A stretch of DNA of 64,000 nt, taken from assembly GCA_947085185.1 (NCBI GenBank), contig CAMTVK010000021.1:32001-96000 (forward strand). The letters run 5' to 3'. Position numbers and translations under genes: made by a program. The stretch is from Candidatus Fraserbacteria bacterium. Its GTDB lineage: Bacteria; Bipolaricaulota; Bipolaricaulia; RBG-16-55-9; DRXL01. The notes beneath the pieces were generated by a model that saw nothing but the letters and a program-made list of their open reading frames with translations, ran no database searches and was not told the DNA's origin. This document shows, piece by piece, positions 1 through 64,000 of this stretch (position 1 is its first letter; every line of letters begins with the position of its first letter).

Positions 1-169
1 GCATATTATTTATAATGAGCGAGAACTCTCGCGCCGCCCCTGGAGGAAGAGGTTCCGAGGGATTGCAGCCCACAAGCACTATTCCTACACCAATGATCCC
101 AAACACCAGCTGAACCCATCGAGAGCACGATTTCATTCGCAGTGTATCATCCCTTTTAAGTATGCTCAT
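1..169 (-). CDS. 5' part of a putative lipoprotein (runs off the window start)
   Basis: My translation of the minus strand: MSILKRDDTLRMKSCSRWVQLVFGIIGVGIVLVGC-NPSEP...; hydrophobic stretch ending in lipobox LVGC; open to position 1; alternative ATG at 136. Confidence 0.55.
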   Translation of the reverse strand, partial: MSILKRDDTLRMKSCSRWVQLVFGIIGVGIVLVGCNPSEPLPPGAAREFSLIINNM

Positions 170-335
170 CCTTTACACGAAGACAGTATAACAAACCCGA
201 CTCTCTAAGGCAAATACCAGCAGATGGCTAAGGATTGTCAGTAGTTGCACCGGCTCGGCGCTTTTTCGTATAATGAGCGCAATCTCGTTCTGGAATCACA
301 CGCATTGCCAAGACAAGGGGGTAGAGTAAGCAGGT

Positions 336-2456
336 ATGGATTTCGTTTACGCGTCGGGGATCGTTGCGGTGCTCACGCTCGGTTATGTGGGCTATTTAAT
401 CATCCGGCTGAGGGGCTTTGATGAGGGCGAGGAGAGAATTCGTCAGCTTGCTTCGTATATTCGCGAGGGCGCCGAGGCCTTCCTAAGGCGCCAGTACTTG
501 GTAGTGGCGATCTTCCTCCTCGCTCTTTTTGTCGTCCTGGTGCTGATGAGCCTGGGCGGACTGCTCAGCCCTTGGGCACCGTGGGCGTTTCTCACAGCTG
601 GGGCGTTCTCCGGCTTGGCGGGGTATTTGGGGATGAAGATCGCTACGGCCAGCAACGGGCGCACGACGACTGCGGCCAAACAGAGCCTCAATGGAGCCTT
701 GCGCGTCGCGTTCGAAGCCGGCAGCGTCATGGGATTTTCTGTCGTCGGGTTGGGATTGTTCTATATCACGCTCTGGTTCATCATTCTTCATAGTGCGGGG
801 GTAGAGCTGCGGGAGATCGCCCAGGTGCTCCTGACGTCGGCGATGGGAGCCAGCTCCGTGGCGCTCTTTGCTCGTGTGGGTGGGGGCATCTTCACCAAGA
901 GTGCGGACGTAGGTGCGGATCTCTCCGGCAAAGTCGAAGCGGGAATCCCCGAAGATGACCCGCGCAACCCCGCGGTGATCGCGGACCAAGTCGGCGATAA
1001 CGTCGGGGACGTCGCGGGCATGGGCGCCGACTTATATGAATCGTATGTCGGGGCGATCGTCGCGGCGGTAGCGTTGGGCGTCTCGGCGTTTGTTGGAACC
1101 CCCAAGGTCTATCAAAGCATTGCGTATCCTATGCTCATTGCCGCGGTGGGCATTATCTGTTCTGTCTTTGGCAGTTTCTTGGTGCAAGCCCGCGAGGACG
1201 CTTCCCAGGGCGAGCTCTTAAAAGCCCTGCGCCGCGGCGTCTACACCAGTTCGGCTTTGATCGCGATCTTTGGGTTTCTTGTGACTGTCCTGCTCTTTGG
1301 TCTGAGTTACTGGGGCTTGTACGTGGCGCTGCTGTTGGGATTGCTGACTGGGATCGTCATTGGGTTTTCTGCAGAGTTTTACACGTCGTCTCAGTACAAG
1401 CCGACCCAGCTCATCTCTGCTACGGCACAGACCGGCCCGGCTACCGTGATGATCAGCGGGTTAGCGACGGGGATGCGTTCTACGGCGATCCCCGTCATAG
1501 CGGTCGTCTTGGCGATTGTGCTCGGGTACTGGGCGGCGACGACCGCGGGCGGGGTGGCTTTTGGGCTCTATGGGATCGGCATGGCCGCGGTGGGGATGCT
1601 CTCGACGCTGGGGATTACGCTCGCCAGCGACGCCTACGGCCCGGTGGCAGACAACGCCGGGGGTATCGCTGAGATGTCGCATCAGAAGCCAGAAGTACGC
1701 AAGCGCACCGATGCGCTCGACGCCCTGGGCAACACCAACGCTGCTGTAGGGAAGGGCTTTGCCATCGGTTCGGCTGCCCTGACAGCCCTAGCGCTGATCA
1801 ACAACTATCACGACCAAATCTCGGCTATTCTTCGCGAGACCGGCGGGTCGCTGTCGACGCTGATCAGCAAGCGCCCTGTGCAAGCTCAATTCGATCTGAC
1901 CGATCCGTATGTTCTGTTAGGGCTGTTCATCGGGGGAATGCTCCCCTTCTTGTTCTGTGCTTTGACGATGAGCTCCGTCGGTCGGGCTGCCGGAGCAATC
2001 GTCGAAGAAGTGCGACGACAGTTCAGAGAGATCTCCGGGCTGTTGGAGGGCAAGGCCAAGGCAGACTACTCCAAAGCCGTCGAGATCGCGACAAAGACGG
2101 CCCATCGTGAGATGATCCTGCCGGCCCTCTTGGCGATCATCTCTCCCATTGTTGTGGGAATCTTGTTTGGAGTTGCTGCCGTGATGGGCGTCTTGGTTGG
2201 GGCATTGGTCTCTGGGTTTGTGCTGGCGTTGCTCATGGCCAATGCCGGCGGGGCGTGGGATAACGCCAAAAAATTCATAGAAGAGGGCCAATACGGGGGC
2301 AAGGGCTCCCCAGCCCATAAAGCGTCCGTCGTCGGCGACACCGTGGGCGATCCGTTCAAGGACACTTCCGGACCGTCGCTCAATATTCTGATTAAGCTCA
2401 TGTCTATGGTGGCGCTGGTCTTCGTCGGGTTTATTATCAGATTTACGCTCTTTTGA
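336..2456 (+). CDS. hppA: Membrane-bound pyrophosphatase, K+-dependent, probably Na+-translocating
   Basis: Motifs GGGIFTKSADVGADLSGKVEAGIPEDDPRN, DNVGDVAGMGADLYESY, GGAWDNAKK, GDTVGDPFKDTSGP; GNTNAA (Ala, not Lys) indicates K+ dependence. Confidence 0.97.
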   Translation: MDFVYASGIVAVLTLGYVGYLIIRLRGFDEGEERIRQLASYIREGAEAFLRRQYLVVAIFLLALFVVLVLMSLGGLLSPWAPWAFLTAGAFSGLAGYLGMKIATASNGRTTTAAKQSLNGALRVAFEAGSVMGFSVVGLGLFYITLWFIILHSAGVELREIAQVLLTSAMGASSVALFARVGGGIFTKSADVGADLSGKVEAGIPEDDPRNPAVIADQVGDNVGDVAGMGADLYESYVGAIVAAVALGVSAFVGTPKVYQSIAYPMLIAAVGIICSVFGSFLVQAREDASQGELLKALRRGVYTSSALIAIFGFLVTVLLFGLSYWGLYVALLLGLLTGIVIGFSAEFYTSSQYKPTQLISATAQTGPATVMISGLATGMRSTAIPVIAVVLAIVLGYWAATTAGGVAFGLYGIGMAAVGMLSTLGITLASDAYGPVADNAGGIAEMSHQKPEVRKRTDALDALGNTNAAVGKGFAIGSAALTALALINNYHDQISAILRETGGSLSTLISKRPVQAQFDLTDPYVLLGLFIGGMLPFLFCALTMSSVGRAAGAIVEEVRRQFREISGLLEGKAKADYSKAVEIATKTAHREMILPALLAIISPIVVGILFGVAAVMGVLVGALVSGFVLALLMANAGGAWDNAKKFIEEGQYGGKGSPAHKASVVGDTVGDPFKDTSGPSLNILIKLMSMVALVFVGFIIRFTLF

Positions 2457-2523
2457 GCACTTGCGAGGATGCAGCGTCATAGATATAGTGTAGGTGGGCC
2501 CAACGGCCGTTGGGCCCACTCTT

Positions 2524-3183
2524 ATGGAGCACTATTATCTTGAGCGAGACGGCCAGGTCTTTCTCATGAAAGAGGGCGGACGACTGCGATTCCCTACGTC
2601 GCGCTCAGAGATTCCCTGCTCGTTCGAGCTCGTACACACTATGCTCCTCCAAGGCGAAAGGGTACATTACTGTAAGCCCCATCTGGACGTACATCCTCAG
2701 GATTGGTGGCACAAAGACGAGATCCCCGCTCTCGATGAGGCGCTTCCCATTGTCAGGCTCGCTGTCAGTGCCAGTCTGCCGCGCCTGACGGCAAAGACGA
2801 TCATACTGAAAGAGGGCAAACTCTTGATGGTGAAGCCCAAGCGCGGCTACAACGCGGGCCAGTGGGCGCTGCCTGGGGGATTCGTCAACTATGGAGAGAC
2901 TCCTGAGGAGGCAGCCGCGCGAGAGACCGCTGAAGAGACCGGGGTTCCGTGTCGCATCATAAAATTTCTTGGCACCGAATCGCGCCTGGGGCGGACGACC
3001 AGCTATCACTGGCACACGTTCTTCTACCAAGCCCAGCTCGAACACGAACGGTTTCAGCCGGCCTCCGATGAGATCGAAACGGTCGCTTGGATCGAGATCG
3101 AAGCTGCCCTCTCCTCGGTAAGCTTCTACGAAAAGCTCCCAGAGAAGCTCCGTCAGCTGTCCCGCCTCCCCCAAAATATATAG
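2524..3183 (+). CDS. NUDIX hydrolase with N-terminal extension
   Basis: Nudix box GGFVNYGETPEEAAARETAEETG; ATG at 2524 chosen as start. Confidence 0.85.
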   Translation: MEHYYLERDGQVFLMKEGGRLRFPTSRSEIPCSFELVHTMLLQGERVHYCKPHLDVHPQDWWHKDEIPALDEALPIVRLAVSASLPRLTAKTIILKEGKLLMVKPKRGYNAGQWALPGGFVNYGETPEEAAARETAEETGVPCRIIKFLGTESRLGRTTSYHWHTFFYQAQLEHERFQPASDEIETVAWIEIEAALSSVSFYEKLPEKLRQLSRLPQNI

Positions 3184-3227
3184 AAATCGCTATAGATTCT
3201 ACTATTTGGACAAGTTCCAGGGGGGAC

Positions 3228-3256
3228 TTGACAAGCTGGTAGAAAAAGTGTATAAT
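3228..3256 (+). promoter_or_regulatory. Consensus sigma70 promoter for the 3327 ORF
   Basis: TTGACA(3228-3233)-17 bp-TATAAT(3251-3256). Confidence 0.85.
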
Positions 3257-3326
3257 TCGACTATGGGTAGAATAACACAATGGATATAATTCTACTTGGC
3301 AGCCAAAGCAACATTGGTGAAGGACT

Positions 3327-3680
3327 ATGATGGACAAGAACCCAGAAGCCTATAAGACGATCAAAGTGCCGGCCTGGGTGTATATCAACGCCAAGGAGGC
3401 GGAGTTGGCGCTGATGCGCAAGGGGGTGAGTCGCCTCCCGGACTCGGTCTTGCAGCCGACCCGATGCCCTATATGCAAGTCCCCTCTGAACCTGCGCAAG
3501 ATGGACGACACAGAGAAGACCTATCTCCAATGCCCCAACTGTGGCTATACTCAACCGAAGTTTGAAGGGAGCATGGAGGGGGTGGCCCTGGGCACGGCTA
3601 TCGGCATGGGGTTGGTTCATCTCTTAAACACACTCTTTAGCAATGGTCAACAGGCGAAACCAGAAGTGGGGACCGGGTAG
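3327..3680 (+). CDS. Small Zn-ribbon protein with RHH-like N-terminus
   Basis: CPIC...CPNC pair; N-terminal YKTIKVPAWVY strand-helix pattern; AAGGA RBS; strong promoter. Confidence 0.75.
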   Translation: MMDKNPEAYKTIKVPAWVYINAKEAELALMRKGVSRLPDSVLQPTRCPICKSPLNLRKMDDTEKTYLQCPNCGYTQPKFEGSMEGVALGTAIGMGLVHLLNTLFSNGQQAKPEVGTG

Positions 3681-3755
3681 CCCTCCTTAGGGTGGTGAGA
3701 GGAATGGGGGACTTTATCGCTGAGGAAGGCTGACCCGGTCCCCCTTCTTCTGGCT
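3660..3755 (-). ncRNA. Candidate small RNA: long hairpin behind a minus-strand promoter
   Basis: About 30-bp imperfect inverted repeat (3660-3690 / 3720-3753); minus-strand TTGGAA(3790-3785)-17-TATAAT(3767-3762) puts +1 at the hairpin base. Confidence 0.45.
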
Positions 3756-3791
3756 TCTAAAATTATATCACAGGGACACAGGACTTCCAAG

Positions 3792-5249
3792 TCAAGGGCG
3801 CGTGCTCCTTCCCATAGAATCTACAAACTCTCTCAGTAAGCGTTGGGCAGCCGCGAGGGCTTCCTCGCGGGTCGTGATCTTTCCTGCAAAAATTTGTTCA
3901 TAGACGTTCTCTAAGATCGCTTTGATGGGAGGGCCAGGGGCCAGCCCCATCGCGATCAAGTCATGGCCGTCAATAAGTTTCCGGGCGCGTTCGCGCTCCG
4001 AGAGCTCTTTCAAGCGCAGCAGCAATGGGGGCAGCGCTTGCACCACCGGGAGCCACCCTGACGATTTGTGCGCGCTCGCTTCGCAATCGCAGACCATCAG
4101 CGCAAAGAGCTTGGCAAAATACGAGAAGCGCTCAGCGGGACGCTCAAAAGATACGTCTGGGTTCTCGTGCGTTTTGAGCAGCGTCGCGCGCTTGCCGGGG
4201 CTCATCTCCGAAAATTTCCCGATGCGCAGATGCTCGCGCACCAGAAATTTTATCAACCTGATCTCGTCGGTACTGAAGCGCAGCCGACGACAGATTCTTT
4301 CTGCCATGCGCTCGCCGATTCTCTCATGGCCGCCTGCGTGCTCGCCGTTGTTCTTCTGGAGAGCTAGGGGCTTGCCCACATCGTGGAGGATCAGCGCGAA
4401 TTTCACGAGCGGATCGCGCAGTATCCTATCAGCGCATTGGAGCGCTAGCAGCGTATGGGTATAGACATCGCCCTCGGGATGATACTTCTCTGGCTGGGAT
4501 ACACCCTGGCACTGCACGAGCTCCGGCAGGATGAGCTCTAAGATCCCGTGTTCGTCCAGAAGCTGCACCCCGCGCGCAGCGCGACGGGTCTTGAGGATTC
4601 GCAAAAGCTCATCGCGGATGCGCTCCGCAGAAATCTGTTTTAGTCCTTCACGATGGCGTCGTATGGCTGCGCTTACCTCGGGGCAGATCGTCCCATCGAG
4701 ATCGCAGGCGAGGCGGATCGCTCGCAAGATTCTCAGGTAATCTTCGGAGAAGCGCTTGGCAGGGGCGCCGATAGTGCGGATGCGTTTTGCTTGGAGATCG
4801 GCGATCCCGCCGACACGATCAATGACTTCGCCTGAGAGCGTCGCGGCAAGGCCATTGACGGTCAGATCGCGGCGCTGGAGGTCTTCGTCGAGGGTGCGCA
4901 CGAGTTCTACTTTCGTGGGCCAACGCCCGTCGTACTCGCCCTCGGTGCGGAACGTCGCGACTTCATAAGGGCGGCCATCGGGAGAGACAACCAACAGAAC
5001 GCCGAAGGCTTCTCCCACTTCGAAGATAGTATATTCTTTGAAGAGCGCTTTGATCTCGTCGGGGCGGGCCGCCGTGGCGATATCAACTTCTTCAGGGACG
5101 AACTCATAGTCAGGGTCGTACTGAGCGCGCAGGGCATCGCGTACGATCCCGCCGACCATGACGGTCTCAAAGCCTGCTGCGGTCAAGCGCTCTATGATCG
5201 TACGGGCGAAGGGATGAGCCCGAAAGATCTCTTCAGTATCAATAGTCAT
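3792..5249 (-). CDS. cca: CCA-adding tRNA nucleotidyltransferase / poly(A) polymerase family with HD domain
   Basis: VGGIVRD, EVDIAT, DLQRRDLTVN, RFSEDYLRILRAIR, LHDVGK. Confidence 0.9.
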   Translation of the reverse strand: MTIDTEEIFRAHPFARTIIERLTAAGFETVMVGGIVRDALRAQYDPDYEFVPEEVDIATAARPDEIKALFKEYTIFEVGEAFGVLLVVSPDGRPYEVATFRTEGEYDGRWPTKVELVRTLDEDLQRRDLTVNGLAATLSGEVIDRVGGIADLQAKRIRTIGAPAKRFSEDYLRILRAIRLACDLDGTICPEVSAAIRRHREGLKQISAERIRDELLRILKTRRAARGVQLLDEHGILELILPELVQCQGVSQPEKYHPEGDVYTHTLLALQCADRILRDPLVKFALILHDVGKPLALQKNNGEHAGGHERIGERMAERICRRLRFSTDEIRLIKFLVREHLRIGKFSEMSPGKRATLLKTHENPDVSFERPAERFSYFAKLFALMVCDCEASAHKSSGWLPVVQALPPLLLRLKELSERERARKLIDGHDLIAMGLAPGPPIKAILENVYEQIFAGKITTREEALAAAQRLLREFVDSMGRSTRP

Positions 5250-6037
5250 GGTCGCTGAATCTGAATGGGCTCGCCGGGGCGGGCGCGCAGGCGCTGGGCC
5301 GCGCTGTTGAGATACGCGGCGATCTCGACTTGGCCGTGGCTGCCCACCGTGACCACAAGATCGTTGGGTTCCGCCTCGCCATAGGTCTCCACACAGCGAG
5401 CTGATACAGATTTGCGCGAGGCTTCGATGACCACAGGTGTCCCTGGTTGAGCGAGGGCGTATAAGAGTTCGCCGGAGATATTCGTGATGACGTTCCCGAA
5501 CGAGTCAATGTAGATGACCTCTCCTTCAAGGACGCGTCCGCGGCGGACGCCCTCCCCAAACGAGAGCTTTATATAGTCATGGATCTGAGGCCCAAGCTCC
5601 TGAGGAGAAAGCCCCATGGCCAAGTGGGCTGCGACCGGTGCAAAGATATCGCGCCCATGAAACGTCCGCGAGACCGGGGCGTGAAAGTATCGTGCGTTCT
5701 CGATCGAGTATACCGTAAACGCTCCCAAGCGCTGGGCTGCGGGGATCAAGAGCCCGTTGTCCGGCCCGATAAAGAGCTGTCCTCCTGAGGAGATCACTAT
5801 GGCCCGGCGTGCCGTGCCCACGCCGGGGTCAACTACGGCGCAGTGTACGGTCTTCTCTGGAAAGTAGGGCGCGACCATCCAGAGTAAAAACGCCCCTCCC
5901 CGGATGTGATGGCGCTCGACGTCATGGCTGATATCTAGAATATGAGCTGTGGGGCAGGTCTTGATGATGACGCCCTTCATCGCGGCGGGGTATCCCGACG
6001 CTGAGCCAAAATCGCTGAGCAAGGTGATGAGAGCCAT
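5246..6037 (-). CDS. SAM hydrolase / SAM-dependent halogenase family (DUF62)
   Basis: ITLLSDFG, AVVDPGVGT, GPDNGLL, SRTFHGRDIFAP, IDSFGN; start taken at MALIT. Confidence 0.92.
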   Translation of the reverse strand: MALITLLSDFGSASGYPAAMKGVIIKTCPTAHILDISHDVERHHIRGGAFLLWMVAPYFPEKTVHCAVVDPGVGTARRAIVISSGGQLFIGPDNGLLIPAAQRLGAFTVYSIENARYFHAPVSRTFHGRDIFAPVAAHLAMGLSPQELGPQIHDYIKLSFGEGVRRGRVLEGEVIYIDSFGNVITNISGELLYALAQPGTPVVIEASRKSVSARCVETYGEAEPNDLVVTVGSHGQVEIAAYLNSAAQRLRARPGEPIQIQRP

Positions 6038-6110
6038 ATAAATCATTGTAGAAACGTTTGTTTGCTCGTGCAAGCGTTGATGCGGGAGATCCCGTGTGGG
6101 ATTACAGAGG

Positions 6111-7247
6111 TCAAAGCGTGCGCTCAATATATACTCGCGCGACGCGCTTCGAGAGCGCCGTAAGCACGACTTCGGTAAAATTTGCCCCGATCTTGCGCGC
6201 AATCTCTTCGGCCGTGATGTGGGGACCAATCAGTTCGACTTCATCCCCGACTTGCGCTTCGGGAACATCTGTCACGTCGACAGTAATCTGGTCCATCGAG
6301 ATCGCGCCTACGATGGGGGCGCGCTTGCCGCCAATGACGACCTCTCCGACGTTGGCCAGCAGCCAGATCACTCCATCGGCGTAGCCCACGGGGATCGTGA
6401 CGATCTTTGCCTGTCTCTTCGTGTGAAAGCGTCGCCCGTAGCCGATAAAGCTCCCCGGCGGCAGCTCGTTCATGGTCACGATCCAGCTGCGCATTCTCAG
6501 AATGGGCTTGATCGGCTCCGTCCACGCTCGACGCACTTCGGGATACCCATAGAGTAAGATCCCCGGACGGATCATATTATAATAGCCCGTGGTCACCTCG
6601 CTCTCGTACTGCACTAGTCCTGAGCTGTTGGCAATATGTCTCAAGGGGGGAAGAATCCCCTCGCGATCGAGTTGGGCTAGGAGCTCGTGGAAGACGGCGA
6701 TCTGGTGTCGTGTGAATTGTTGGTCTTCTGCTTGTTCGCTGTACGAGCACGCAAAGTGCGAAAAGATCCCGGTGCATTCGAGTGAGGGCATAGCCGAGAT
6801 CGCTCGACAGATCGTGATAGTATCTTTGGGGAGGGCGCCGTTGCGCCCCATCCCCGTGTCAACTTTGACCTGCACGCGGACTCTGCGGCCCTGGTGCTGC
6901 GCCTCTGCGGCAAGCGCTTGCGCGAATTCCAAGCTCGAGATAGTGATATCTACGTCGGTGCGCACCAGCTCAGCAAGATGAGCTATTCTCGAAGAAGCTA
7001 GGATCAGAATGGGGGTTTTAATGCCGGCCTCACGCAGCTCTTGAGCTTCGGCGATATTGGCGACCCCAAAGTAATCAACGCCGGCTTGCTCAGCAGCGCG
7101 TGCGACGCCCACCGCGCCATGCCCGTAGGCGTCGGCCTTCACCGGGAAGAGAATCTTTATGCGCTCTCCTACCCGCGCGCGCACCGTCGCGATGTTCTGG
7201 GCAAGCTGCTTGAGATCTATGATGGCCTCGGACATGCATGGGCGCAT
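6111..7247 (-). CDS. alr: Alanine racemase
   Basis: VKADAYGHG PLP-lysine motif, KVDTGMGR, RPGILLYG, GYADG, SMDQ; start may be 7235. Confidence 0.92.
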   Translation of the reverse strand: MRPCMSEAIIDLKQLAQNIATVRARVGERIKILFPVKADAYGHGAVGVARAAEQAGVDYFGVANIAEAQELREAGIKTPILILASSRIAHLAELVRTDVDITISSLEFAQALAAEAQHQGRRVRVQVKVDTGMGRNGALPKDTITICRAISAMPSLECTGIFSHFACSYSEQAEDQQFTRHQIAVFHELLAQLDREGILPPLRHIANSSGLVQYESEVTTGYYNMIRPGILLYGYPEVRRAWTEPIKPILRMRSWIVTMNELPPGSFIGYGRRFHTKRQAKIVTIPVGYADGVIWLLANVGEVVIGGKRAPIVGAISMDQITVDVTDVPEAQVGDEVELIGPHITAEEIARKIGANFTEVVLTALSKRVARVYIERTL

Positions 7248-7378
7248 ACCGTCGTCAGTATATGATCTTTTGGGCTGTGATCCAAGAGAGTTCGACCCTT
7301 GGGCACAAGACCAACTCCCGTGCTCATCAGGACGTGTGTCTCCTTCAGGAGGCGGTGTGCTGCGTACAATCAGCTCTC

Positions 7379-8119
7379 ATGAGCAATAAGACTATCGGGA
7401 TTTTAGGCGGCATGGGACCGGCGGCCACGGTCGAGCTCTTCCGACGCATCGTGCTCTTGACGCCCGCACAGTGTGATCAAGATCACATTCCCGTCGTTAT
7501 AGATAATAATCCCCAGATTCCCGATCGGGGGCCGTTCATCTTAGAAGGTGGGCCTGATCCTCGTCCGGCCCTCTGCCGCAGCGCAAGAAAGTTAGAGCGC
7601 ATGGGCGCCAGCTTCATCGTCATGCCGTGCAATACGGCTCATGTCTTCTTGCCCTATCTGAGGAAAGCCGTTCGTATCCCGTTTATAGATATGGTCGCGG
7701 AGACGGCTCAGAGAATTTCAGAATCTCTCGTGGGGTTGCTTGCGACCGAGACGACCGTGCGCACGAGGCTCTATCACGACGCGTGTGCACCGTATGGGAT
7801 TGAAGTCCTGACGCCCTTCGTGGACGACCAAGCCCGCGTGATGGAGATTATTTATGCGATCAAGGGTGGTGCGTTCGATCTCGTGATGAAGCGTGATCTG
7901 CGCGCGATCGCCGCGCGCTTGCGCGAGCGTGGCGCCGCTGCGCTTATAGTGGGGTGCACCGAGCTCTCGCTTGTCATATGCCAAGACGATTTTGATGGGA
8001 TAGTCTACGATGCTTTGGATATCTTAGCGCGCGCGGCAGTGCGCGAGGCTCTCTGGACTCACCAGACGAGGGAGCGCGTGCGCATGAGCGAAGCTGATTG
8101 TACACGAAAGCTGCTATGA
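7379..8119 (+). CDS. Aspartate/glutamate racemase family (amino-acid racemase)
   Basis: IGILGGMGPAAT, MPCNTAH and VGCTEL catalytic cysteines; ATG at 7379. Confidence 0.92.
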   Translation: MSNKTIGILGGMGPAATVELFRRIVLLTPAQCDQDHIPVVIDNNPQIPDRGPFILEGGPDPRPALCRSARKLERMGASFIVMPCNTAHVFLPYLRKAVRIPFIDMVAETAQRISESLVGLLATETTVRTRLYHDACAPYGIEVLTPFVDDQARVMEIIYAIKGGAFDLVMKRDLRAIAARLRERGAAALIVGCTELSLVICQDDFDGIVYDALDILARAAVREALWTHQTRERVRMSEADCTRKLL

Positions 8120-8535
8120 ATCTGAACTGGGAGTTAGCAGCACGACTCGTAGTGGCAGCGTTATTTGGGGCATTGATCGGCTGGGAGCGCGAGCGGGCCC
8201 AGCGCCCTGCGGGCTTGAGAACCTATATGCTTGTCGCTTTTGGCGCAGCGCTCTTTACGGTGCTCTCTCTCACGGGGTTTGGGCCTGGTGCCGATCCTGG
8301 GCGGTTGGCGGCGAACATCGCTGTAGGGATCGGGTTTTTAGGGGCAGGCACGATCTTTCGTGAGGGGGAAGTCGTGCGCGGGCTGACCACGGCTGCCGGG
8401 CTCTGGACTGTAGCAGCCATTGGGATGGCCGCTGGGGTTGGAGAATATCTCCTTGCGGGGATCTCAACCGCGATCGTGCTCGTTATATTAGGCGGCGTGC
8501 GCGTCTTAGAGACGCACAAGAACTCCAGGCTATAG
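8116..8535 (+). CDS. MgtC/SapB family membrane protein
   Basis: IGWERE..QRPAGLRTY, GIGFLGAGTI, GLTTAAGLW. Confidence 0.93.
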   Translation: MNLNWELAARLVVAALFGALIGWERERAQRPAGLRTYMLVAFGAALFTVLSLTGFGPGADPGRLAANIAVGIGFLGAGTIFREGEVVRGLTTAAGLWTVAAIGMAAGVGEYLLAGISTAIVLVILGGVRVLETHKNSRL

Positions 8536-9156
8536 TCTCCGGCTGAGCGCCATGCCGTCGCGCAACGGGACGATCACCGTCTCTAGGAATGGGTGCTTTT
8601 TGAGATATTCGTTGAACTCTCGGATCGCTTGGGTAGTAGCATCGGAGTCGTCTCCGACGACTCGGCCGCTCCAGAGGACGTTATCGGTCACGATGAGCGC
8701 GCCGCGCTTCAGCTTGGGGAGCGCTACTTCTAGCAGCGCTCTGTATTGATGCTTCTCGGCGTCGAGGAAGAGAAAATCGAATCTCCCTCGCAGGGTGGGG
8801 ATCACGTCCATGCCATCGCCCACCAAGACGGTGACGCGGCGGCTCAAGCCCGCTTCGGCGATGTTGCGTCGGGCTTCTTCGGCTCTCTGCTCGTTGTACT
8901 CAATAGTTATGAGGCGTCCGCTGTGGCAAGCTCGCGCCAGCCAGATCGTCGAGTACCCGATCGCCGTGCCGATCTCTAGGATTCTCTTTGCGCGTGCTAG
9001 GCGTGCTAAGAGATAGAGAAATCGTCCCGCATGCGGGCCAACGATGGGAATATTTCGGGCTTGGGCTTCTTGCTCTAAGCGCACCAAGATCGGATCGCGC
9101 GGGGGCAAGAGCTCATAGAGATACTGTTCTACAGCGGGGTTGGTGATGCCGTTCAT
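8530..9156 (-). CDS. O-methyltransferase (caffeoyl-CoA OMT/YrrM-like)
   Basis: ILEIGTAIGYS, FLFLDAEK, DNVLWSG, PLRDG. Confidence 0.9.
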   Translation of the reverse strand: MNGITNPAVEQYLYELLPPRDPILVRLEQEAQARNIPIVGPHAGRFLYLLARLARAKRILEIGTAIGYSTIWLARACHSGRLITIEYNEQRAEEARRNIAEAGLSRRVTVLVGDGMDVIPTLRGRFDFLFLDAEKHQYRALLEVALPKLKRGALIVTDNVLWSGRVVGDDSDATTQAIREFNEYLKKHPFLETVIVPLRDGMALSRRL

Positions 9157-9179
9157 ACATAGTATCATAGAGCAAGGGG

Positions 9180-9968
9180 ATGCCCAGCGCAAGCCCGATG
9201 CGTATGTGCCCAGATCGTGATAGACCGATTCATCTGAAGCTTGTTCAGATCAGCAAGAGCTTTTCTCGTGATGGGCTGCGGTTGCCGGTGCTGGACAAGA
9301 TCGATTTAGAAGTTCGAGCCGGGGAACTGGTCGCGCTGATAGGCCCCAGCGGCTGTGGCAAGACCACGCTCTTGCACATCATCGCTGGGGTGATCGCGCC
9401 AGATTCAGGGACGATCTATGTGAACGGCTCTCCGATCGTGGGGAACAGACAGGTCGCCTATATGCAACAGAAGGATCTGCTCTTGCCCTGGCGGACTGCT
9501 CTTGCGAACGCGATCCTTGGCCCGGAGATCGCCGGGGAAGACTTAAAAGAAGCTGAAGAGTGCGCACGGCAGCTCTTTGCAGAGTTTGGGCTTATGGGCT
9601 TTGAGAGTGCTTATCCAGCCCAGCTTTCCGCGGGGATGCGCCAGCGCGTCGCCCTCATCCGCACCTTGCTGTCTCGAAAAGAGATTCTCTTGCTCGATGA
9701 GCCCTTCGGAGCGCTCGACGCCCTCACCCGAGCTGAGCTGCACGAATGGCTCTTGCGCGCTTGGGAAAAGTCTCCCCAGACGACGCTCTTTGTCACCCAC
9801 GACGTCGAAGAGGCACTCAAGCTCGCTGACAGAGTCTATGTGCTCTCGGGGCGTCCCGCGCGCGTCAAAGCTCTCATTACGGTCTGTCTGGGGCGTCCAC
9901 GTGACCCAACTCACCCTGATTTTGTCGCATTGAAAGCCGAGCTCTGGCGCGCGTTGCAGGCCTCTTGA
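9180..9968 (+). CDS. ABC transporter ATP-binding protein (TauB/SsuB/ThiZ-like)
   Basis: GPSGCGKT, QKDLLLPWRT, LSAGMRQR, LLDEPFGALD; exact start uncertain. Confidence 0.9.
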   Translation: MPSASPMRMCPDRDRPIHLKLVQISKSFSRDGLRLPVLDKIDLEVRAGELVALIGPSGCGKTTLLHIIAGVIAPDSGTIYVNGSPIVGNRQVAYMQQKDLLLPWRTALANAILGPEIAGEDLKEAEECARQLFAEFGLMGFESAYPAQLSAGMRQRVALIRTLLSRKEILLLDEPFGALDALTRAELHEWLLRAWEKSPQTTLFVTHDVEEALKLADRVYVLSGRPARVKALITVCLGRPRDPTHPDFVALKAELWRALQAS

Positions 9969-9993
9969 CAGGACCCATACAGAGTGCTATACT
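9965..9993 (+). promoter_or_regulatory. Sigma70 promoter for TPP riboswitch-thiBPQ
   Basis: TTGACA-17 bp-TATACT. Confidence 0.75.
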
Positions 9994-10001
9994 CTCTGTG
10001 T

Positions 10002-10095
10002 CACAGGGGAGCTCGGGGAACCGGGCTGAGAGGGTCTCTACTCTGAGACCGACCCTTGGAACCTGATCCGGGTAATGCCGGCGTAGGGAACCTTC
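10002..10095 (+). ncRNA. TPP (THI-box) riboswitch
   Basis: GGGGAGC...GGCTGAGAGG...GACCCTTGGAACCTGATCCGGGTAATGCCGGCGTAGGGAA consensus upstream of a thiamine ABC transporter. Confidence 0.95.
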
Positions 10096-10144
10096 AGCGT
10101 CCTCCCGAGATCTCTCCGAGAAACTCTCGAAGGAGGGATCTATC

Positions 10145-11176
10145 ATGCTGCGTCGCGTAGCGCTCGTCGCGCTGCTCAGCGGATTGGTGCTGGCTTGGGG
10201 AGACTCTTTGGCCCAAGTCGGCGAGGGCTCTAAGCTCGTCGTCTATACCTACGAGAGCTTCGTCGCATGGGGACCGGCAAAGTTCATCAAGACCGAGTTT
10301 GAAAAGCAACATCCTGGCCTTGAAGTCGAATTCGTGGCTGCGGGGCCAAGCCGAGCGATGTTTGCTCGCCTGGTCAACGAGACGATCTCCGGGGGTACAC
10401 CCGCCGATCTCTTCCTTGGCGAGATCAACGACGTGCCCCGAGCGAAAAAGTTCGGACTCTTTGCCCCAATCACCCCTCAAGAGATCCCTAATCTCCAGTT
10501 CGTCCCTCAAGAATTGTTGCTCGACCCAGATCTCACAATCGTCCCCTATGAGCATGGGTTCATCACGCTCGTCTACGATAGCACCAAGCTCCAGCCCCAA
10601 GAGCTGCCCAAGACGTTTGAAGACCTCACCAAGCCCCAGTACCGAAAGAAGCTCATCGTGCAGAATGCTCTGACATCGAGCGTGGGCCAGTCGTTCTTGT
10701 TCTGGACTATCTTTAATTATGGGGATGGCAAATATCTGGAGTACTGGAGGAGGCTCCTGCCCTCGATCCTAACGATTCAGCCCGGCTGGAGCGCGGCGTA
10801 CAAGCTCTTCACCAAGGGCGAAGCCCCCATGGTCGTGAGCTTCTCCACCGATGCGTGCTTCGACGCGCGCTACCAGCCACTCTTGCTCAATTCCCAAGGA
10901 TACCGCACAATCTTTGGGGCAAGTGTCGTCAAGAGCACAGACAACCCCAAGCTCGCCCGAGAGTTCATAAATTTCTTGCTCTCGGTCGCAGTCCAAGAGA
11001 AGCTGCCCGATACGGAAGTGATGTTCCCGGCAAACTCTCAAGCGAAGCTCCCCGAAAGATGGCGCACTTGTGCGGTCGTGCCCTCTGAGCCAGTGATGAT
11101 CCCCCTTAATTATGTAGCTGAGCATGCCGACCGCTGGCTGGAGGAGTGGGCCCGTTTGGTCGTGACAGGACGGTAG
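10145..11176 (+). CDS. thiB: Thiamine ABC transporter substrate-binding protein
   Basis: Signal peptide, LVVYTYESF..WGP, GWSAAY.LFTKGEAPMVVSFST; downstream of TPP riboswitch. Confidence 0.92.
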   Translation: MLRRVALVALLSGLVLAWGDSLAQVGEGSKLVVYTYESFVAWGPAKFIKTEFEKQHPGLEVEFVAAGPSRAMFARLVNETISGGTPADLFLGEINDVPRAKKFGLFAPITPQEIPNLQFVPQELLLDPDLTIVPYEHGFITLVYDSTKLQPQELPKTFEDLTKPQYRKKLIVQNALTSSVGQSFLFWTIFNYGDGKYLEYWRRLLPSILTIQPGWSAAYKLFTKGEAPMVVSFSTDACFDARYQPLLLNSQGYRTIFGASVVKSTDNPKLAREFINFLLSVAVQEKLPDTEVMFPANSQAKLPERWRTCAVVPSEPVMIPLNYVAEHADRWLEEWARLVVTGR

Positions 11177-11179
11177 CTT

Positions 11180-12886
11180 GTGAGCGCGCGAAAGTGGGGA
11201 GGGGAGCAGGCTCTGCTCGCCCTCCCCTTGCTCTTCTTAGCGATCTTCTTCTATGGGCCCTTGGTGAACTTGCTGCGCCAGGGCCTCACCAGAGATGGAG
11301 CGCCTTCGCTGGACTTTATCCAAGCAGTCCTCACCGATGACTATTTTCAGCATGTCATTCTCTTTACGCTCGCTCAGGCGCTCCTGAGCACCCTGGCCAG
11401 CATTGCTCTTGGGCTGCCCTTGGCGTATCTCCTTGTGCACTATGACTTCCCCCTCAAGAGAGTCGTGCGCTCTTTGACGATTGTGCCCTTTGTGCTGCCG
11501 GCGATCACGGTCGCGCTGGGGTTCGCGTTGCTCTTTGGGCGCACTGGGTATCTCAATCGGTTCTTGATGGGGCTCTTTGAGCTGAGCGAGCCGCCCCTCC
11601 CCATTATGTATTCCCTGACGGGGATAGTGCTCGCGCATGCGTTTTATAACGCTCCGATCATCACGCGCGCGGTGCACGCCGCGTGGGAGCGCTTAGACCC
11701 ACGATATGAAGAGAGCGCGCGGGCTTTGGGAGCTTCGCGCTTTTATATCTTCAAAGATATCACCCTGCCCATGCTGCTGCCGGGGGTGCTCAGCGGCGCA
11801 GCGTTAGTATTTATCTTTTGCTTTCTGAGTTTTCCCATCGTATTATCCGTGGGCGGAGGACGATTCTCGACCATCGAAGTCGAGATCTATACGAGAGTTG
11901 TCACCCGGCTCGATCCCCAGTTTATAAATTACAAAATAGGCGCAGCGTTGGCGCTTGTTGGCCTTGTGATCTCTTTAGGGATGACGTATTTCTATGTGCG
12001 CTTGCAGGGGGAGTTTGCGCGTCAGGTGGAACACGTGCGCCCGCGGCCTACTGTGCCGCTCTTTCGGGGAGTTCGCGATCTTTTCCGTCCGACCAGGCTC
12101 GTGCTCTTTCTGTATGTGCTTGTCAGCGTGGTGCTATTTCTTGGCCCTATCCTTGCAGTCGTCGCGGATTCCCTCTGGGAGGACACTCCCGCAGGGGGCC
12201 GCTGGACCCTCCGCTGGTACTCATATATATTTGCGCCGGACTACGAAGCGCTCCTGGGGGATTCGCCCCTGCAGGCGATCTTCAACAGCATCGGCTTTGG
12301 TGTGGCCGCGACGCTCATCGCTCTGCCCATGGGAATGGTGTTCGCGTATGTCATTGCTCGGCTGCGCTGGAGGGGACAACGGCTCTTTGATGCGCTGCTT
12401 ATGGCCCCGTTGGCGACGTCCTCGATCGTTGTGGCGTTTGCCCTGCTGCAGACGTTTAACGCGCCGCCGCTGCGGCTAGTCGGCACAGCCAGCGCCGTGA
12501 TCATCGCGCACGCGGTCATTATCTTCCCGTTTATCGTGCGGGCGCTCGTGCCGGTCTGGGAGAATCTCGACTTCAAGCTTGTAGAGATGGCTCGCAGTTT
12601 AGGGGCGTCGCGCCTGCGGGCGCTGCGCGAGATTGAGCTGCCCCTCTTAGCTGGTGGGCTGCTTGCCGGAGCGGTCTTCGCCTTTGCCCTGAGTTTAGGG
12701 GAGATGAGCGCGACATTGATGCTTGCCCGACCGGGACTGAACACCATGCCCGTGGCGGTCTATAGATTTCTCAGCCAGCATGCGCTTGGGGCGCCCAGCG
12801 CCATGAGCACGGTGATGATCGTCGTCTCGGCGGTGGCGTTTATAGTATTGGAGCGCTGGGGGGAGCGAGCGCTTAAGCGCTTGTAG
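11180..12886 (+). CDS. thiP: Thiamine ABC transporter permease
   Basis: Duplicated permease with LAHAFYN, EESARALGAS and EMARSLGAS EAA loops. Confidence 0.9.
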   Translation: MSARKWGGEQALLALPLLFLAIFFYGPLVNLLRQGLTRDGAPSLDFIQAVLTDDYFQHVILFTLAQALLSTLASIALGLPLAYLLVHYDFPLKRVVRSLTIVPFVLPAITVALGFALLFGRTGYLNRFLMGLFELSEPPLPIMYSLTGIVLAHAFYNAPIITRAVHAAWERLDPRYEESARALGASRFYIFKDITLPMLLPGVLSGAALVFIFCFLSFPIVLSVGGGRFSTIEVEIYTRVVTRLDPQFINYKIGAALALVGLVISLGMTYFYVRLQGEFARQVEHVRPRPTVPLFRGVRDLFRPTRLVLFLYVLVSVVLFLGPILAVVADSLWEDTPAGGRWTLRWYSYIFAPDYEALLGDSPLQAIFNSIGFGVAATLIALPMGMVFAYVIARLRWRGQRLFDALLMAPLATSSIVVAFALLQTFNAPPLRLVGTASAVIIAHAVIIFPFIVRALVPVWENLDFKLVEMARSLGASRLRALREIELPLLAGGLLAGAVFAFALSLGEMSATLMLARPGLNTMPVAVYRFLSQHALGAPSAMSTVMIVVSAVAFIVLERWGERALKRL

Positions 12887-12890
12887 GGCT

Positions 12891-13967
12891 ATGCGCGTCA
12901 CTCTCCACAAAATCACAAAACGCTTCGGCTCAACGGGTGCTCTCGAGGGCGTCTCTCTTGAGATAAACGATGGAGAGCTGCTGGCGCTGGTGGGCCCCAG
13001 CGGCTGCGGCAAGACGACTCTTCTGAGAGTAGTCGCGGGTTTAGAAACCCCCGACTCTGGAGATATTCTCTTTGACGGGCGGAGTGTGCTGAGCGTGCCA
13101 CCGGAGCGGCGCGGGGTCGGATTAGTCTTTCAAAATTACGCGCTCTTCCCGCATATGACGGTCTTTCATAATATTGCGTATGGGCTGAAGTTTGCAAAAA
13201 ATCTCCCAGTGAGTGTGCCAGGGCGAGTGCGAGAGCTTTTGAAGCTGATGGGGTTAGAAGGGCTGGAAGATCGGATGCCCTCGGAGCTCTCGGCGGGGCA
13301 GCAACAGCGCGTGGCGCTGGCGCGCGCGCTCGCCCCCAATCCCAACGTGCTCTTGCTCGATGAACCCCTCAGTGCTCTTGACGCGAAGCTGCGTGAGCGC
13401 CTCCGCGTAGAGATAAAGAAGATTCAAAGGGCTTTTAAGATCACAACGCTCTACGTCACCCACGACCAAGAAGAAGCCCTCGCTGTGGCGGATCGGGTCG
13501 CGGTCATGAGCGTCGCGCGTATTGAGCAGGTCGGAGCACCCACAGAGATTTATAACGCTCCCGCGACGGAGTTTGTCGCGCGCTTTATCGGCCGTGGGAA
13601 TCTGCTTCAAGGGCGGGTCGTGCGCTGCGACCGCGAAGAGCTCGTGCTCTCCGTAGGGGATGGCTTCATTCGCACGCGCGCGGACGGCTCTCTCTGGGTC
13701 GGCCAAGCGATTGCTGTGTTGGTGCGGCCGGAGCGCATCCGGTTCGATCGCTACGCTGACAATATCTTGATGGGGACTGTTGTAGGAAGGGAGTTCGCTG
13801 GAGATGCCCTGTGGCTTCATATTGAGACGGCGGCTGGGGTCTTGGTGGTGAAGGCCGACGCTGCCCAGAGCACCATCGCCGATGGCGATGCCGTCCAGAT
13901 AGGGTTTAGCGCTGCGGATGTCTGGGTCGTCACCGATCGAAGATTGCCATCCACACCGTCACGATGA
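12891..13967 (+). CDS. thiQ: Thiamine ABC transporter ATP-binding protein
   Basis: GPSGCGKT, FQNYALFPH, LSAGQQQR, C-terminal TOBE-like region; operon context. Confidence 0.85.
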   Translation: MRVTLHKITKRFGSTGALEGVSLEINDGELLALVGPSGCGKTTLLRVVAGLETPDSGDILFDGRSVLSVPPERRGVGLVFQNYALFPHMTVFHNIAYGLKFAKNLPVSVPGRVRELLKLMGLEGLEDRMPSELSAGQQQRVALARALAPNPNVLLLDEPLSALDAKLRERLRVEIKKIQRAFKITTLYVTHDQEEALAVADRVAVMSVARIEQVGAPTEIYNAPATEFVARFIGRGNLLQGRVVRCDREELVLSVGDGFIRTRADGSLWVGQAIAVLVRPERIRFDRYADNILMGTVVGREFAGDALWLHIETAAGVLVVKADAAQSTIADGDAVQIGFSAADVWVVTDRRLPSTPSR

Positions 13968-14568
13968 GCGTTACGGCAATGAAGACCCAGACGTTGAGGA
14001 ACCAGACAGCCGCGATCACGCTATAGATAAATCCGCGCCGTCCCAAGGTGTAACCGTCGCTGCCGCGCATGAACAGATCCGTCAGATATTGAGAGGGCTC
14101 GGTGCCCTCCATCTGGTGGAGCGTGGTGGGCGGAGCGCTGATGAGTATGGACAACAGATTGAAGTAGCGCAGTGCCACAAGGAAGCTGAAAAATGAGAGA
14201 GCCAGCGTGAAGATGATCGTCCAGATCGGGTAATCTTGGGGGCGCAGGCCCCGGCTGGGCAAGTGGGGCAGCTCGATGATCGCTTCCCAGACACCGCTGA
14301 AGCTGATAATAAACCCCAACAGGAGCACGCTCGCTGACGCTAAGAACGTCACGGACATAATAATATTGCGGAGCTGATGCACAACGAGCAGGTGATCCCC
14401 CGATTCGAGGGCGTTCATGAGGGCGCCAGCGACGGCGTGGCGCATCCGGCCCTTGCGCGTTGCGTGAGACCGTCGACGCGACAGATAAAAATACACAAAA
14501 TGATACCCATAGAAGCATCCGAAGAACGTGACGAGAGCCACGATCGTCTCAGGGGTGAGGGTTTGCAT
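13930..14568 (-). CDS. DUF599 family membrane protein
   Basis: VHQLRNIIMSVTFLAS and GRRGFIY motifs, 4-5 TM helices; ATG at 14568. Confidence 0.75.
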   Translation of the reverse strand: MQTLTPETIVALVTFFGCFYGYHFVYFYLSRRRSHATRKGRMRHAVAGALMNALESGDHLLVVHQLRNIIMSVTFLASASVLLLGFIISFSGVWEAIIELPHLPSRGLRPQDYPIWTIIFTLALSFFSFLVALRYFNLLSILISAPPTTLHQMEGTEPSQYLTDLFMRGSDGYTLGRRGFIYSVIAAVWFLNVWVFIAVTLIVTVWMAIFDR

Positions 14569-14606
14569 AGTCTTATTTATACAGGGTCGCTGACGCTTGA
14601 GCAAGC

Positions 14607-14635
14607 TTGACAGGCCCTCACGGCGAAAGTAAAAT
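14607..14635 (+). promoter_or_regulatory. Sigma70 promoter for lon
   Basis: TTGACA-17 bp-TAAAAT. Confidence 0.7.
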
Positions 14636-14673
14636 CTCTTGGAACTCTCTGAAAGAAGGTAGGTGCCCCTTCT

Positions 14674-17046
14674 GTGAACTCGCTCGCACCTCCGGCAGGG
14701 TTTGAGTTGGTTGATACAAGCCGTGTGGAACTTCCCACGGTGTTGTCTATATTGCCTTTGAAAAATACGGTGGTCTTTCCTCACTCGGTCTTGCCTTTGA
14801 CGGTGGGCCGCGAAAGCTCAGTCAAGCTTATCGAGGATGCGCTGGCGGGCACGAGGATCATCGGGGTACTCACGCAGCGCGATCCCAACGTCGAGCATCC
14901 CACCCGTGAGGACGTCTATCATATCGGGACGATCTGCAAGATCGCGCGGGTGCTCAAGACCCCCAACAATGCGCTCTTGCTCTGGGTGCAGGGGCTGAGC
15001 CGTTTTGCTGTCGAGACGTTTACTCAAGAGACGCCCTACTTGGTCGCCCAGATCAAGCCGTTGGAATCGGTCGTCGAAGAAGATATTGAAACAGAAGCGC
15101 TGAGCAAGCAAGTCGCGGCGCTCTTCCAAAAGATGCTCTCCCTCATGCCCAACCCGCACATGGAGATCCATGCGATGGCCTCAAGCTTGAGCGATCCGGG
15201 GCATCTGGCGGACTTCATTACAGCGAATCTCGACGTGGAGGTCGAGGCCAAACAGCGGGTGCTCGAGACGCTCAACGTGAAGGAGCGTCTGACTTTCGTC
15301 TTACGGTTGCTCGAAGAAGAGAACGAGATTTTAGAAGTGGGCTCGCGCATCCACACCCGAGTTCAAGAGGAGATCGGTCGGTCCACACGAGAGAGGATCT
15401 TGCGCGAGCAGATGGAGGCGATCAAGAAGGAGCTCGGAGAAGAAGAAGGCCCGGAGATCGAGGAGCTGCGCCGCAAGATCAAGCAAGCTAAGATGCCTAA
15501 GGACGCCGAGAAAGAAGCCCTGCGCGAGCTCGAGCGCCTGGCGCAGATGCACCCCAGCTCGGCGGAGTACACGGTCTCGCGTACGTATTTGGATTGGTTG
15601 ATCGCGTTGCCGTGGTCGAAAGCGACCAAAGATATGCTCGATATTGCGCGCGCTCGCCAGATTCTCGATGAAGATCACTATAACTTAGAGAAGGTGAAAG
15701 AGCGCATCTTGGAGTACTTAGCGGTGCTCAAGCTCAAGAAGGACATGAAAGGGCCGATCTTGTGTCTGGTGGGGCCGCCGGGGGTGGGGAAGACGTCTCT
15801 GGGGCGCTCGATTGCCCGTGCGTTGGGGAGAAAATTCGTGCGCATCTCTTTGGGGGGCGTGCGCGATGAAGCTGAGATTCGTGGGCATCGGCGCACCTAC
15901 GTGGGCGCACTGCCCGGACGGATTATTCAAGGGCTGCGCCGCGCCAACTCGAAAAACCCCGTGTTCATGCTCGATGAGATAGACAAGATGAGCAGCGACT
16001 TTCGCGGCGATCCCGCCTCGGCCTTGCTCGAGGTCCTCGACCCAGAGCAGAACAATAATTTCACGGATCACTACTTAGATCTGCCGTTCGATCTGTCGCG
16101 GGTGCTCTTCATCACGACAGCCAATGTGTTATATACTATTCCCAGCCCCTTGCTCGACCGCATGGAGGTGCTCGAGCTGCCTGGGTACTCTGAGGACGAA
16201 AAGATTCAGATCGCCCAGAGATATTTGATCCCTAAGCAGATCAAAGCGCATGGGTTGCGGGCGCATCACGTGGAGTTCAGCGACGCGGCGCTGCGCCAGA
16301 TCATTCGCGACTACACCCACGAAGCAGGGGTGAGAAATCTGGAGCGCGAGATCGGCGCAGTCTGTCGGAAGATCGCTGTGCAGGTCGCTGAGAAGAAAGA
16401 TCGCTCCAGGCGATTCATTGAGCCAGCCGACGTGAGCAAGATGCTTGGGCCACCACGGTACTTTTCAGAGGTGTCCGAGCGCTTGACGAAGTCCGGCGTG
16501 GCCATCGGCATGGTGGTCACCCAAGTCGGCGGGGATATTGTCTTCATCGAGGCGACCAAGATGAAGGGCAAAGGCGAGCTCAAGCTCACCGGGCAGCTTG
16601 GGGAGGTGATGCGCGAGTCCGCGCAAGCCGCGCTCAGCTACATTCGTGCTCATGCTGAACAGTTCGGGATTGATCCAGACTTCTTTGCCACCCATGATAT
16701 TCATATTCACGTGCCTGAGGGGGCCATCCCCAAGGACGGCCCCTCGGCGGGCGTGACGCTCGTGACGGCGTTGGTGTCGCTCTTGACCGATACGCCAGTG
16801 CAGCCCGATTTAGCTATGACCGGCGAGATCACCCTGCGCGGCAAGGTCCTGCCCGTCGGTGGGATCCGGGAGAAGGTGCTTGCGGCTCATCGCACGGGGA
16901 TCAAGACCGTGATCTTGCCCAAGCGCAACGAAAAAGATTTAGAAGAGCTACCGCAGAACGTCAAAGACGCGTTGCGCATTGAGTTTGTCGAAGAGATCTC
17001 AGAGGTCTTAGAGATCGCGCTCCCTCGCTATGCCGAAGTCTCCTAA
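14674..17046 (+). CDS. lon: ATP-dependent Lon protease (LonA)
   Basis: [29 protein letters not shown], catalytic Lys in GGIREK. Confidence 0.98.
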
Positions 17047-17893
17047 GCGACGCGTGGTGGTGATAGCGCCGCATCCCGACGACGAGGTGCTTGCTACCGG
17101 CGGAGTCATCCAAGAGCATCTGCGCAAGGGGCACATCGTCACAGTGATATTGGTGACGTGCGGGGATGGGCAGCGACGCGGGCTGCTCCTGCCACCACGA
17201 CACTTCCGACGCTTGGGGGAGCGCCGCTATCGCGAGTCAATAGAAGCCCTCAGATTTTTAGGATTACCGGAGAAATACGTGATCGCGTTGGGGTATCCTG
17301 ACCGTGGCTTGGCCCATCTGTGTGGCGATGGAGTCTATACGTCGCGCTACACGAAAGTCTGTGCGGTCCCCTATGAGTGGGCCTACAGCCCCGGCGCGCC
17401 GTACACCCGAGAGTCCGTGCTGCACGATCTGAGGAAGATCATAGAGCGCGAGCGCCCTCACGTCATCTATCTGCCCCACCCCAGCGATCGCCATAGCGAT
17501 CATCGGGCGACGTATCTGTTGACCCATACAGCCCTCGGTGCAGAGTGCTCAACGCTCTCACAGCTCATATCGTATCGGTACTATCTTATTCATTATGGGG
17601 CGTGGCCGCTGCCGGCAGGCCACTATCCCCAGCGGCGCTTGCTGCCTCCTCGGGCCTTGCGCGCCGGCGCGACCTGGATGGAACACCCTCTCCGCCCGGA
17701 GCAGATCGAGCGCAAAGGCCAAGCGATCCGATACTATCGCAGCCAGACCCAATATATCGCCGACCATCTGTTGAGCTTTGTACGGTGCAATGAGCTGTTT
17801 GATCTCAATCCCTCTCTCCAGAACGAGATTCGTCTTCCAAGACTGCTAATTGATCTTCGTCGAGTCCAAAGTAGTGTCCAATCTCGTGAATGA
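17030..17893 (+). CDS. PIG-L family deacetylase
   Basis: APHPDDE, LGYPD, DRHSDH. Confidence 0.9.
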   Translation: MPKSPKRRVVVIAPHPDDEVLATGGVIQEHLRKGHIVTVILVTCGDGQRRGLLLPPRHFRRLGERRYRESIEALRFLGLPEKYVIALGYPDRGLAHLCGDGVYTSRYTKVCAVPYEWAYSPGAPYTRESVLHDLRKIIERERPHVIYLPHPSDRHSDHRATYLLTHTALGAECSTLSQLISYRYYLIHYGAWPLPAGHYPQRRLLPPRALRAGATWMEHPLRPEQIERKGQAIRYYRSQTQYIADHLLSFVRCNELFDLNPSLQNEIRLPRLLIDLRRVQSSVQSRE

Positions 17894-18170
17894 CCGTGAG
17901 ACGAACCTGATGGCGGATCTCTTCTTCGTCGCCCCCAGAGACAGCTTCAATGTTTTTCTGAAAGATATAGATGACATCGGGTTGCATCGGATCGGTGAAG
18001 ACCGAGCGTTCGGTCAACGGAACCCCATCATAGAGCCCTAAGAGGGTCTCATCAGGGGGATCGGGACGATCTTTGATGACGATCATCACGTTCTGGAGAC
18101 GATCTTTGAAGAACTGAGGGAGGCTCTCCACTGCTTGCCAGACGAGCTTTTCAAACTGTGCGCGGGTCAT
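17805..18170 (-). CDS. Zincin-like metallopeptidase (DUF1025/Zincin_1)
   Basis: LLGLYDGVPLTER, TVIHEIGHYFG. Confidence 0.9.
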   Translation of the reverse strand: MTRAQFEKLVWQAVESLPQFFKDRLQNVMIVIKDRPDPPDETLLGLYDGVPLTERSVFTDPMQPDVIYIFQKNIEAVSGGDEEEIRHQVRLTVIHEIGHYFGLDEDQLAVLEDESRSGERD

Positions 18171-18261
18171 TGGGGATCACGCTCTTGCGCAGAGTATATC
18201 GGAGTCTGGTACTTCTGACAAGCTCGTTGCACGATGTGAGTTTCCTTGCTACACTCAATGT

Positions 18262-18858
18262 ATGCGCGTGCTCGTGGGTGTGATAGTGTGTGTGGCGCTC
18301 TCTGGGGGATCGGGCGTATTTGCTCAGAATCAGCCGAGTGATTTTTTTATGGAGGAGTTCACATTTGGGTTGCTGGGGGGGCTGGTGGGCGGCCCGGTGC
18401 TCGAGCTGATCTATGTGAGCACCCTCTGCCGTGAAGCGCCTAATCCTGTGTTGTGTCAAGAACTGGGCATAGCGACCATGCAGCTTGTCGTGTATCTTAT
18501 TACGTTGCCTGCGGGCGTGAGCGCAGGGGTGATCATCGCCGGTTGGTGGCGTGGTGTGGAGAACTCCCTGAGGGGGTATCTGTTGACTTATACGTTCGCG
18601 GCGGTGGGCTCAGTGACGGGCTGGCTCAACGCTGCTGGCATCATTCAAGTCATGGACTTTCTTATGGTGACGCTGGGGTGGGATTTGAGCGACTACGTGG
18701 CGGACATCTACACGCTTACCCGTGTGGCGCTGCCCATACTCTATGCGTCTTTTTTGGGAACGGTGTGGTTCAACACCAACGCACGAATGCGTCAGACGTC
18801 TTCTGTAGTAGCTCCGTCGTCTCTCTGGAAGATCCCACTCTTTGCGGTGCGCTTCTAG
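18262..18858 (+). CDS. Hypothetical membrane protein with signal peptide
   Basis: Signal peptide plus several TM segments; no family recognised. Confidence 0.6.
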   Translation: MRVLVGVIVCVALSGGSGVFAQNQPSDFFMEEFTFGLLGGLVGGPVLELIYVSTLCREAPNPVLCQELGIATMQLVVYLITLPAGVSAGVIIAGWWRGVENSLRGYLLTYTFAAVGSVTGWLNAAGIIQVMDFLMVTLGWDLSDYVADIYTLTRVALPILYASFLGTVWFNTNARMRQTSSVVAPSSLWKIPLFAVRF

Positions 18859-20165
18859 CAATCTGGGATCGCCGGCAGCGCAAGCTTTACGTGTTCGATC
18901 TCGATATCCCATGGCGTAGGCGCGAGCACAAGCAGCGCTGCTGGCACCATCTCTAGGGGCATGAGCGTCGAGCCGACCGCTCCCCCAAGCGCAAAAGTGA
19001 CGTCTTTGCCATAGATATCGAAGAGATAGCCGTCCGCATCTTGAGAGGATTTCAGAATCTCTTTGAGAGTGTTGACGACCCCGGCGCGACAGAAGGTCTC
19101 GCCCTCAAGGTAGACTTCGATCTTGGCGATCCGATAGTTCTTGCACGCCGGGCATTTGGGGGTATCTGGGGCTAAAATCTTGCGATCCATGCGATACCCA
19201 TAGACGACGGGCGCTGTGCCCGCTAGATACTTTTCGTTAAGAAGAACTTGTGCTTGCGCACCGGCTTCCCACGTCAGCACGCCAAGAAAGTGCGCATAGT
19301 CGCTGGGCGACATGAAATTATTCTTACTCTCGGCGAAGAGCCAAATATGTAACGCTCCCACGCGCGCTCCCCTTCGTAATCGCGCAAGCGCATCGGTGAG
19401 CACTCTCTCGATCTGCTCGCGGCTGAGACGTTTCGGACGATCTAAGACATAGCGATAGAGCCATGACGGCCCGTGCTCGGTTGAGCCGATCTCGTGTCTA
19501 TCGTAGAGACGATATGTGATATCTTCGACGGCAAACACAGTGGGCTCCGGCGCTCTGACTTCGATCCTGACGGAGGTATCTTGAGTGGTGGCCCCATGAT
19601 CGTCGGTGACGGTGAGCGTGACCTCGTAGATGCCAGGCTCGGTGTACGTATACGTTGAATTTGGTTCGGTGCTTGTTGTGTTATTGCCGAAGTCCCACAG
19701 ATATGCTGTGATGGAGCCGTCGGGGTCTTTGGAGGCGCTGCTGGAGAACTGCACGGTGAGCGGGGGCTCGCCGGAGACGTATTTACTGGGGACGCTCTCT
19801 GGGGAGTCGGGGAGCTTGACGGTCGCAAAGGCGATGGGCTCTTGATTGATAGAGAAAGTGACGCGAGCGCTCGTCTTGGTGTTCTTATTATCGGTCACGG
19901 TCAGCTCGACGGTGTAGCGGCCGCCCGTGGGGTAGGTGTGTTGTGGAGACGCTTCGGTGCTGGTGGAGCCATCGCCGAAGTTCCATAGAATAGATTGAAT
20001 TTCGCCGTCGGGGTCGGACCATTCTCCCGAAAACTGCACGGTGCGCTCGGTGAAGAAGGCGCCATCGGTTGGGCGGGTGATGCGTGCGGTGGGCGGTTTA
20101 TTTGAAGCACAGCTGGTGACGATGAGTGCGACAAGCAGAGCTAGTATTTTGAGTCTTCTTGGCAT
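18855..20165 (-). CDS. Lipoprotein with two PKD domains
   Basis: Lipobox-like VTSC, two WNFGDG/WDFGN PKD repeats with LTVTD. Confidence 0.85.
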   Translation of the reverse strand: MPRRLKILALLVALIVTSCASNKPPTARITRPTDGAFFTERTVQFSGEWSDPDGEIQSILWNFGDGSTSTEASPQHTYPTGGRYTVELTVTDNKNTKTSARVTFSINQEPIAFATVKLPDSPESVPSKYVSGEPPLTVQFSSSASKDPDGSITAYLWDFGNNTTSTEPNSTYTYTEPGIYEVTLTVTDDHGATTQDTSVRIEVRAPEPTVFAVEDITYRLYDRHEIGSTEHGPSWLYRYVLDRPKRLSREQIERVLTDALARLRRGARVGALHIWLFAESKNNFMSPSDYAHFLGVLTWEAGAQAQVLLNEKYLAGTAPVVYGYRMDRKILAPDTPKCPACKNYRIAKIEVYLEGETFCRAGVVNTLKEILKSSQDADGYLFDIYGKDVTFALGGAVGSTLMPLEMVPAALLVLAPTPWDIEIEHVKLALPAIPDC

Positions 20166-20267
20166 AGCGATCCCTTTGTCGGCTCAATCATAGTGCATGC
20201 TGAGCCCGGTGTGCAAGTGAGCGATTTGCTCTTGTGTGCTCCGTAGTGTATTGTAATGCAGGGGGTG

Positions 20268-20339
20268 ATGAATGTGCGCAAGAGTGCGCGTCGTCGCACG
20301 AAGAGACTGAAACGTTCTCAGGGGAAGCGCAAGGGCTAA
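20268..20339 (+). CDS. Tiny highly basic peptide (eL41-like composition)
   Basis: MNVRKSARRRTKRLKRSQGKRKG*; GGGGGTGA RBS; alternative GTG start at 20274; fills an intergenic gap. Confidence 0.45.
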   Translation: MNVRKSARRRTKRLKRSQGKRKG

Positions 20340-20422
20340 GCTTGCCCTTAGGAAGAATCAATAGGCTCCAATGACGCTACAATCAAGCTGTGGGACATCA
20401 GCGATCTGGTGGGGAGGTGAGC

Positions 20423-20653
20423 ATGAGCAAGAAGCAGAAAGAAATCTTAAGATTGCTCGTCACCCTGGAGCCGGGCGAGGATGGCTATATCATCGCCGAA
20501 TGCCCGGCCATCCCCGGGTGTATGACTCAGGGGAAGACGGAAGCCGAGGCCCTGGCCAATATTAAAGAGGCCATTATCGGCTGTCTGAAGGTCCGCCAGG
20601 AGATGGGCCTGCCGCTCACTGTGGAGACCCGCGAAGTCGAGGTGACCCTGTGA
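20423..20653 (+). CDS. hicB: HicB family antitoxin (short form)
   Basis: EDGYIIAECPAIPGCMTQGKTEAEALANIKEAI; GGAGGTGA RBS. Confidence 0.9.
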   Translation: MSKKQKEILRLLVTLEPGEDGYIIAECPAIPGCMTQGKTEAEALANIKEAIIGCLKVRQEMGLPLTVETREVEVTL

Positions 20654-20759
20654 GTGGCACGCCTGCCTGTCGTGAGCGGGCGCGGGGCAGTTCGCGCGTG
20701 GCTTGATTCGCAAGGCGGGCTTGACGGTCGAAGAGTTCGTGAAGCTCCTGAAGTCCTAG
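20654..20759 (+). pseudogene. hicA: hicA toxin remnant with internal deletion
   Basis: N-terminus VARLPVVSGRGAVRA joined out of frame to C-terminus GLIRKAGLTVEEFVKLLKS*; the central GSH core is missing. Confidence 0.8.
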
Positions 20760-20772
20760 GGCCTCCGGCTCC

Positions 20773-20801
20773 TTGACAATGCCCTTCTGAGAGAGCTACA
20801 A
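20773..20801 (+). promoter_or_regulatory. Sigma70 promoter for PRTase-dprA-DUF559 operon
   Basis: TTGACA-17 bp-TACAAT. Confidence 0.7.
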
Positions 20802-20841
20802 TAGAATTGCTTGAGGCCCGGCCTACGGCAAAGGAGAGATC

Positions 20842-21519
20842 ATGGGCCTCAAGCACAAGATAGAAAGATCGTTTGATTCGCTGAGAACAGCAGTTTGTTC
20901 TGTTCTTCAGCGATTTTGTTCTTCTAGAGATCTTGCACCATCTGGCCCGCGCCAGCTGCTTGGCCCCTGGGAAGTCGGTTGGTCCCTCGAGCTTTATAGT
21001 TATCGTTTGGGAAGGACAAGGCGGCTGAGCGAGCTGGGGCGATTGGTGCGAAAGTACAAGTATCGTGGGCGGATTGATCTTGCGGATCGTTTGGTAGGTC
21101 GCATCTTGGCTTTTATGGAGCAGCACCCTGATCTGAAAGCGATAGACGGCATCATACCCGTACCGCCGTCGACAGAACGTCTGTACGATCCCGTGAGCTT
21201 GTTAGGACAAGTGCTGGCGCGACGCTTAGGCGTTCCCTTGCTCAGTGGGGCTTTGCGCAAGACCCGCACGACAGCTCGCCAGAAAGATATGCACTCCCGC
21301 TCACAGAAGCGCACGAACATCTCAGGCGCGTTCGTTGTTTGTGGCGACGTTCGCGGGAAATCGCTGTTAGTTCTAGATGATCTCTACGACTCCGGCGAGA
21401 CGCTGAGGGAGGTGACGCGCGTGCTCAAGCGCGCTGGAGTACGTTCAGTGAAAGTCTTGACGCTGACACGCACGCGGTATTATGAGCACACTGCATTGGC
21501 TGGCTCTCACCAAAGTTGA
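20842..21519 (+). CDS. ComF-family phosphoribosyltransferase-domain protein (no Zn finger)
   Basis: KYKYRG, IIPVPPS, LLVLDDLYDSGET PRPP-binding loop. Confidence 0.85.
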   Translation: MGLKHKIERSFDSLRTAVCSVLQRFCSSRDLAPSGPRQLLGPWEVGWSLELYSYRLGRTRRLSELGRLVRKYKYRGRIDLADRLVGRILAFMEQHPDLKAIDGIIPVPPSTERLYDPVSLLGQVLARRLGVPLLSGALRKTRTTARQKDMHSRSQKRTNISGAFVVCGDVRGKSLLVLDDLYDSGETLREVTRVLKRAGVRSVKVLTLTRTRYYEHTALAGSHQS

Positions 21520-22372
21520 CGGTCTAGGTGGGGCGCGGGCGCGCCGTCTGGTCGAGCACTTCGGCAGTGCCGAAGCTCTCTGGCACGCTGATATCGAGAC
21601 GCTCGTGCACGTGACGGGACTGCCGTCAGAGAATTTCATGGCTCTCCGGCAGATCTCTCTGGAAGAGATTGCGCAAGAATTGCAAGCTCTTCGTCAGGAG
21701 GGGATCGCAGTCCTGACGCCCGACGACGCTGAGTACCCCATACTGTTGAGAGACCTCCGCGACGCCCCGCCGGTGCTCTATCTGCGTGGCTCGTTGGAGG
21801 TTCGAGATCAGTATGCCGTAGCTATTGTGGGCAGCCGCCTTGCCGATCCTGGCTCAGGCGATAAGAAGATGGCCTGGACGCACGCTTTAGCCAAAACTTT
21901 AGCCGAGTGGGGGATCACCATTGTGAGCGGGTTGGCGCACGGAGTAGATTCGTGGGCGCACAGCGGGGCACTCGACGCTCGCGACGGCCGGACGATCGCG
22001 GTGCTGGGCTGCGGGCTGCGGCGCGTCTATCCCAAGCACAATACAGCGCTGGCAGATCGCATCGTTGCGCGTGGGGCGTTGCTCTCGGAGCTAGAACCTA
22101 ATGCGGGCACGTGCGGACAATTTCTGATGATGCGCGACCGACTCATCGCGGCGCTCTCGCACGCTGTGATCGTGATCGAAGCGCATGATCCCAGCGGAAG
22201 CCTCGACACAGCACAGCACGCTTTAAAACTCAAGCGTCGTGTGCTGGCAGTGCCGGGCAGCCCAGGGACGGAGAGGCTCATCGCTGAGGGCGCGGAGAAG
22301 ATCGAGATCACTAAAATAGATGCAGATGAGCTCGCTCAGAGCATTCTCTGCGTGGATGGTGGGGGACGATGA
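21482..22372 (+). CDS. dprA: DNA-processing protein DprA/Smf (no C-terminal winged helix)
   Basis: PPVLYLRG, AIVGSR, IVSGLAHGVD, AVLGCG, FLMMRDRLIAALS. Confidence 0.9.
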   Translation: MSTLHWLALTKVDGLGGARARRLVEHFGSAEALWHADIETLVHVTGLPSENFMALRQISLEEIAQELQALRQEGIAVLTPDDAEYPILLRDLRDAPPVLYLRGSLEVRDQYAVAIVGSRLADPGSGDKKMAWTHALAKTLAEWGITIVSGLAHGVDSWAHSGALDARDGRTIAVLGCGLRRVYPKHNTALADRIVARGALLSELEPNAGTCGQFLMMRDRLIAALSHAVIVIEAHDPSGSLDTAQHALKLKRRVLAVPGSPGTERLIAEGAEKIEITKIDADELAQSILCVDGGGR

Positions 22373-23163
22373 ACGGCTCAGTATATTATGGGCCGCCGAC
22401 GGCGCTTGTGGCTATTATGAACAACAAAGCTGATTTCGCGCGTGCTCGGCACGAGCACTGGTACAGAATCCCGGTGCGCAGCGCGCCGCCGCGCGTCGAT
22501 TTCTCTCAGTTGGTGCGTTTGGCGTTCTATCAAACCAAGATCTTCGGAGAGGAGAAATGGGCCGTGAACTATCACGCTGAGGTGCGCAGCGTTGATCGAG
22601 CCAAGCGCATCGAGCTGCTTCCTGACGAACGCGACCACCCTCGCGCCCAAGACGAGTATTATCGCCTCCAGATTGGCGATCTTGAGCGACTGCCCAAGCC
22701 CATTCCCAGCCGGCGCTGGCGCCGTATCGTCTTCATCCCAACAACGACGGAGAAGCTCTTTCAAGCTGAAGAGATCAACGACCTCTATCATGAAAGCCCC
22801 TTAGAGGACGAGCTGTGGCGTCATCTCAAGAGAGTTGGCATTCATGCGGAACGGCAGTTCTATATCGGCAAGCGAGATCGCATCTATTGTTTAGACTTTG
22901 CGATCTTCTGCGCGCGGGGGAACCTCAACGTCGAATGTAATGGTGAAGAATGGCACTCCGATCCAGAAGCGCAAGCGCGGGATGAGCAGAGAGACGCTGA
23001 CCTGGCACAATGGGGCTGGTCGGTGTTGCGCCTGACGACGCATCAGATTCGCAGCCGGATGAACCAATCTCTCAGCTTGATTCAAGAGCATATTCTCGGC
23101 CTTGGTGGGCTCAAAGAACCGTCATCTGGACCCAAGCGCTCATCTCTCTCCCCATTCCCTTAA
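22369..23163 (+). CDS. DUF559 (Vsr-like PD-(D/E)xK) endonuclease with PUA-like N-terminal domain
   Basis: C-terminal ESPLE..LW, ERQF, YCLDFA, VECNGEEWH, RDEQRD, GWSVLR; N-terminal WYRIP/LAFYQ domain. Confidence 0.8.
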   Translation: MNGSVYYGPPTALVAIMNNKADFARARHEHWYRIPVRSAPPRVDFSQLVRLAFYQTKIFGEEKWAVNYHAEVRSVDRAKRIELLPDERDHPRAQDEYYRLQIGDLERLPKPIPSRRWRRIVFIPTTTEKLFQAEEINDLYHESPLEDELWRHLKRVGIHAERQFYIGKRDRIYCLDFAIFCARGNLNVECNGEEWHSDPEAQARDEQRDADLAQWGWSVLRLTTHQIRSRMNQSLSLIQEHILGLGGLKEPSSGPKRSSLSPFP

Positions 23164-24282
23164 TCATGGCGGGAGCTGCTTGGGGAAGTTTATATCGCTC
23201 AACCCCGACGACGTCACGATGCGCCCATCGTCCGTGACTACGATGGCTTCAACGTTGGGCAGGCTCTCGATGAGCTCCATTCCCTTCTGCGCCCCCAAGA
23301 CGAAGACCGCGGTGCTGAGCGCGTCGGCTTCCATCGCTGTGGGGGCGAGGATCGTCGCGCTGATGGTGCCGCGCGCCGGCATCCCCGTCTTGGGATCAAT
23401 GATGTGATGATAGCGAATCTTGCCGGGCTCGTCCGCGTAGTGACACGGGAAGATATTCCCTAAAAAATCTGCGAAAAAGCATCGCTGATAGTCCCCGGAG
23501 GTCGCCAGCGCCCGATCTCCCCAAATCTCTAAAATTCCCAAAATCTTCTGCTCATCGCGGGGGTGTTGGACGGCTATGCGGAACGGTCGCCGATCCTCCC
23601 ACCACAAGACTTTTCTGGGACGATCATTGAAGACCCGAATGTTCCCACCAGCATCAACGAGCGCGCGCTCGATCTCATGCTCTTTGAGGATTTCTACGAC
23701 TCGATCGACGATATACCCCTTGGCAATGCCCCCCAAGTCAACCTCGACGGTAGCGCTGGAGAGCCGAGCAGTCTGGGAGGGCCTATCGAGAATGATCTCG
23801 CGCGGCTCTTCTATCAATGGGTGCAGGGATGCTGGCGCGGGGATGCGCCCGACTCCGGAGCGATCCCAGTCTTGCGTGAACCCCCACAGATTGACGATCT
23901 TTCCCAGGGTGGGATCGAACGCGCCCGCACTGAGAGCGCGATAGGCGAGAGCCGCTTCTAACACGGTGAAGACGTCTCGTGAGAGCGGGACCGGCTCGCG
24001 CGCGCCACGACGGTTGAGCTCCCCCAGCGATCCCGTCCCAATGCGACTGAACTCCTCCGAAAGTCTTTTGGCTTCAGCGAACGCTGCGCGCACGGCTTGC
24101 TGCGCGTGCTCGTGGGAGCGACTCTGCGCTTTGATGCGAAAATATGTGCCCAAAAGATACTGTTCTTCTTGGACAACGGCGACCCGTCCTTGGAGATAGA
24201 GCAAGACGAGCGAGAGCGCCACAATGATACAGAGAGAGATCTTTAAAACAGAGAGCGCGCGTCGCACCGTTAGCCGATCCAC
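23164..24282 (-). CDS. apbE: FAD:protein FMN transferase
   Basis: GAFDPTLG, DLGGIAKGY, ATSGDYQR, HHIIDPKTG, ADALSTA. Confidence 0.95.
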   Translation of the reverse strand: MDRLTVRRALSVLKISLCIIVALSLVLLYLQGRVAVVQEEQYLLGTYFRIKAQSRSHEHAQQAVRAAFAEAKRLSEEFSRIGTGSLGELNRRGAREPVPLSRDVFTVLEAALAYRALSAGAFDPTLGKIVNLWGFTQDWDRSGVGRIPAPASLHPLIEEPREIILDRPSQTARLSSATVEVDLGGIAKGYIVDRVVEILKEHEIERALVDAGGNIRVFNDRPRKVLWWEDRRPFRIAVQHPRDEQKILGILEIWGDRALATSGDYQRCFFADFLGNIFPCHYADEPGKIRYHHIIDPKTGMPARGTISATILAPTAMEADALSTAVFVLGAQKGMELIESLPNVEAIVVTDDGRIVTSSGLSDINFPKQLPP

Positions 24283-25886
24283 TCCCGGGGGATCGTGCTG
24301 TAATCTTCATCGAGCCGGATCTCTTTCACTTCGTCGGGGCTGAGCGCGAGTTCTCGCAAGCTCTCCCCGTCGTAGCGCAACAGCACCCCTTGCTCTTCGG
24401 TGACCGCCGTCAGGGGGCGTTCGGGATGGATGCGGTTGCGCGTGGGGTCGGGATCTTTCACTTTTCTCTTGATGATCGTCTTGAGGTTGACTGGGCGACC
24501 CCACATCGAGTAAATATTCTTGAGCACTTCTTTGGCCTCTTCAAGATGCAATCCTACGCCGTTATAGAAGTGCAAGAGCAACAGCTCCCCCTTGTTGCCG
24601 TAGTTGCCTGTGGCTACTTTAATAATAGGTCGTCCAAGATTTGTATGTTGGAAGAGCAGCTTCTTCTTGACGTCGGTAAAGTCACGCGACGTGATGTGAT
24701 ACGCTCCGGTTTCGGGGATATACTCATACGCGAAGAGCTTGAGCTTCTCGAAGAGCTCTTCTGTGAAAAATTCCGAGAGGAACATCACGTCATTATAGGT
24801 GCGTCGGACTTCGAAGATCTTCTCTGTGCCGAGATTGGCTTTGGTGTCCCACTTTTTTTTCTTCTGTGGGTCTGTGCACAATTCCCAGTCGCGTCCAAAG
24901 CGCCCTTTGTCCCAGCGCTCTTTGATGTCCTCCCAGATCAGCTTCCCCAGGGCATAGGGGTTGAGAGCGCCACCGGCTAAGACTTTGCTGACCATATCGG
25001 CATGGTCTATGAACTCGTTGGGCTGAGCGAATTCCGACATGAGCTTGGCTTGCCACAGCATCGCCCAGCCTTCATTCATGATCTTCGTCTGAATCTGTGG
25101 GACGAAATAGTACGACTCCTCGCGGATCATCGCTAAGATATCTTTTTGCCAGTTCTCCAAGCGCCCGTACTTCATAAGAAACCCAAGGAGGTCTTTCTGG
25201 GGTTTGACTAAGTCGGTCTCGTCGCGGGGCTGGCGGGCGCGGGCTTGCTGGAGGCGCGCACGCCGCTCTTGTAGCCATTGGGGGGGATTGACGAAGCGAT
25301 CCATGTAGTCCCGCTTGACCGGGATGCGCACAGGTTCTTTCTCGCGCCCGTCTTCCTCGACGCGATGCCATGAGCGCTTGATGAACGGCGCATATTGATC
25401 AATTTCGTACTCCAGAGAGAGCGCCTTGTCAATGAAAGATTCCACTTCGGTGATGCCGTATTTGCCCATGTACTCTTCGATGCGCTCGGCATGGGTGTGC
25501 ATCACTTTGATCATATCTTTGGGGGTTTTGGAGAACCAGCGATTGTTCTTGAAAAAGTCCACGTGCGCGTAGACGTGGAGCATGACCCCTTTGTTTTCCA
25601 CGGGGGTGTTGCTCTCGCGCAGATACGCGATAGCCGGGTTGGTGTTCAAGACCAACTCGTAGGTCCACCAGCCCGAATATGCGGAGCGCTTGCGAAAGTA
25701 GTCATAACTCATGCCGAACGACCAGTGGGGAAATCGTTCGGGGAAGCCGTCATAGGCAGAATACTCATTGAGTTGGTCGTGGTCAACGACGCCGAAGATG
25801 ACCGGCCAGGGGTCAAGCCCTGCGGATTCCGCGAGCGCTCGCGCCTCGGCGCGGAGCCTCTCCAGCTCACGAATCTTTTTTGACAT
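24270..25886 (-). CDS. spoVR: SpoVR/YcgB family protein
   Basis: RFPHWSFG, HVYAHVDFFKNN, PQIQTKIMNEGWA, NPYALG. Confidence 0.93.
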   Translation of the reverse strand: MSKKIRELERLRAEARALAESAGLDPWPVIFGVVDHDQLNEYSAYDGFPERFPHWSFGMSYDYFRKRSAYSGWWTYELVLNTNPAIAYLRESNTPVENKGVMLHVYAHVDFFKNNRWFSKTPKDMIKVMHTHAERIEEYMGKYGITEVESFIDKALSLEYEIDQYAPFIKRSWHRVEEDGREKEPVRIPVKRDYMDRFVNPPQWLQERRARLQQARARQPRDETDLVKPQKDLLGFLMKYGRLENWQKDILAMIREESYYFVPQIQTKIMNEGWAMLWQAKLMSEFAQPNEFIDHADMVSKVLAGGALNPYALGKLIWEDIKERWDKGRFGRDWELCTDPQKKKKWDTKANLGTEKIFEVRRTYNDVMFLSEFFTEELFEKLKLFAYEYIPETGAYHITSRDFTDVKKKLLFQHTNLGRPIIKVATGNYGNKGELLLLHFYNGVGLHLEEAKEVLKNIYSMWGRPVNLKTIIKRKVKDPDPTRNRIHPERPLTAVTEEQGVLLRYDGESLRELALSPDEVKEIRLDEDYSTIPREWIG

Positions 25887-25888
25887 AG

Positions 25889-27010
25889 CTACTTTCCCTT
25901 CCCCAAGAACTCTTTAATAGACTGCAAGATATCTTGGCGATCCGAGATGATGGACGTGACCAGACGGTCGTGCTCTGCCAGACGCTCTTTGAGTTTCATC
26001 AGATGGAGTCCAGGCGAGCGCCGCCCCGGGGTCACCTGCCCGTAGCAGAAGAGATTGACTTTAGGGAGCAACTGATCATGCAAGAGCGGCACACAGGCAT
26101 CTTCGGTGTCGCCGATCCAGTTCTCCCCATCGCTGAAGTGGAACACGTAGATATTCCAAGAGTGGGGGGGATAGCGCCGATCAATGATGCGGTTGCACAG
26201 CTCGTATGCGGAGCTGATGCGCGTGCCCCCGCCCGTGCTCAAACTATAGAAGTCATCTTCGTTGACTTCTTGCGCTTCGTAGTCATGGAGGATATAGACT
26301 CGGTCTACGTTCTTGTAGTTGGTGCGGAGCCAGAGATCAATCCACCAGTTCTCTTGGCGGATGATCTCGGTCTTCTCGCCGGACATCGAGCCGGAGGCAT
26401 CTCGGATGAAGAGGATGACGCAGTTGGCTTCTGGGGACTCGCTGGGGGTGCCGTGGAGATAGCGCATGTCTTCTTTGATCGGGGTCACGATGATCGTATC
26501 GGAGGGGCCAGAAGATGGGGTCAAGAGCATATGGCGCAGGAGTCCTCTCCGAAAGGCGCGGCGCTTCATGAGCAAGGCCTCCGGCCCCACGGTGGCGACG
26601 TCCTCGTACTCCTCGCTCCCGCTGAGGACGTGCTTATGGCCCTTGGGTTGGATTTTAGGCAGCTCCAGCTCTTCTCCCAAGATCTCCGCGAGCTCCCTGA
26701 TCTCGATCTCGACCTCGCGGAAGTGCGGGCCGGGCCCGTAGCCGGCGTGGCCGTTCCCGTTCCCATCTTGTGTGGGAGCGAGCTGGATCGGCTCACCGAT
26801 CTCGCCCTCGCCTGCCCCGATGCCTCCTTGCTCGCGAGGGTCGTAGCGAAATTGCGGGATGCGAATAGATTTTATGGGGACTCGCACGATTCGTGAGCCC
26901 TTCTGGCCCACGATCGAGCCATTCTCGATCAGCTCTTTCAGATTCTTGCGGATCTCCCCGCGCACGATCTTCTTAAAGCGTTCTAAGTCTTTGAGAATGC
27001 GCTTGGGCAT
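25889..27010 (-). CDS. YeaH/YhbH (DUF444) vWA-like protein
   Basis: RDASGSM MIDAS motif, GGGTRISSAY, WNIYVFHFSDGEN; ATG at 27010. Confidence 0.92.
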   Translation of the reverse strand: MPKRILKDLERFKKIVRGEIRKNLKELIENGSIVGQKGSRIVRVPIKSIRIPQFRYDPREQGGIGAGEGEIGEPIQLAPTQDGNGNGHAGYGPGPHFREVEIEIRELAEILGEELELPKIQPKGHKHVLSGSEEYEDVATVGPEALLMKRRAFRRGLLRHMLLTPSSGPSDTIIVTPIKEDMRYLHGTPSESPEANCVILFIRDASGSMSGEKTEIIRQENWWIDLWLRTNYKNVDRVYILHDYEAQEVNEDDFYSLSTGGGTRISSAYELCNRIIDRRYPPHSWNIYVFHFSDGENWIGDTEDACVPLLHDQLLPKVNLFCYGQVTPGRRSPGLHLMKLKERLAEHDRLVTSIISDRQDILQSIKEFLGKGK

Positions 27011-27015
27011 AGGCT

Positions 27016-29082
27016 TCACACTCTGCGGCTCTCGCGTTCCTCCAGCTCTTCGCGGGCGACCTCCGCGCCGGCATAGTCGATGACGTTCTCGGCGCAGACG
27101 TCGCAGTAGCCGTATTCGCTCTTGAGACGCTCGATCCATTCGGCTTTGCGGCGCTTGTGTTCAGGATCGGTCGTCTTGTCGCTGACCATCGCCGTGAAGT
27201 TAATATTGTGCTTCTTATCTTCCCAGAGTTTCTTCTCGAGAGCTCTTCTTAAGCGATCGTTCTGTTCGGGGTTGAACGGCTCGCCCTTGCGGGCGCGCTC
27301 GCTGATCCAGTTGGAGATCTCTTGTCTGAAGTCGTCCTTCTGCGCTTCGGTGATCCCGATCTGCTTCTCGATAGAACGCATGAACTCTTCGTCCGGCTCC
27401 ATCTCTTCTCCCGTATAGCGATCTTCGACTTTCTCGTCGTTGAGATAGGCCATGACGTGATCTAAATATTTCTGTCCGACTTGGCGCAGTTCGTCGGGGT
27501 CGTGGCTGATGACGCGACGGACTTCTTCTTGACAGATGGCCGACAGCTCTTCTTTGACTTGCTCGATATATTCTTTGTACTCTTCAATGCGGTTCTCGTC
27601 CACCCCAGGGTGATGAGCTAAGTTGTCTTCGAGCATGGCCAGGACGCGATAGGGGTTGATGCAGCCCTCCACGTCGTTGACGAGCGCCTTGCTGATCATG
27701 TCAATGACGTAGCGGGGGCTGATGCCGAAGAAGCCCTCTTCGCCTTTGGCCTCTTCCATAATCTTCTTGACGTCCACGGTGCGATTGGGGATAGATTCCC
27801 CATCGTAGATTTTGGCCTTCTGCAAGATCGAGATATCTGCACCTGGCTCCTCAAGGCGCGTCAAGACCGCCCAGAGCGCGGCCATCTCCAGCGTATGCGG
27901 CGCGATATGCTTGCCCCACACACGATTCTTGCCGAAGAATTTTCTGTAGATGCGCTCTTCGTCGGACTTGCGCAAGACGTATGGGATATCGATCTTGCGG
28001 GTGCGGTCGTTGAACGCTTCCATCTTTTCGTTGCTTTTGACGCGCTTGTATTCGGGGCTGTTGGTGCGCCCCAAAATGACCGTGTCGATATCGATGCGTG
28101 GGTTTTTCTTGGGCTTGATCACGTGCTCTTGGGTGGCGTGCAAAAAGTCATAGAGAAATTCTTCTTGGAGCTTGAGCAGCTCTTCGCCGTCGAAGATGCC
28201 CCGGTTGGCGACACAGAGTTCTCCATCGTAGTTAAACGCTCGTGGGTCGGAGTCGCTGCCGTAGACCTGCACCAATCTCCAATTGAGCCCGCCGGTCAGT
28301 TCCTCTTCGTCTTGGTTCTTTTTATCTTTGGGCTCGAAGGTCGCGATGCCCCGACGATCCTTTTCGCTCAAGATAAGCCGTCGCACCGTCACGTGCTTGA
28401 GGACTTTCTCTAAGTCATCTTCATACAGTCTCATAAAGCGATTGAAGTAGAACCGGCACTTGGGGCACAGATCTCCCTCGACGCGCAGCTCGTATTCGCC
28501 GTGATATTTCTCTTTGAAGATGCGGTTGAGATCGGTTAGGATCTTTTGGCGCATCTCCATGGGGATGAGCCGCAGGGGCTCTTCGAAGATCGGGCAGGGG
28601 ACGACATCGGTGGGTTCGTCGTCGAAGTCTGAGACGTCCCATTCGAAGGTGTAGAGCCGGCCCTCATCGGTCTTGGAATACTCTTCGAGGCCACGGCGGA
28701 AGAGCCGCCCGATGGTGGACTTGCTGGTCGCAACAGGCCCATGCAGCAAGATAACCCGACGATCCGGCCCTAATCCCTTCGCGGCGGCGTTGAGCGTGTC
28801 CACGAGATTTTTCAGAGATTCGTCGATCCCATAGATGGCGTCCTCGCCCTTGCCGAAGGGATCATCGAAGAGGTTATAGCGAATCACTTCCTTGTCGTGG
28901 ACTTTGGCGATATGAGTGCCGTGGCTGAGGATCATGTCATAGAGCCGTTGGTACGCATTGCGCACCAACCGTGGATCCTCAAAGACCATCTGCAGATACT
29001 CTTCAAACGAAATCGGACGATACTTATCGCGGACTTGGGTCTCTTTGAGCTCCCGCGTGATCTCGCGCACGATGCTCTCCAT
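27016..29082 (-). CDS. prkA: PrkA/YeaG family AAA+ protein kinase
   Basis: YGSDSDPRAFNYDGELCVANRG, HIAPHTLEMAALW, GISPRY; AGGAGG RBS before ATG 29082. Confidence 0.93.
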   Translation of the reverse strand: MESIVREITRELKETQVRDKYRPISFEEYLQMVFEDPRLVRNAYQRLYDMILSHGTHIAKVHDKEVIRYNLFDDPFGKGEDAIYGIDESLKNLVDTLNAAAKGLGPDRRVILLHGPVATSKSTIGRLFRRGLEEYSKTDEGRLYTFEWDVSDFDDEPTDVVPCPIFEEPLRLIPMEMRQKILTDLNRIFKEKYHGEYELRVEGDLCPKCRFYFNRFMRLYEDDLEKVLKHVTVRRLILSEKDRRGIATFEPKDKKNQDEEELTGGLNWRLVQVYGSDSDPRAFNYDGELCVANRGIFDGEELLKLQEEFLYDFLHATQEHVIKPKKNPRIDIDTVILGRTNSPEYKRVKSNEKMEAFNDRTRKIDIPYVLRKSDEERIYRKFFGKNRVWGKHIAPHTLEMAALWAVLTRLEEPGADISILQKAKIYDGESIPNRTVDVKKIMEEAKGEEGFFGISPRYVIDMISKALVNDVEGCINPYRVLAMLEDNLAHHPGVDENRIEEYKEYIEQVKEELSAICQEEVRRVISHDPDELRQVGQKYLDHVMAYLNDEKVEDRYTGEEMEPDEEFMRSIEKQIGITEAQKDDFRQEISNWISERARKGEPFNPEQNDRLRRALEKKLWEDKKHNINFTAMVSDKTTDPEHKRRKAEWIERLKSEYGYCDVCAENVIDYAGAEVAREELEERESRRV

Positions 29083-29278
29083 GCCTGTCACCTCCTGTGC
29101 TCTATTATAGCAGAACTCGGGAGTCCTGGGACGCTGAGCCTGCTTGCTCGCCGGCCTATCATAGCTATTATATATCGCTTATGCAGGACGAAGTTCCCTC
29201 CTCTGCCGAGACAAATTTCTGAGGGAGGGGGTTGACTTTCTCTGTGACTTGCGCTACTCTTACACCGATGAGGTGGAT

Positions 29279-30493
29279 GTGATTCAGAGCCGGAGAAGAC
29301 GAGCCGAACAACGACATCGCGTGCTCAGTCTTGTGCTCCTTCTTGTTGGTTCTCTTGCCGTGAGTGCGGCCGGCTACTGGTGGTACACGAGCCGGATCGC
29401 TTCTGCTCCGCTGCCGGAGCGTGTCCACGTCTTAGTGTTAGGCCTGGACTATGTGCCGGGAGCCGCGGCGCGCCGCAGCGATACGATCTTCGTGGCCAGC
29501 CTCCGCCAAGGCGATGTGCGCCTGTTGGCCATCCCTCGAGATACCCACATGAAATTCCCCGATGGGCGCGTGGAGAAAGTCAACGCGGCGTATGCGCTGG
29601 GGGGAGCAGAGCTGGCGCGCCGGGTCATCTCCAATTTTTTGGGGATCGAGATCAAATATTATATCGTCATTGATTACGAGGGCTTTGAGAAGCTGGTGGA
29701 CTTAGTCGGCGGGGTGACGATCTCTGTCGAAAAGCCCTTAAAAGACGACAAGACCAAGCCCCCTATTGACATTGCGGCGGGGACGCAGAAGCTCGATGGG
29801 AAGAGGGCGCTCGCCTATGTTCGGTATAGGGATACCCTCACGGGCGATCTGGGGCGGCTGCAGCGCCAGCGCCAGCTCTTAGAAGCCCTCCTGAAAGAAC
29901 GCGATAGGTCCCTCAGCAACCTCCAGCAGCTCGTCACGACCGCGCAGAAGTTCATCGAGACCAACCTTGCGCCGGTCTTGTTGTATCGCTTGGTGCAGCG
30001 CTTGCAAGACCTCCGTCCTGAGCAAGTACAGATCAAGCAGATTCCTGGGGAGGCCATCTGTAAATCAGCTCAAGAAGGGGGCTGCTATGTTGAGCCGGAT
30101 CCGGTGCGCACGGCGCAGCTGGTCAATAAGATGCTGCGCGGGCTGGATGTGGTCACGGCTGATGAGGTTCGCATTAAAGTCTTAAACGGCTCCGGGGTGA
30201 CAGGGATAGCACGGCGCGTCAGCGAGCTGTTGCGCAACGAAGGGTTCTCTGTAGTATATACGGGCAACGCGGACCGATTCGATTACACGCAAAGTTATAT
30301 GATAGACATCACGGGTGATGCGAGGAAGATCGAGCTGGTGCGGGAGCGCAGCCTGCGGAGTCTGTGGAAGGTGGTCAAGCCAGACGAGCTGGCCGCAACG
30401 ATGAAGGGGTTGGCGGCCAAGGGCGTCACCGGTGCTGGCGCCGATCTTTTGCTCATCATCGGGCAAGATTTTCAGCTCCCTGAGAAAAAATAA
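29279..30493 (+). CDS. LCP (LytR-CpsA-Psr) family protein with LytR_C domain
   Basis: RRSDT, IPRDT, KVNAAY, YVRYR, GDLGRLQRQ; C-terminal VLNGSGVTG. Confidence 0.92.
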   Translation: MIQSRRRRAEQRHRVLSLVLLLVGSLAVSAAGYWWYTSRIASAPLPERVHVLVLGLDYVPGAAARRSDTIFVASLRQGDVRLLAIPRDTHMKFPDGRVEKVNAAYALGGAELARRVISNFLGIEIKYYIVIDYEGFEKLVDLVGGVTISVEKPLKDDKTKPPIDIAAGTQKLDGKRALAYVRYRDTLTGDLGRLQRQRQLLEALLKERDRSLSNLQQLVTTAQKFIETNLAPVLLYRLVQRLQDLRPEQVQIKQIPGEAICKSAQEGGCYVEPDPVRTAQLVNKMLRGLDVVTADEVRIKVLNGSGVTGIARRVSELLRNEGFSVVYTGNADRFDYTQSYMIDITGDARKIELVRERSLRSLWKVVKPDELAATMKGLAAKGVTGAGADLLLIIGQDFQLPEKK

Positions 30494-30873
30494 TGAAATC
30501 TCCAGCCCTCGAACTGGATACGGAGAGAACCTTGCGAGAGCTCGTGGCGCTCATCGCCGAGAAGAAGGGCGAGCAGACGGTCATCTTAGACATGCGGGGG
30601 TTTTCGATCCCTACGGATTTCTTCATCATCACGCATGGGGAAAACCCCAAGCACGTGAAAGCCATTGCGGAGAACATCGTGGAGAAATTCCCCAAGGAGA
30701 TCGTGCGTTCGGAGGGGTGGGAGTCCAAGAATTGGATCGTCTTAGACTACGGGGACATGATTATCCATATCTTTCAGAAGGAGCTACGACGCTTCTATGA
30801 CTTAGAGGGGCTATGGGGGGATGTTCCTGTGCACCTTGGCTTAGAGAGTGATTCCCCCAAGCTCGTCGCATAA
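30493..30873 (+). CDS. rsfS: Ribosome silencing factor RsfS
   Basis: WIVLDYGDMIIHIF..RRFYDLEGLW. Confidence 0.95.
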   Translation: MKSPALELDTERTLRELVALIAEKKGEQTVILDMRGFSIPTDFFIITHGENPKHVKAIAENIVEKFPKEIVRSEGWESKNWIVLDYGDMIIHIFQKELRRFYDLEGLWGDVPVHLGLESDSPKLVA

Positions 30874-30887
30874 AAAAGTAGCGGGCC

Positions 30888-30916
30888 TTGACAAGCTCCT
30901 CCCCCCATGGTATAAT
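30888..30916 (+). promoter_or_regulatory. Promoter of the stand-alone 23S-5S unit
   Basis: TTGACA-17 bp-TATAAT, about 70 nt upstream of the 23S 5' end. Confidence 0.85.
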
Positions 30917-31599
30917 ACCAGCACCCCACGCTCGGGATATGGGCGTTCTTTCGATCCTTGAAAAGTGAATAGAGTGCATCACATCGCGCAAACTCAGTAC
31001 GGGCGGATGGTGGATGCCTTGGCAGCTGGAGGCGATGAAGGGCGTGGCAGACTGCGATAAGCCACGGGGAGCCGTCGAGCAGGCGTTGATCCGTGGATGC
31101 CCGAATGGGGGAAACCCACCGCACGGAAGGTGCGGTATCTCTCCCCCAATTCATAAGGGAGAGAGGCGAACCGGGGGAAGTGAAGCATCTCAGTACCCCG
31201 AGGAAAAGAAATCAATAGACACAAAGCTCTCTTCTCTGCGCTCGACCTCGAGCACAGGAAAGATGGCTTTGGAGATTCCGTCAGTAGCGGCGAGCGAACG
31301 CGGAACAGCCTAAACCCTCGTAGCGGAATAGACTGCCTTCGTTGTTACGAGGGGGTTGCAGGCCGGCCTTCCCACGGGAGGCAGACCGTGGCAGAGGTTA
31401 CAAAGATTGGCTCTAGCCGAACAGCTAGTAAAGCCACTGGAAAGAGCGACCAGAGAGGGTGACAGTCCCGTAGGCGAAAGGGTCAGTCCCTCTGGGGCCG
31501 TGCCTAAGTAGCGTCGTACCCGTGTTACGGCGTGAAGCTGGGAGGACCACCTTCCAAGGCTCAATACTACCAGCTGACCGATAGTGGACCAGTACCGCA

Positions 31600-31636
<37 letters not shown>

Positions 31637-33091
31637 CAGAACCTGAAACCATCCGCTCACAGACAGTCGGAGGGTCCCGCCGACCCTTTGCCTTGGGCAT
31701 CGCAAGATGCCCTATGGCAGAGCCGGCGGCCTGACGGCATGCCTTTTGCAGTATGATCCTGCGAGCTACCGTGCGTGGCCAGGCTAAGTCTCGTTGGTGG
31801 GACGCAGCCGCAGCGAAAGCGAGTCCGAACAGGGCGACCAGTCACGTGCGGTAGGCACGAAGCCGAGCGATCTACCCATGGCCAGGCTGAAGCGTGGGTA
31901 ACACCACGTGGAGGGCCGAACCCGTGAACGTGGAATAGTTCTGGGATGAGTTGTGGGTAGCGGTGAAAAGCCAGACGGGCCTCGGTGATAGCTTGTTCTC
32001 CTCGAAATAGTTTTGGGACTAGCCTCGGCAGTTAAGCCGTGGGGGTAGAGCACTGGATGGATGCGGGGCAACCCAATTCCAACCAAACTCCGAATACCAT
32101 GGCGCACCTGCCGGGAGTCAGACGATAGGGGATAACCTTTATCGTCGAGAGGGAAACGGCCCAGATCGTCGGCTAAGGCCCCAAAGACCGAGCTAAGTCA
32201 GGAAGGATGTGCCCCTGCTTAGACAGCTGGGAGGTTGGCTTAGAAGCAGCCATCCTTTAAAGAGTGCGTAATAGCTCACCAGTCGAGCGGGAGTGCGCCC
32301 AAGATTCAGCGGGAGTTAAGCTCGGCGCCGAAGCCACGGGAGAGTCTCCGTCTCCGACGGAGGCTACGGTAGAGGAGCATTCCGCCTTAGGCCGAAGTCG
32401 TGCCGGAAGGCACGGCGGACGAAGCGGAAGAGAGAATGCAGGAATGAGTAGCGCGAGGTGAGCGAGAAACTCACCCACCGTAAGTCTCAGGGTTCCTGGG
32501 GAAGGCTCATCCACCCAGGGTTAGGCGGCCCTAAGCTCAACCCGCAAGGGGTAGGCGATGGACAGCCGGTTAATATTCCGGCCCCTCTCTGTGGCGATGA
32601 CCAAAGGGGGGACGCATCAGGTCGCTTCAGCGGGCGGACGGATGTGCCCGTGTCAAAGACGAGGCATCCGGGCGTAGGCAAATCCGCGCCCGGGTCAAGT
32701 CGAGTCGAGACGGAGGTCCTACGGGACCGAAGGAAGAGCGATCAGGTGCCGAGAAAATCCTCTAGGGAGCCACAGAGAGCCCGTACCGCAATCCGACACA
32801 GGTAGACGGGCAGAGTATGCTCAGGTGGGCGAGAGAACCATGGTCAAGGAACTCGGCAAAATGCTCCCGTACGTTCGCAAGAAGGGAGGCCCCGCGTAGG
32901 GCAGCGATGTCCGAGGGGGCCGCAGAGAGCAGGCTGGGGAGACTGTTTATCAAAAACACAGCACCCTGCTAACTCGAAAGAGGACGTATAGGGTGTGAGA
33001 CCTGGCCACTGCTGGAAGGTCAAGGGGAGGGGTTCACGCCCCAAACTGAAGCCCCAGCGAAGGCCGGCGGTAACTATAACTGTCCTAAGGT

Positions 33092-33362
33092 TCAAAGCGA
33101 GCCTTAGTAAAACCCGGCTATATGCTGGAAACTCCGGTGAGTATCCCACGCTACCTTCTCTACATGGCGAAGGTGACAATGCGATGGGTGCGGACAACCA
33201 GCAGGAAAGGTTGCCGCTTGAACGGCAACTTCCTCAGAGACTGTACGCCGGGCTCCGCGAAGAGCGGATGAAGATACAGTCCGAGCTGCACGGCGACGTG
33301 CAGAGTCTGGTTCGCGCCAGACCGCCTTGCCAAAAGCAAGGTCAACCAAAGTAACAGATCTG
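33092..33362 (+). mobile_element. Group I intron at 23S position 1931 (ORF-less, IB-like core)
   Basis: Interrupts CCTAAGGT^AGCGAAATTCC; P1 CUAAGGU/GCCUUAG; P/Q/R/S elements ATGCTGGAAA, AACCAGCAGG, TCAGAGACTG, AAGATACAGTCC; terminal G. Confidence 0.92.
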
Positions 33363-33382
33363 AGCGAAATTCCTTGTCGGGT

Positions 33383-33719
33383 AAGTTCAGTTGCCCGTAC
33401 CGGCTTATAACGGTGAAGCCCTCACTCGTTGCGGTCGCAAGGAGCCGTGCTCAAGAGTGGGTAACACCGTGGGAAGTCGGACTCAAGAGAGTCTTGACCC
33501 CGTAACGACTGAGGTCGCAAGACCGAGATAGCAGCCCTGTCTCGACAGAGACAAATTTAAGCTGCTATAATACGCCGGCACTGCTTTGAGTTTGCTTGGC
33601 CAGTGAGGTGAGGTCGAGATCATCGAGCTGATCTTCACCATTAACACTGGCAAGCGGAAATATCCAAAAGAAGCAGTGAAGATATAGTCTACGCCTCTGG
33701 AGAACAGAGGGAGAACGTG
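33383..33719 (+). mobile_element. Group I intron at 23S position 1951 (ORF-less, IA3-like core)
   Basis: Interrupts GTCGGGT^AAGTTCCGAC; P1 CGGGU/GCCCG; AACGGTGAA, CACCGTGGG, CGTAACGACTG, AAGATATAGTCT; terminal G. Confidence 0.9.
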
Positions 33720-34030
33720 AAGTTCCGACGCGCATGAATGGTATAACTATCCCAGCGCTGTCTTGACCATGGGCTCGGTGAAATTGAAGCACCGGTGAAA
33801 ACGCCGGTGACTCGCGGCAGGACGGAAAGACCCCGTGGAGCTTTACTGGAACTTGGCATTGGGTCTCGACGTTCGTTGTGTAGGATAGGTGGGAGCCGGA
33901 GAAGTCTCCGCGCTAGCGGGGATGGAGGCGTCCTTGAAATACCACCCTTCGTTCGTTGCGACTCTAACCCACGGCTGTACAGCAGTCGGGGGACCGTGCT
34001 AGGTGGACAGTTTAACTGGGGCGGTTGCCT

Positions 34031-34932
34031 CAACAGTGGGGCAACGCAAATCCGGCTATATGCTGGGAAGTCCGTCCCCTCACAGGGGTGCAGTGTCCGG
34101 CGCTACTAGTCTGAGACTAGTGAAAACGCGCGCGGCGCGGACAATCAGCAGGGAAGTCTTGGGAAGACCCCTCAACGACTGCACGCCGGACGGCACAGGT
34201 GTGCCGATGATACAGTCTGAACTTCCCGGCGACGGGAAGCCGTCTTAGGACGGGGTTCGGTCTAAAGAGGTGAGCTGCGTGCGGTCTCGACAGATCGAGA
34301 TGTATAAGCAGAAGCTCGCCCTCACAGATATCCAACGAGAGATACTCGTTGGCCTGCTGCTTGGCGATGCCTGCCTTGAAACACAGAATCGGGGCAGGAC
34401 CTATAGGCTCAAGATCGAGCACAGCGTTGCTCAAGCCCAGTATGTGCAGCACCTCTATGAAGTTTTTCGGGAGTGGGTGCTGGGTGGACCGCAGGTCAAG
34501 AGCCAACGGATCGCGGGCAAGATCTATCACAAGCTGTGGTTCAATACTGTGAGCCATAGCGCCTTCCGATTCTATGCTCAGCAGTTCTATCGGAACGGGG
34601 TGAAAGTCGTGCCTAAGCTGATCCATCGGTTTCTGACTGCACGGGGCTTGGCATACTGGTTCATGGACGATGGCTCGATCAAGTCGAAGGAGTCCAAAGC
34701 AGTGCTCTTCAACACCCAGGGTTTTGGCAACCACGATATAGCCAGGCTCATTGGGGTGTTGCAAGGGAAGTTTGGGCTGGAGGCCAAGCGCAGGTCTCAG
34801 CCGGAAGGGCAGCAGATCTATCTCTCTGGGAGATCCTATGAGCGTTTCTGTACGCTCGTCGAACCCTATGTGATCCCCCAGATGCGCTACAAGCTGCCTG
34901 AAAAAAGAAGCAGACCGAACTTAACGGAATTG
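34031..34932 (+). mobile_element. Group I intron at 23S position 2262 with homing endonuclease gene
   Basis: Interrupts GGGGCGGTTGCCT^CCTAAAGAGTAACGG; P1 GUUGCCU/GGGCAAC; core ATGCTGGGAA, AATCAGCAGG, TCAACGACTG, ATGATACAGTCT. Confidence 0.92.
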
Positions 34933-34944
34933 CCTAAAGAGTAA
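34279..34944 (+). CDS. Intron-encoded double-motif LAGLIDADG homing endonuclease (I-SceI-like)
   Basis: ILVGLLLGDACL and GLAYWFMDDG motifs, PYVIPQMRYKL; GAGGTG RBS before GTG 34279. Confidence 0.93.
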   Translation: MRSRQIEMYKQKLALTDIQREILVGLLLGDACLETQNRGRTYRLKIEHSVAQAQYVQHLYEVFREWVLGGPQVKSQRIAGKIYHKLWFNTVSHSAFRFYAQQFYRNGVKVVPKLIHRFLTARGLAYWFMDDGSIKSKESKAVLFNTQGFGNHDIARLIGVLQGKFGLEAKRRSQPEGQQIYLSGRSYERFCTLVEPYVIPQMRYKLPEKRSRPNLTELPKE

Positions 34945-35096
34945 CGGAGGCGCGCAAAGGTCGGCTCAGCCGGGTTGGCGATCCGGCGGGGAGTGCATGG
35001 GCATAAGCCGGCTTGACTGTGACCCCGACAGGGGGAACAGGTGCGAAAGCAGGCCCAAGTGACCCGGTGGCTCTGTGTGGAAGGGCCATCGATCAT

Positions 35097-35127
<31 letters not shown>

Positions 35128-35614
35128 AGTACCGCCCGAGAGTACACATCGACGGCGGTGTTCGGCACCTCGATGTCGGCTCAACTCATCCTGGGGCTGA
35201 AGCAGGTCCCAAGGGTCCGTCTGTTCGCCGGTTAAAGAGTTACGTGAGCTGGGTTCAGACCGTCGCAAGACAGGTCGGTCCATATCCGCCGCGAGCGCAA
35301 GAGGCTTGAGGGGCACTCTCCCTAGTACGAGAGGACCGGGAGGGCTGGACCTCTGGTGTACCAGCTGTTCTGCCAAGAGCACCGCTGGGTAGCTATGTCC
35401 GGACGGGATAAGCGCTGAAGGCATCTAAGCGCGAAGCCCACCCCAAGATGAGGCCTCTGAGAGCCCTGGGAGAACACCAGGTTGATAGGCCGCAGGTGTA
35501 CGCGCAGCAATGCGTTCAGCCGAGCGGTCCTAATCGCTCCGTCGTTTGCGCGACGCACTCTATTCACTTTTGAGGGATCGAGGCGCCTGGGGGGCGTGGC
35601 GGTCCCTAAGAGAT

Positions 35615-35734
35615 TTCAGGTGGCCCAATAGCGGCGGGGAAACACCCGTTCCCATCCCGAACACGGCCGTTAAGCCCGCCTGCGCCGATGGTAGTGGGCT
35701 CGCGAGGGCCCGCAAGAGTAGGGCGCCGCCTGGA
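35615..35734 (+). rRNA. rrf: 5S rRNA
   Basis: CACCCGTTCCCATCCCGAACACGG..GTTAAGCC, GCCGATGGTAGT, AGAGTAGG; terminal helix CAGGTGGC/GCCGCCTG. Confidence 0.95.
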
Positions 35735-35789
35735 TTTTTTTCTGAGCAAAGTCATGGTGTCAGTGGCTCGATTGCAAGCATACCTTCGC

Positions 35790-36134
35790 CATAGTGCTCA
35801 ACAGCAATAAGAATTGGGATCTGAAATCGAAAATCTTGTGCTGCGAGGCGTCTTGGAGAATCTCTTCACTTTTGATGGTCGGCTGGGACATGAGATCGTA
35901 TTTGTGTACGAAGGCGAGCTTGTAGATAAGTCTCTGTACGCCCTTGATCAATTCCAAGCCCAAGAGAACGGGCAGCCGTTCATGGCGATCTGGCTCGATC
36001 TGAAGGAGCTAGGAACAGGCGCGCTCGAGCTCGTCCCTGAAGGGCTTCTTCCCTTAGTACAAGGCGGGACAGGCGAAGAGTACCGCCCATCTTCCCAGAC
36101 TTCCCCAAGAGCAGCCGCTCCATCGGGCGTGTAG
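35790..36134 (+). pseudogene. C-terminal remnant of a NUDIX hydrolase
   Basis: ELGSEIENL..GVLENLFTFDGRLGHEIVFVY matches the post-Nudix-box region; in-frame stop where the box should be; no N-terminus. Confidence 0.6.
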
Positions 36135-36307
36135 ACCCGCTCTTCGCCCCGGCGGTCCAAGGTCTTGGGTCTTCTCCCGTTCCGAAGGAGCCGGATGGCG
36201 GACTATGGTAACCGGTCGGTAACAGTTTCAATGAGTCAACTCGCCCCCTTGCCCATTCCCCACACTATACGCTATAATCTTTCAAATTCTCTAGTGCCGG
36301 AGGTGCT

Positions 36308-37090
36308 ATGAGCTCGGAGGTCTTGCTCGAGGTGCGCGAGCTCGTGAAAGACTTTGGCGGCCTGCGCGCCGTCAACAAGTGCTCTCTCGCAGTGAAGCGC
36401 GGCACGATCACAGGCTTGATCGGCCCAAACGGCGCGGGCAAGACCACGCTGTTTAATCTCATCACGGGCTTCTACAAGCCCGATAGCGGGCACGTGATAT
36501 TCCGGGGGGAAGAGATCACGGGATTACCTCCTCATCGAATCTTTCACAAGGGGCTCTGCCGCACCTTCCAGATCCCTCGGGAATTCAAGCAGATGACGGT
36601 CCTGGAGAACTTAATGTTGGTGCCGGCGGGGCAGCGCGGAGAGAATATCTTCTACTCATGGTTTCTGCCCCATCTGGTGCGCCGCCAAGAGCGCGAGATT
36701 CGCGAGAAAGCGCTCTCGGTCTTAGAGTTCGTCAATCTTATTCACTTGAAAGACGAGTATGCGGGGAACCTCTCAGGGGGGCAGAAGAAGCTCTTGGAGC
36801 TCGCGCGCACACTGATGGCTGACCCCCAGTTGGTCTTATTAGACGAGCCCGGTGCGGGGGTCAATCCCACTCTGATGAAGCGCCTAGCAGCGAATATTCA
36901 ATATCTGTGCGAGGAGAAAGGCATTACTTTCTTATTGATCGAGCATGACATGGACTTGGTGATGAATCTCTGCAATCCCGTCATTGTAATGAGCGAGGGG
37001 AGCAAGCTCGCGGAGGGCACCCCCGAGGAGATCAAAAAGAATCAGAGCGTCTTAGAGGCTTATCTGGGAGGGCAGTATGTCGCCCAATAA
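36308..37090 (+). CDS. livG: Branched-chain amino acid ABC ATP-binding protein
   Basis: GPNGAGKTT, CRTFQ, LSGGQKK, LLIEHDM. Confidence 0.92.
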   Translation: MSSEVLLEVRELVKDFGGLRAVNKCSLAVKRGTITGLIGPNGAGKTTLFNLITGFYKPDSGHVIFRGEEITGLPPHRIFHKGLCRTFQIPREFKQMTVLENLMLVPAGQRGENIFYSWFLPHLVRRQEREIREKALSVLEFVNLIHLKDEYAGNLSGGQKKLLELARTLMADPQLVLLDEPGAGVNPTLMKRLAANIQYLCEEKGITFLLIEHDMDLVMNLCNPVIVMSEGSKLAEGTPEEIKKNQSVLEAYLGGQYVAQ

Positions 37091-37829
37091 TACAGTTAGC
37101 AAGTTGGCAAGTTGGCAAGTTGGCAAGAATTTGCTCAAGGTTGAAAAAGTCACCGGCGGCTACGGCGATATGGAGGTGCTCCACGAGGTTTCCATTGAAG
37201 TGAAAGAAGGCGAGATCGTCTCGATCATCGGCCCTAACGGGGCAGGCAAATCAACTCTGATGAAGATGATCTTCGGTCTGCTTCGTCCCTGGCAGGGACA
37301 CATCTCTTTTAACGGCAGAGAGATCACGGGGTTGGAACCCGATCGAATCGTGCGCCTTGGATTATGCTACGTGCCCCAGATCGAGAACGTCTTTCCTTCG
37401 CTGACCGTGCAAGAGAATTTAGAGATGGGGGCCTTTATTTTAGACGGCGATATCACAGATAGATTGGAGCGGGTTTTTGCTCTCTTTCCATTACTCAAAG
37501 AACGTCGCAAGCAGCGGGTGGGCAAGATGTCCGGAGGGGAGCGTCAGATGGTGGCCATGGGGCGTGCGCTCATGCTTGACCCCAAATTATTATTGCTCGA
37601 TGAGCCCTCGGCGGGCCTGGCGCCCAAGCTCGTGGAGATGATCTTCGAAAAGATTTTAGAGATTAACAAGAGCGGAGTAGCGCTCTTAATCGTGGAGCAG
37701 AACGCCAAGAAATCACTAGAGCTAGCCCATCGCGGCTATGTGCTGGCCAACGGACAGAACCGCTTCGAAGGCACGGGCAAAGAATTATTAAACAATCCCG
37801 ACGTGGGGCGGCTGTATCTGGGGGGCTGA
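37077..37829 (+). CDS. livF: Branched-chain amino acid ABC ATP-binding protein
   Basis: GPNGAGKST, MSGGERQM, LDEPSAGLAP, VEQNA; start may be TTG 37131. Confidence 0.92.
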   Translation: MSPNNTVSKLASWQVGKNLLKVEKVTGGYGDMEVLHEVSIEVKEGEIVSIIGPNGAGKSTLMKMIFGLLRPWQGHISFNGREITGLEPDRIVRLGLCYVPQIENVFPSLTVQENLEMGAFILDGDITDRLERVFALFPLLKERRKQRVGKMSGGERQMVAMGRALMLDPKLLLLDEPSAGLAPKLVEMIFEKILEINKSGVALLIVEQNAKKSLELAHRGYVLANGQNRFEGTGKELLNNPDVGRLYLGG

Positions 37830-38888
37830 ATGAAGCGCAAGTCTAATCCCGCGGCAGCCCAGATAGAGAGACGGGCGCGCTATGAGCTTGGTCTCAGGGG
37901 CCTCAAAAAGGCGTTGGGGGCGCTTTTGTTGGCGGCGCTTATAGGACTGTTAGTCTGGGCTGCGCGGATCCAGGGAACCAGCGCCGAGCTACTGCTGTCG
38001 CTTAGCGTCTGGGGGGTGATGCTGGGCAGCATCATCGCTTTGGGTGCAATCGGGCTGTCTTTAGTTTATGGGGTTTTGCGGTTTGCCAACTTCGCCCATG
38101 GGGACCTGATGACGGTGGGGGCCTATGCGGCTTTTGCCATCATGCCCCTCTTGCCTCAGGGGGCGCCGCTGGCGCCTTTTTCATTCGGCTGGGAGTTTTT
38201 AGTGGCGCTGCTTTTGGCCATGCCGATCGCGGGGCTGGTGGCCTTTGGGGCAGATCGGGTGCTTTATAAGCCGTTGCGAAGGCGGAGAAGCTCTTCGGTG
38301 ATCTTAGCGATGGCCTCGCTGGGAGCGGCCTTCTTTGTGAGAAGCATAATCTATTTGGCTTGGGGGGCCGACTTTGAGTTCTATTATCAGCGGCCGAGAC
38401 CCGCGCTCGAGCTGCCCTTAGGCGTTCGGGTCCGGCCGGATCAGTTCTTCATTCTTGGGCTGGCCCTGCTTTTGATTTTTTTGATCTATCTTTTGCTCGA
38501 GAGAACCAAGATGGGCAAGGCGATGCGGGCCACGGCGGACAACCCCGAGCTGGCTCGTGTCACGGGCATTAACACCGAGCGCGTGATTCTGTGGACGTGG
38601 GTAATCGGAGGGGCGCTGGCCGGGGCCGGCGGGGTGATGCTCGCCCTCGATTCGTCGCTTCGCCCAGAGATGGGCTGGTCCTTCCTTTTGCCGATGTTCG
38701 CCGCCGTCATCTTAGGCAGCATCGGCAACCCTTATGGAGCACTAGTAGGCGGACTGATCATCGGGGTCGTGATTCAAGTCTCGGCCGCCTTCTTAAACCC
38801 CGCCTACGGGCCGGGAGTGGCCTTTCTCATCATGATCATCATTCTCTTAGTGCGCCCCCAGGGGATCTTCGGCAAACCGGGAGGTTAA
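37830..38888 (+). CDS. livH: Branched-chain amino acid ABC permease
   Basis: GLSLVYGVLRFANFAHGD, GKAMRATADNPELA. Confidence 0.92.
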   Translation: MKRKSNPAAAQIERRARYELGLRGLKKALGALLLAALIGLLVWAARIQGTSAELLLSLSVWGVMLGSIIALGAIGLSLVYGVLRFANFAHGDLMTVGAYAAFAIMPLLPQGAPLAPFSFGWEFLVALLLAMPIAGLVAFGADRVLYKPLRRRRSSSVILAMASLGAAFFVRSIIYLAWGADFEFYYQRPRPALELPLGVRVRPDQFFILGLALLLIFLIYLLLERTKMGKAMRATADNPELARVTGINTERVILWTWVIGGALAGAGGVMLALDSSLRPEMGWSFLLPMFAAVILGSIGNPYGALVGGLIIGVVIQVSAAFLNPAYGPGVAFLIMIIILLVRPQGIFGKPGG

Positions 38889-38892
38889 TTGA

Positions 38893-40089
38893 ATGGAACC
38901 TATCGTGAAGATCTTTCTCATCGCGATTCCGCTGGCTATCCTAGCTGGGCGTCTCCTCCCTCTGAAGTGGGTTTGGCGGCTGCCGCTTGGGGCCGCCATC
39001 GGCTTGGGTTTAGCCTTCCTCTTCACTTGGCTGGTGCCCCCAGGGATCACAGCCTATCTGGTCTCGTTTGCGATCATGGCCTCTATCTTTGCGATCTTCA
39101 GCCTGGGGCTCAACGTGCAGTGGGGCTACACGGGGCTGTTTAATATTGGGATTGCGGGCTTCTTTGCCATTGGGGCCTTCACATCGGCCTTGTTTACGAA
39201 GGCCATGCCTCCCCCTGAACTCGCGCCTTGGGTCAAACAGGCCTTCGGGCTAGAGATGCCGTTTTTAGTAGGGGTTTTAGCTGCCGCGGTCGTCTCAGGC
39301 CTAATTGCTCTCCTCATCGGGATCCCCACGCTCAAACTTCGCGAGGACTATTTGGCCATTGCCACCATCGGGATCGCGGAGATTATTCGTTTGATCTTTC
39401 AGAACGAGCGCTGGTTGGCCAACGGCCCCCAGCCCTTGATCGGCATCCCCCAGCCGCTGTACTGTCTCGTGCAGGATCCCCCGTGCGCTTGGCTACCCGC
39501 GCCCTTGCAAACTTTGTTTGCGCCCCTGGAGCCTCGTGACTACACCTACATCTATCTCGCGATTGTGGTGCTCTTTGTGGTACTCATTTATTTAGCCATC
39601 GAGCGGGCCATTCGATCTCCCTGGGGGCGAGTGCTCAGAGCCATCCGCGAAGAAGAGACTTCTGCCGCCATGAGTGGCAAGGCGATTTTCGCCTTCAAGA
39701 TGCAGGCTTTGATCATCGGGGCCATGATCATGGGGATGGGCGGGGCGCTCTATGCCCACTACATTGCCTCGATCGACTATGGGCACTTCACCCCGCTCTA
39801 TGCCACATTTATTATTTGGGTCATGCTGATGCTGGGGGGCAGCGGCAACAACAAAGGGGCCATGTTGGGGGCATTCGTCATCTGGGGGGTGTGGATGGGC
39901 AGCGCGTTTCTCACGGATTGGCTGCGGCCACTTTTGCAGGCCATCTCGCCCGATCTACCTGCCCGCAGCCCCTATATTCGCTATCTTTTGATTGCGGTGC
40001 TTTTGGAGCTTATTTTGCTCTTTCGGCCCCAGGGGCTTTTAGTGGAGGAAAAGCGGGTGTCAAAGCTCCTCGAAGAGAAACGGGGCTGA
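38893..40089 (+). CDS. livM: Branched-chain amino acid ABC permease
   Basis: GLNVQWGYTG, LREDYLAIAT, SPWGRVLRAIRE. Confidence 0.92.
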   Translation: MEPIVKIFLIAIPLAILAGRLLPLKWVWRLPLGAAIGLGLAFLFTWLVPPGITAYLVSFAIMASIFAIFSLGLNVQWGYTGLFNIGIAGFFAIGAFTSALFTKAMPPPELAPWVKQAFGLEMPFLVGVLAAAVVSGLIALLIGIPTLKLREDYLAIATIGIAEIIRLIFQNERWLANGPQPLIGIPQPLYCLVQDPPCAWLPAPLQTLFAPLEPRDYTYIYLAIVVLFVVLIYLAIERAIRSPWGRVLRAIREEETSAAMSGKAIFAFKMQALIIGAMIMGMGGALYAHYIASIDYGHFTPLYATFIIWVMLMLGGSGNNKGAMLGAFVIWGVWMGSAFLTDWLRPLLQAISPDLPARSPYIRYLLIAVLLELILLFRPQGLLVEEKRVSKLLEEKRG

Positions 40090-40185
40090 AGTCAGCGCAC
40101 CCACAGCATCGCCACGCTTATGATAGGCCAGATCGCGAATGAGCTGCTTTGCCGGAGGATTGGAGAAGCTTTGGGTAAGAAAACC

Positions 40186-40215
40186 AAAGCGGGGGCCTCG
40201 CTTGAGACCCCCGCT
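40186..40215. terminator. Hairpin between convergent liv genes
   Basis: AGCGGGGG...CCCCCGCT inverted repeat; A-tract on plus gives a U-tract for the minus-strand gene. Confidence 0.55.
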
Positions 40216-40247
40216 CACTCGATTCCGTCCGTTGGGTCTATTTGAGC

Positions 40248-41561
40248 TTACTCCGGCGGGATCTCGTCGGCCTTTCTGATTAGCACCGTCTTGATGGTGC
40301 CGCCGGTGTACATCCAGATCGCTTGAGGCGTGACCACGTCGCCGTTTTTGTCGAAGTCCTGCTCTCCCGCCGCGCCGGAGTAGTTAATGTCTGCCGGTGG
40401 CGTCTTCTTAAGCTCATCGAAGGCTTTCTTGAACTCGTCTACGCCCACAATCGCCCCAGGCGGGTTAGAGACGATGCGCAGCCGGTCACGCAGAGCCGTC
40501 CCCGTAATGGCAGCTCTGTCTACGATGGCCTTGGCGATAGAGAGCCCGATGACCGCCACGGCGTCGTAGGCCGAGTCCATGAAGGGCAACGGAGGCTTGG
40601 TGCCATACTTCTTCTCATAAGCCCCTGAGAACGCCTTGAAGCCTCCCCGCTCGGGGTCGGAACCTGGAGACGTCCCCAGCTTGCCTTCTAAGTCCTTGGC
40701 TCCGATCGCCTTGATGATCTCCTCTGACTGCGTGCCGTCCACAAACTGCCAGCTCGTGTATTTGAAGATGTCGCGGGACTCCTTCAAGTAGACGGTGGCA
40801 TGGCCCGGATAGCCGATGGCCAAGAGCACTTCGGGATCGTCCTTTAAGGCCAGTGCTAGCTCTGACGTGTAAGTGGGCTTGGGCTCCTCAGGGTGAGGCA
40901 CCTGAGCCGTCACCACGCCGCCCCTAAGCTGGAAGGAGCGAGCGAAGACGTTGCTCAACCCCTGGCCGTATGGGTTGTTCACGTATATCGTCGCAGCGGT
41001 CCTGTACTTCTTGCCGATGGGCAGGAACTCGCCGCGGGCCAGCTGGGCGGCTACGACGCCCTGAAACGCATCGGAGGCTGTGGTGCGGAACAGAAAATCT
41101 TGGCCCACATCGGCGGGCAGGATGGTGATGAGCGGCGAAGTGGATGCGGGTGAGATTTGCAACACCTTATTCGGGATCGTCACTGTCGTGGCAATAGGGA
41201 TGGTCACACCGCTGGCGAGTGAGCCCACGATGGCCGGAACCTTATCGACCTCCACGAGCTTCTTGGCCTTGTCAACGCCGATGGCCGCTGTGGTGCCTGA
41301 GTCCTCGTGGATCAGCCTGATGATCGGTCCGCCGAGGACGGCTCTGGCGGCTTCGTTGATCTGCTCCGCTGCCAGCTCAGCAGCGTTGCGGAAGGGCGGG
41401 CCGAACTCTGCCAACGCTCCCGTATAGTCAAATAGCGTACCCACGGGCACGACCGGCGGCTGGGCGGCGAAGATCGGCCCTCGCAAGACCCCGCTCAACG
41501 TGGCCGTCCCAACAGCAAGCCCAATCCCCTTCAAGAACGTACGGCGTTTGAGAGCTTTCAT
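40248..41561 (-). CDS. LivJ/LivK-type ABC substrate-binding protein with Tat signal
   Basis: KRRTFLK twin-arginine signal; QISPASTSP, FLFRTTASD. Confidence 0.88.
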   Translation of the reverse strand: MKALKRRTFLKGIGLAVGTATLSGVLRGPIFAAQPPVVPVGTLFDYTGALAEFGPPFRNAAELAAEQINEAARAVLGGPIIRLIHEDSGTTAAIGVDKAKKLVEVDKVPAIVGSLASGVTIPIATTVTIPNKVLQISPASTSPLITILPADVGQDFLFRTTASDAFQGVVAAQLARGEFLPIGKKYRTAATIYVNNPYGQGLSNVFARSFQLRGGVVTAQVPHPEEPKPTYTSELALALKDDPEVLLAIGYPGHATVYLKESRDIFKYTSWQFVDGTQSEEIIKAIGAKDLEGKLGTSPGSDPERGGFKAFSGAYEKKYGTKPPLPFMDSAYDAVAVIGLSIAKAIVDRAAITGTALRDRLRIVSNPPGAIVGVDEFKKAFDELKKTPPADINYSGAAGEQDFDKNGDVVTPQAIWMYTGGTIKTVLIRKADEIPPE

Positions 41562-41802
41562 CAAAACACCCCCTAAAGTTTTGGCGTTGGAGCCGTCGAG
41601 CACCGCAAAAAATAACTACACTCAGATTCCTCCATTATTTTTTGCCAACCACCTCCTGGCATCTGATTTTCGTCAGCTGTTCTTCCGGCGCTCGACGGCT
41701 TTTTGAGTGAGCAATATTATATATCTGTCCCTTTGGGGAGTCAAGACCCCCCCTGAGCGTCATTTGCTAGTTGAGCCTCGGCTATGCTATGCTTAAATAT
41801 CA

Positions 41803-42366
41803 ATGAAAGAACACAAAGCGATAGCTGATCTCGTGCGGCGTTTGCTCGCTCATATTGGGGAGGATCCCCAGCGCGAGGGCCTGCGCCAGACCCCACAACG
41901 CTTCACAGAGATGCTCGAAGCGCTCACCATGGGCTATCGCCAAGATCCAAAAGAGATCATCTCCGGGGCGATCTTCCCCGTAGCCTACGACCAGATGATC
42001 GTCGCCAAAGATATTCTCTTTTACAGTTTGTGCGAGCATCATATCCTGCCCTTCTTCGGCAAAGCTCATGTGGGCTATATCCCCGACGGCAGGGTGCTGG
42101 GCATGAGCAAGATCCCCCAGATCGTCGAACACTTCTCGAAGAGGCTGCAAATACAAGAGCGCATGAGCGAGGAGATCGCCGATTTCTTAATGGAAGCGCT
42201 CACTCCCAAGGGGGTCGGCGTCGTCGTCGAGGGCTTTCATCTGTGTATGGCCATGCGAGAGCTCCAAAAAGACGCATGGCTTGTCACCAGCGCTGTCAGG
42301 GGCCTCTTCAAGAGAGATCCGCGCACCCGCGCGGAGTTCATGGAGCTTATTGGGCGACGCTTATGA
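41803..42366 (+). CDS. folE: GTP cyclohydrolase I
   Basis: REGLRQTP, SLCEHHILPF, RLQIQER, HLCMAMR. Confidence 0.95.
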   Translation: MKEHKAIADLVRRLLAHIGEDPQREGLRQTPQRFTEMLEALTMGYRQDPKEIISGAIFPVAYDQMIVAKDILFYSLCEHHILPFFGKAHVGYIPDGRVLGMSKIPQIVEHFSKRLQIQERMSEEIADFLMEALTPKGVGVVVEGFHLCMAMRELQKDAWLVTSAVRGLFKRDPRTRAEFMELIGRRL

Positions 42367-42746
42367 GACGGCATCAAGACTGGCTTCGTCAAGCCAAGCG
42401 CAAGCTGGAGTCAGCTCAGTGGGCTATCCAAGGGCAGTTCTACGAAGATGCGTGCTTCGCTGCCCAGCAAGCAGCAGAGCTCGCCGCCAAAGCCCTTTTA
42501 GAGAGCCAAGGACGGATCGAGCTCGGCCATTCTGTGCTGCAACTGCTCAAGGCTGCCGGAGTGCGCCAGCGCAAGATCCTCGCCGCGGCTCGCCTCCTGG
42601 ATCGGTATTATATACCCACACGATACCCTAACGGCTTTGCTCAAGGGGCTCCTATGGATTATTATGATAAGCCCACAGCCCAGGAGGCGGTACGCCGTGC
42701 GCAGGATATCGTGGACTTCGTGGAAACCCAGATTAGCAGCGTATAA
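42363..42746 (+). CDS. HEPN domain protein
   Basis: DWLRQA, ACFAAQQAAELAAKA, GHS, LDRYYIPTRYP. Confidence 0.9.
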   Translation: MRRHQDWLRQAKRKLESAQWAIQGQFYEDACFAAQQAAELAAKALLESQGRIELGHSVLQLLKAAGVRQRKILAAARLLDRYYIPTRYPNGFAQGAPMDYYDKPTAQEAVRRAQDIVDFVETQISSV

Positions 42747-42750
42747 GCAC

Positions 42751-43161
42751 GTGGCAGCGCTCGAGGCCTTCCTGCAACGCGCCCAAAGCCACCTCCACCC
42801 AGCTGCCCTCATTCTCTTCGGCTCGCTTGCTAAAGACGATTATCACCAACAGAGCGACGCCGATGTCTGCGTCATCTTAGATCACCCCTCGGTGGACTTC
42901 TTTGCAGGGTACGATCGCGTCGCACGCTTAGACCCAGAGGGCATCGTCCAGCCCGTCGTCTTTGGCACAAAGCAATTTCTTGAGCAGATATCTGCGGCCA
43001 ACGCGCTCGCCTTGGAGATCTGTCATGATGGCATCGTCTTGGCTGGGCGTGAAGACTATCTCGATCAAGTAGCGTTGAGCTTCGCTCGTGTCCGCTACGC
43101 CAAGACTGCTACGGGCTGGATTAAAATCCCGCACCGTCGCTCGGCGTATACGAGATCGTGA
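42751..43161 (+). CDS. Minimal nucleotidyltransferase (MNT), partner of HEPN
   Basis: ILFGSLAK...SDADVCV; start approximate. Confidence 0.85.
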   Translation: MAALEAFLQRAQSHLHPAALILFGSLAKDDYHQQSDADVCVILDHPSVDFFAGYDRVARLDPEGIVQPVVFGTKQFLEQISAANALALEICHDGIVLAGREDYLDQVALSFARVRYAKTATGWIKIPHRRSAYTRS

Positions 43162-43798
43162 ATTCTGCTAAAAATCCACTAAAATCCCGAGGCGGCCCAG
43201 GGACTCTCTCAGAGAAATGCTCCCATGCCCCAGACCAGGGCGACCAACTGTACCCCAGCGACGCCCTCAGCGTAATCACATCGGTCAGCACGAACTCGAT
43301 CCCACCCCGCAGCACTATCGCCAAGAACATGCGACGTAAGAGCGTGTCGTGGGCCGTCTGCAGGAGACTTTCAAACGTCTCTTCAGTGATGGCACGCACC
43401 CCCAAGAGCAACGTCGCCGTGCCCACACCAAGACCGCCGCTCCCAAAGGCGCGCAGCGCCGGAACTCTCTCCGAGAGCGCCCAACGACGATCTACAAACG
43501 CACTAAAATAGAAGAGCGTGAGGCTCACCCGGCGCGCTCCGCGCTCCGCGCCCACAGAACCCTCGGCAATAGACAATCCTAAGGGAAGCCATGCGACTGC
43601 GCGCACCCGCGTCCAGCTCCCTGTCATGGCGATGGGCGCAGAGATTTTCGGGAAGTCACTCTTCTCCAAAAGCCCATTGAGATCGCTCAGATTCACATAG
43701 AACAGCGCGGAGACCGGCTCAAAAGTCGGCCACGGCTCTTGGGCGCAGGCAGCCCCCGCCCACACGAGAACCCCCAACAGACCGAGCAGCTTGTTCAT
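43121..43798 (-). CDS. Exported protein, possible outer-membrane beta-barrel
   Basis: Signal peptide; alternating hydrophobic strands (GGLGVGTATL, LRASLGY, LAEFTISY); GGAGG RBS. Confidence 0.6.
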   Translation of the reverse strand: MNKLLGLLGVLVWAGAACAQEPWPTFEPVSALFYVNLSDLNGLLEKSDFPKISAPIAMTGSWTRVRAVAWLPLGLSIAEGSVGAERGARRVSLTLFYFSAFVDRRWALSERVPALRAFGSGGLGVGTATLLLGVRAITEETFESLLQTAHDTLLRRMFLAIVLRGGIEFVLTDVITLRASLGYSWSPWSGAWEHFSERVPGPPRDFSGFLAEFTISYTPSDGAGF

Positions 43799-43848
43799 GA
43801 TCGAACCTCCTTCAACTTGGAACTTCGAACTTGCAACTGTGAACTGTT

Positions 43849-44739
43849 CTAATGCTCATACCCCCGATCGGGCAGAGTATAGCTTTCTGGGCCAAGCTGT
43901 AGAGTTATGCCCTGGTCTTTGGACACGACTCGCCCGATCACCGTGAATTCACAGACCCGCCGCGCCTCAAAGAGTTTCTCTTGAGGGAGCGTAAAGAGCA
44001 GCTCAAAGTCTTCCCCGAAAAAGAGCCCCATCTCGAAGATCTCGTCTTGATCGCGCGCCAGCTCTTCGACTTCGAGGGCGAACGGGATCGCCGTCGCGTC
44101 AATCTTGAACCCAACTTGACTGGCTTCGCCAAGCTGATAGAGCGAGCGCGCCAGCCCGTCAGAGATATCTATCATACTGCTGGCGAGGGGTGCGAGGGCC
44201 TGACCCTGGCGCACTCGGGGCAGAAAGCGCAACAGCTCATTGGCTTGCTCAAAGTCCTTCTCTGTGAGGAGCTGCAAGGCTGCCGCCGTCCGCCCCAGAT
44301 CGCCCGTCACGCAGACTAAGTCCGCGACGCGAGCACCGGAGCGCAAGACGGGTCTGGGCGCCTCCCCAAGTGCCGTCGTCACAACTGTGAACTCACTATG
44401 CCGATCAGTGTCCCCGCCCAAAAGGGGAGTCTGGCACGCGGTGCAGCACGCCAGCGCTCCATCCAAAAACTCCTTGAGAAATTTCCGATCAAACTGCGGC
44501 GCCCCAAGGGCGATCACAACCCCTATGGGCCGCCCGCCCATCGCGGCGATGTCGCTCAACGAGACAGCTACAGTGCGCCACCCCATCGTATAGGGCGCCA
44601 TCCCTTCGGGAAAATCCGTCTGACGGTGGAGCATATCGGTGGTCAGCAAGAGATTGGTCTTCTTAAACGGAACGACGGCGCAATCGTCGCCGATGGGGAG
44701 TCTCTCGCGTAAGAGCTTGATGACGTCGCGCTCGCGCAT
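43849..44739 (-). CDS. thiL: Thiamine-monophosphate kinase
   Basis: IGDDCA, SLSDIAAMGG, GGDT, IDISDGL, GEDFELLFT, GYEH. Confidence 0.95.
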   Translation of the reverse strand: MRERDVIKLLRERLPIGDDCAVVPFKKTNLLLTTDMLHRQTDFPEGMAPYTMGWRTVAVSLSDIAAMGGRPIGVVIALGAPQFDRKFLKEFLDGALACCTACQTPLLGGDTDRHSEFTVVTTALGEAPRPVLRSGARVADLVCVTGDLGRTAAALQLLTEKDFEQANELLRFLPRVRQGQALAPLASSMIDISDGLARSLYQLGEASQVGFKIDATAIPFALEVEELARDQDEIFEMGLFFGEDFELLFTLPQEKLFEARRVCEFTVIGRVVSKDQGITLQLGPESYTLPDRGYEH

Positions 44740-44754
44740 GGGCTTACTATACAC

Positions 44755-45513
44755 TCACGGCGACCTCTTGTCCATGTCGCCCATAATGGCCGCGATGTGC
44801 CTCTCTAATTTGGGGTAGTGCGTGCCGCGCCAGTAGGGCTTCTGGCAGCTTGTACAGATAAGAAACTCATCGTGCTCGACGGCGACCCGCGGGGGGATGT
44901 GGGAGAGAATCTGTTCTTTGGCGATGGGCTCAAGCAGCCCGTTGCACACCAAGCACCGTCGGAACGGGTCGATGAGCGCTTCTAAGTTGAAGCGTCGCAC
45001 GACGGCACGGGCTTGCTTGAGGGGATCGGTCGAGCGCAGCCAATAGCCGTGAGTGACGGCGTTGTGCTTGAGCAGATCGCGGTCGCGCGTGAGTACGATC
45101 CGCCCCTCTGCCGCCGCGATAGCTACAAGCTCCCTGTCTTCGTAGGAGTTTGAGTGCAGGGTGTCGAACCCCAAAAGCCGCAACAGACGCGCCAACTTCC
45201 CCAAGTGCACATCAGCAATGAACGCCATCTGTCTGAGTGGCTTCTCCCGCAGCTGCACGATGGGCGAGATGTCGAAGCTCTCGAAGACTGGGTAGACCGC
45301 AACGCGATCCCGATCGCTCAAACGATACAAAAACCCTACGGACTGCCCATTGACAATGATGAGATCAACTTCGGTGTGCGGCACCCCTAGGGCTTCAATA
45401 GCGTCCTTCACTGCCGGAGTGTTCTGAAATCTGTACTCGATATCACACTGGCGGTGTTTGGGCGGGAGGAAGTCGTTGAGTTCGCCGTAGAACCGAAAGA
45501 CTGCTGTACTCAT
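44755..45513 (-). CDS. Mut7-C RNase (PIN) protein with N-terminal ubiquitin-like domain
   Basis: RFYGELNDFL, GVPHTEV, DVHLGKLARLLRLLGFD, LTRDR, C-terminal CxxC...CxxC, YWRGTH. Confidence 0.9.
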   Translation of the reverse strand: MSTAVFRFYGELNDFLPPKHRQCDIEYRFQNTPAVKDAIEALGVPHTEVDLIIVNGQSVGFLYRLSDRDRVAVYPVFESFDISPIVQLREKPLRQMAFIADVHLGKLARLLRLLGFDTLHSNSYEDRELVAIAAAEGRIVLTRDRDLLKHNAVTHGYWLRSTDPLKQARAVVRRFNLEALIDPFRRCLVCNGLLEPIAKEQILSHIPPRVAVEHDEFLICTSCQKPYWRGTHYPKLERHIAAIMGDMDKRSP

Positions 45514-46381
45514 GGTCTGGGATGTATTTTACCAAGTTGGCACGCGTGAGCACAGTACGCTACACTCAATTCAGTGCAGGGCGGTCTTCCTTGACCGCTG
45601 GGATGGCACGTGTCCGCCGTGCGATGCAGCCATCAGCGCGGGATTGCAGCTGATTCTCACCGTGCGTGCCAACGGCGGCCCCCGCCTTCCCACAGCACCC
45701 CCAGCTCATCTTCATGCCTACCAAACGGCTCTTGCGGCGGTCCTCGATCGGTATCGCCCTGCAGTGCTCGTTGTGGAGAACGAAGAGAATTCGGCCCTGT
45801 TTTACTCCGGCACCCCGGAAGAATACGGCGTCCAAGTGCAAGCGGCCTGCGACGTTGCCCATCACAAACATATCCCCTGCACCAACGGAGGCTTGGTGAG
45901 TACGTTGGTAGCTCTCTTAGTGTACGATTATTACTTGTCCACAGGGCAGCTTTCTGCGGCTCGGGACTTTGCCTCACGAGCGTTCACCGCGGAGCAGCAA
46001 CAGCAGCTTGGGAGTGCCCAAGCTCAGGAGCAGATTCGCAAGGGCAAGGCACTACTTGCGGCTTACCGCGCCGCAGGTGTGGATTTTGTGAACTTTCATT
46101 GGTACATAGCCGATCCGGGCGCGCTGAAAGAAGCCGTAACGTATCTGCGGGCTCAGCTTGGCCGCCCTGTCATCACGAACGAAGTCGGGCAATTCACTGA
46201 TGATCCCACTGAGACGTGGAGCAAGATGAATACGATTGTGGAGCTGGGCCTGCCCATGGCCGTGTGGTTTGCCCAAGACGGGCCACAGGCCCGCGGGCTC
46301 GTCAACCCAAACGGCTCTCTGCGCCCAACAGGCGAAGCATTCCGACGCTTCATCGCCCAGACTTTTGGGACCAAACCATGA
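45512..46381 (+). CDS. Glycoside-hydrolase-like TIM-barrel protein, probably 5'-truncated
   Basis: VVENEE, NFHWY and ITNEVG resemble clan GH-A catalytic motifs; no RBS, and the start overlaps the divergent gene. Confidence 0.5.
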   Translation: MVWDVFYQVGTREHSTLHSIQCRAVFLDRWDGTCPPCDAAISAGLQLILTVRANGGPRLPTAPPAHLHAYQTALAAVLDRYRPAVLVVENEENSALFYSGTPEEYGVQVQAACDVAHHKHIPCTNGGLVSTLVALLVYDYYLSTGQLSAARDFASRAFTAEQQQQLGSAQAQEQIRKGKALLAAYRAAGVDFVNFHWYIADPGALKEAVTYLRAQLGRPVITNEVGQFTDDPTETWSKMNTIVELGLPMAVWFAQDGPQARGLVNPNGSLRPTGEAFRRFIAQTFGTKP

Positions 46382-46422
46382 CGCTTGACAGAGCTCGCTC
46401 AGAGAGCTACAGTAAGAGTGCT

Positions 46423-47019
46423 ATGGGAGAGTCGGCCAAGACCAGGCTCAGCTACGAGGAGTTCTTAAAGCTCTACGACGAAGACGTCCACGCCGAGTGG
46501 ATGGACGGCGAGGTGATTCTGTTGTCCCCAGCATCGAGTCGTCATCAAGATCTCTCAGATTTCTTAACAGCCATCTTGAGAGCGTATGTGGAAGCCAAGC
46601 GGCTTGGTGTCGTGCGATCAGCACCCTTCCAGATGCGCCTTGGGCTTTCTGGGCGCGAGCCCGATCTGCTCTTTGTAGCCCAAGAACATATAGAGCGCCT
46701 CCAAGAGAACTATCTTGACGGCCCAGCAGATCTCGTCATTGAGATCGTCTCACCGGAGAGCCGCCTGCGCGACCGAGGCGAAAAATTAGCTGAATATGAG
46801 CTCTCTGGCGTGCGTGAGTATTGGCTCATTGACCCCGAGGAGAAGCGCGCCGATTTTTATATTCTCGGCGATGACGGGCGCTATGACCGCCGTCGGTCTG
46901 GACCTGAGGGGCGCTATCGCTCCGAAGTCTTGAAGGGCTTTGAGCTGGACACAAACTGGCTCTGGCGTTCTCCTCTGCCCCCGGTGCTCGAGGTCCTGCG
47001 GGAGCTCCGGCTCGTCTAA
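46423..47019 (+). CDS. Uma2 family endonuclease (DUF820)
   Basis: REPDLLFV, PADLVIEIVSP, DRGEK..EY..GVREYWLIDP; TTGACA-17-TACAGT upstream. Confidence 0.92.
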   Translation: MGESAKTRLSYEEFLKLYDEDVHAEWMDGEVILLSPASSRHQDLSDFLTAILRAYVEAKRLGVVRSAPFQMRLGLSGREPDLLFVAQEHIERLQENYLDGPADLVIEIVSPESRLRDRGEKLAEYELSGVREYWLIDPEEKRADFYILGDDGRYDRRRSGPEGRYRSEVLKGFELDTNWLWRSPLPPVLEVLRELRLV

Positions 47020-47043
47020 AGCTCGCGTGTTCCCCTCAAACAC

Positions 47044-47087
47044 TTGACAAAATCTTTGTTTGCCCATATAATTAGGACTCCTAATTA
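47044..47087 (+). promoter_or_regulatory. Sigma70 promoter with overlapping palindromic operator
   Basis: TTGACA-17-TATAAT; perfect 9-1-9 palindrome TAATTAGGA-C-TCCTAATTA at 47069-47087. Confidence 0.85.
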
Positions 47088-47114
47088 AATCTCGCAACGC
47101 TCAGGAGGTTCGCT

Positions 47115-47693
47115 ATGACGACTATTCCCGGCTACGCCTACGGGAGCGCCGCTCCCTCGCCCGTCACAATGAAAGAGCTCAATGAGCTCAAGCAAGCCGT
47201 GCTCTTCACCCCCGAAGACGAAAGATATCTCAAGATGGCCGGCGAAGTCCTCAAAGACCAGATCGAAGAAGTGCTCGATCTGTGGTACGGCTTTGTGGGG
47301 TCCCATCCCCACCTGGTCTATTATTTCTCTGGGCCAGACGGCAAGCCCGACGCAAATTATCTTGCTGCGGTGCGCAAGCGCTTCGGCCAGTGGATCTTGG
47401 ACACGTGCACCCGTCCGTATGATCAGACTTGGCTGAACTATCAGCACGAGATCGGGCTGCGCCACCACCGCACCAAGAAGAACCAAACAGATAGAGCTCG
47501 TTCAGTGCCCATCGTCCCATTACGATATCTCATTGCGTTCATCTATCCCATCACGGCGACGATCAAGCCCTTCTTGGCCAAGAAGGGGCACAGTCCCGAA
47601 GATCTTGAGAAAATGCATCAGGCATGGTTCAAGTCGGTGACGCTCCAAGTGGCGTTGTGGAGCTTCCCCTATGCGAAAGATCGAGATTTCTGA
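47115..47693 (+). CDS. Protoglobin
   Basis: IPGYAYG, WYGFVGSHPHL, RFGQWILDT, EIGLRHHRTKKN, QVALWSFPY. Confidence 0.93.
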   Translation: MTTIPGYAYGSAAPSPVTMKELNELKQAVLFTPEDERYLKMAGEVLKDQIEEVLDLWYGFVGSHPHLVYYFSGPDGKPDANYLAAVRKRFGQWILDTCTRPYDQTWLNYQHEIGLRHHRTKKNQTDRARSVPIVPLRYLIAFIYPITATIKPFLAKKGHSPEDLEKMHQAWFKSVTLQVALWSFPYAKDRDF

Positions 47694-48283
47694 TGAGTGA
47701 ACTCGACGAGAAGCTGGTGGCGGCGCTGGAGCGGCTCTCGCATGTGATGCGAACGCTTCTGTGGGAAGAGGCTGTGCAGAGCCGCCTCAGCCCCATTCAG
47801 ATTCAGACGCTGATCTATCTGAGTTCACATCCGGAAGAGCTTTGCCGGGTAGGGCAGCTCGCCCACGAGTTCGGGCTCACCCCAGCGACCATCAGCGATG
47901 CTGTGGATGCCCTCGCAGAGAAGGGTCTTCTTGTACGTCGGCCCTGGCCTGAAGACGGGCGCGTCTTGACGTTGTGCTTAACGACCGAGGGCCAGCGTCA
48001 AGCGCAAAGGCTTTCGCGTTGGACCGAAGCGCTTCAAGAGCAGATCGCGCCCTTCCCCCTCGCAGAGAAGGAGCGTGCCTTGAGGTTCTTCTTGGAGCTC
48101 ATCGAGCGGCTCTATCGCGCGGGGATCATCACAGTTGCGCGGGTGTGCTTGACGTGCCGGTTCTTCCGCGCGAACGCCCATCCCAACTCGCAGACCCCGC
48201 ACCATTGCGCATTAATGGACAAGCCCTTGGCCGAGAGCAAGCTGCGCGTCGATTGCCCCGAGCATGAAGCGGCTCATTGCTGA
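47693..48283 (+). CDS. MarR family regulator with C-terminal Cys/His cluster
   Basis: LSPIQIQ..., ATISDAV..L..KGLL, DGR; CLTCRFF...HHC...DCPEH. Confidence 0.9.
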   Translation: MSELDEKLVAALERLSHVMRTLLWEEAVQSRLSPIQIQTLIYLSSHPEELCRVGQLAHEFGLTPATISDAVDALAEKGLLVRRPWPEDGRVLTLCLTTEGQRQAQRLSRWTEALQEQIAPFPLAEKERALRFFLELIERLYRAGIITVARVCLTCRFFRANAHPNSQTPHHCALMDKPLAESKLRVDCPEHEAAHC

Positions 48284-48831
48284 GCGCTCCTAGAGCTTTT
48301 TGCCAACAGCCAGATCACTCCCACCCCTAACAGCACATCCCCCACGCTGAACGCATTAGCAAACGGCACCCAGCTTGGCACCCAAAAGATATCTCCCAAA
48401 AGATTGAGCTTCGTCTGATCGCTCATCATGATGACATTCCCGAAGACGCCTTCTGTCAGCAATCTCTCGACTGTGGCTGTTCTGCCCGCAGCCCGCAGGG
48501 CTTCAAGGGACGCTGGCATATGCCCCCCATTGACGGTAATGACAAGAAAATTCGAGAGCATCCCCAGGGCCATCAACCACAGGGCCTTCTCGCGATAATT
48601 GAGCCCCACAAAGAGCAGTAAGAGCAGATACGACCCTATGTGTAAAAACTCCATGCCCCAAGTGACGAGGGGCTTCGATCCTGCCCCTAGGGGCAGGATC
48701 AGAATTTGCACGAGCACAGCGAGCAGCACCAGCCAGCTTGCACGCAGTTTCAGCTCTGCTAAATGGGCTATCCCTCGATGGCGTACTAGTCCAACGAGAA
48801 GCCCTAAGAGAATCGCCCAGAGGAGAACCAT
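48274..48831 (-). CDS. DUF5317 family membrane protein
   Basis: GMLSNFLVITVNGGHMP, LLGDIF, AFSVGDVL motifs; multiple TM helices. Confidence 0.85.
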   Translation of the reverse strand: MVLLWAILLGLLVGLVRHRGIAHLAELKLRASWLVLLAVLVQILILPLGAGSKPLVTWGMEFLHIGSYLLLLLFVGLNYREKALWLMALGMLSNFLVITVNGGHMPASLEALRAAGRTATVERLLTEGVFGNVIMMSDQTKLNLLGDIFWVPSWVPFANAFSVGDVLLGVGVIWLLAKSSRSAQQ

Positions 48832-50111
48832 AGGGGTTCTTTCAGTTCATCGGAGATGACGCGCACGAGCGCCTCGACGACCTTTGGGTCGAACTGGCGG
48901 CCGCTTTCTGCTTGGATGAGGCGCACGGCCTCGGCGGGCTCGTAGTGTCTGGGTTTCCCTTGGGATTCGCGATACAGACGATCGCTCGTCAGAGCATGGT
49001 AGACATCAGCGACGTGGATGATGCGTGCGCCCAGGGGGATCTGTTCGCCCTTGAGGCCGTCGGGGTAGCCGGAGCCGTCCCAGCGCTCATGTTCGTATTT
49101 GACCAAGTGGGCGGCTTCGCTGTACATCTCTAAGTTTTTGAGCAGATCGAAGCCGATGACGGTGTGTTGTTTGACGAGCTGCCATTCGGGGTCATTGAGG
49201 GGGCCGGGCTTATTGAGGATATCGTCGGGGATGCCGACCTTGCCGATGTCATGGACGAGTGCGGCGGTGCGGATCGTCTCGATTTGGTCTTCGGGGAGTT
49301 CCATCTCGCGCGCGATCTTTTCGGCCAAGTCCGCGACTTCTTCGGAGTGTTCTGCCGTGTAGGGATCGCGCTCGTGGAGCATTTTGACCATGGTTTCGAT
49401 GGTGCGTTGGGTTTCCCTGCGGAGCTTGGAGTAGCCGCGCAGGGTGAGGTGGACGCCGACGGCAGGGATGAGCACCAAGAGCGTCTGCCAGGGAGCTTGG
49501 ACGTAGACGACAGCAGTCAAGATCGCAATGATGCCGATAGCAAGAACTTGGAAGGGGAGATGACGAATATGGAAGGTCACGAGTTTTGAGAACCTGATGC
49601 GCTGAGTTAGGTGAAGGATCCCAGAAACGAGGATTGTATTTGTTGCCGCGTAGCCGGCATAAGCGAGAACGAGCGGAACTATCTCAGCCAACGATTTATA
49701 CGGTGGCGAATGGCCGCCAAATGCCTGAAAGATCAAGACAGCTGCCCAACTGCTGAGTACTATTTGGCTTGTGTTGAAAGCAACACGAGAGAAAAAATAT
49801 AGCGGATCCTCTCGTAAACGATACCATCGCAAGACGATCTCAGCAAAGAGCGTTCCTAGTAGGACGCTCCAGAGCATTGCTGGCGGCCCGGCGATGAACA
49901 GTACGGCACAGTATATGATCTCAGATGTTGACATACTGCGCCGTGAAGCAATTTCGACTTCGAAGAGGTCAGCCAAAAACGCAAGGATCGTAGCGATCAG
50001 CACCAGCATTATCGGTGTCGGATCGTTCTGGATGCGAGGCAAATAGAAACTAAGCGGGGCAAAACTTAGAAGGACGACAAACCAGACATACACTCTTACT
50101 TGCCAACTCAT
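48804..50111 (-). CDS. Membrane-anchored HD-GYP domain protein (cyclic dinucleotide phosphodiesterase family)
   Basis: Multi-TM N-terminal half; RDPYTAEHS, HDIGK, HERWDGSGYPDGLKGEQIP, ADVYHALTS, QFDP. Confidence 0.92.
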   Translation of the reverse strand: MSWQVRVYVWFVVLLSFAPLSFYLPRIQNDPTPIMLVLIATILAFLADLFEVEIASRRSMSTSEIIYCAVLFIAGPPAMLWSVLLGTLFAEIVLRWYRLREDPLYFFSRVAFNTSQIVLSSWAAVLIFQAFGGHSPPYKSLAEIVPLVLAYAGYAATNTILVSGILHLTQRIRFSKLVTFHIRHLPFQVLAIGIIAILTAVVYVQAPWQTLLVLIPAVGVHLTLRGYSKLRRETQRTIETMVKMLHERDPYTAEHSEEVADLAEKIAREMELPEDQIETIRTAALVHDIGKVGIPDDILNKPGPLNDPEWQLVKQHTVIGFDLLKNLEMYSEAAHLVKYEHERWDGSGYPDGLKGEQIPLGARIIHVADVYHALTSDRLYRESQGKPRHYEPAEAVRLIQAESGRQFDPKVVEALVRVISDELKEPLWFSSGRFS

Positions 50112-50130
50112 GTTGGCAGCATTATATGCA

Positions 50131-50163
50131 AAATAAAAAAGGGAGTCCAATCCGGACTCCCTT
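50131..50163 (-). terminator. Intrinsic terminator after the small peptide gene
   Basis: Minus strand AGGGAGTCC-GGATT-GGACTCCCT followed by a long T tract. Confidence 0.8.
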
Positions 50164-50184
50164 GGGGAATTTCAGAGTTTGAGC

Positions 50185-50328
50185 TTATGTCCACTTCTGA
50201 CCGGCACCGCTCATGAGCACGAAGGCGCTGATGATAGCGAGAATATAGAGCACCCGCGCCCCGATCTTCTCCTTCACCCAACCGGCTACTCGCTCTGCTA
50301 CCTGCCCGTTGTATTCTCCCCACTTCAT
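50185..50328 (-). CDS. 47-aa putative signalling-peptide precursor (absent from the ORF track)
   Basis: MKWGEYNGQVAERVAGWVKEKIGARVLYILAIISAFVLMSGAGQKWT*; AAAGGAGG RBS 8 nt upstream; own promoter and terminator. Confidence 0.85.
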   Translation of the reverse strand: MKWGEYNGQVAERVAGWVKEKIGARVLYILAIISAFVLMSGAGQKWT

Positions 50329-50364
50329 GGTCGTTGCCTCCTTTATGTTGTTGTTGATGGCCAT

Positions 50365-50393
50365 ATTTTATATGCACTTGTATGTTTTGTCAA
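50365..50393 (-). promoter_or_regulatory. Sigma70 promoter of the peptide gene
   Basis: Minus strand TTGACA-17 bp-TAAAAT. Confidence 0.8.
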
Positions 50394-50425
50394 GAGCTAT
50401 AACAAAAATCGCGAGTGATTCTTTT

Positions 50426-51811
50426 TTAAGAGGGCCGAAATTCCCGCCGAAAGACCCGCTCACCCCCAGTATCAATGTACTCCACCGTGAGCCGCCCGTC
50501 GCCTAAGACCGTGATCTGCCCGAAATTCCAATGCTGATTGCTCCCGAAAATCCGCGTGGGATTGAGCGTTTCATCGAGCTGCCCCATGTACGACGTCAGG
50601 GCGCTCAGCGGCCCCGCAGTAAACTCATAAAAGTCTATCGCCCCATCGCGATTGGGATCATAGTGAATGACATCGATGAGGTGCTCGTCCCCGGTGAGCC
50701 AGACGACGTTCTTGATCTTGTTCTGCATGATGAAATCGCTGATCTCGATGAGCTCGCGCTCAAAGCCCGTCTCGCTCTCGCCGTTGGCCCAGCTGTCGCA
50801 CGCCGCCGGACAATCCGAAGGGAACGAGAGCTTGACTGTCGAGGCAATGAACTTCCAGGTCGCGTTGGAGGTGCGCAGGCTCTCTTTGAGCCACGCAAGC
50901 TGCTCTCGGCCGAGCATGGTCTTATCTGGGCCATCGGGGCGCTTATTGTCGCTACGGTACTGCCGTGTGTCCAAGATAAAGATCTCGACGTGCTGGCCCC
51001 ACCGGAACGAACGATATAAACGATGGGGATCTTGGGGGTTCACCGTGATGGGGAAGAACTCGAAGAAGACTTGCCGACCGATAGCTAATCTCTGGGGATC
51101 TACGGTCGTGCCCGAAAAGTTATTGATCACCTCGTGATCGTCCCAGATCATATACAGGCTCGTAGCGGCGCGCGCTTTTTGATAGGGCTTATCGGCAAGC
51201 TGATATTTCTGCTTGGCCCGATATTCTTCTAGCGTGTTGGCGACGAACTCACTGCCGGGGGCATTGGGCGGACTAGGGCAGCGCTCGTCGTTATACACCG
51301 TGTCGCCGAGGAAGAGAAAGAAATCGGGCTGGGCTTCAGTCAAGTGATTGAAGATAAAATACTCTGGGCGGCGGCACATGCCCTGACCCCCCAAGTCAGC
51401 GCTCCAGGCGAATTTCACGGGACTAGGGGCGTTGGCTTGTGGAGCCGTGATGAACGTCCCGGCGACGGGCGCGCTCTGCTCACTCCCCAATACTTGGCGC
51501 ACGCGATAGGAATAGCGTGTCGCTGGAGTAAGCCCCGTGAGCACGACCTTGCCGGTGAAGTCCGACTCTGGCTTGAGGACAACAGGCTCGGCGCGCTGCA
51601 CGTCGCGGAAGTCCTCGCTGGTGCTGTACTCCACCACGAGCGTTGAGTTGGGGGCTTCCGCCCCGCGCGCCCAGATGATCGCGCTCTGGGGGGTGACGTC
51701 GCCGGAAGAGACCCCATGGGTGATCGCAAGTTTGGCGCCCGCTCCCACACTGAAAGGAGCAAGAGCCCCGCCGATGAACAACAGAACCCCGACTCTGAAG
51801 AGATTTTTCAT
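50426..51811 (-). CDS. phoD: Alkaline phosphatase D (PhoD) family
   Basis: HGVSSGD, FLGDTVY, IWDDHEV, LDTRQYR, LTGDEH; signal peptide; AGGAGG RBS. Confidence 0.92.
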   Translation of the reverse strand: MKNLFRVGVLLFIGGALAPFSVGAGAKLAITHGVSSGDVTPQSAIIWARGAEAPNSTLVVEYSTSEDFRDVQRAEPVVLKPESDFTGKVVLTGLTPATRYSYRVRQVLGSEQSAPVAGTFITAPQANAPSPVKFAWSADLGGQGMCRRPEYFIFNHLTEAQPDFFLFLGDTVYNDERCPSPPNAPGSEFVANTLEEYRAKQKYQLADKPYQKARAATSLYMIWDDHEVINNFSGTTVDPQRLAIGRQVFFEFFPITVNPQDPHRLYRSFRWGQHVEIFILDTRQYRSDNKRPDGPDKTMLGREQLAWLKESLRTSNATWKFIASTVKLSFPSDCPAACDSWANGESETGFERELIEISDFIMQNKIKNVVWLTGDEHLIDVIHYDPNRDGAIDFYEFTAGPLSALTSYMGQLDETLNPTRIFGSNQHWNFGQITVLGDGRLTVEYIDTGGERVFRREFRPS

Positions 51812-51900
51812 AGTCCTGCACCTCCTGAGAGAGATTATAGCCATACTGTGGCGATCTGCCAAATGAGTCGGCAGCCCAATGGAGCATGCGCTCATAAGCT

Positions 51901-52110
51901 TCATAAATATTTTTTGAACTCTTCTTCAGTCATGCCGATCTGCTTCAGGATAGCCCGATAGAGCCCAGACTTTAGCTCTCGGCTATGGACTGGCACGGTT
52001 GTCCATCGTCCATCAGGATGGGCATAGATAGCCTCACTGCCCTTCTGGCGTTTGCGGCGAAACCCCAGCTTTTCTAGGGCCTTCTGCACCTCAGGGGAGC
52101 GCGGCGGCAT
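51901..52110 (-). CDS. hicA: HicA family toxin
   Basis: LEKLGF..RQKGSE, TTVPVH, LYRAILKQIG. Confidence 0.85.
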   Translation of the reverse strand: MPPRSPEVQKALEKLGFRRKRQKGSEAIYAHPDGRWTTVPVHSRELKSGLYRAILKQIGMTEEEFKKYL

Positions 52111-52306
52111 AGTCTGGTTCTGGGATGGGCTGCCCAGCTTCCCTCAAATGCTCGATGACAAGCTCCATCGCATCAAGGACGTTCTGCAAGGTCTCTTCAT
52201 ATGTTTCGCCCTCAGCGAAACATCCTGGAAGTGCAGGGACTTCCGCCCAAAAGCCCCCCTCTGGCGCAGGGTGAATGACGACTCTATACCGGCGCTCGCT
52301 GCTCAT
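52091..52306 (-). CDS. hicB: HicB family antitoxin
   Basis: EGGFWAEVPALPGCFAEGETYEE. Confidence 0.9.
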   Translation of the reverse strand: MSSERRYRVVIHPAPEGGFWAEVPALPGCFAEGETYEETLQNVLDAMELVIEHLREAGQPIPEPDYAAALP

Positions 52307-52319
52307 GTATGATCATCTC

Positions 52320-53228
52320 CTAGCGCATCAAGAGCACGAGCACAGCTTTTTGCGCGTGGAGTCTGTTTTCGGCTTCGTCGAAGATCGCGCTCTGCGGCCC
52401 GTGCGCGACTTCGTGCGTGATCTCCTCCCCATAGTGCGCCGGCAGACAGTGCATAACTAGAGCATCGGGCTTGGCCAGCTTGAGCAGCTCTTGATTGATC
52501 TGAAAGTCTCTAAATCTCTTGCGGCGCTCTTCGGCTTCACGCTCTTGGCCCATCGAGGTCCACACGTCGGTGTAGAGAATATCGGCTCCTTGAGCAGCCA
52601 GCTTGGGAGCGTGAACGATCTCGACTCTGCCCAGGCGCCGCGCTCGATCTAAGATCTGTGCGTTCGGCTCATGCCCTGTAGGGCACGCGACTATGATCTC
52701 CATGCCGAGCTTGGGCCCGGCTTCCAGCCAGGAATTGCACACATTGTTCCCGTCGCCGATCCACCCGAGCTTCAGCCCCTCCAATCTGCGCTTCTTCTCA
52801 TAGACCGTCAGCAGATCCCCCAAAATCTGACAGGGGTGCAGCAGATCCGAAAGCCCGTTGATCACGGGCACGTCAGAGTATTTCGCAAGCTCCTCGACGA
52901 TCTCATGGCCGAAGACCCGCGCCATGATCCCGTCGCAGTACCGAGAGAGCACTTTGGCGATATCCTCGATCGTCTCGCGCTGGCCGAGCTTAATATCGTC
53001 TGGGCCCAGATAGATCGCATGGCCTCCAAGCTGGGTCATGCCCACTTCGAACGAGACCCGTGTGCGCAGTGACGGCTTCTGAAAGATCATGGCGAGCGTC
53101 TTGCCCGCCAGCATGCTATGGGCGATGCCGGCGCGGTGCTCCCGCTTGAGCTGCACCGCCGTCTCCAGAAGCTCCCACACGTCTTCAGCCGTATAGTCAG
53201 CAAACGAGATGAGATGCCTATGGCGCAT
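52320..53228 (-). CDS. argF: Ornithine carbamoyltransferase
   Basis: PSLRTR, HPCQ, DVWTSMG, HCLP, AENRLH. Confidence 0.96.
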   Translation of the reverse strand: MRHRHLISFADYTAEDVWELLETAVQLKREHRAGIAHSMLAGKTLAMIFQKPSLRTRVSFEVGMTQLGGHAIYLGPDDIKLGQRETIEDIAKVLSRYCDGIMARVFGHEIVEELAKYSDVPVINGLSDLLHPCQILGDLLTVYEKKRRLEGLKLGWIGDGNNVCNSWLEAGPKLGMEIIVACPTGHEPNAQILDRARRLGRVEIVHAPKLAAQGADILYTDVWTSMGQEREAEERRKRFRDFQINQELLKLAKPDALVMHCLPAHYGEEITHEVAHGPQSAIFDEAENRLHAQKAVLVLLMR

Positions 53229-53331
53229 ATCTCGCCTCCTTCTGCTAGGATGATACTGGAATCCGACCGAGGCGCCAAGTTGATTTTTTCGCGCCCGTGC
53301 TTTAGAGTGAAATCTCAGAAGGAGGCGAGCG

Positions 53332-54210
53332 ATGAAGGTCTATCTCAACGGCGAGTTCGTCCCCGAAGAAGAAGCAAAGATTAGCGTCTTCGATCACGGC
53401 TTGCTCTACGGCGACGGGGTCTTTGAGGGCATCCGAGCCTATGACGGCTACGTCTTCAAGCTCGAGCGACATATGGATCGGCTCTACGACAGTGCTCAAG
53501 CTATTGCGCTGGAGATCCCGCTTGGTCGAGAGCAGATGACCCAAGCTATCCTTGAGACGTTACGGGTCAACAGGCTGCGCAGCGCGTATATTCGCCCGAT
53601 CGTGACGCGCGGGCCTGGAGACTTAGGGGTGGACCCACGCCGCTGCCACGGCAAGCCCTCAGTGATTATCATCGTCAAGGAATGGAGATCGCTCTATGGG
53701 GAAGAAAAGATGCGCACCGGCCTGCGAGCGATCGTTGCCCACACCCGCGCCCGCTCCCCTGATAGCCTCTCGCAGAATATTAAATCTCTGAATTACTTAT
53801 CGAACATTATGGCCAAGATCGAGGCCAATCACGCCGGAGCTGATGAGGCGATCATGCTTGATAGCAACGGCTTTGTTGCCGAGGGCACTGCCGACAACGT
53901 CTTTATAGTAAAGCGCGGCACGATCTTCGTGCCCCCAACAGTCACGAATCTCCCCGGCGTCACCCGCGAGACGGTGATCGAGCTTGCCCAAAGAGAGCAG
54001 ATTCCCGTGCGTGAGGAGTTCTTCGGGGTCCCAGCGCTCTATGGGGCTGATGAGTGTTTTATCACCGGGACGGCCGCGGAGATCGCACCGATCGTCGAGA
54101 TCGACAAAAGAGTGATTGGGACGGGCAAGCCCGGTCCGATCACGCAAAGGCTGATGGAGCGATTCCGAGCGATCACGGGCATCCCTGAGACAGGCACGCC
54201 CATCTATTGA
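53332..54210 (+). CDS. ilvE: Branched-chain amino acid aminotransferase
   Basis: [32 protein letters not shown]. Confidence 0.95.
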
Positions 54211-54260
54211 AAGCGCTGCTGGGCTTGGAATCTCAAAGTGCACTGTGTATACTTCATCCT

Positions 54261-54503
54261 ATGAAGGCGAAGGTTCAGAAGTGGGGCAATAGTTTGGCTC
54301 TACGCATTCCGAAGGCTTTTGCTGCCGAGGTCGGCTTGTTTAACGAAGCCACGGTCGAAGTGACAGTTAAAGGCCGTAAACTCATCGTTGAACCACTGAA
54401 GCAGCCGGGCTGGACCCTGCACCAGCTTCTCAAAGGAGTTACGAGAAAGAACTTGCACGCAGAGATTGCCACCGGCCTGCCTCAAGGGAATGAAGCGTGG
54501 TAA
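54261..54503 (+). CDS. mazE: AbrB/MazE family antitoxin
   Basis: VQKWGNSLALRIP, C-terminal GNEAW. Confidence 0.92.
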   Translation: MKAKVQKWGNSLALRIPKAFAAEVGLFNEATVEVTVKGRKLIVEPLKQPGWTLHQLLKGVTRKNLHAEIATGLPQGNEAW

Positions 54504-54841
54504 CGGGTGTGTCTCCAGTGCCTGATCGTGGCGACATCGTCTGGATCTTACTGAGTCCGCAAGTAGGTCATGAACAAGCAGGGAGGCGACCGGCGCTGGT
54601 GCTCTCACCTGCGGCTTATAATCGCAAAGTAGGCTTGGCGCTCCTTTGCCCTATAACAAGCCAGGTCAAGGGCTATCCTTTTGAAGTGCGCCTACCTCAA
54701 GGATTGCCCGTGGCTGGTGTGATCTTATCTGACCAAGTCAAAAGTCTAGATTGGAGGGCGCGAAAGGCTGAGATAGTTTGTAAAGTACCTGATGAGATCG
54801 TCCAGGAAGTGTTGTTGAAGTTAGGGACCCTGCTCTCTTGA
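54497..54841 (+). CDS. mazF: MazF/PemK endoribonuclease toxin
   Basis: PDRGDIVW, GHEQAGRRPALVLS, CPITSQVKGYPFEV, DQVKSLDW. Confidence 0.95.
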   Translation: MVTGVSPVPDRGDIVWILLSPQVGHEQAGRRPALVLSPAAYNRKVGLALLCPITSQVKGYPFEVRLPQGLPVAGVILSDQVKSLDWRARKAEIVCKVPDEIVQEVLLKLGTLLS

Positions 54842-54862
54842 GAGCGAGCTAGGAGGTGATCT

Positions 54863-56308
54863 ATGGGGGTTCGAGTTCGGTTTGCCCCAAGCCCAACGGG
54901 GGAATTACACGTCGGGGGAGCGCGCACCGCGCTCTTCAATTGGCTCTTCGCACGCAAGCACCAGGGCGTCTTTATTCTGAGATTCGAAGATACTGATATT
55001 GAGCGCAATCGCCTGGAGCTGATCGAGCCCATCTTAGAAAGTTTGCGGTGGCTTGGACTGCTCTGGGACGAAGGGCCGTACTTCCAGAGCCAACGCTTGA
55101 GCCTCTATCAAGAGTGGGCCAAGCGACTGCTCTCCGAGGGGAAGGCGTATAAGTGTTACTGTACTCCTGAAGAGCTGGAGAAGAAGCGCCAAGCTGCGCT
55201 CGCTGCCAAACAGAAGCCTCGCTACGACGGGCACTGCCGAGCTCTCACCCCCTCCCAAGAGCAGAGGTTCATCAGCGAAGGGCGCAAGCCCGCTCTGCGA
55301 CTGAAGATCCCTCAATCGGGCACGATCGTCGTCGAGGACGTCATTCGCGGGCGGGTCGAGTTCGATCTCGCCGAGCTCGACGATTTTATCATCCTTCGTT
55401 CTGATGGCCGGCCGACATATAATTTTGCCGTCGTCGTAGACGACGTCACGATGGGCATCACCCACGTCATCCGCGCCGACGAGCATCTCAACAACACTCC
55501 AAAACAGATCCTGATCTATCACGCGTTTGGAGAAGGTCTGCCCGTCTTCGCTCATGTTCCCATGGTCTTGGCCAAAGATCGGAGTAAGCTGTCCAAGCGC
55601 CACGGCGCGACGGCGGTGTTTGAGTTTCGCGACCGTGGGATTTTGCCAGAAGCGCTCGTCAATTATCTGGCTCGTTTAGGCTGGTCGCACGGCGACCAAG
55701 AGATCTTTACTGTCCAAGAGCTGATCGAGAATTTTTCGCTTTCGGCTGTCCACCCCTCCGCGGCAATCTTCGACGAAGAGAAATTATGTTGGGTGAATCA
55801 GCACTATCTCAAGACGAGCGATCCCCATGGTCTGGGGGAGCTCTTACGCCCGTTCTTGGTGAAGCTCAATATTATGAGCGAGGCTGAGGCCCACGCTGTG
55901 CCCAGTGGAAGACTCGCGCAGATCGTGGTGCTCTTTCGGGAGCGGGCCAAGACGCTCATCGAGCTGGCCGAGCCGGCTCGGTATCTGCTGACAGATACTG
56001 TTTCGTATGAACCGGAGGCGGTGCAGAAGTTTCTCACCCCAGAGAAGATTGAGCTTGTGCGTGGGCTGGCGGAGGCGCTCGCTGTGGTGGAGCCGTTTAC
56101 GGCGTCGGAGCTAGAGAGGGCCACGCGGGCATATCTTGAGCAGCAAGGCAAGGCGCTCAAAGATATGGCGCAGGCGTGTCGGGTGGCGCTGACGGGGCGA
56201 ACGGCAGGGGCGGGGCTCTTCGAGACGATGGAGCTGATCGGGCGAGAGCGAGTCATTGCCCGACTGCGGCAGGCGAGCGCCAAGCGGCTAGAGCAGTTTC
56301 ACGTATAG
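54863..56308 (+). CDS. gltX: Glutamate--tRNA ligase
   Basis: RFAPSPTG, HVGG, KLSKR. Confidence 0.97.
   Translation: MGVRVRFAPSPTGELHVGGARTALFNWLFARKHQGVFILRFEDTDIERNRLELIEPILESLRWLGLLWDEGPYFQSQRLSLYQEWAKRLLSEGKAYKCYCTPEELEKKRQAALAAKQKPRYDGHCRALTPSQEQRFISEGRKPALRLKIPQSGTIVVEDVIRGRVEFDLAELDDFIILRSDGRPTYNFAVVVDDVTMGITHVIRADEHLNNTPKQILIYHAFGEGLPVFAHVPMVLAKDRSKLSKRHGATAVFEFRDRGILPEALVNYLARLGWSHGDQEIFTVQELIENFSLSAVHPSAAIFDEEKLCWVNQHYLKTSDPHGLGELLRPFLVKLNIMSEAEAHAVPSGRLAQIVVLFRERAKTLIELAEPARYLLTDTVSYEPEAVQKFLTPEKIELVRGLAEALAVVEPFTASELERATRAYLEQQGKALKDMAQACRVALTGRTAGAGLFETMELIGRERVIARLRQASAKRLEQFHV
56241..56275 (+). repeat. 35-bp direct repeat, copy 1 (within gltX 3' end)
   Basis: GGCGAGAGCGAGTCATTGCCCGACTGCGGCAGGCG, identical at 57039-57073. 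Confidence 0.95.
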
Positions 56309-56616
56309 ACAATGCCGTCGCGGGCGGCATTTTCTAAGAAGGCCCACTCCCCATGCGCCCACTCCTCGGGCGTGACCCCAAAAGCTTCAATGGGCTCTAA
56401 GATGCGCGCTGCGGCTACTCCCAACAGCTCTAGGCGCTCCCGCAAATCCTTGCCTGCAAAGTCTTGAGAGATGACGACGAGATCAATGTCACTCCAGGCC
56501 TCATTGTGACCGCGTGCACAGGAACCGAATAAGATCAAACGCTCAGGCCGCACACCCATGATGATCAATTGTTGCTTGAACCGCTCGAGGACTGAGGCAA
56601 TTGTGTCTTCAGCCAT
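56299..56616 (-). CDS. Minimal nucleotidyltransferase (MNT)
   Basis: ILFGSCARG...SDIDLVVIS. Confidence 0.9.
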   Translation of the reverse strand: MAEDTIASVLERFKQQLIIMGVRPERLILFGSCARGHNEAWSDIDLVVISQDFAGKDLRERLELLGVAAARILEPIEAFGVTPEEWAHGEWAFLENAARDGIVYT

Positions 56617-56975
56617 CGTAGTACCTCCTTGGTTTTCTTGAGATATTCTTGAGTCACACGCCGGGGATAGGCTCGTATAGCTTTTTGCAGGTCTTCCGGG
56701 TAGCGTGTCACCACACTGGCGTCATTGAGCTTACCGATGAAATCGAGCAGTTCTTGGGGCACGAGCAAAGCCAACTCTTTGATGAAAAAGAGCAAGCTAT
56801 GCGTCCTGGGTGGAAACCGCCCTGTGAACTCCCAATAGAGTGCCTTGAGCGCTTTCTCAGTTGCCAGATGGCACATAAAGATGCAGTACACATAGCGTCG
56901 AGAACGGAACATCACCTGAGCCGTTTTCCAGTCGTAGTCAGACATCTCCAGCCATTTGCGTGTCTGTTCTTTCAT
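56565..56975 (-). CDS. HEPN domain protein
   Basis: KWLEMSDYD, FMCHLATEKALKA, PPRTHSL, TRYP. Confidence 0.9.
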   Translation of the reverse strand: MKEQTRKWLEMSDYDWKTAQVMFRSRRYVYCIFMCHLATEKALKALYWEFTGRFPPRTHSLLFFIKELALLVPQELLDFIGKLNDASVVTRYPEDLQKAIRAYPRRVTQEYLKKTKEVLRWLKTQLPQSSSGSSNN

Positions 56976-57028
56976 ACCGGAGCCTTCTTGCATTTGCAAT
57001 AAGATCATGACGGATCGGGTAGGCTTTG

Positions 57029-57289
57029 TCAAACTTCAGGCGAGAGCGAGTCATTGCCCGACTGCGGCAGGCGGGGGCTTGAGCACAGCAAAAGGCGCTT
57101 TTGTAAGCGCTTAACCTCTTTTTGGCGAATGCGAATCTCTTTCTTCCAGTAGGTGATAAGCCGTTGATTGGGGTGAGCTTTTTTCTGCTCTTCTGAGAGC
57201 TTGCGTTGGTGCTCCCGGATGGTCTCTTGCAAGCCTGCTATGCGTTTTTTGAGTGCCTTGCGGCGTCGGTGTTGGTCACGCTTGCTCAA
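57029..57289 (-). CDS. Small basic coiled-coil hypothetical protein
   Basis: IAGLQETIREHQRKL...LITYWKKEI; GAGGAG RBS before TTG 57289. Confidence 0.6.
   Translation of the reverse strand: MSKRDQHRRRKALKKRIAGLQETIREHQRKLSEEQKKAHPNQRLITYWKKEIRIRQKEVKRLQKRLLLCSSPRLPQSGNDSLSPEV
57039..57073 (+). repeat. 35-bp direct repeat, copy 2
   Basis: Identical to 56241-56275; followed by GGGGCTTGA, which gives a stop in the gltX frame. Confidence 0.95.
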
Positions 57290-57309
57290 AGCTCTCCTCA
57301 CAGAGCGAA

Positions 57310-57552
57310 TTAAGCTTCAAGTTCAACGCGGTCCCACTCCTTGATGAGGGTGGACAGATCATGCTGTAGAGAGATGAGGCGGCCGTAGAGAGAACTTTCA
57401 AGTCGTTGGTGAAGCTTGCTGTTTGGCTTTGTCTTCTTCAGTTGCTCGAGCAACCGAAGGGTTTCTCGGCATTCGCTTTCAAATTCCTTGACCAAACCGT
57501 CGAGGAACTCATGAGAAGTAGAGAGCACCTGGCATGGTGAGTTTGCAGCCAT
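57310..57552 (-). CDS. Small helical hypothetical protein
   Basis: GAGGTG RBS; 80-aa amphipathic helices; co-oriented with the previous ORF. Confidence 0.6.
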   Translation of the reverse strand: MAANSPCQVLSTSHEFLDGLVKEFESECRETLRLLEQLKKTKPNSKLHQRLESSLYGRLISLQHDLSTLIKEWDRVELEA

Positions 57553-57675
57553 TGTGTGTCACCTCGCGCTGATATTGTGTCAAAGAGGAGGGCCGTTGTC
57601 AACTTCAAAAATCCGCCATCGGCTCGTCGGTTGCATCTCCGCCCTACTCAAGCTACAATGACCTCCTGAACGACT

Positions 57676-59373
57676 ATGAGCCAAGCCCCCAAAGACTTCA
57701 TCCGCGAGATCATCGAAAACGATAGAAAAATGGGCAAGTACGGGGGAAGAGTCCACACGCGCTTTCCCCCTGAACCCAATGGATACCTGCACATCGGCCA
57801 CGCCAAAAGCGTCTTGCTCAATTACTGGATCGCCCAAGAATTCGGAGGCAAGTTCAACCTGCGCTTCGACGACACCAACCCCGAAAAAGAAGAGCAAGAG
57901 TACGTGGACGCCATCAAACGCGACCTGCGCTGGCTTGGCATCGACTGGGAAGATCGCGAATTCTACGCCTCGGATTATTTCGAGCAGCTCTATCAGTGGG
58001 CCGAAGAGCTCATCAAGAAGGGCAAAGCGTACGTGTGCGATCTCTCCCCACAAGAGATCAGCGAATACCGAGGCAAAGCGATCGTTCAAGACGGCAAGAT
58101 CATCACCCCGCCGGGCAAAGAGAGCCCCTATCGGAATCGCTCCGTCGAAGAGAATCTCGAGCTGTTTCGGCGAATGCGCGCCGGAGAATTCCCCGACGGT
58201 GCCAAAACGCTGCGCGCCAAGATCGACATGGCCCACCCGAACTTAAATATGCGCGACCCCGTCATGTATCGCATCATGCACGTCCCACACTATCGCACCG
58301 GCACGCAATGGTGCATCTATCCGACCTATGACTGGGCGCACGGACAGTCGGACTCCATCGAAGGGATCACGCACTCCATCTGCACGTTAGAATTCGAAGA
58401 TCATCGGCCCTTGTACGACTGGTTCTTGGAGCAGTTGGGGATTCATCATCCGCGACAGATCGAGTTCGCCCGGCTTAATCTCACGTATACCGTGATGAGC
58501 AAACGTCTGCTCTTGCAGCTCGTGCAGGAGGGCTACGTGCGCGGCTGGGATGATCCCAGAATGCCCACGCTCGCCGGGATGCGCCGGCGCGGCTACACCC
58601 CCGAAGCAATCCACGAATTTGTCCGACGCGTTGGGGTCTCCAAGCGCGAGAGCATCACCGAGATAGAGCTGCTGGAGCACTGCGTCCGACAAGACTTAAA
58701 TAAGCGCGCCCCGCGTCGCCTGGCCGTGCTCGACCCGCTCAAAGTCGTCATCACCAACTACCCCGACGGCCAAGTCGAATGGCTCGAGGCTCTCAATAAC
58801 CCCGAAGACCCTGGGGCCGGCACACGCAAGGTCCCGTTCTCTAAAGTCTTATATATCGAACGCGACGATTTTATGGAGAACCCACCGAAGGACTTCTATC
58901 GCTTGGCCCCCGGACGCGAAGTGCGCCTGCGCTATGCGTACTTCATCACGTGCGTGGACGTCCTCAAAGATTCCCAAGGGAACGTGATGGAGCTGCTCTG
59001 CACCTACGATCCGGCGACGCGCGGGGGAGACGCGCCCGACGGGCGCAAAGTGAAAGCGACGATTCACTGGGTCTCAGCGCAGCACGCCGTCGACGCTGAA
59101 GTTCGTCTGTATGACCGTCTCTTCACCAAGCCCGATCCGTTGGATGTGCCCCAGGGCCACGACTGGAAGGAGAATATCAACCCCAATTCGCTCATAGTGC
59201 TGCAAAACTGCAAGCTCGAGCCAAGCCTCACCGACGCCACAGTCGGAGATCGCTTCCAGTTTGAGCGCAAAGGGTACTTCTGCGTCGATCCGGATTCGAC
59301 GGAGAAAAGGCTCATCTTCAACCGCACGGTGACGCTCAAGGGGGAATGGGAGAAAGTCAAACAGTCCAGCTAG
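57676..59373 (+). CDS. glnS: Glutamine--tRNA ligase
   Basis: [33 protein letters not shown]. Confidence 0.97.
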
Positions 59374-59406
59374 CCCCGCGCGCTTCTTTGGAGTACAATA
59401 CCCTCG

Positions 59407-60174
59407 ATGCGTGCGATCTCGATTGCCCCTGGACTGACACTGATAGACCTGGCGCTCTTCTTGCCCACCGAGGGAGTGCTGGCCATTGCCGACGTGCATT
59501 TGGGAATCGAAGACGCCCTTCGAGACGAGGGCATCCTCGTGCCCAGAGCCCATCTTGCTCAAGTGCAGCAGCGACTGGCGCGGATCTTCCAGGAGCTGCA
59601 CATCACGCCCTCGCATCCTCTGCGCAAGATTCTTATCAACGGCGACCTGCGCCATCAGTTTGGGCCATGGTCGCGCATCGAACACCGGGAGTCCCAAGAA
59701 TTCTTGCGTTGGCTGGAGCACTGGGCAGACCAGATCATTCTCGTTGAGGGCAACCATGATCGCTCGCTCCAGAGATGGGGCAGCGAGCGTGTGACCGTCG
59801 TCAAGAGTCATATCGAGAACGATTGTTGGTTCGTGCATGGGGATGGGGAAGTCTCCCCTCCCCGTGTCAGGGAGGGGCTGGGGGAGAGGTCTCCATGGAT
59901 CGTCATCGGCCATGAGCATCCCGCCGTCGGATTGAGAGACCCCATCACGCGGCGCGTCGAAGTCTACAAGTGCTTTCTTGTCGGAAGATTTGCGCAAAAA
60001 AATCTCGTGGTGTTGCCCTCGTTCAATCAGCTCGTTCGGGGAAGCGACGTGCTCACAGAACAGCCCCTCTCGCCGTTTGTGCAGCAGAGCGATCTCGAAG
60101 ATTTTTCGGTCTACGTCGTCTCTGACGCCGGGGATATCTATGAATTTGGCCCGCTGCGCCGATTGCTCTTATGA
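59407..60174 (+). CDS. Metallophosphoesterase (archaeal MJ0037-like)
   Basis: ADVHLG, NGDLRH, EGNHD, VHG, GHEHP, LPSFN. Confidence 0.88.
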   Translation: MRAISIAPGLTLIDLALFLPTEGVLAIADVHLGIEDALRDEGILVPRAHLAQVQQRLARIFQELHITPSHPLRKILINGDLRHQFGPWSRIEHRESQEFLRWLEHWADQIILVEGNHDRSLQRWGSERVTVVKSHIENDCWFVHGDGEVSPPRVREGLGERSPWIVIGHEHPAVGLRDPITRRVEVYKCFLVGRFAQKNLVVLPSFNQLVRGSDVLTEQPLSPFVQQSDLEDFSVYVVSDAGDIYEFGPLRRLLL

Positions 60175-61439
60175 CCTACGAAGCGATGTTCCAGAAGCTC
60201 TATAATCTTAAGGGGGCTGGGCTGGATCTGGAGCGCATCTTAAGCGCTCTTGGCGCCCCACACAAGAGCTTTCGCGCGGTGCGCGTGGCGGGCACGAACG
60301 GGAAGGGCTCCGTCTGCGCGTTTCTCGCTCAGATCCTCCAAGAGTCTGGGTTCCGAGTAGGGCTCTTCACATCGCCCCATCTGGTGCGCCCTGAGGAGCG
60401 CATTCGTATCAACAATCGCGAGATCTCACCCCAAGAGTTTCACGCGCAGTTCGAGCGCATCTGGGCAGCAATTGAAGCGTTCTATGGGAGCGCCAGTGAA
60501 CACTATGCGCGCTTCTTTGAAGTGCTTACGTTGATGGCCTTAGATTACTTTCGCAGCCAGAGCGTAGACTGGGCGGTGATCGAGTGTGGGGTGGGGGCGC
60601 GCAAAGACGCCACGCGCGTCGTCTCTTCTGCAATCTCGGTCTTGACCAACGTCGAGCTCGATCATCGCGATTCGCTGGGGGAGACGATCGCGCAGATCGC
60701 TTATCAGAAAGCTGCCGTGGTCTCTCAGGGGGGGATACTGATCACAGCCGAGACCAAGCCCGAAGCGCTGAGAGAGATCGAGCGCGAGTGCCATCTCAAG
60801 AATGCTCAAGTGATTCGGCTTGATCTTTCAGGGCTGCACCCCACATCTTACAGTTGGGATGGCCAACGCTTCGCGTGGCGGGAATGGGACGATCTAGAGA
60901 TCTCACTGTTGGGGAGCTATCAGCTTGGCAATGCCGTCTTGGCGTTGGAGGCCGCGCGCCTTTTGGGGATCTCAGAGAGCGCGATTCGGGCGGGGCTCCG
61001 CAAGACGCGCTGGCCCGGACGGATGGAGTTGCTCCAAAAAAATCCCTATGTTATGCTAGATGGCGCGAAGAACCCTGCTGGGGTTCGGGCCCTGGTGAGC
61101 GCGTTAGAATCGCTAGAGTATAAGAGACTGATCGTGATTTTAGGGATATCAGACCGGAAGGATGCCGAAGCGATGATCCGGGAGATCGCACCGCGGGCGT
61201 CGTCGGTGATCGTCACGCGCGCGGCCTATCGTGGGATTGATCCAGCGCAGCTGGCTCTGCTCATCCGCCCCTATGGGGTGCCCTATGCGTGTGCGGCTAC
61301 GTGCGACCAAGCGCTCCAGAGCGCGTTATCCCAAGCTCATGAGGACGATCTCATCTGCGTGACCGGCTCGCTCTTTGTTGTTGGCGAGATCCGAGCGCGT
61401 TGGAAAGGACTGACACATTCTGTCAAAAATCTCCATTGA
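60171..61439 (+). CDS. folC: Folylpolyglutamate synthase / dihydrofolate synthase
   Basis: VAGTNGKGS, FTSPHL, WPGRME, LDGAKN, TGSLF. Confidence 0.93.
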   Translation: MTYEAMFQKLYNLKGAGLDLERILSALGAPHKSFRAVRVAGTNGKGSVCAFLAQILQESGFRVGLFTSPHLVRPEERIRINNREISPQEFHAQFERIWAAIEAFYGSASEHYARFFEVLTLMALDYFRSQSVDWAVIECGVGARKDATRVVSSAISVLTNVELDHRDSLGETIAQIAYQKAAVVSQGGILITAETKPEALREIERECHLKNAQVIRLDLSGLHPTSYSWDGQRFAWREWDDLEISLLGSYQLGNAVLALEAARLLGISESAIRAGLRKTRWPGRMELLQKNPYVMLDGAKNPAGVRALVSALESLEYKRLIVILGISDRKDAEAMIREIAPRASSVIVTRAAYRGIDPAQLALLIRPYGVPYACAATCDQALQSALSQAHEDDLICVTGSLFVVGEIRARWKGLTHSVKNLH

Positions 61440-61782
61440 GAACTTGCAGCTTTTTGGGCATCACGGCGTGCGCGACGACGAGCGCGAGCGCGGCCAGCTC
61501 TTCTCTATTGACGCTGAGATTGAATTCGACTTCCCTCAACACGATGATCTCTCTGAAACAGTAGACTATACTCACGTGATCGAGCGCATCTGTGAGCTCA
61601 ACGAAACGCACACGTTTCGCTTGATCGAGACGTTCGCACACGCGATCGCTGAGAGAATTCTGAGAGATTTTCGGCAGATACGGAACGTCCGAATTCGGGT
61701 GAGGAAGCTCAATCCGGCGATAGCTTCTGGGATCACTCTCGACGCCGTAGCTGCCGAAGTGATACGAACGAGTTCCACCTGA
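61420..61782 (+). CDS. folB: Dihydroneopterin aldolase
   Basis: GHHGV..ERE.GQ.F, DDLSETVDY, LIET, RVRK; homology extends upstream to a CTG at 61420. Confidence 0.9.
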   Translation: MSKISIENLQLFGHHGVRDDERERGQLFSIDAEIEFDFPQHDDLSETVDYTHVIERICELNETHTFRLIETFAHAIAERILRDFRQIRNVRIRVRKLNPAIASGITLDAVAAEVIRTSST

Positions 61783-61793
61783 GCACCGTCTGT

Positions 61794-62300
61794 ATGAGAG
61801 TATTTATCGGCCTGGGGTCGAACCTGGGCAAGCGGGAGGATTTGATCGAGAGGGCTCTTCTGTTGCTGGCGCAGACGCCCGGGATTGTGCTGCGTCGGCA
61901 AGCTGGGCTCTATGAGACCGAGCCCGTGGGCGTGCCTGATCAACCCTGGTTTCTCAATACGGTCATCGAGATCGAGACCGGCTTGGCTCCCCGTGAGCTC
62001 TTGGCGGTGTGCAAGCAGATCGAGCGTTCGTTGGGCAGAGTCCCCCGAGAGCGAGGGGGCCCACGCGAGATCGATCTAGATATCTTGCTCTACGACGACC
62101 TCATCGTGGACGAAGAAGACCTTCAGATTCCCCATGCGCAGCTGCACCGGCGGCGCTTCGTGCTCGTGCCGCTATGTGAGATCGCCCCGAGGGCCGTTCA
62201 TCCGATCTTGCACCAGACGGTCGCTCAATTGCTCCAGAGCTTGGACGACCCCAAGGAGGTGAGGCCCCTACGATCACGGAGATCCTTATCGAAACAGTAG
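61794..62300 (+). CDS. folK: 2-amino-4-hydroxy-6-hydroxymethyldihydropteridine pyrophosphokinase
   Basis: IGLGSNLG, YETEP, GPREIDLDIL, RRFVLVPL. Confidence 0.96.
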   Translation: MRVFIGLGSNLGKREDLIERALLLLAQTPGIVLRRQAGLYETEPVGVPDQPWFLNTVIEIETGLAPRELLAVCKQIERSLGRVPRERGGPREIDLDILLYDDLIVDEEDLQIPHAQLHRRRFVLVPLCEIAPRAVHPILHQTVAQLLQSLDDPKEVRPLRSRRSLSKQ

Positions 62301-63484
62301 CCCCAACGACACGCATCGCGCTGCTGGAGGATGGGCGCCTCATGGAGATTCACTATGACGACCCCAAGCGCATCTTGGGCAATATTTATAAGGGCATCGT
62401 GCGGGATATCTTGCCGGGGATCAACGCGGCGTTCGTGGATGTGGGGCTCGATGAAAAGCTCTTTCTCTCGATGAAAGAGCTCAGTGACAATCTCTGGCGC
62501 GAGCATCGTCTGCGCAAAGGGCAGAGCCCGCAGATCCAAAAACTACTCCAGAGCGGCCAACAGATCATTTTGCAAGTGAGGCGTGAGGGGATCGGCACGA
62601 AAAACCCCCAAGGGACGATGAAGATCAGTCTTCCTGGGCGCTACTGGGTCTTCCTGCCCACGGACAAGCGCTTAGGGGTTTCGCGGCGCGTAACGGACGA
62701 CCATGAGAGCCGACGGCTCAAGCGCATCGCGAAGAAGCTCAAGCGTGAGGGCGAGGGACTGATCGCACGCACCGCAGCTCAAGGCGCTTCTGAAGAAGAC
62801 CTCGAGCGAGACTTTAACTATTTGCTAGGGACGTGGAAGGGGATTGAGGAGCAGGCGCAGCGTGCTCAAGCTCCAGCGCTGCTCTATCGCGGGCTCGATC
62901 TCGTGCGCGCGTTCTTGCGGGATCGCCTGCTTGACGACGTGCAGCGCGTCGTAGTGGATAGCGAGAAGACGTACCAAGAGATCAAAGATTTTTTGAACTA
63001 TATGCACATGGAGGAGTTTCTCGATCGCATCGAGCTCTATCGTGGGAAGCGGCCGCTCTTTGAAGCCCGTGGGGTGGAGGAACAGCTGCGGGAGAGCTTA
63101 CAGCCGCGGGTGCGCTTGCCGGGGGGCGGCTCGCTCGTGATCGCCGAGACAGAAGCGCTCACAGCGATTGACGTCAACACCGGCAGCGATATTAAGTATC
63201 CCAACCAACACCAGGCGATCCTCAACACCAACTTAGAAGCAGCGGTGGAGATCCCCCGACAATTGCGGTTGCGCAAGCTGAGCGGGATCATCATCGCCGA
63301 TTTTGTGGACATGAAGCGAAAAGATCACATTGAGAGAGTGATTAAAAAACTCCAAGAGGAGCTGAAGAAGGATCGCGTTCCTGCGGACTTTGTGGACATC
63401 ACGAAGCTGGGGCTGATCGAGATGACGCGCAAGCGCGAGGGGGAGAGTTTAGCAGGGATGCTCGAGGAGGAAGACGAGTCTTGA
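62270..63484 (+). CDS. rng: Ribonuclease E/G family
   Basis: GNIYKG, AAFVDVG, AIDVNTG, TNLEAA, QLRLR, ADFVDM; homology extends upstream of ATG 62342. Confidence 0.9.
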   Translation, partial: TITEILIETVAPTTRIALLEDGRLMEIHYDDPKRILGNIYKGIVRDILPGINAAFVDVGLDEKLFLSMKELSDNLWREHRLRKGQSPQIQKLLQSGQQIILQVRREGIGTKNPQGTMKISLPGRYWVFLPTDKRLGVSRRVTDDHESRRLKRIAKKLKREGEGLIARTAAQGASEEDLERDFNYLLGTWKGIEEQAQRAQAPALLYRGLDLVRAFLRDRLLDDVQRVVVDSEKTYQEIKDFLNYMHMEEFLDRIELYRGKRPLFEARGVEEQLRESLQPRVRLPGGGSLVIAETEALTAIDVNTGSDIKYPNQHQAILNTNLEAAVEIPRQLRLRKLSGIIIADFVDMKRKDHIERVIKKLQEELKKDRVPADFVDITKLGLIEMTRKREGESLAGMLEEEDES

Positions 63485-63545
63485 AAGTGCTGACAAAACA
63501 CGCTAAGATATCTGGCCTTGAACTGGAGACTCAGAACTGTCTCTT

Positions 63546-63620
63546 GGGCGCATAGCTCAGCGGGAGAGCGCCTGCTTCACACGCAGGAGGTCCGAGGTTC
63601 AAGTCCTCGTGCGCCCACCA
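63546..63620 (+). tRNA. tRNA-Val(CAC)
   Basis: GGGCGCA acceptor stem, anticodon arm CCTGC-TTCACAC-GCAGG, GGTTCAAGTCC T-arm, encoded CCA; TTGAAA-17-TAAGAT upstream. Confidence 0.95.
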
Positions 63621-64000
63621 TACTCATGCTCGCGGGCTGTCCCTTTGGGCAGAAAGAGCGTCACGATCAGGGCTAAGGCTGCCACAACGAGCCCAACGAC
63701 AAATACCCAGTGGAGCGCCGTCGCGAGGGTCTGTTGGAGCGCTTCTAAGACGGGAGGCGGAAGCTGCGCCCGCGCCGCAGGGCTCAGGAGCGCATCGGGA
63801 TGATGCAAGAGATCCATAAGCTTCTCCGGGAATGCGTTCGCTTGCACGCGCATCTGCGCGCTCAAGACCGCGCCCATCACTGCAACCCCAACGGCGCCGC
63901 CAATGGACCGAAAGAAGACTGTGCCCGAAGTCGCGATCCCCAACTGATCGCGCGGCACAGAAGTCTGAACAGCAATGAGCAACGTGACCATCGAGAACCC
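63599..64000 (-). CDS. C-terminal part of a DHA2/EmrB-like MFS transporter
   Basis: AVQTSVP..LGIATS..FFRSIGGAVGVA, final TM helix; gene begins beyond the window. Confidence 0.85.
   Translation of the reverse strand, partial: GFSMVTLLIAVQTSVPRDQLGIATSGTVFFRSIGGAVGVAVMGAVLSAQMRVQANAFPEKLMDLLHHPDALLSPAARAQLPPPVLEALQQTLATALHWVFVVGLVVAALALIVTLFLPKGTAREHEYGGRTRT

Follow-up and report, generated by a model that had tools for sequence, protein, structure and literature searches.

Locus Organization and Expression Signals

The window, a stretch of 64,000 nucleotides from Candidatus Fraserbacteria, includes a three-gene cassette on its minus strand. Its features are listed below in the direction of transcription.

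50365..50393, minus strand: sigma-70-type promoter of the peptide gene (TTGACA-17-TAAAAT), 11/12 consensus, putative function
50337..50344, minus strand: Shine-Dalgarno sequence AAAGGAGG, 8 nt 5' of the ATG at 50328
50185..50328, minus strand: 47-aa membrane peptide, likely a precursor, with the C-terminal end ...FVLMSGAGQKWT
50129..50163, minus strand: intrinsic terminator 3' of the peptide gene, stem and T tail
50121..50149, minus strand: second promoter-like site (TGGACT-17-TATAAT), 10/12, overlapping the terminator; putative promoter
48804..50111, minus strand: MASE9-type HD-GYP protein, 435 aa; HD_5 and a weak MASE9 match
48274..48831, minus strand: DUF5317 protein, 185 aa, five-helix membrane protein; DUF5317 E 2.6e-38

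The original prediction had described a 47-codon ORF (50328-50185) with its own promoter, ribosome-binding site, and terminator, and all of them were found in place. The same is true for the multi-transmembrane HD-GYP gene (HD_5, E 6.6e-40) and the overlapping DUF5317 gene that follow; these two genes share 28 nt.

The 11/12 match is the best of four promoter sites found, and shuffled sequence gives 2.7 ± 1.8 sites scoring at least 9/12. A −35/−10 pair of similar kind is visible 5' of the same-genus peptide copies, and GGAGG is present ahead of 32 of 33 homologous peptide-gene copies, as read by eye. The terminator stem includes 11 pairs (50163-50139) followed by the T tail, and nine of ten tested bases of its 5' arm are paired at P of at least 0.91 in the transcript ensemble. 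GC-rich hairpins and T runs, recognized by eye, follow the last peptide copy in many relatives. The second promoter-like site overlaps the terminator, and thus the receptor and peptidase genes are probably on their own transcript. This transcript would be near-leaderless; the TATAAT is kept in L037 and L043.

The 47-aa Peptide and Its Homologs

The peptide is composed of the N-terminal MKWG, a basic amphipathic stretch, a hydrophobic helix (about residues 27-40), and the tail SG-AGQKWT. It has no family in Pfam or NCBIfam, and its gene is a single copy in the window's genome. Small ORFs were looked for near other DUF5317 loci, as the original prediction had suggested, and homologs were detected at 33 of 40 Bipolaricaulota loci with an HMM (12-bit threshold) seeded from the same loci that it then counted. 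A plain motif filter without the HMM finds the ORF at 28 of the 40. The background at 12 bits is one non-self match in 50,719 reading-frame ends of the window's genome. Relatives are also present in Chloroflexota, Actinomycetota, and Bacillota. Pairwise differences among six same-genus copies number 220, 92, and 72 at codon positions 3, 1, and 2, respectively. Judging from the conservation, the ribosome-binding site, and the third-position bias, the ORF is a real, translated gene.

Codon usage shows a further regularity. AAG is used at the two Lys codons in 30 and 31 of 33 copies, while it accounts for 65% genome-wide; because the copies are related, this is not read as an RNA motif.

Tandem copies, two to five in number, are present at 12 of the 40 Bipolaricaulota loci, nearly every copy with its own ribosome-binding site, and separate cassettes in one genome (G153) carry different tails. 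The own promoter and terminator, the tandem copies, and the cassette-specific tails are traits of a likely precursor. The charge bias predicts an N-in/C-out orientation in 32/32 Bipolaricaulota peptides.

The tails were proposed to follow the pattern A-x-x-K/R-W, with Ala replacing Cys in a lipobox-like site. The basic residue before the Trp position is the constant feature (85/87), while Trp is frequent (75 of 85 anchored tails) without being invariant. At the +1 position of the 85 anchored peptides, Ala (73) predominates over Glu (7) and Ser (3), and Cys never occurs; both the +1 Ala and the −1 Gly are variable. Two false peptide matches, one in L035 and one overlapping frame in L140, were left out of this tally. 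K and W are common anchors at the membrane interface, and therefore the conservation of the tail need not imply a ligand. Tails without Trp (KF, KL, and KGF) are found, which rules out a ComX-like universal Trp modification.

The ORF could instead be a translation-coupled leader, such as a Trp attenuator or an arrest peptide, governing read-through into the HD-GYP gene: it is located upstream, stops 21 nt short of the terminator, and contains Trp codons at either end. This role is highly improbable in view of the arrays of up to five copies, the Trp-less tails, the separate promoter-like site of the HD-GYP gene, and the many Chloroflexota loci where the peptide ORF is downstream of DUF5317. 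The transcript ensemble contains no competing antiterminator, and positions 47000-52500 have no Rfam match to E 1.

Linkage of the Three Genes across Genomes

DUF5317 was found from 129 of 151 genomes of the phylum, and an HD-GYP gene adjoins it at 35 of 40 fetched Bipolaricaulota loci. In all four split cassettes (G071, G117, G149, and G020), the peptide remains with the MASE9-HD-GYP gene. A pattern-selected set of 80 DUF5317 loci was obtained from a narrow alignment (A3) biased to Chloroflexota, to which 78 of the loci belong by title. In this set the peptide accompanies 14/14 loci with a MASE9-like gene and 21/66 of the others; within 5 kb of 45 of the loci, both peptide and MASE9 are lacking. 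In 5/5 tested genomes with such "orphan" loci, peptides are encoded next to another DUF5317 copy.

Among 101 evenly sampled Chloroflexota genomes, DUF5317 is present in 13 of the 17 genomes with MASE9, against 33 of 101 overall. The two genes are adjacent in 11 of the 13, and a peptide ORF lies just upstream in 10 of these 11 cassettes, only four of the ORFs passing 12 bits. MASE9 and DUF5317 are carried together by the same two of 14 control genomes. Plasmid searches revealed only three named records outside these phyla. The genomes are related, and therefore the linkage counts overstate independence. The comparison of gene neighborhoods supports the peptide, MASE9, and DUF5317 as a conserved three-gene module in several bacterial phyla. 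Cultured Thermus thermophilus and Thermotoga maritima carry both protein families, which opens the module to practical testing.

The outputs across cassettes are HD-GYP, GGDEF-EAL, or a kinase. Contrary to the original prediction, the output is thus not limited to second-messenger turnover: one cassette (L221) has a MASE9-histidine kinase.

The MASE9-Type HD-GYP Protein

The HD-GYP protein consists of a membrane sensor (residues 1-226) and an HD-GYP domain (residues 240-411). The match of the sensor to MASE9 (E 0.002; Pfam 18.5-19.3 bits) is below the cut-off of 24.3 bits. Close homologs of the sensor carry PF20972, ESM Atlas relates it to MASE9 clusters at 0.94-0.95, and a profile built from the sensor group recovers a clear MASE9 member (L072) at E 1e-17. 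The sensor is predicted to have eight membrane segments and a short intramembrane hairpin, as in MASE9. The HD, GYP, and metal-binding residues of the output domain are intact, and H255, H287, D288, H316, H341, E342, G348-Y349-P350, and D369 are invariant in 47 sequences. These motifs indicate an enzyme of the membrane c-di-GMP phosphodiesterase type. A motif search revealed one GGDEF protein in the window's genome.

The predicted structure of the sensor was compared with resolved structures. With VIA, ECF S-components occupy all of the top 14 rows (Z 10.7-16.2) and cover residues 29-208 of the model; RibU is aligned over 160 of 170 residues with an rmsd of 3.2. Foldseek also matches RibU (E 0.009, prob 1.0). 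The six-helix core matches solved S-components over their full length at about residues 29-208, and one extra helix is present on either side; the C-terminal one (209-226) is hydrophobic and connects the core to the cytoplasmic HD-GYP domain.

The loops on the L1/L3/L5 side contain 9.6 K+R against 1.3 on the other side, and the bias is seen in 63/63 sequences. The conserved polar residues E48, S61, N113, and Q/N116 are on the L1/L3/L5 side. Conservation is poor in the outer loops, which are short; the same is stated in 10.1101/2021.11.05.467447. ECF S-components have an outward pocket and a cytoplasmic H6 C-terminus, and neither is predicted for MASE9. MASE9 is thus predicted to be an inverted S-component fold with its ligand side toward the cytoplasm.

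This orientation bears on the original prediction of an Agr-like circuit, in which MASE9 would bind the released tail directly on its outer face. Precursor, candidate peptidase, and receptor do share a cassette, the tails vary between cassettes, and the tail and the Asp dyad of DUF5317 described below are both placed outside. With the canonical ligand side on the K/R-rich loops and little conservation in the outer ones, sensing from outside is quite unlikely unless the peptide is re-imported.

DUF5317 and Its Similarity to LspA

The near-invariant residues in the outer region of DUF5317 are G90, N94, N101, P106, D147, S162, G164, and D165. The two aspartates, D147 and D165, are present in 267 of 268 DUF5317 sequences, 18 residues apart as in LspA. 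Residues 101-162 are placed outside by the K/R counts of the loops, so this dyad would be at the outer membrane surface. G90/N94, L145/D147, and F161/S162/G164/D165 parallel, in order and spacing, G102/N106, V116/D118, and F132/N133/A135/D136 of LspA (PMC6952399). Among 14 conserved LspA residues, DUF5317 has five identical and three conservative ones in order. The counterpart of N52/G54 is found only out of order (N101/G103), and D21, K25, D109, and R110 have no counterparts; thus, the DR pair is missing. A joint LspA/DUF5317 motif, designed post hoc, matches three of 5,489 ORFs of the window's genome: the normal LspA also encoded there, DUF5317, and one other.

The claim that DUF5317 mirrors LspA is borne out for motif order and spacing on the predicted outer face, while kinship is not statistically established. 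With VIA, the DUF5317 model aligns to the LspA structures 5DIR and 6RYP with Z 5.3, inside the noise band of the tool (under 8), over 90-92 residues at 18-20% identity and rmsd 3.0-3.4 Å (ranks 34 and 40 of 48,161). Within the top 50, no other long alignment has an identity in this range. Foldseek gave no match, LspA being absent among the matches listed. The hhalign score between DUF5317 and LspA is 24.9 (probability 6-14%), below reversed LspA (27.7) and close to LspA against MASE9 (23.4). The two aspartates, expected to align with those of LspA, do so in order and spacing, but hhalign places the first one three residues out of register. Column shuffles, of which 0/100 reached 24.9, were dropped as evidence because of the score of reversed LspA. 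DUF5317 ranked 108th in a sequence-profile cross-search of its own genome, Pfam shows no Peptidase_A8 match in DUF5317, and no PDB sequence was matched to E 10 when the DUF5317 profile was searched.

The model predicts an LspA-like core with the dyad outside. It is likely that DUF5317 is an aspartic peptidase of the LspA-like kind; the weak match (Z, reversed control, and missing DR pair) keeps this at likely only. In the literature covered, with most subscription journals outside, no paper naming DUF5317 and nothing on this module was found.

DUF5317 might instead be no peptidase but a microprotein modifier, a chaperone, a scaffold, or a lipid-acting protein, with MASE9 sensing a small cytoplasmic metabolite through a pocket like that of vitamin binders. 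The lack of significance by Foldseek, hhalign controls, and cross-search, the absent DR pair, and the 45 of 80 loci without peptide and receptor nearby agree with this, and S-component folds bind vitamins and metals, according to structure titles. It is nevertheless unlikely, as two near-invariant outward aspartates with LspA order and spacing accompany a substrate made of a helix and a short tail, the LspA pair stands alone among long VIA alignments at 18-20% identity in the top 50, and the tested "orphan" genomes do have peptides beside another DUF5317 copy.

Proposed Mechanism

The favored reading, with a probability of about 0.4, is a circuit of export, cleavage, and re-import. The small gene would produce a membrane-anchored precursor. 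DUF5317 likely cleaves it outside, just after the helix, and frees an A-x-x-K-W tail of 5-10 residues; the cut would fall between SG and A, give or take one residue. The freed tail would be re-imported by the MFS carrier in cassettes that have the fusion and otherwise by oligopeptide permeases, and may bind the predicted cytoplasm-facing pocket of MASE9. The binding would switch the c-di-GMP phosphodiesterase, the direction of regulation being likewise conjectural. Seven of 11 cassettes from Chloroflexota encode a DUF5317-MFS fusion; among the long homologs scanned, 8 of 23 show one at full MFS score. It counts against this reading that the window's own cassette has no transporter gene and that deletion in Streptomyces venezuelae of hdgA, which encodes the one studied MASE9 protein, caused no developmental phenotype, according to PMC6205966. 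Among the chosen neighbors scanned, Opp-type genes, confirmed with Pfam, adjoin 4 of 40 loci, two of them from one genus.

The re-import reading leaves the conserved N-terminal MKWG of Bipolaricaulota peptides unexplained. In 32 of these peptides, K2 and W3 show conservation of 90% or more, MKW starts are also observed in three Chloroflexota cassettes with KW-ending tails, and in one case (L057, MRLG...FKLG) both ends are altered together. These features are consistent with a somewhat unlikely alternative, in which a membrane-retained form, either the intact microprotein or a leftover leader, binds MASE9 in the membrane by way of its helix or of the MKWG end on the cytoplasmic side. Processing by DUF5317 would toggle this contact, and the control would be cell-autonomous, not cell-cell communication. 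This fits the location of the MASE9 pocket and its conserved residues toward the cytoplasm or the inner leaflet, the peptides staying with the receptor in split cassettes, and the proposal of binding within the membrane by Galperin and Chou (10.1101/2021.11.05.467447). However, MKW is absent from most Chloroflexota, Euzebya, and Bacillota peptides, whereas the tail K/R is nearly always kept; two KF-tail peptides retain MKW, and hence a change at one end is not always matched at the other; and the MFS fusions would have no explanation.

Returning to re-import, the module may, somewhat more tentatively, combine an LspA-derived peptidase cutting Cys-less micro-precursors with a receptor of inverted vitamin-transporter fold that reads the returned K-W peptide inside and has HD-GYP, GGDEF-EAL, or a kinase as its output. 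Such a peptide-signaling circuit would be undescribed and widespread. Most membrane-bound c-di-GMP enzymes have, to our knowledge, no identified input, and no ligand is known for MASE9. The module offers a small, synthesizable candidate ligand and a candidate processing enzyme with two candidate catalytic residues. If the proposal is true, it would provide the first ligand for MASE9, a function for DUF5317, and a direct link from peptide to c-di-GMP across thermophiles, Chloroflexota, Actinomycetota, and Bacillota. Signal-peptidase-II-like enzymes would then also have a second branch, and the S-component fold would be known to work in an inverted orientation.

Comparison with Known Systems

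LspA (PF01252; 5DIR, 6RYP; PMC6952399) has a four-helix core whose in/out pattern corresponds to helices 2-5 of DUF5317. Both have G-x3-N on the third of these helices, two outer-surface aspartates 18 residues apart, and F-x-x-[AG]-D where the last helix begins. The DUF5317 partner resembles an LspA substrate in having a helix followed by L/M-S-G and then A, but it lacks the +1 Cys for lipidation. DUF5317 differs in an extra N-terminal helix, an insertion of about 45 residues before the first Asp, the absence of D21/K25/D109/R110 equivalents, and an overall similarity below significance.

The MASE9-HD-GYP proteins T. maritima TM1467 and S. venezuelae HdgA share the eight predicted membrane segments, the short hairpin, and the HD-GYP output, and MASE9 proteins with GGDEF-EAL outputs are also described. 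In the main text of 10.1101/2021.11.05.467447 and the available part of PMC6205966, DUF5317 and the peptide are not mentioned, and the fold and orientation are not given. The 5TMR-LYT kinases (BtsS/YpdA) and ECF S-components (PMC11109136, where MASE domains are not mentioned) are similar in using the six-helix S-component core for sensing and in the extra N-terminal helix. Those proteins have an outward pocket and an H6 that extends into the cytoplasm, whereas in MASE9 H6 is succeeded by an eighth helix and the K/R bias places the pocket inside.

The locus shows no match to AgrB, ComQ, AgrC/ComP, or a TPR receptor. Agr and ComQXPA systems combine a precursor, a dedicated membrane processing enzyme, and a membrane receptor in one locus, with tails variable among strains. 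The module resembles them in gene content, with a candidate processing enzyme, and in its variable tails, but its peptide has no thiolactone Cys, its Trp is not invariant, and its receptor pocket is predicted to be inward. In the Phr-Rap/RRNPP systems of Bacillota, a short secreted precursor with a C-terminal cargo of 5-8 residues is cut outside and re-imported, and acts on a signaling enzyme inside. Their receptor is a TPR protein, while here it would be a membrane sensor with c-di-GMP or kinase output, and the cassette includes a dedicated membrane enzyme of putative aspartic type. The proposed route of export, cleavage, and re-import is similar in both.

Organization of the Cassette

The cassette consists of genes for a membrane peptide, a MASE9-type HD-GYP protein (the candidate receptor) and a DUF5317 protein. 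The originally predicted elements, including the ribosome-binding site, were all recognized on the minus strand:

50393-50365, minus: promoter of the peptide gene, TTGACA-17-TAAAAT (sequence motif)
50344-50337, minus: AAAGGAGG, preceding the 47-codon ORF
50328-50185, minus: peptide ORF, 47 codons
50163-50139, minus: terminator, stem of 11 pairs
50111-48804, minus: membrane HD-GYP gene, 435 aa
48831-48274, minus: DUF5317 gene, 185 aa, overlapping the HD-GYP gene by 28 nt

Because the terminator is overlapped by another promoter-like site, TGGACT-17-TATAAT, the peptide is probably on its own transcript. This site ends 10 nt ahead of the HD-GYP start, where no Shine-Dalgarno sequence is seen (50126-50109, minus), which suggests a near-leaderless HD-GYP transcript. 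PhoD lies upstream of the cassette. Downstream and convergent with DUF5317 (47115-48283, plus) are genes for a protoglobin and, after it, a MarR regulator whose C-terminus is rich in Cys. Flanking genes differ between relatives; PhoD, MarR and protoglobin are outside the module. Close homologues are labelled Candidatus Bipolaricaulota/Acetothermia in their source records. By motif search, the sole GGDEF protein of the genome is at G000:C2:29523-30644. Since no EAL protein was found in this genome, the cassette HD-GYP may be its sole c-di-GMP hydrolase.

The Peptide Gene

DUF5317 was found in 129 of 151 genomes of the phylum, and 40 of the positive genomes were fetched, picked for long contigs and family spread. 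The small ORF expected at other DUF5317/HD-GYP loci does recur: a plain motif filter recognized peptides in 28/40 loci, and an HMM seeded from these in 33/40, against 1 non-self match in 50,719 frame ends of the window's own genome. Among the remaining seven loci, one scores 9.4 and two are without upstream sequence. The other four are split cassettes, in which the peptides adjoin the MASE9-HD-GYP gene elsewhere in the genome. GGAGG precedes 32 of 33 peptide copies, and six same-genus copies differ at 220, 92 and 72 sites in codon positions 3, 1 and 2. Judged by these patterns, the peptide ORF is a real gene.

In Bipolaricaulota, the consensus peptide begins with MKWG, continues with a basic stretch and then a hydrophobic helix, and ends in SGAxxKW. 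N-in charge bias was observed in 32/32 Bipolaricaulota peptides and 18/24 others. The tail K/R is present in 85 of 87 distinct peptides from all loci, directly followed by W in 75 of these 85; Ala is found three residues before it in 73 peptides, and Gly, Ala or Ser four before in 68. K and W are common anchors at the membrane interface. A membrane-retained peptide or leader as the ligand, the main rival to the reading preferred below, would account for the conserved MKWG start, and is possible though doubtful. Attenuation by the peptide ORF is scarcely credible, being disfavoured by tandem arrays (2-5 copies per locus in 12/40 loci), downstream positions and Trp-less tails.

The start MKWG (50328-50317, minus) echoes the C-terminal KW(G), and in the peptide of locus L057 both ends are altered together (MRLG...FKLG). 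Both ends may bind the same site, or the repeat may seed tandem duplications. Five near-identical peptide genes (L067:3043-3896) and three (L068:2945-3454), spaced 165-170 bp, encode longer tails of the E-S-I-K-W-R-P-G-G-R type with Glu at +1.

Distribution and Linkage

The module is real and conserved, widely distributed and modular. With the HMM seeded from Bipolaricaulota, peptides were recognized in Euzebya and Subdoligranulum, and more weakly in Natranaerobius. Euzebya peptides adjoin GGDEF-EAL genes and a DUF5317-EAL fusion; on plasmid NZ_CP031166.1 (L071:4839-7379), DUF5317 forms the N-terminal part of a fusion with an EAL domain, and this gene follows those of a peptide and a MASE9-like GGDEF-EAL protein. 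On Natranaerobius plasmid NZ_CP144220.1 (L072:3493-5291), MASE9-HD-GYP and DUF5317 are each annotated as two pieces.

Among 80 DUF5317 loci chosen by pattern (78 titled Chloroflexota), 35 have a peptide: 14/14 with a MASE9-like GGDEF-EAL gene and 21/66 of the rest. Neither is present at 45; whole-genome search of five of those genomes found peptides beside a second DUF5317 in all five. In the neighbours scanned, the 45 orphan loci (within L074-L153) share a setting: the upstream gene, on the other strand, encodes an HPPD-like dioxygenase, and the convergent gene a prolyl oligopeptidase, proline dehydrogenase or P5C reductase.

Among 101 evenly sampled Chloroflexota genomes, of which the centre genome G153 was a non-random choice, 33 have DUF5317, 17 have MASE9 and 13 have both, adjoining in 11 (Fisher p 6e-5, overstated by kinship). 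A peptide ORF lies just upstream in 10 of the 11 pairs (four above 12 bits, four at 7-11, two via relaxed scan), and the eleventh begins at a contig edge. DUF5317 is fused to an MFS carrier in 7/11, and one has a MASE9-histidine kinase. Among 20 Bipolaricaulota genomes negative for DUF5317 (completeness 70-96%), 18 were also without a MASE9 match; in one of the remaining two, the first search had overlooked a DUF5317-like ORF.

The DUF5317-MFS fusions of Chloroflexota MASE9-HD-GYP cassettes (L220, L222-L225, L227, L228) pair with the distinct tails GGASFKGW, GGATLKGF and GGASLRGF. Two peptide types, GAGMRW and EAGxRW, are in tandem behind one DUF5317 at L112, L123, L148, L206, L207 and L209. 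Another type, with the tail GAGAPEDGGG..R, is immediately upstream of DUF5317 at L237:2738 and L238:1979, where the fetched stretches are without a MASE9 gene.

DUF5317 and Lipoprotein Signal Peptidase

The DUF5317 model (pLDDT 91.8) has five membrane helices. G90, N94, N101 and P106 are invariant in 268 sequences, and D147, S162, G164 and D165 are present in 267. Loop charges place residues 101-162 outside, which fits the EAL and MFS domains found fused at the C-terminus. Of the 14 conserved residues of LspA described in the available text of PMC6952399, G102/N106, V116/D118 and F132/N133/A135/D136 have DUF5317 counterparts in the same order and spacing, with the aspartates likewise 18 residues apart, while D21, K25, D109 and R110 have none. 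With the structure comparison VIA, both LspA structures align to residues 43-185 over 90-92 residues at Z 5.3, inside the noise band (Z < 8), with rmsd 3.0-3.4 and ranks 34 and 40 of 48,161; their 18-20% identities are the highest of the long alignments among the best 50. Foldseek with the DUF5317 model returned no match. In hhalign, FSVGD was aligned with FNxAD of LspA, yet the reversed LspA profile outscored the real one. Thus the proposed mirroring of LspA holds for motif order, spacing and the two aspartates, predicted to lie outside; the DR pair is absent, and the comparison does not place DUF5317 in family A8. It is likely that DUF5317 works like LspA, as its motifs suggest. That it is not a peptidase and MASE9 senses a metabolite is unlikely.

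The MASE9-like Candidate Receptor

HD-GYP motifs are invariant across 47 sequences, and the membrane domain is MASE9-like. In the account of Galperin and Chou (10.1101/2021.11.05.467447), MASE9 has eight segments, no known ligand and outer loops of low conservation. The MASE9 model (pLDDT 90.0) matches ECF S-components, a vitamin-transporter fold: the best five Foldseek matches are RibU, and the best 14 in VIA are all S-components (Z 10.7-16.2, residues 29-208). The available text of PMC11109136, which does not mention MASE, describes an outward pocket and a cytoplasmic end of H6 for S-components and for the known kinases with the S-fold. In contrast, MASE9 has an extra hydrophobic helix (209-226) between H6 and the cytoplasmic enzyme. 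With loops named from aligned ranges and helix pattern, not residue-level superposition, K+R is 9.6 on the L1/L3/L5 (ligand) side vs 1.3 on the other, an excess observed in 39/39 Bipolaricaulota and 24/24 distant MASE9 sequences. The cross-phylum conserved E48, S61, F112, N113 and Q/N116 are on the same side. The helix, the charge bias and these residues together predict a pocket opening to the cytoplasm. This predicted orientation argues against direct sensing of the released peptide by the membrane domain, as originally predicted, and makes Agr-like binding of the tail to the outer face of MASE9 quite improbable.

Possible Mechanism

An inward pocket is not directly accessible to a tail set free on the outer side. 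The best reading is export, cutting and re-import, with a probability of roughly 0.4. DUF5317 would cut the precursor near SG|A, an oligopeptide permease, or the MFS carrier where one is fused, would take up the A-x-x-K-W tail again, and the returned tail would bind MASE9 from inside. Counting against re-import, no carrier gene is present in the window's cassette, and Opp-type neighbours were Pfam-confirmed at only 4/40 loci. The lack of a developmental phenotype in the S. venezuelae hdgA mutant, in the available text of PMC6205966, also counts against this reading.

In the searched literature, DUF5317 is not named, MASE9 appears in a single paper, and nothing was found on the module. Phr, Agr and ComX are the peptide-signalling systems for comparison. 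The peptide, DUF5317 and the MASE9 receptor belong to none of the known peptide-signalling families, and the logic proposed for the module is the same as that of known peptide signalling.
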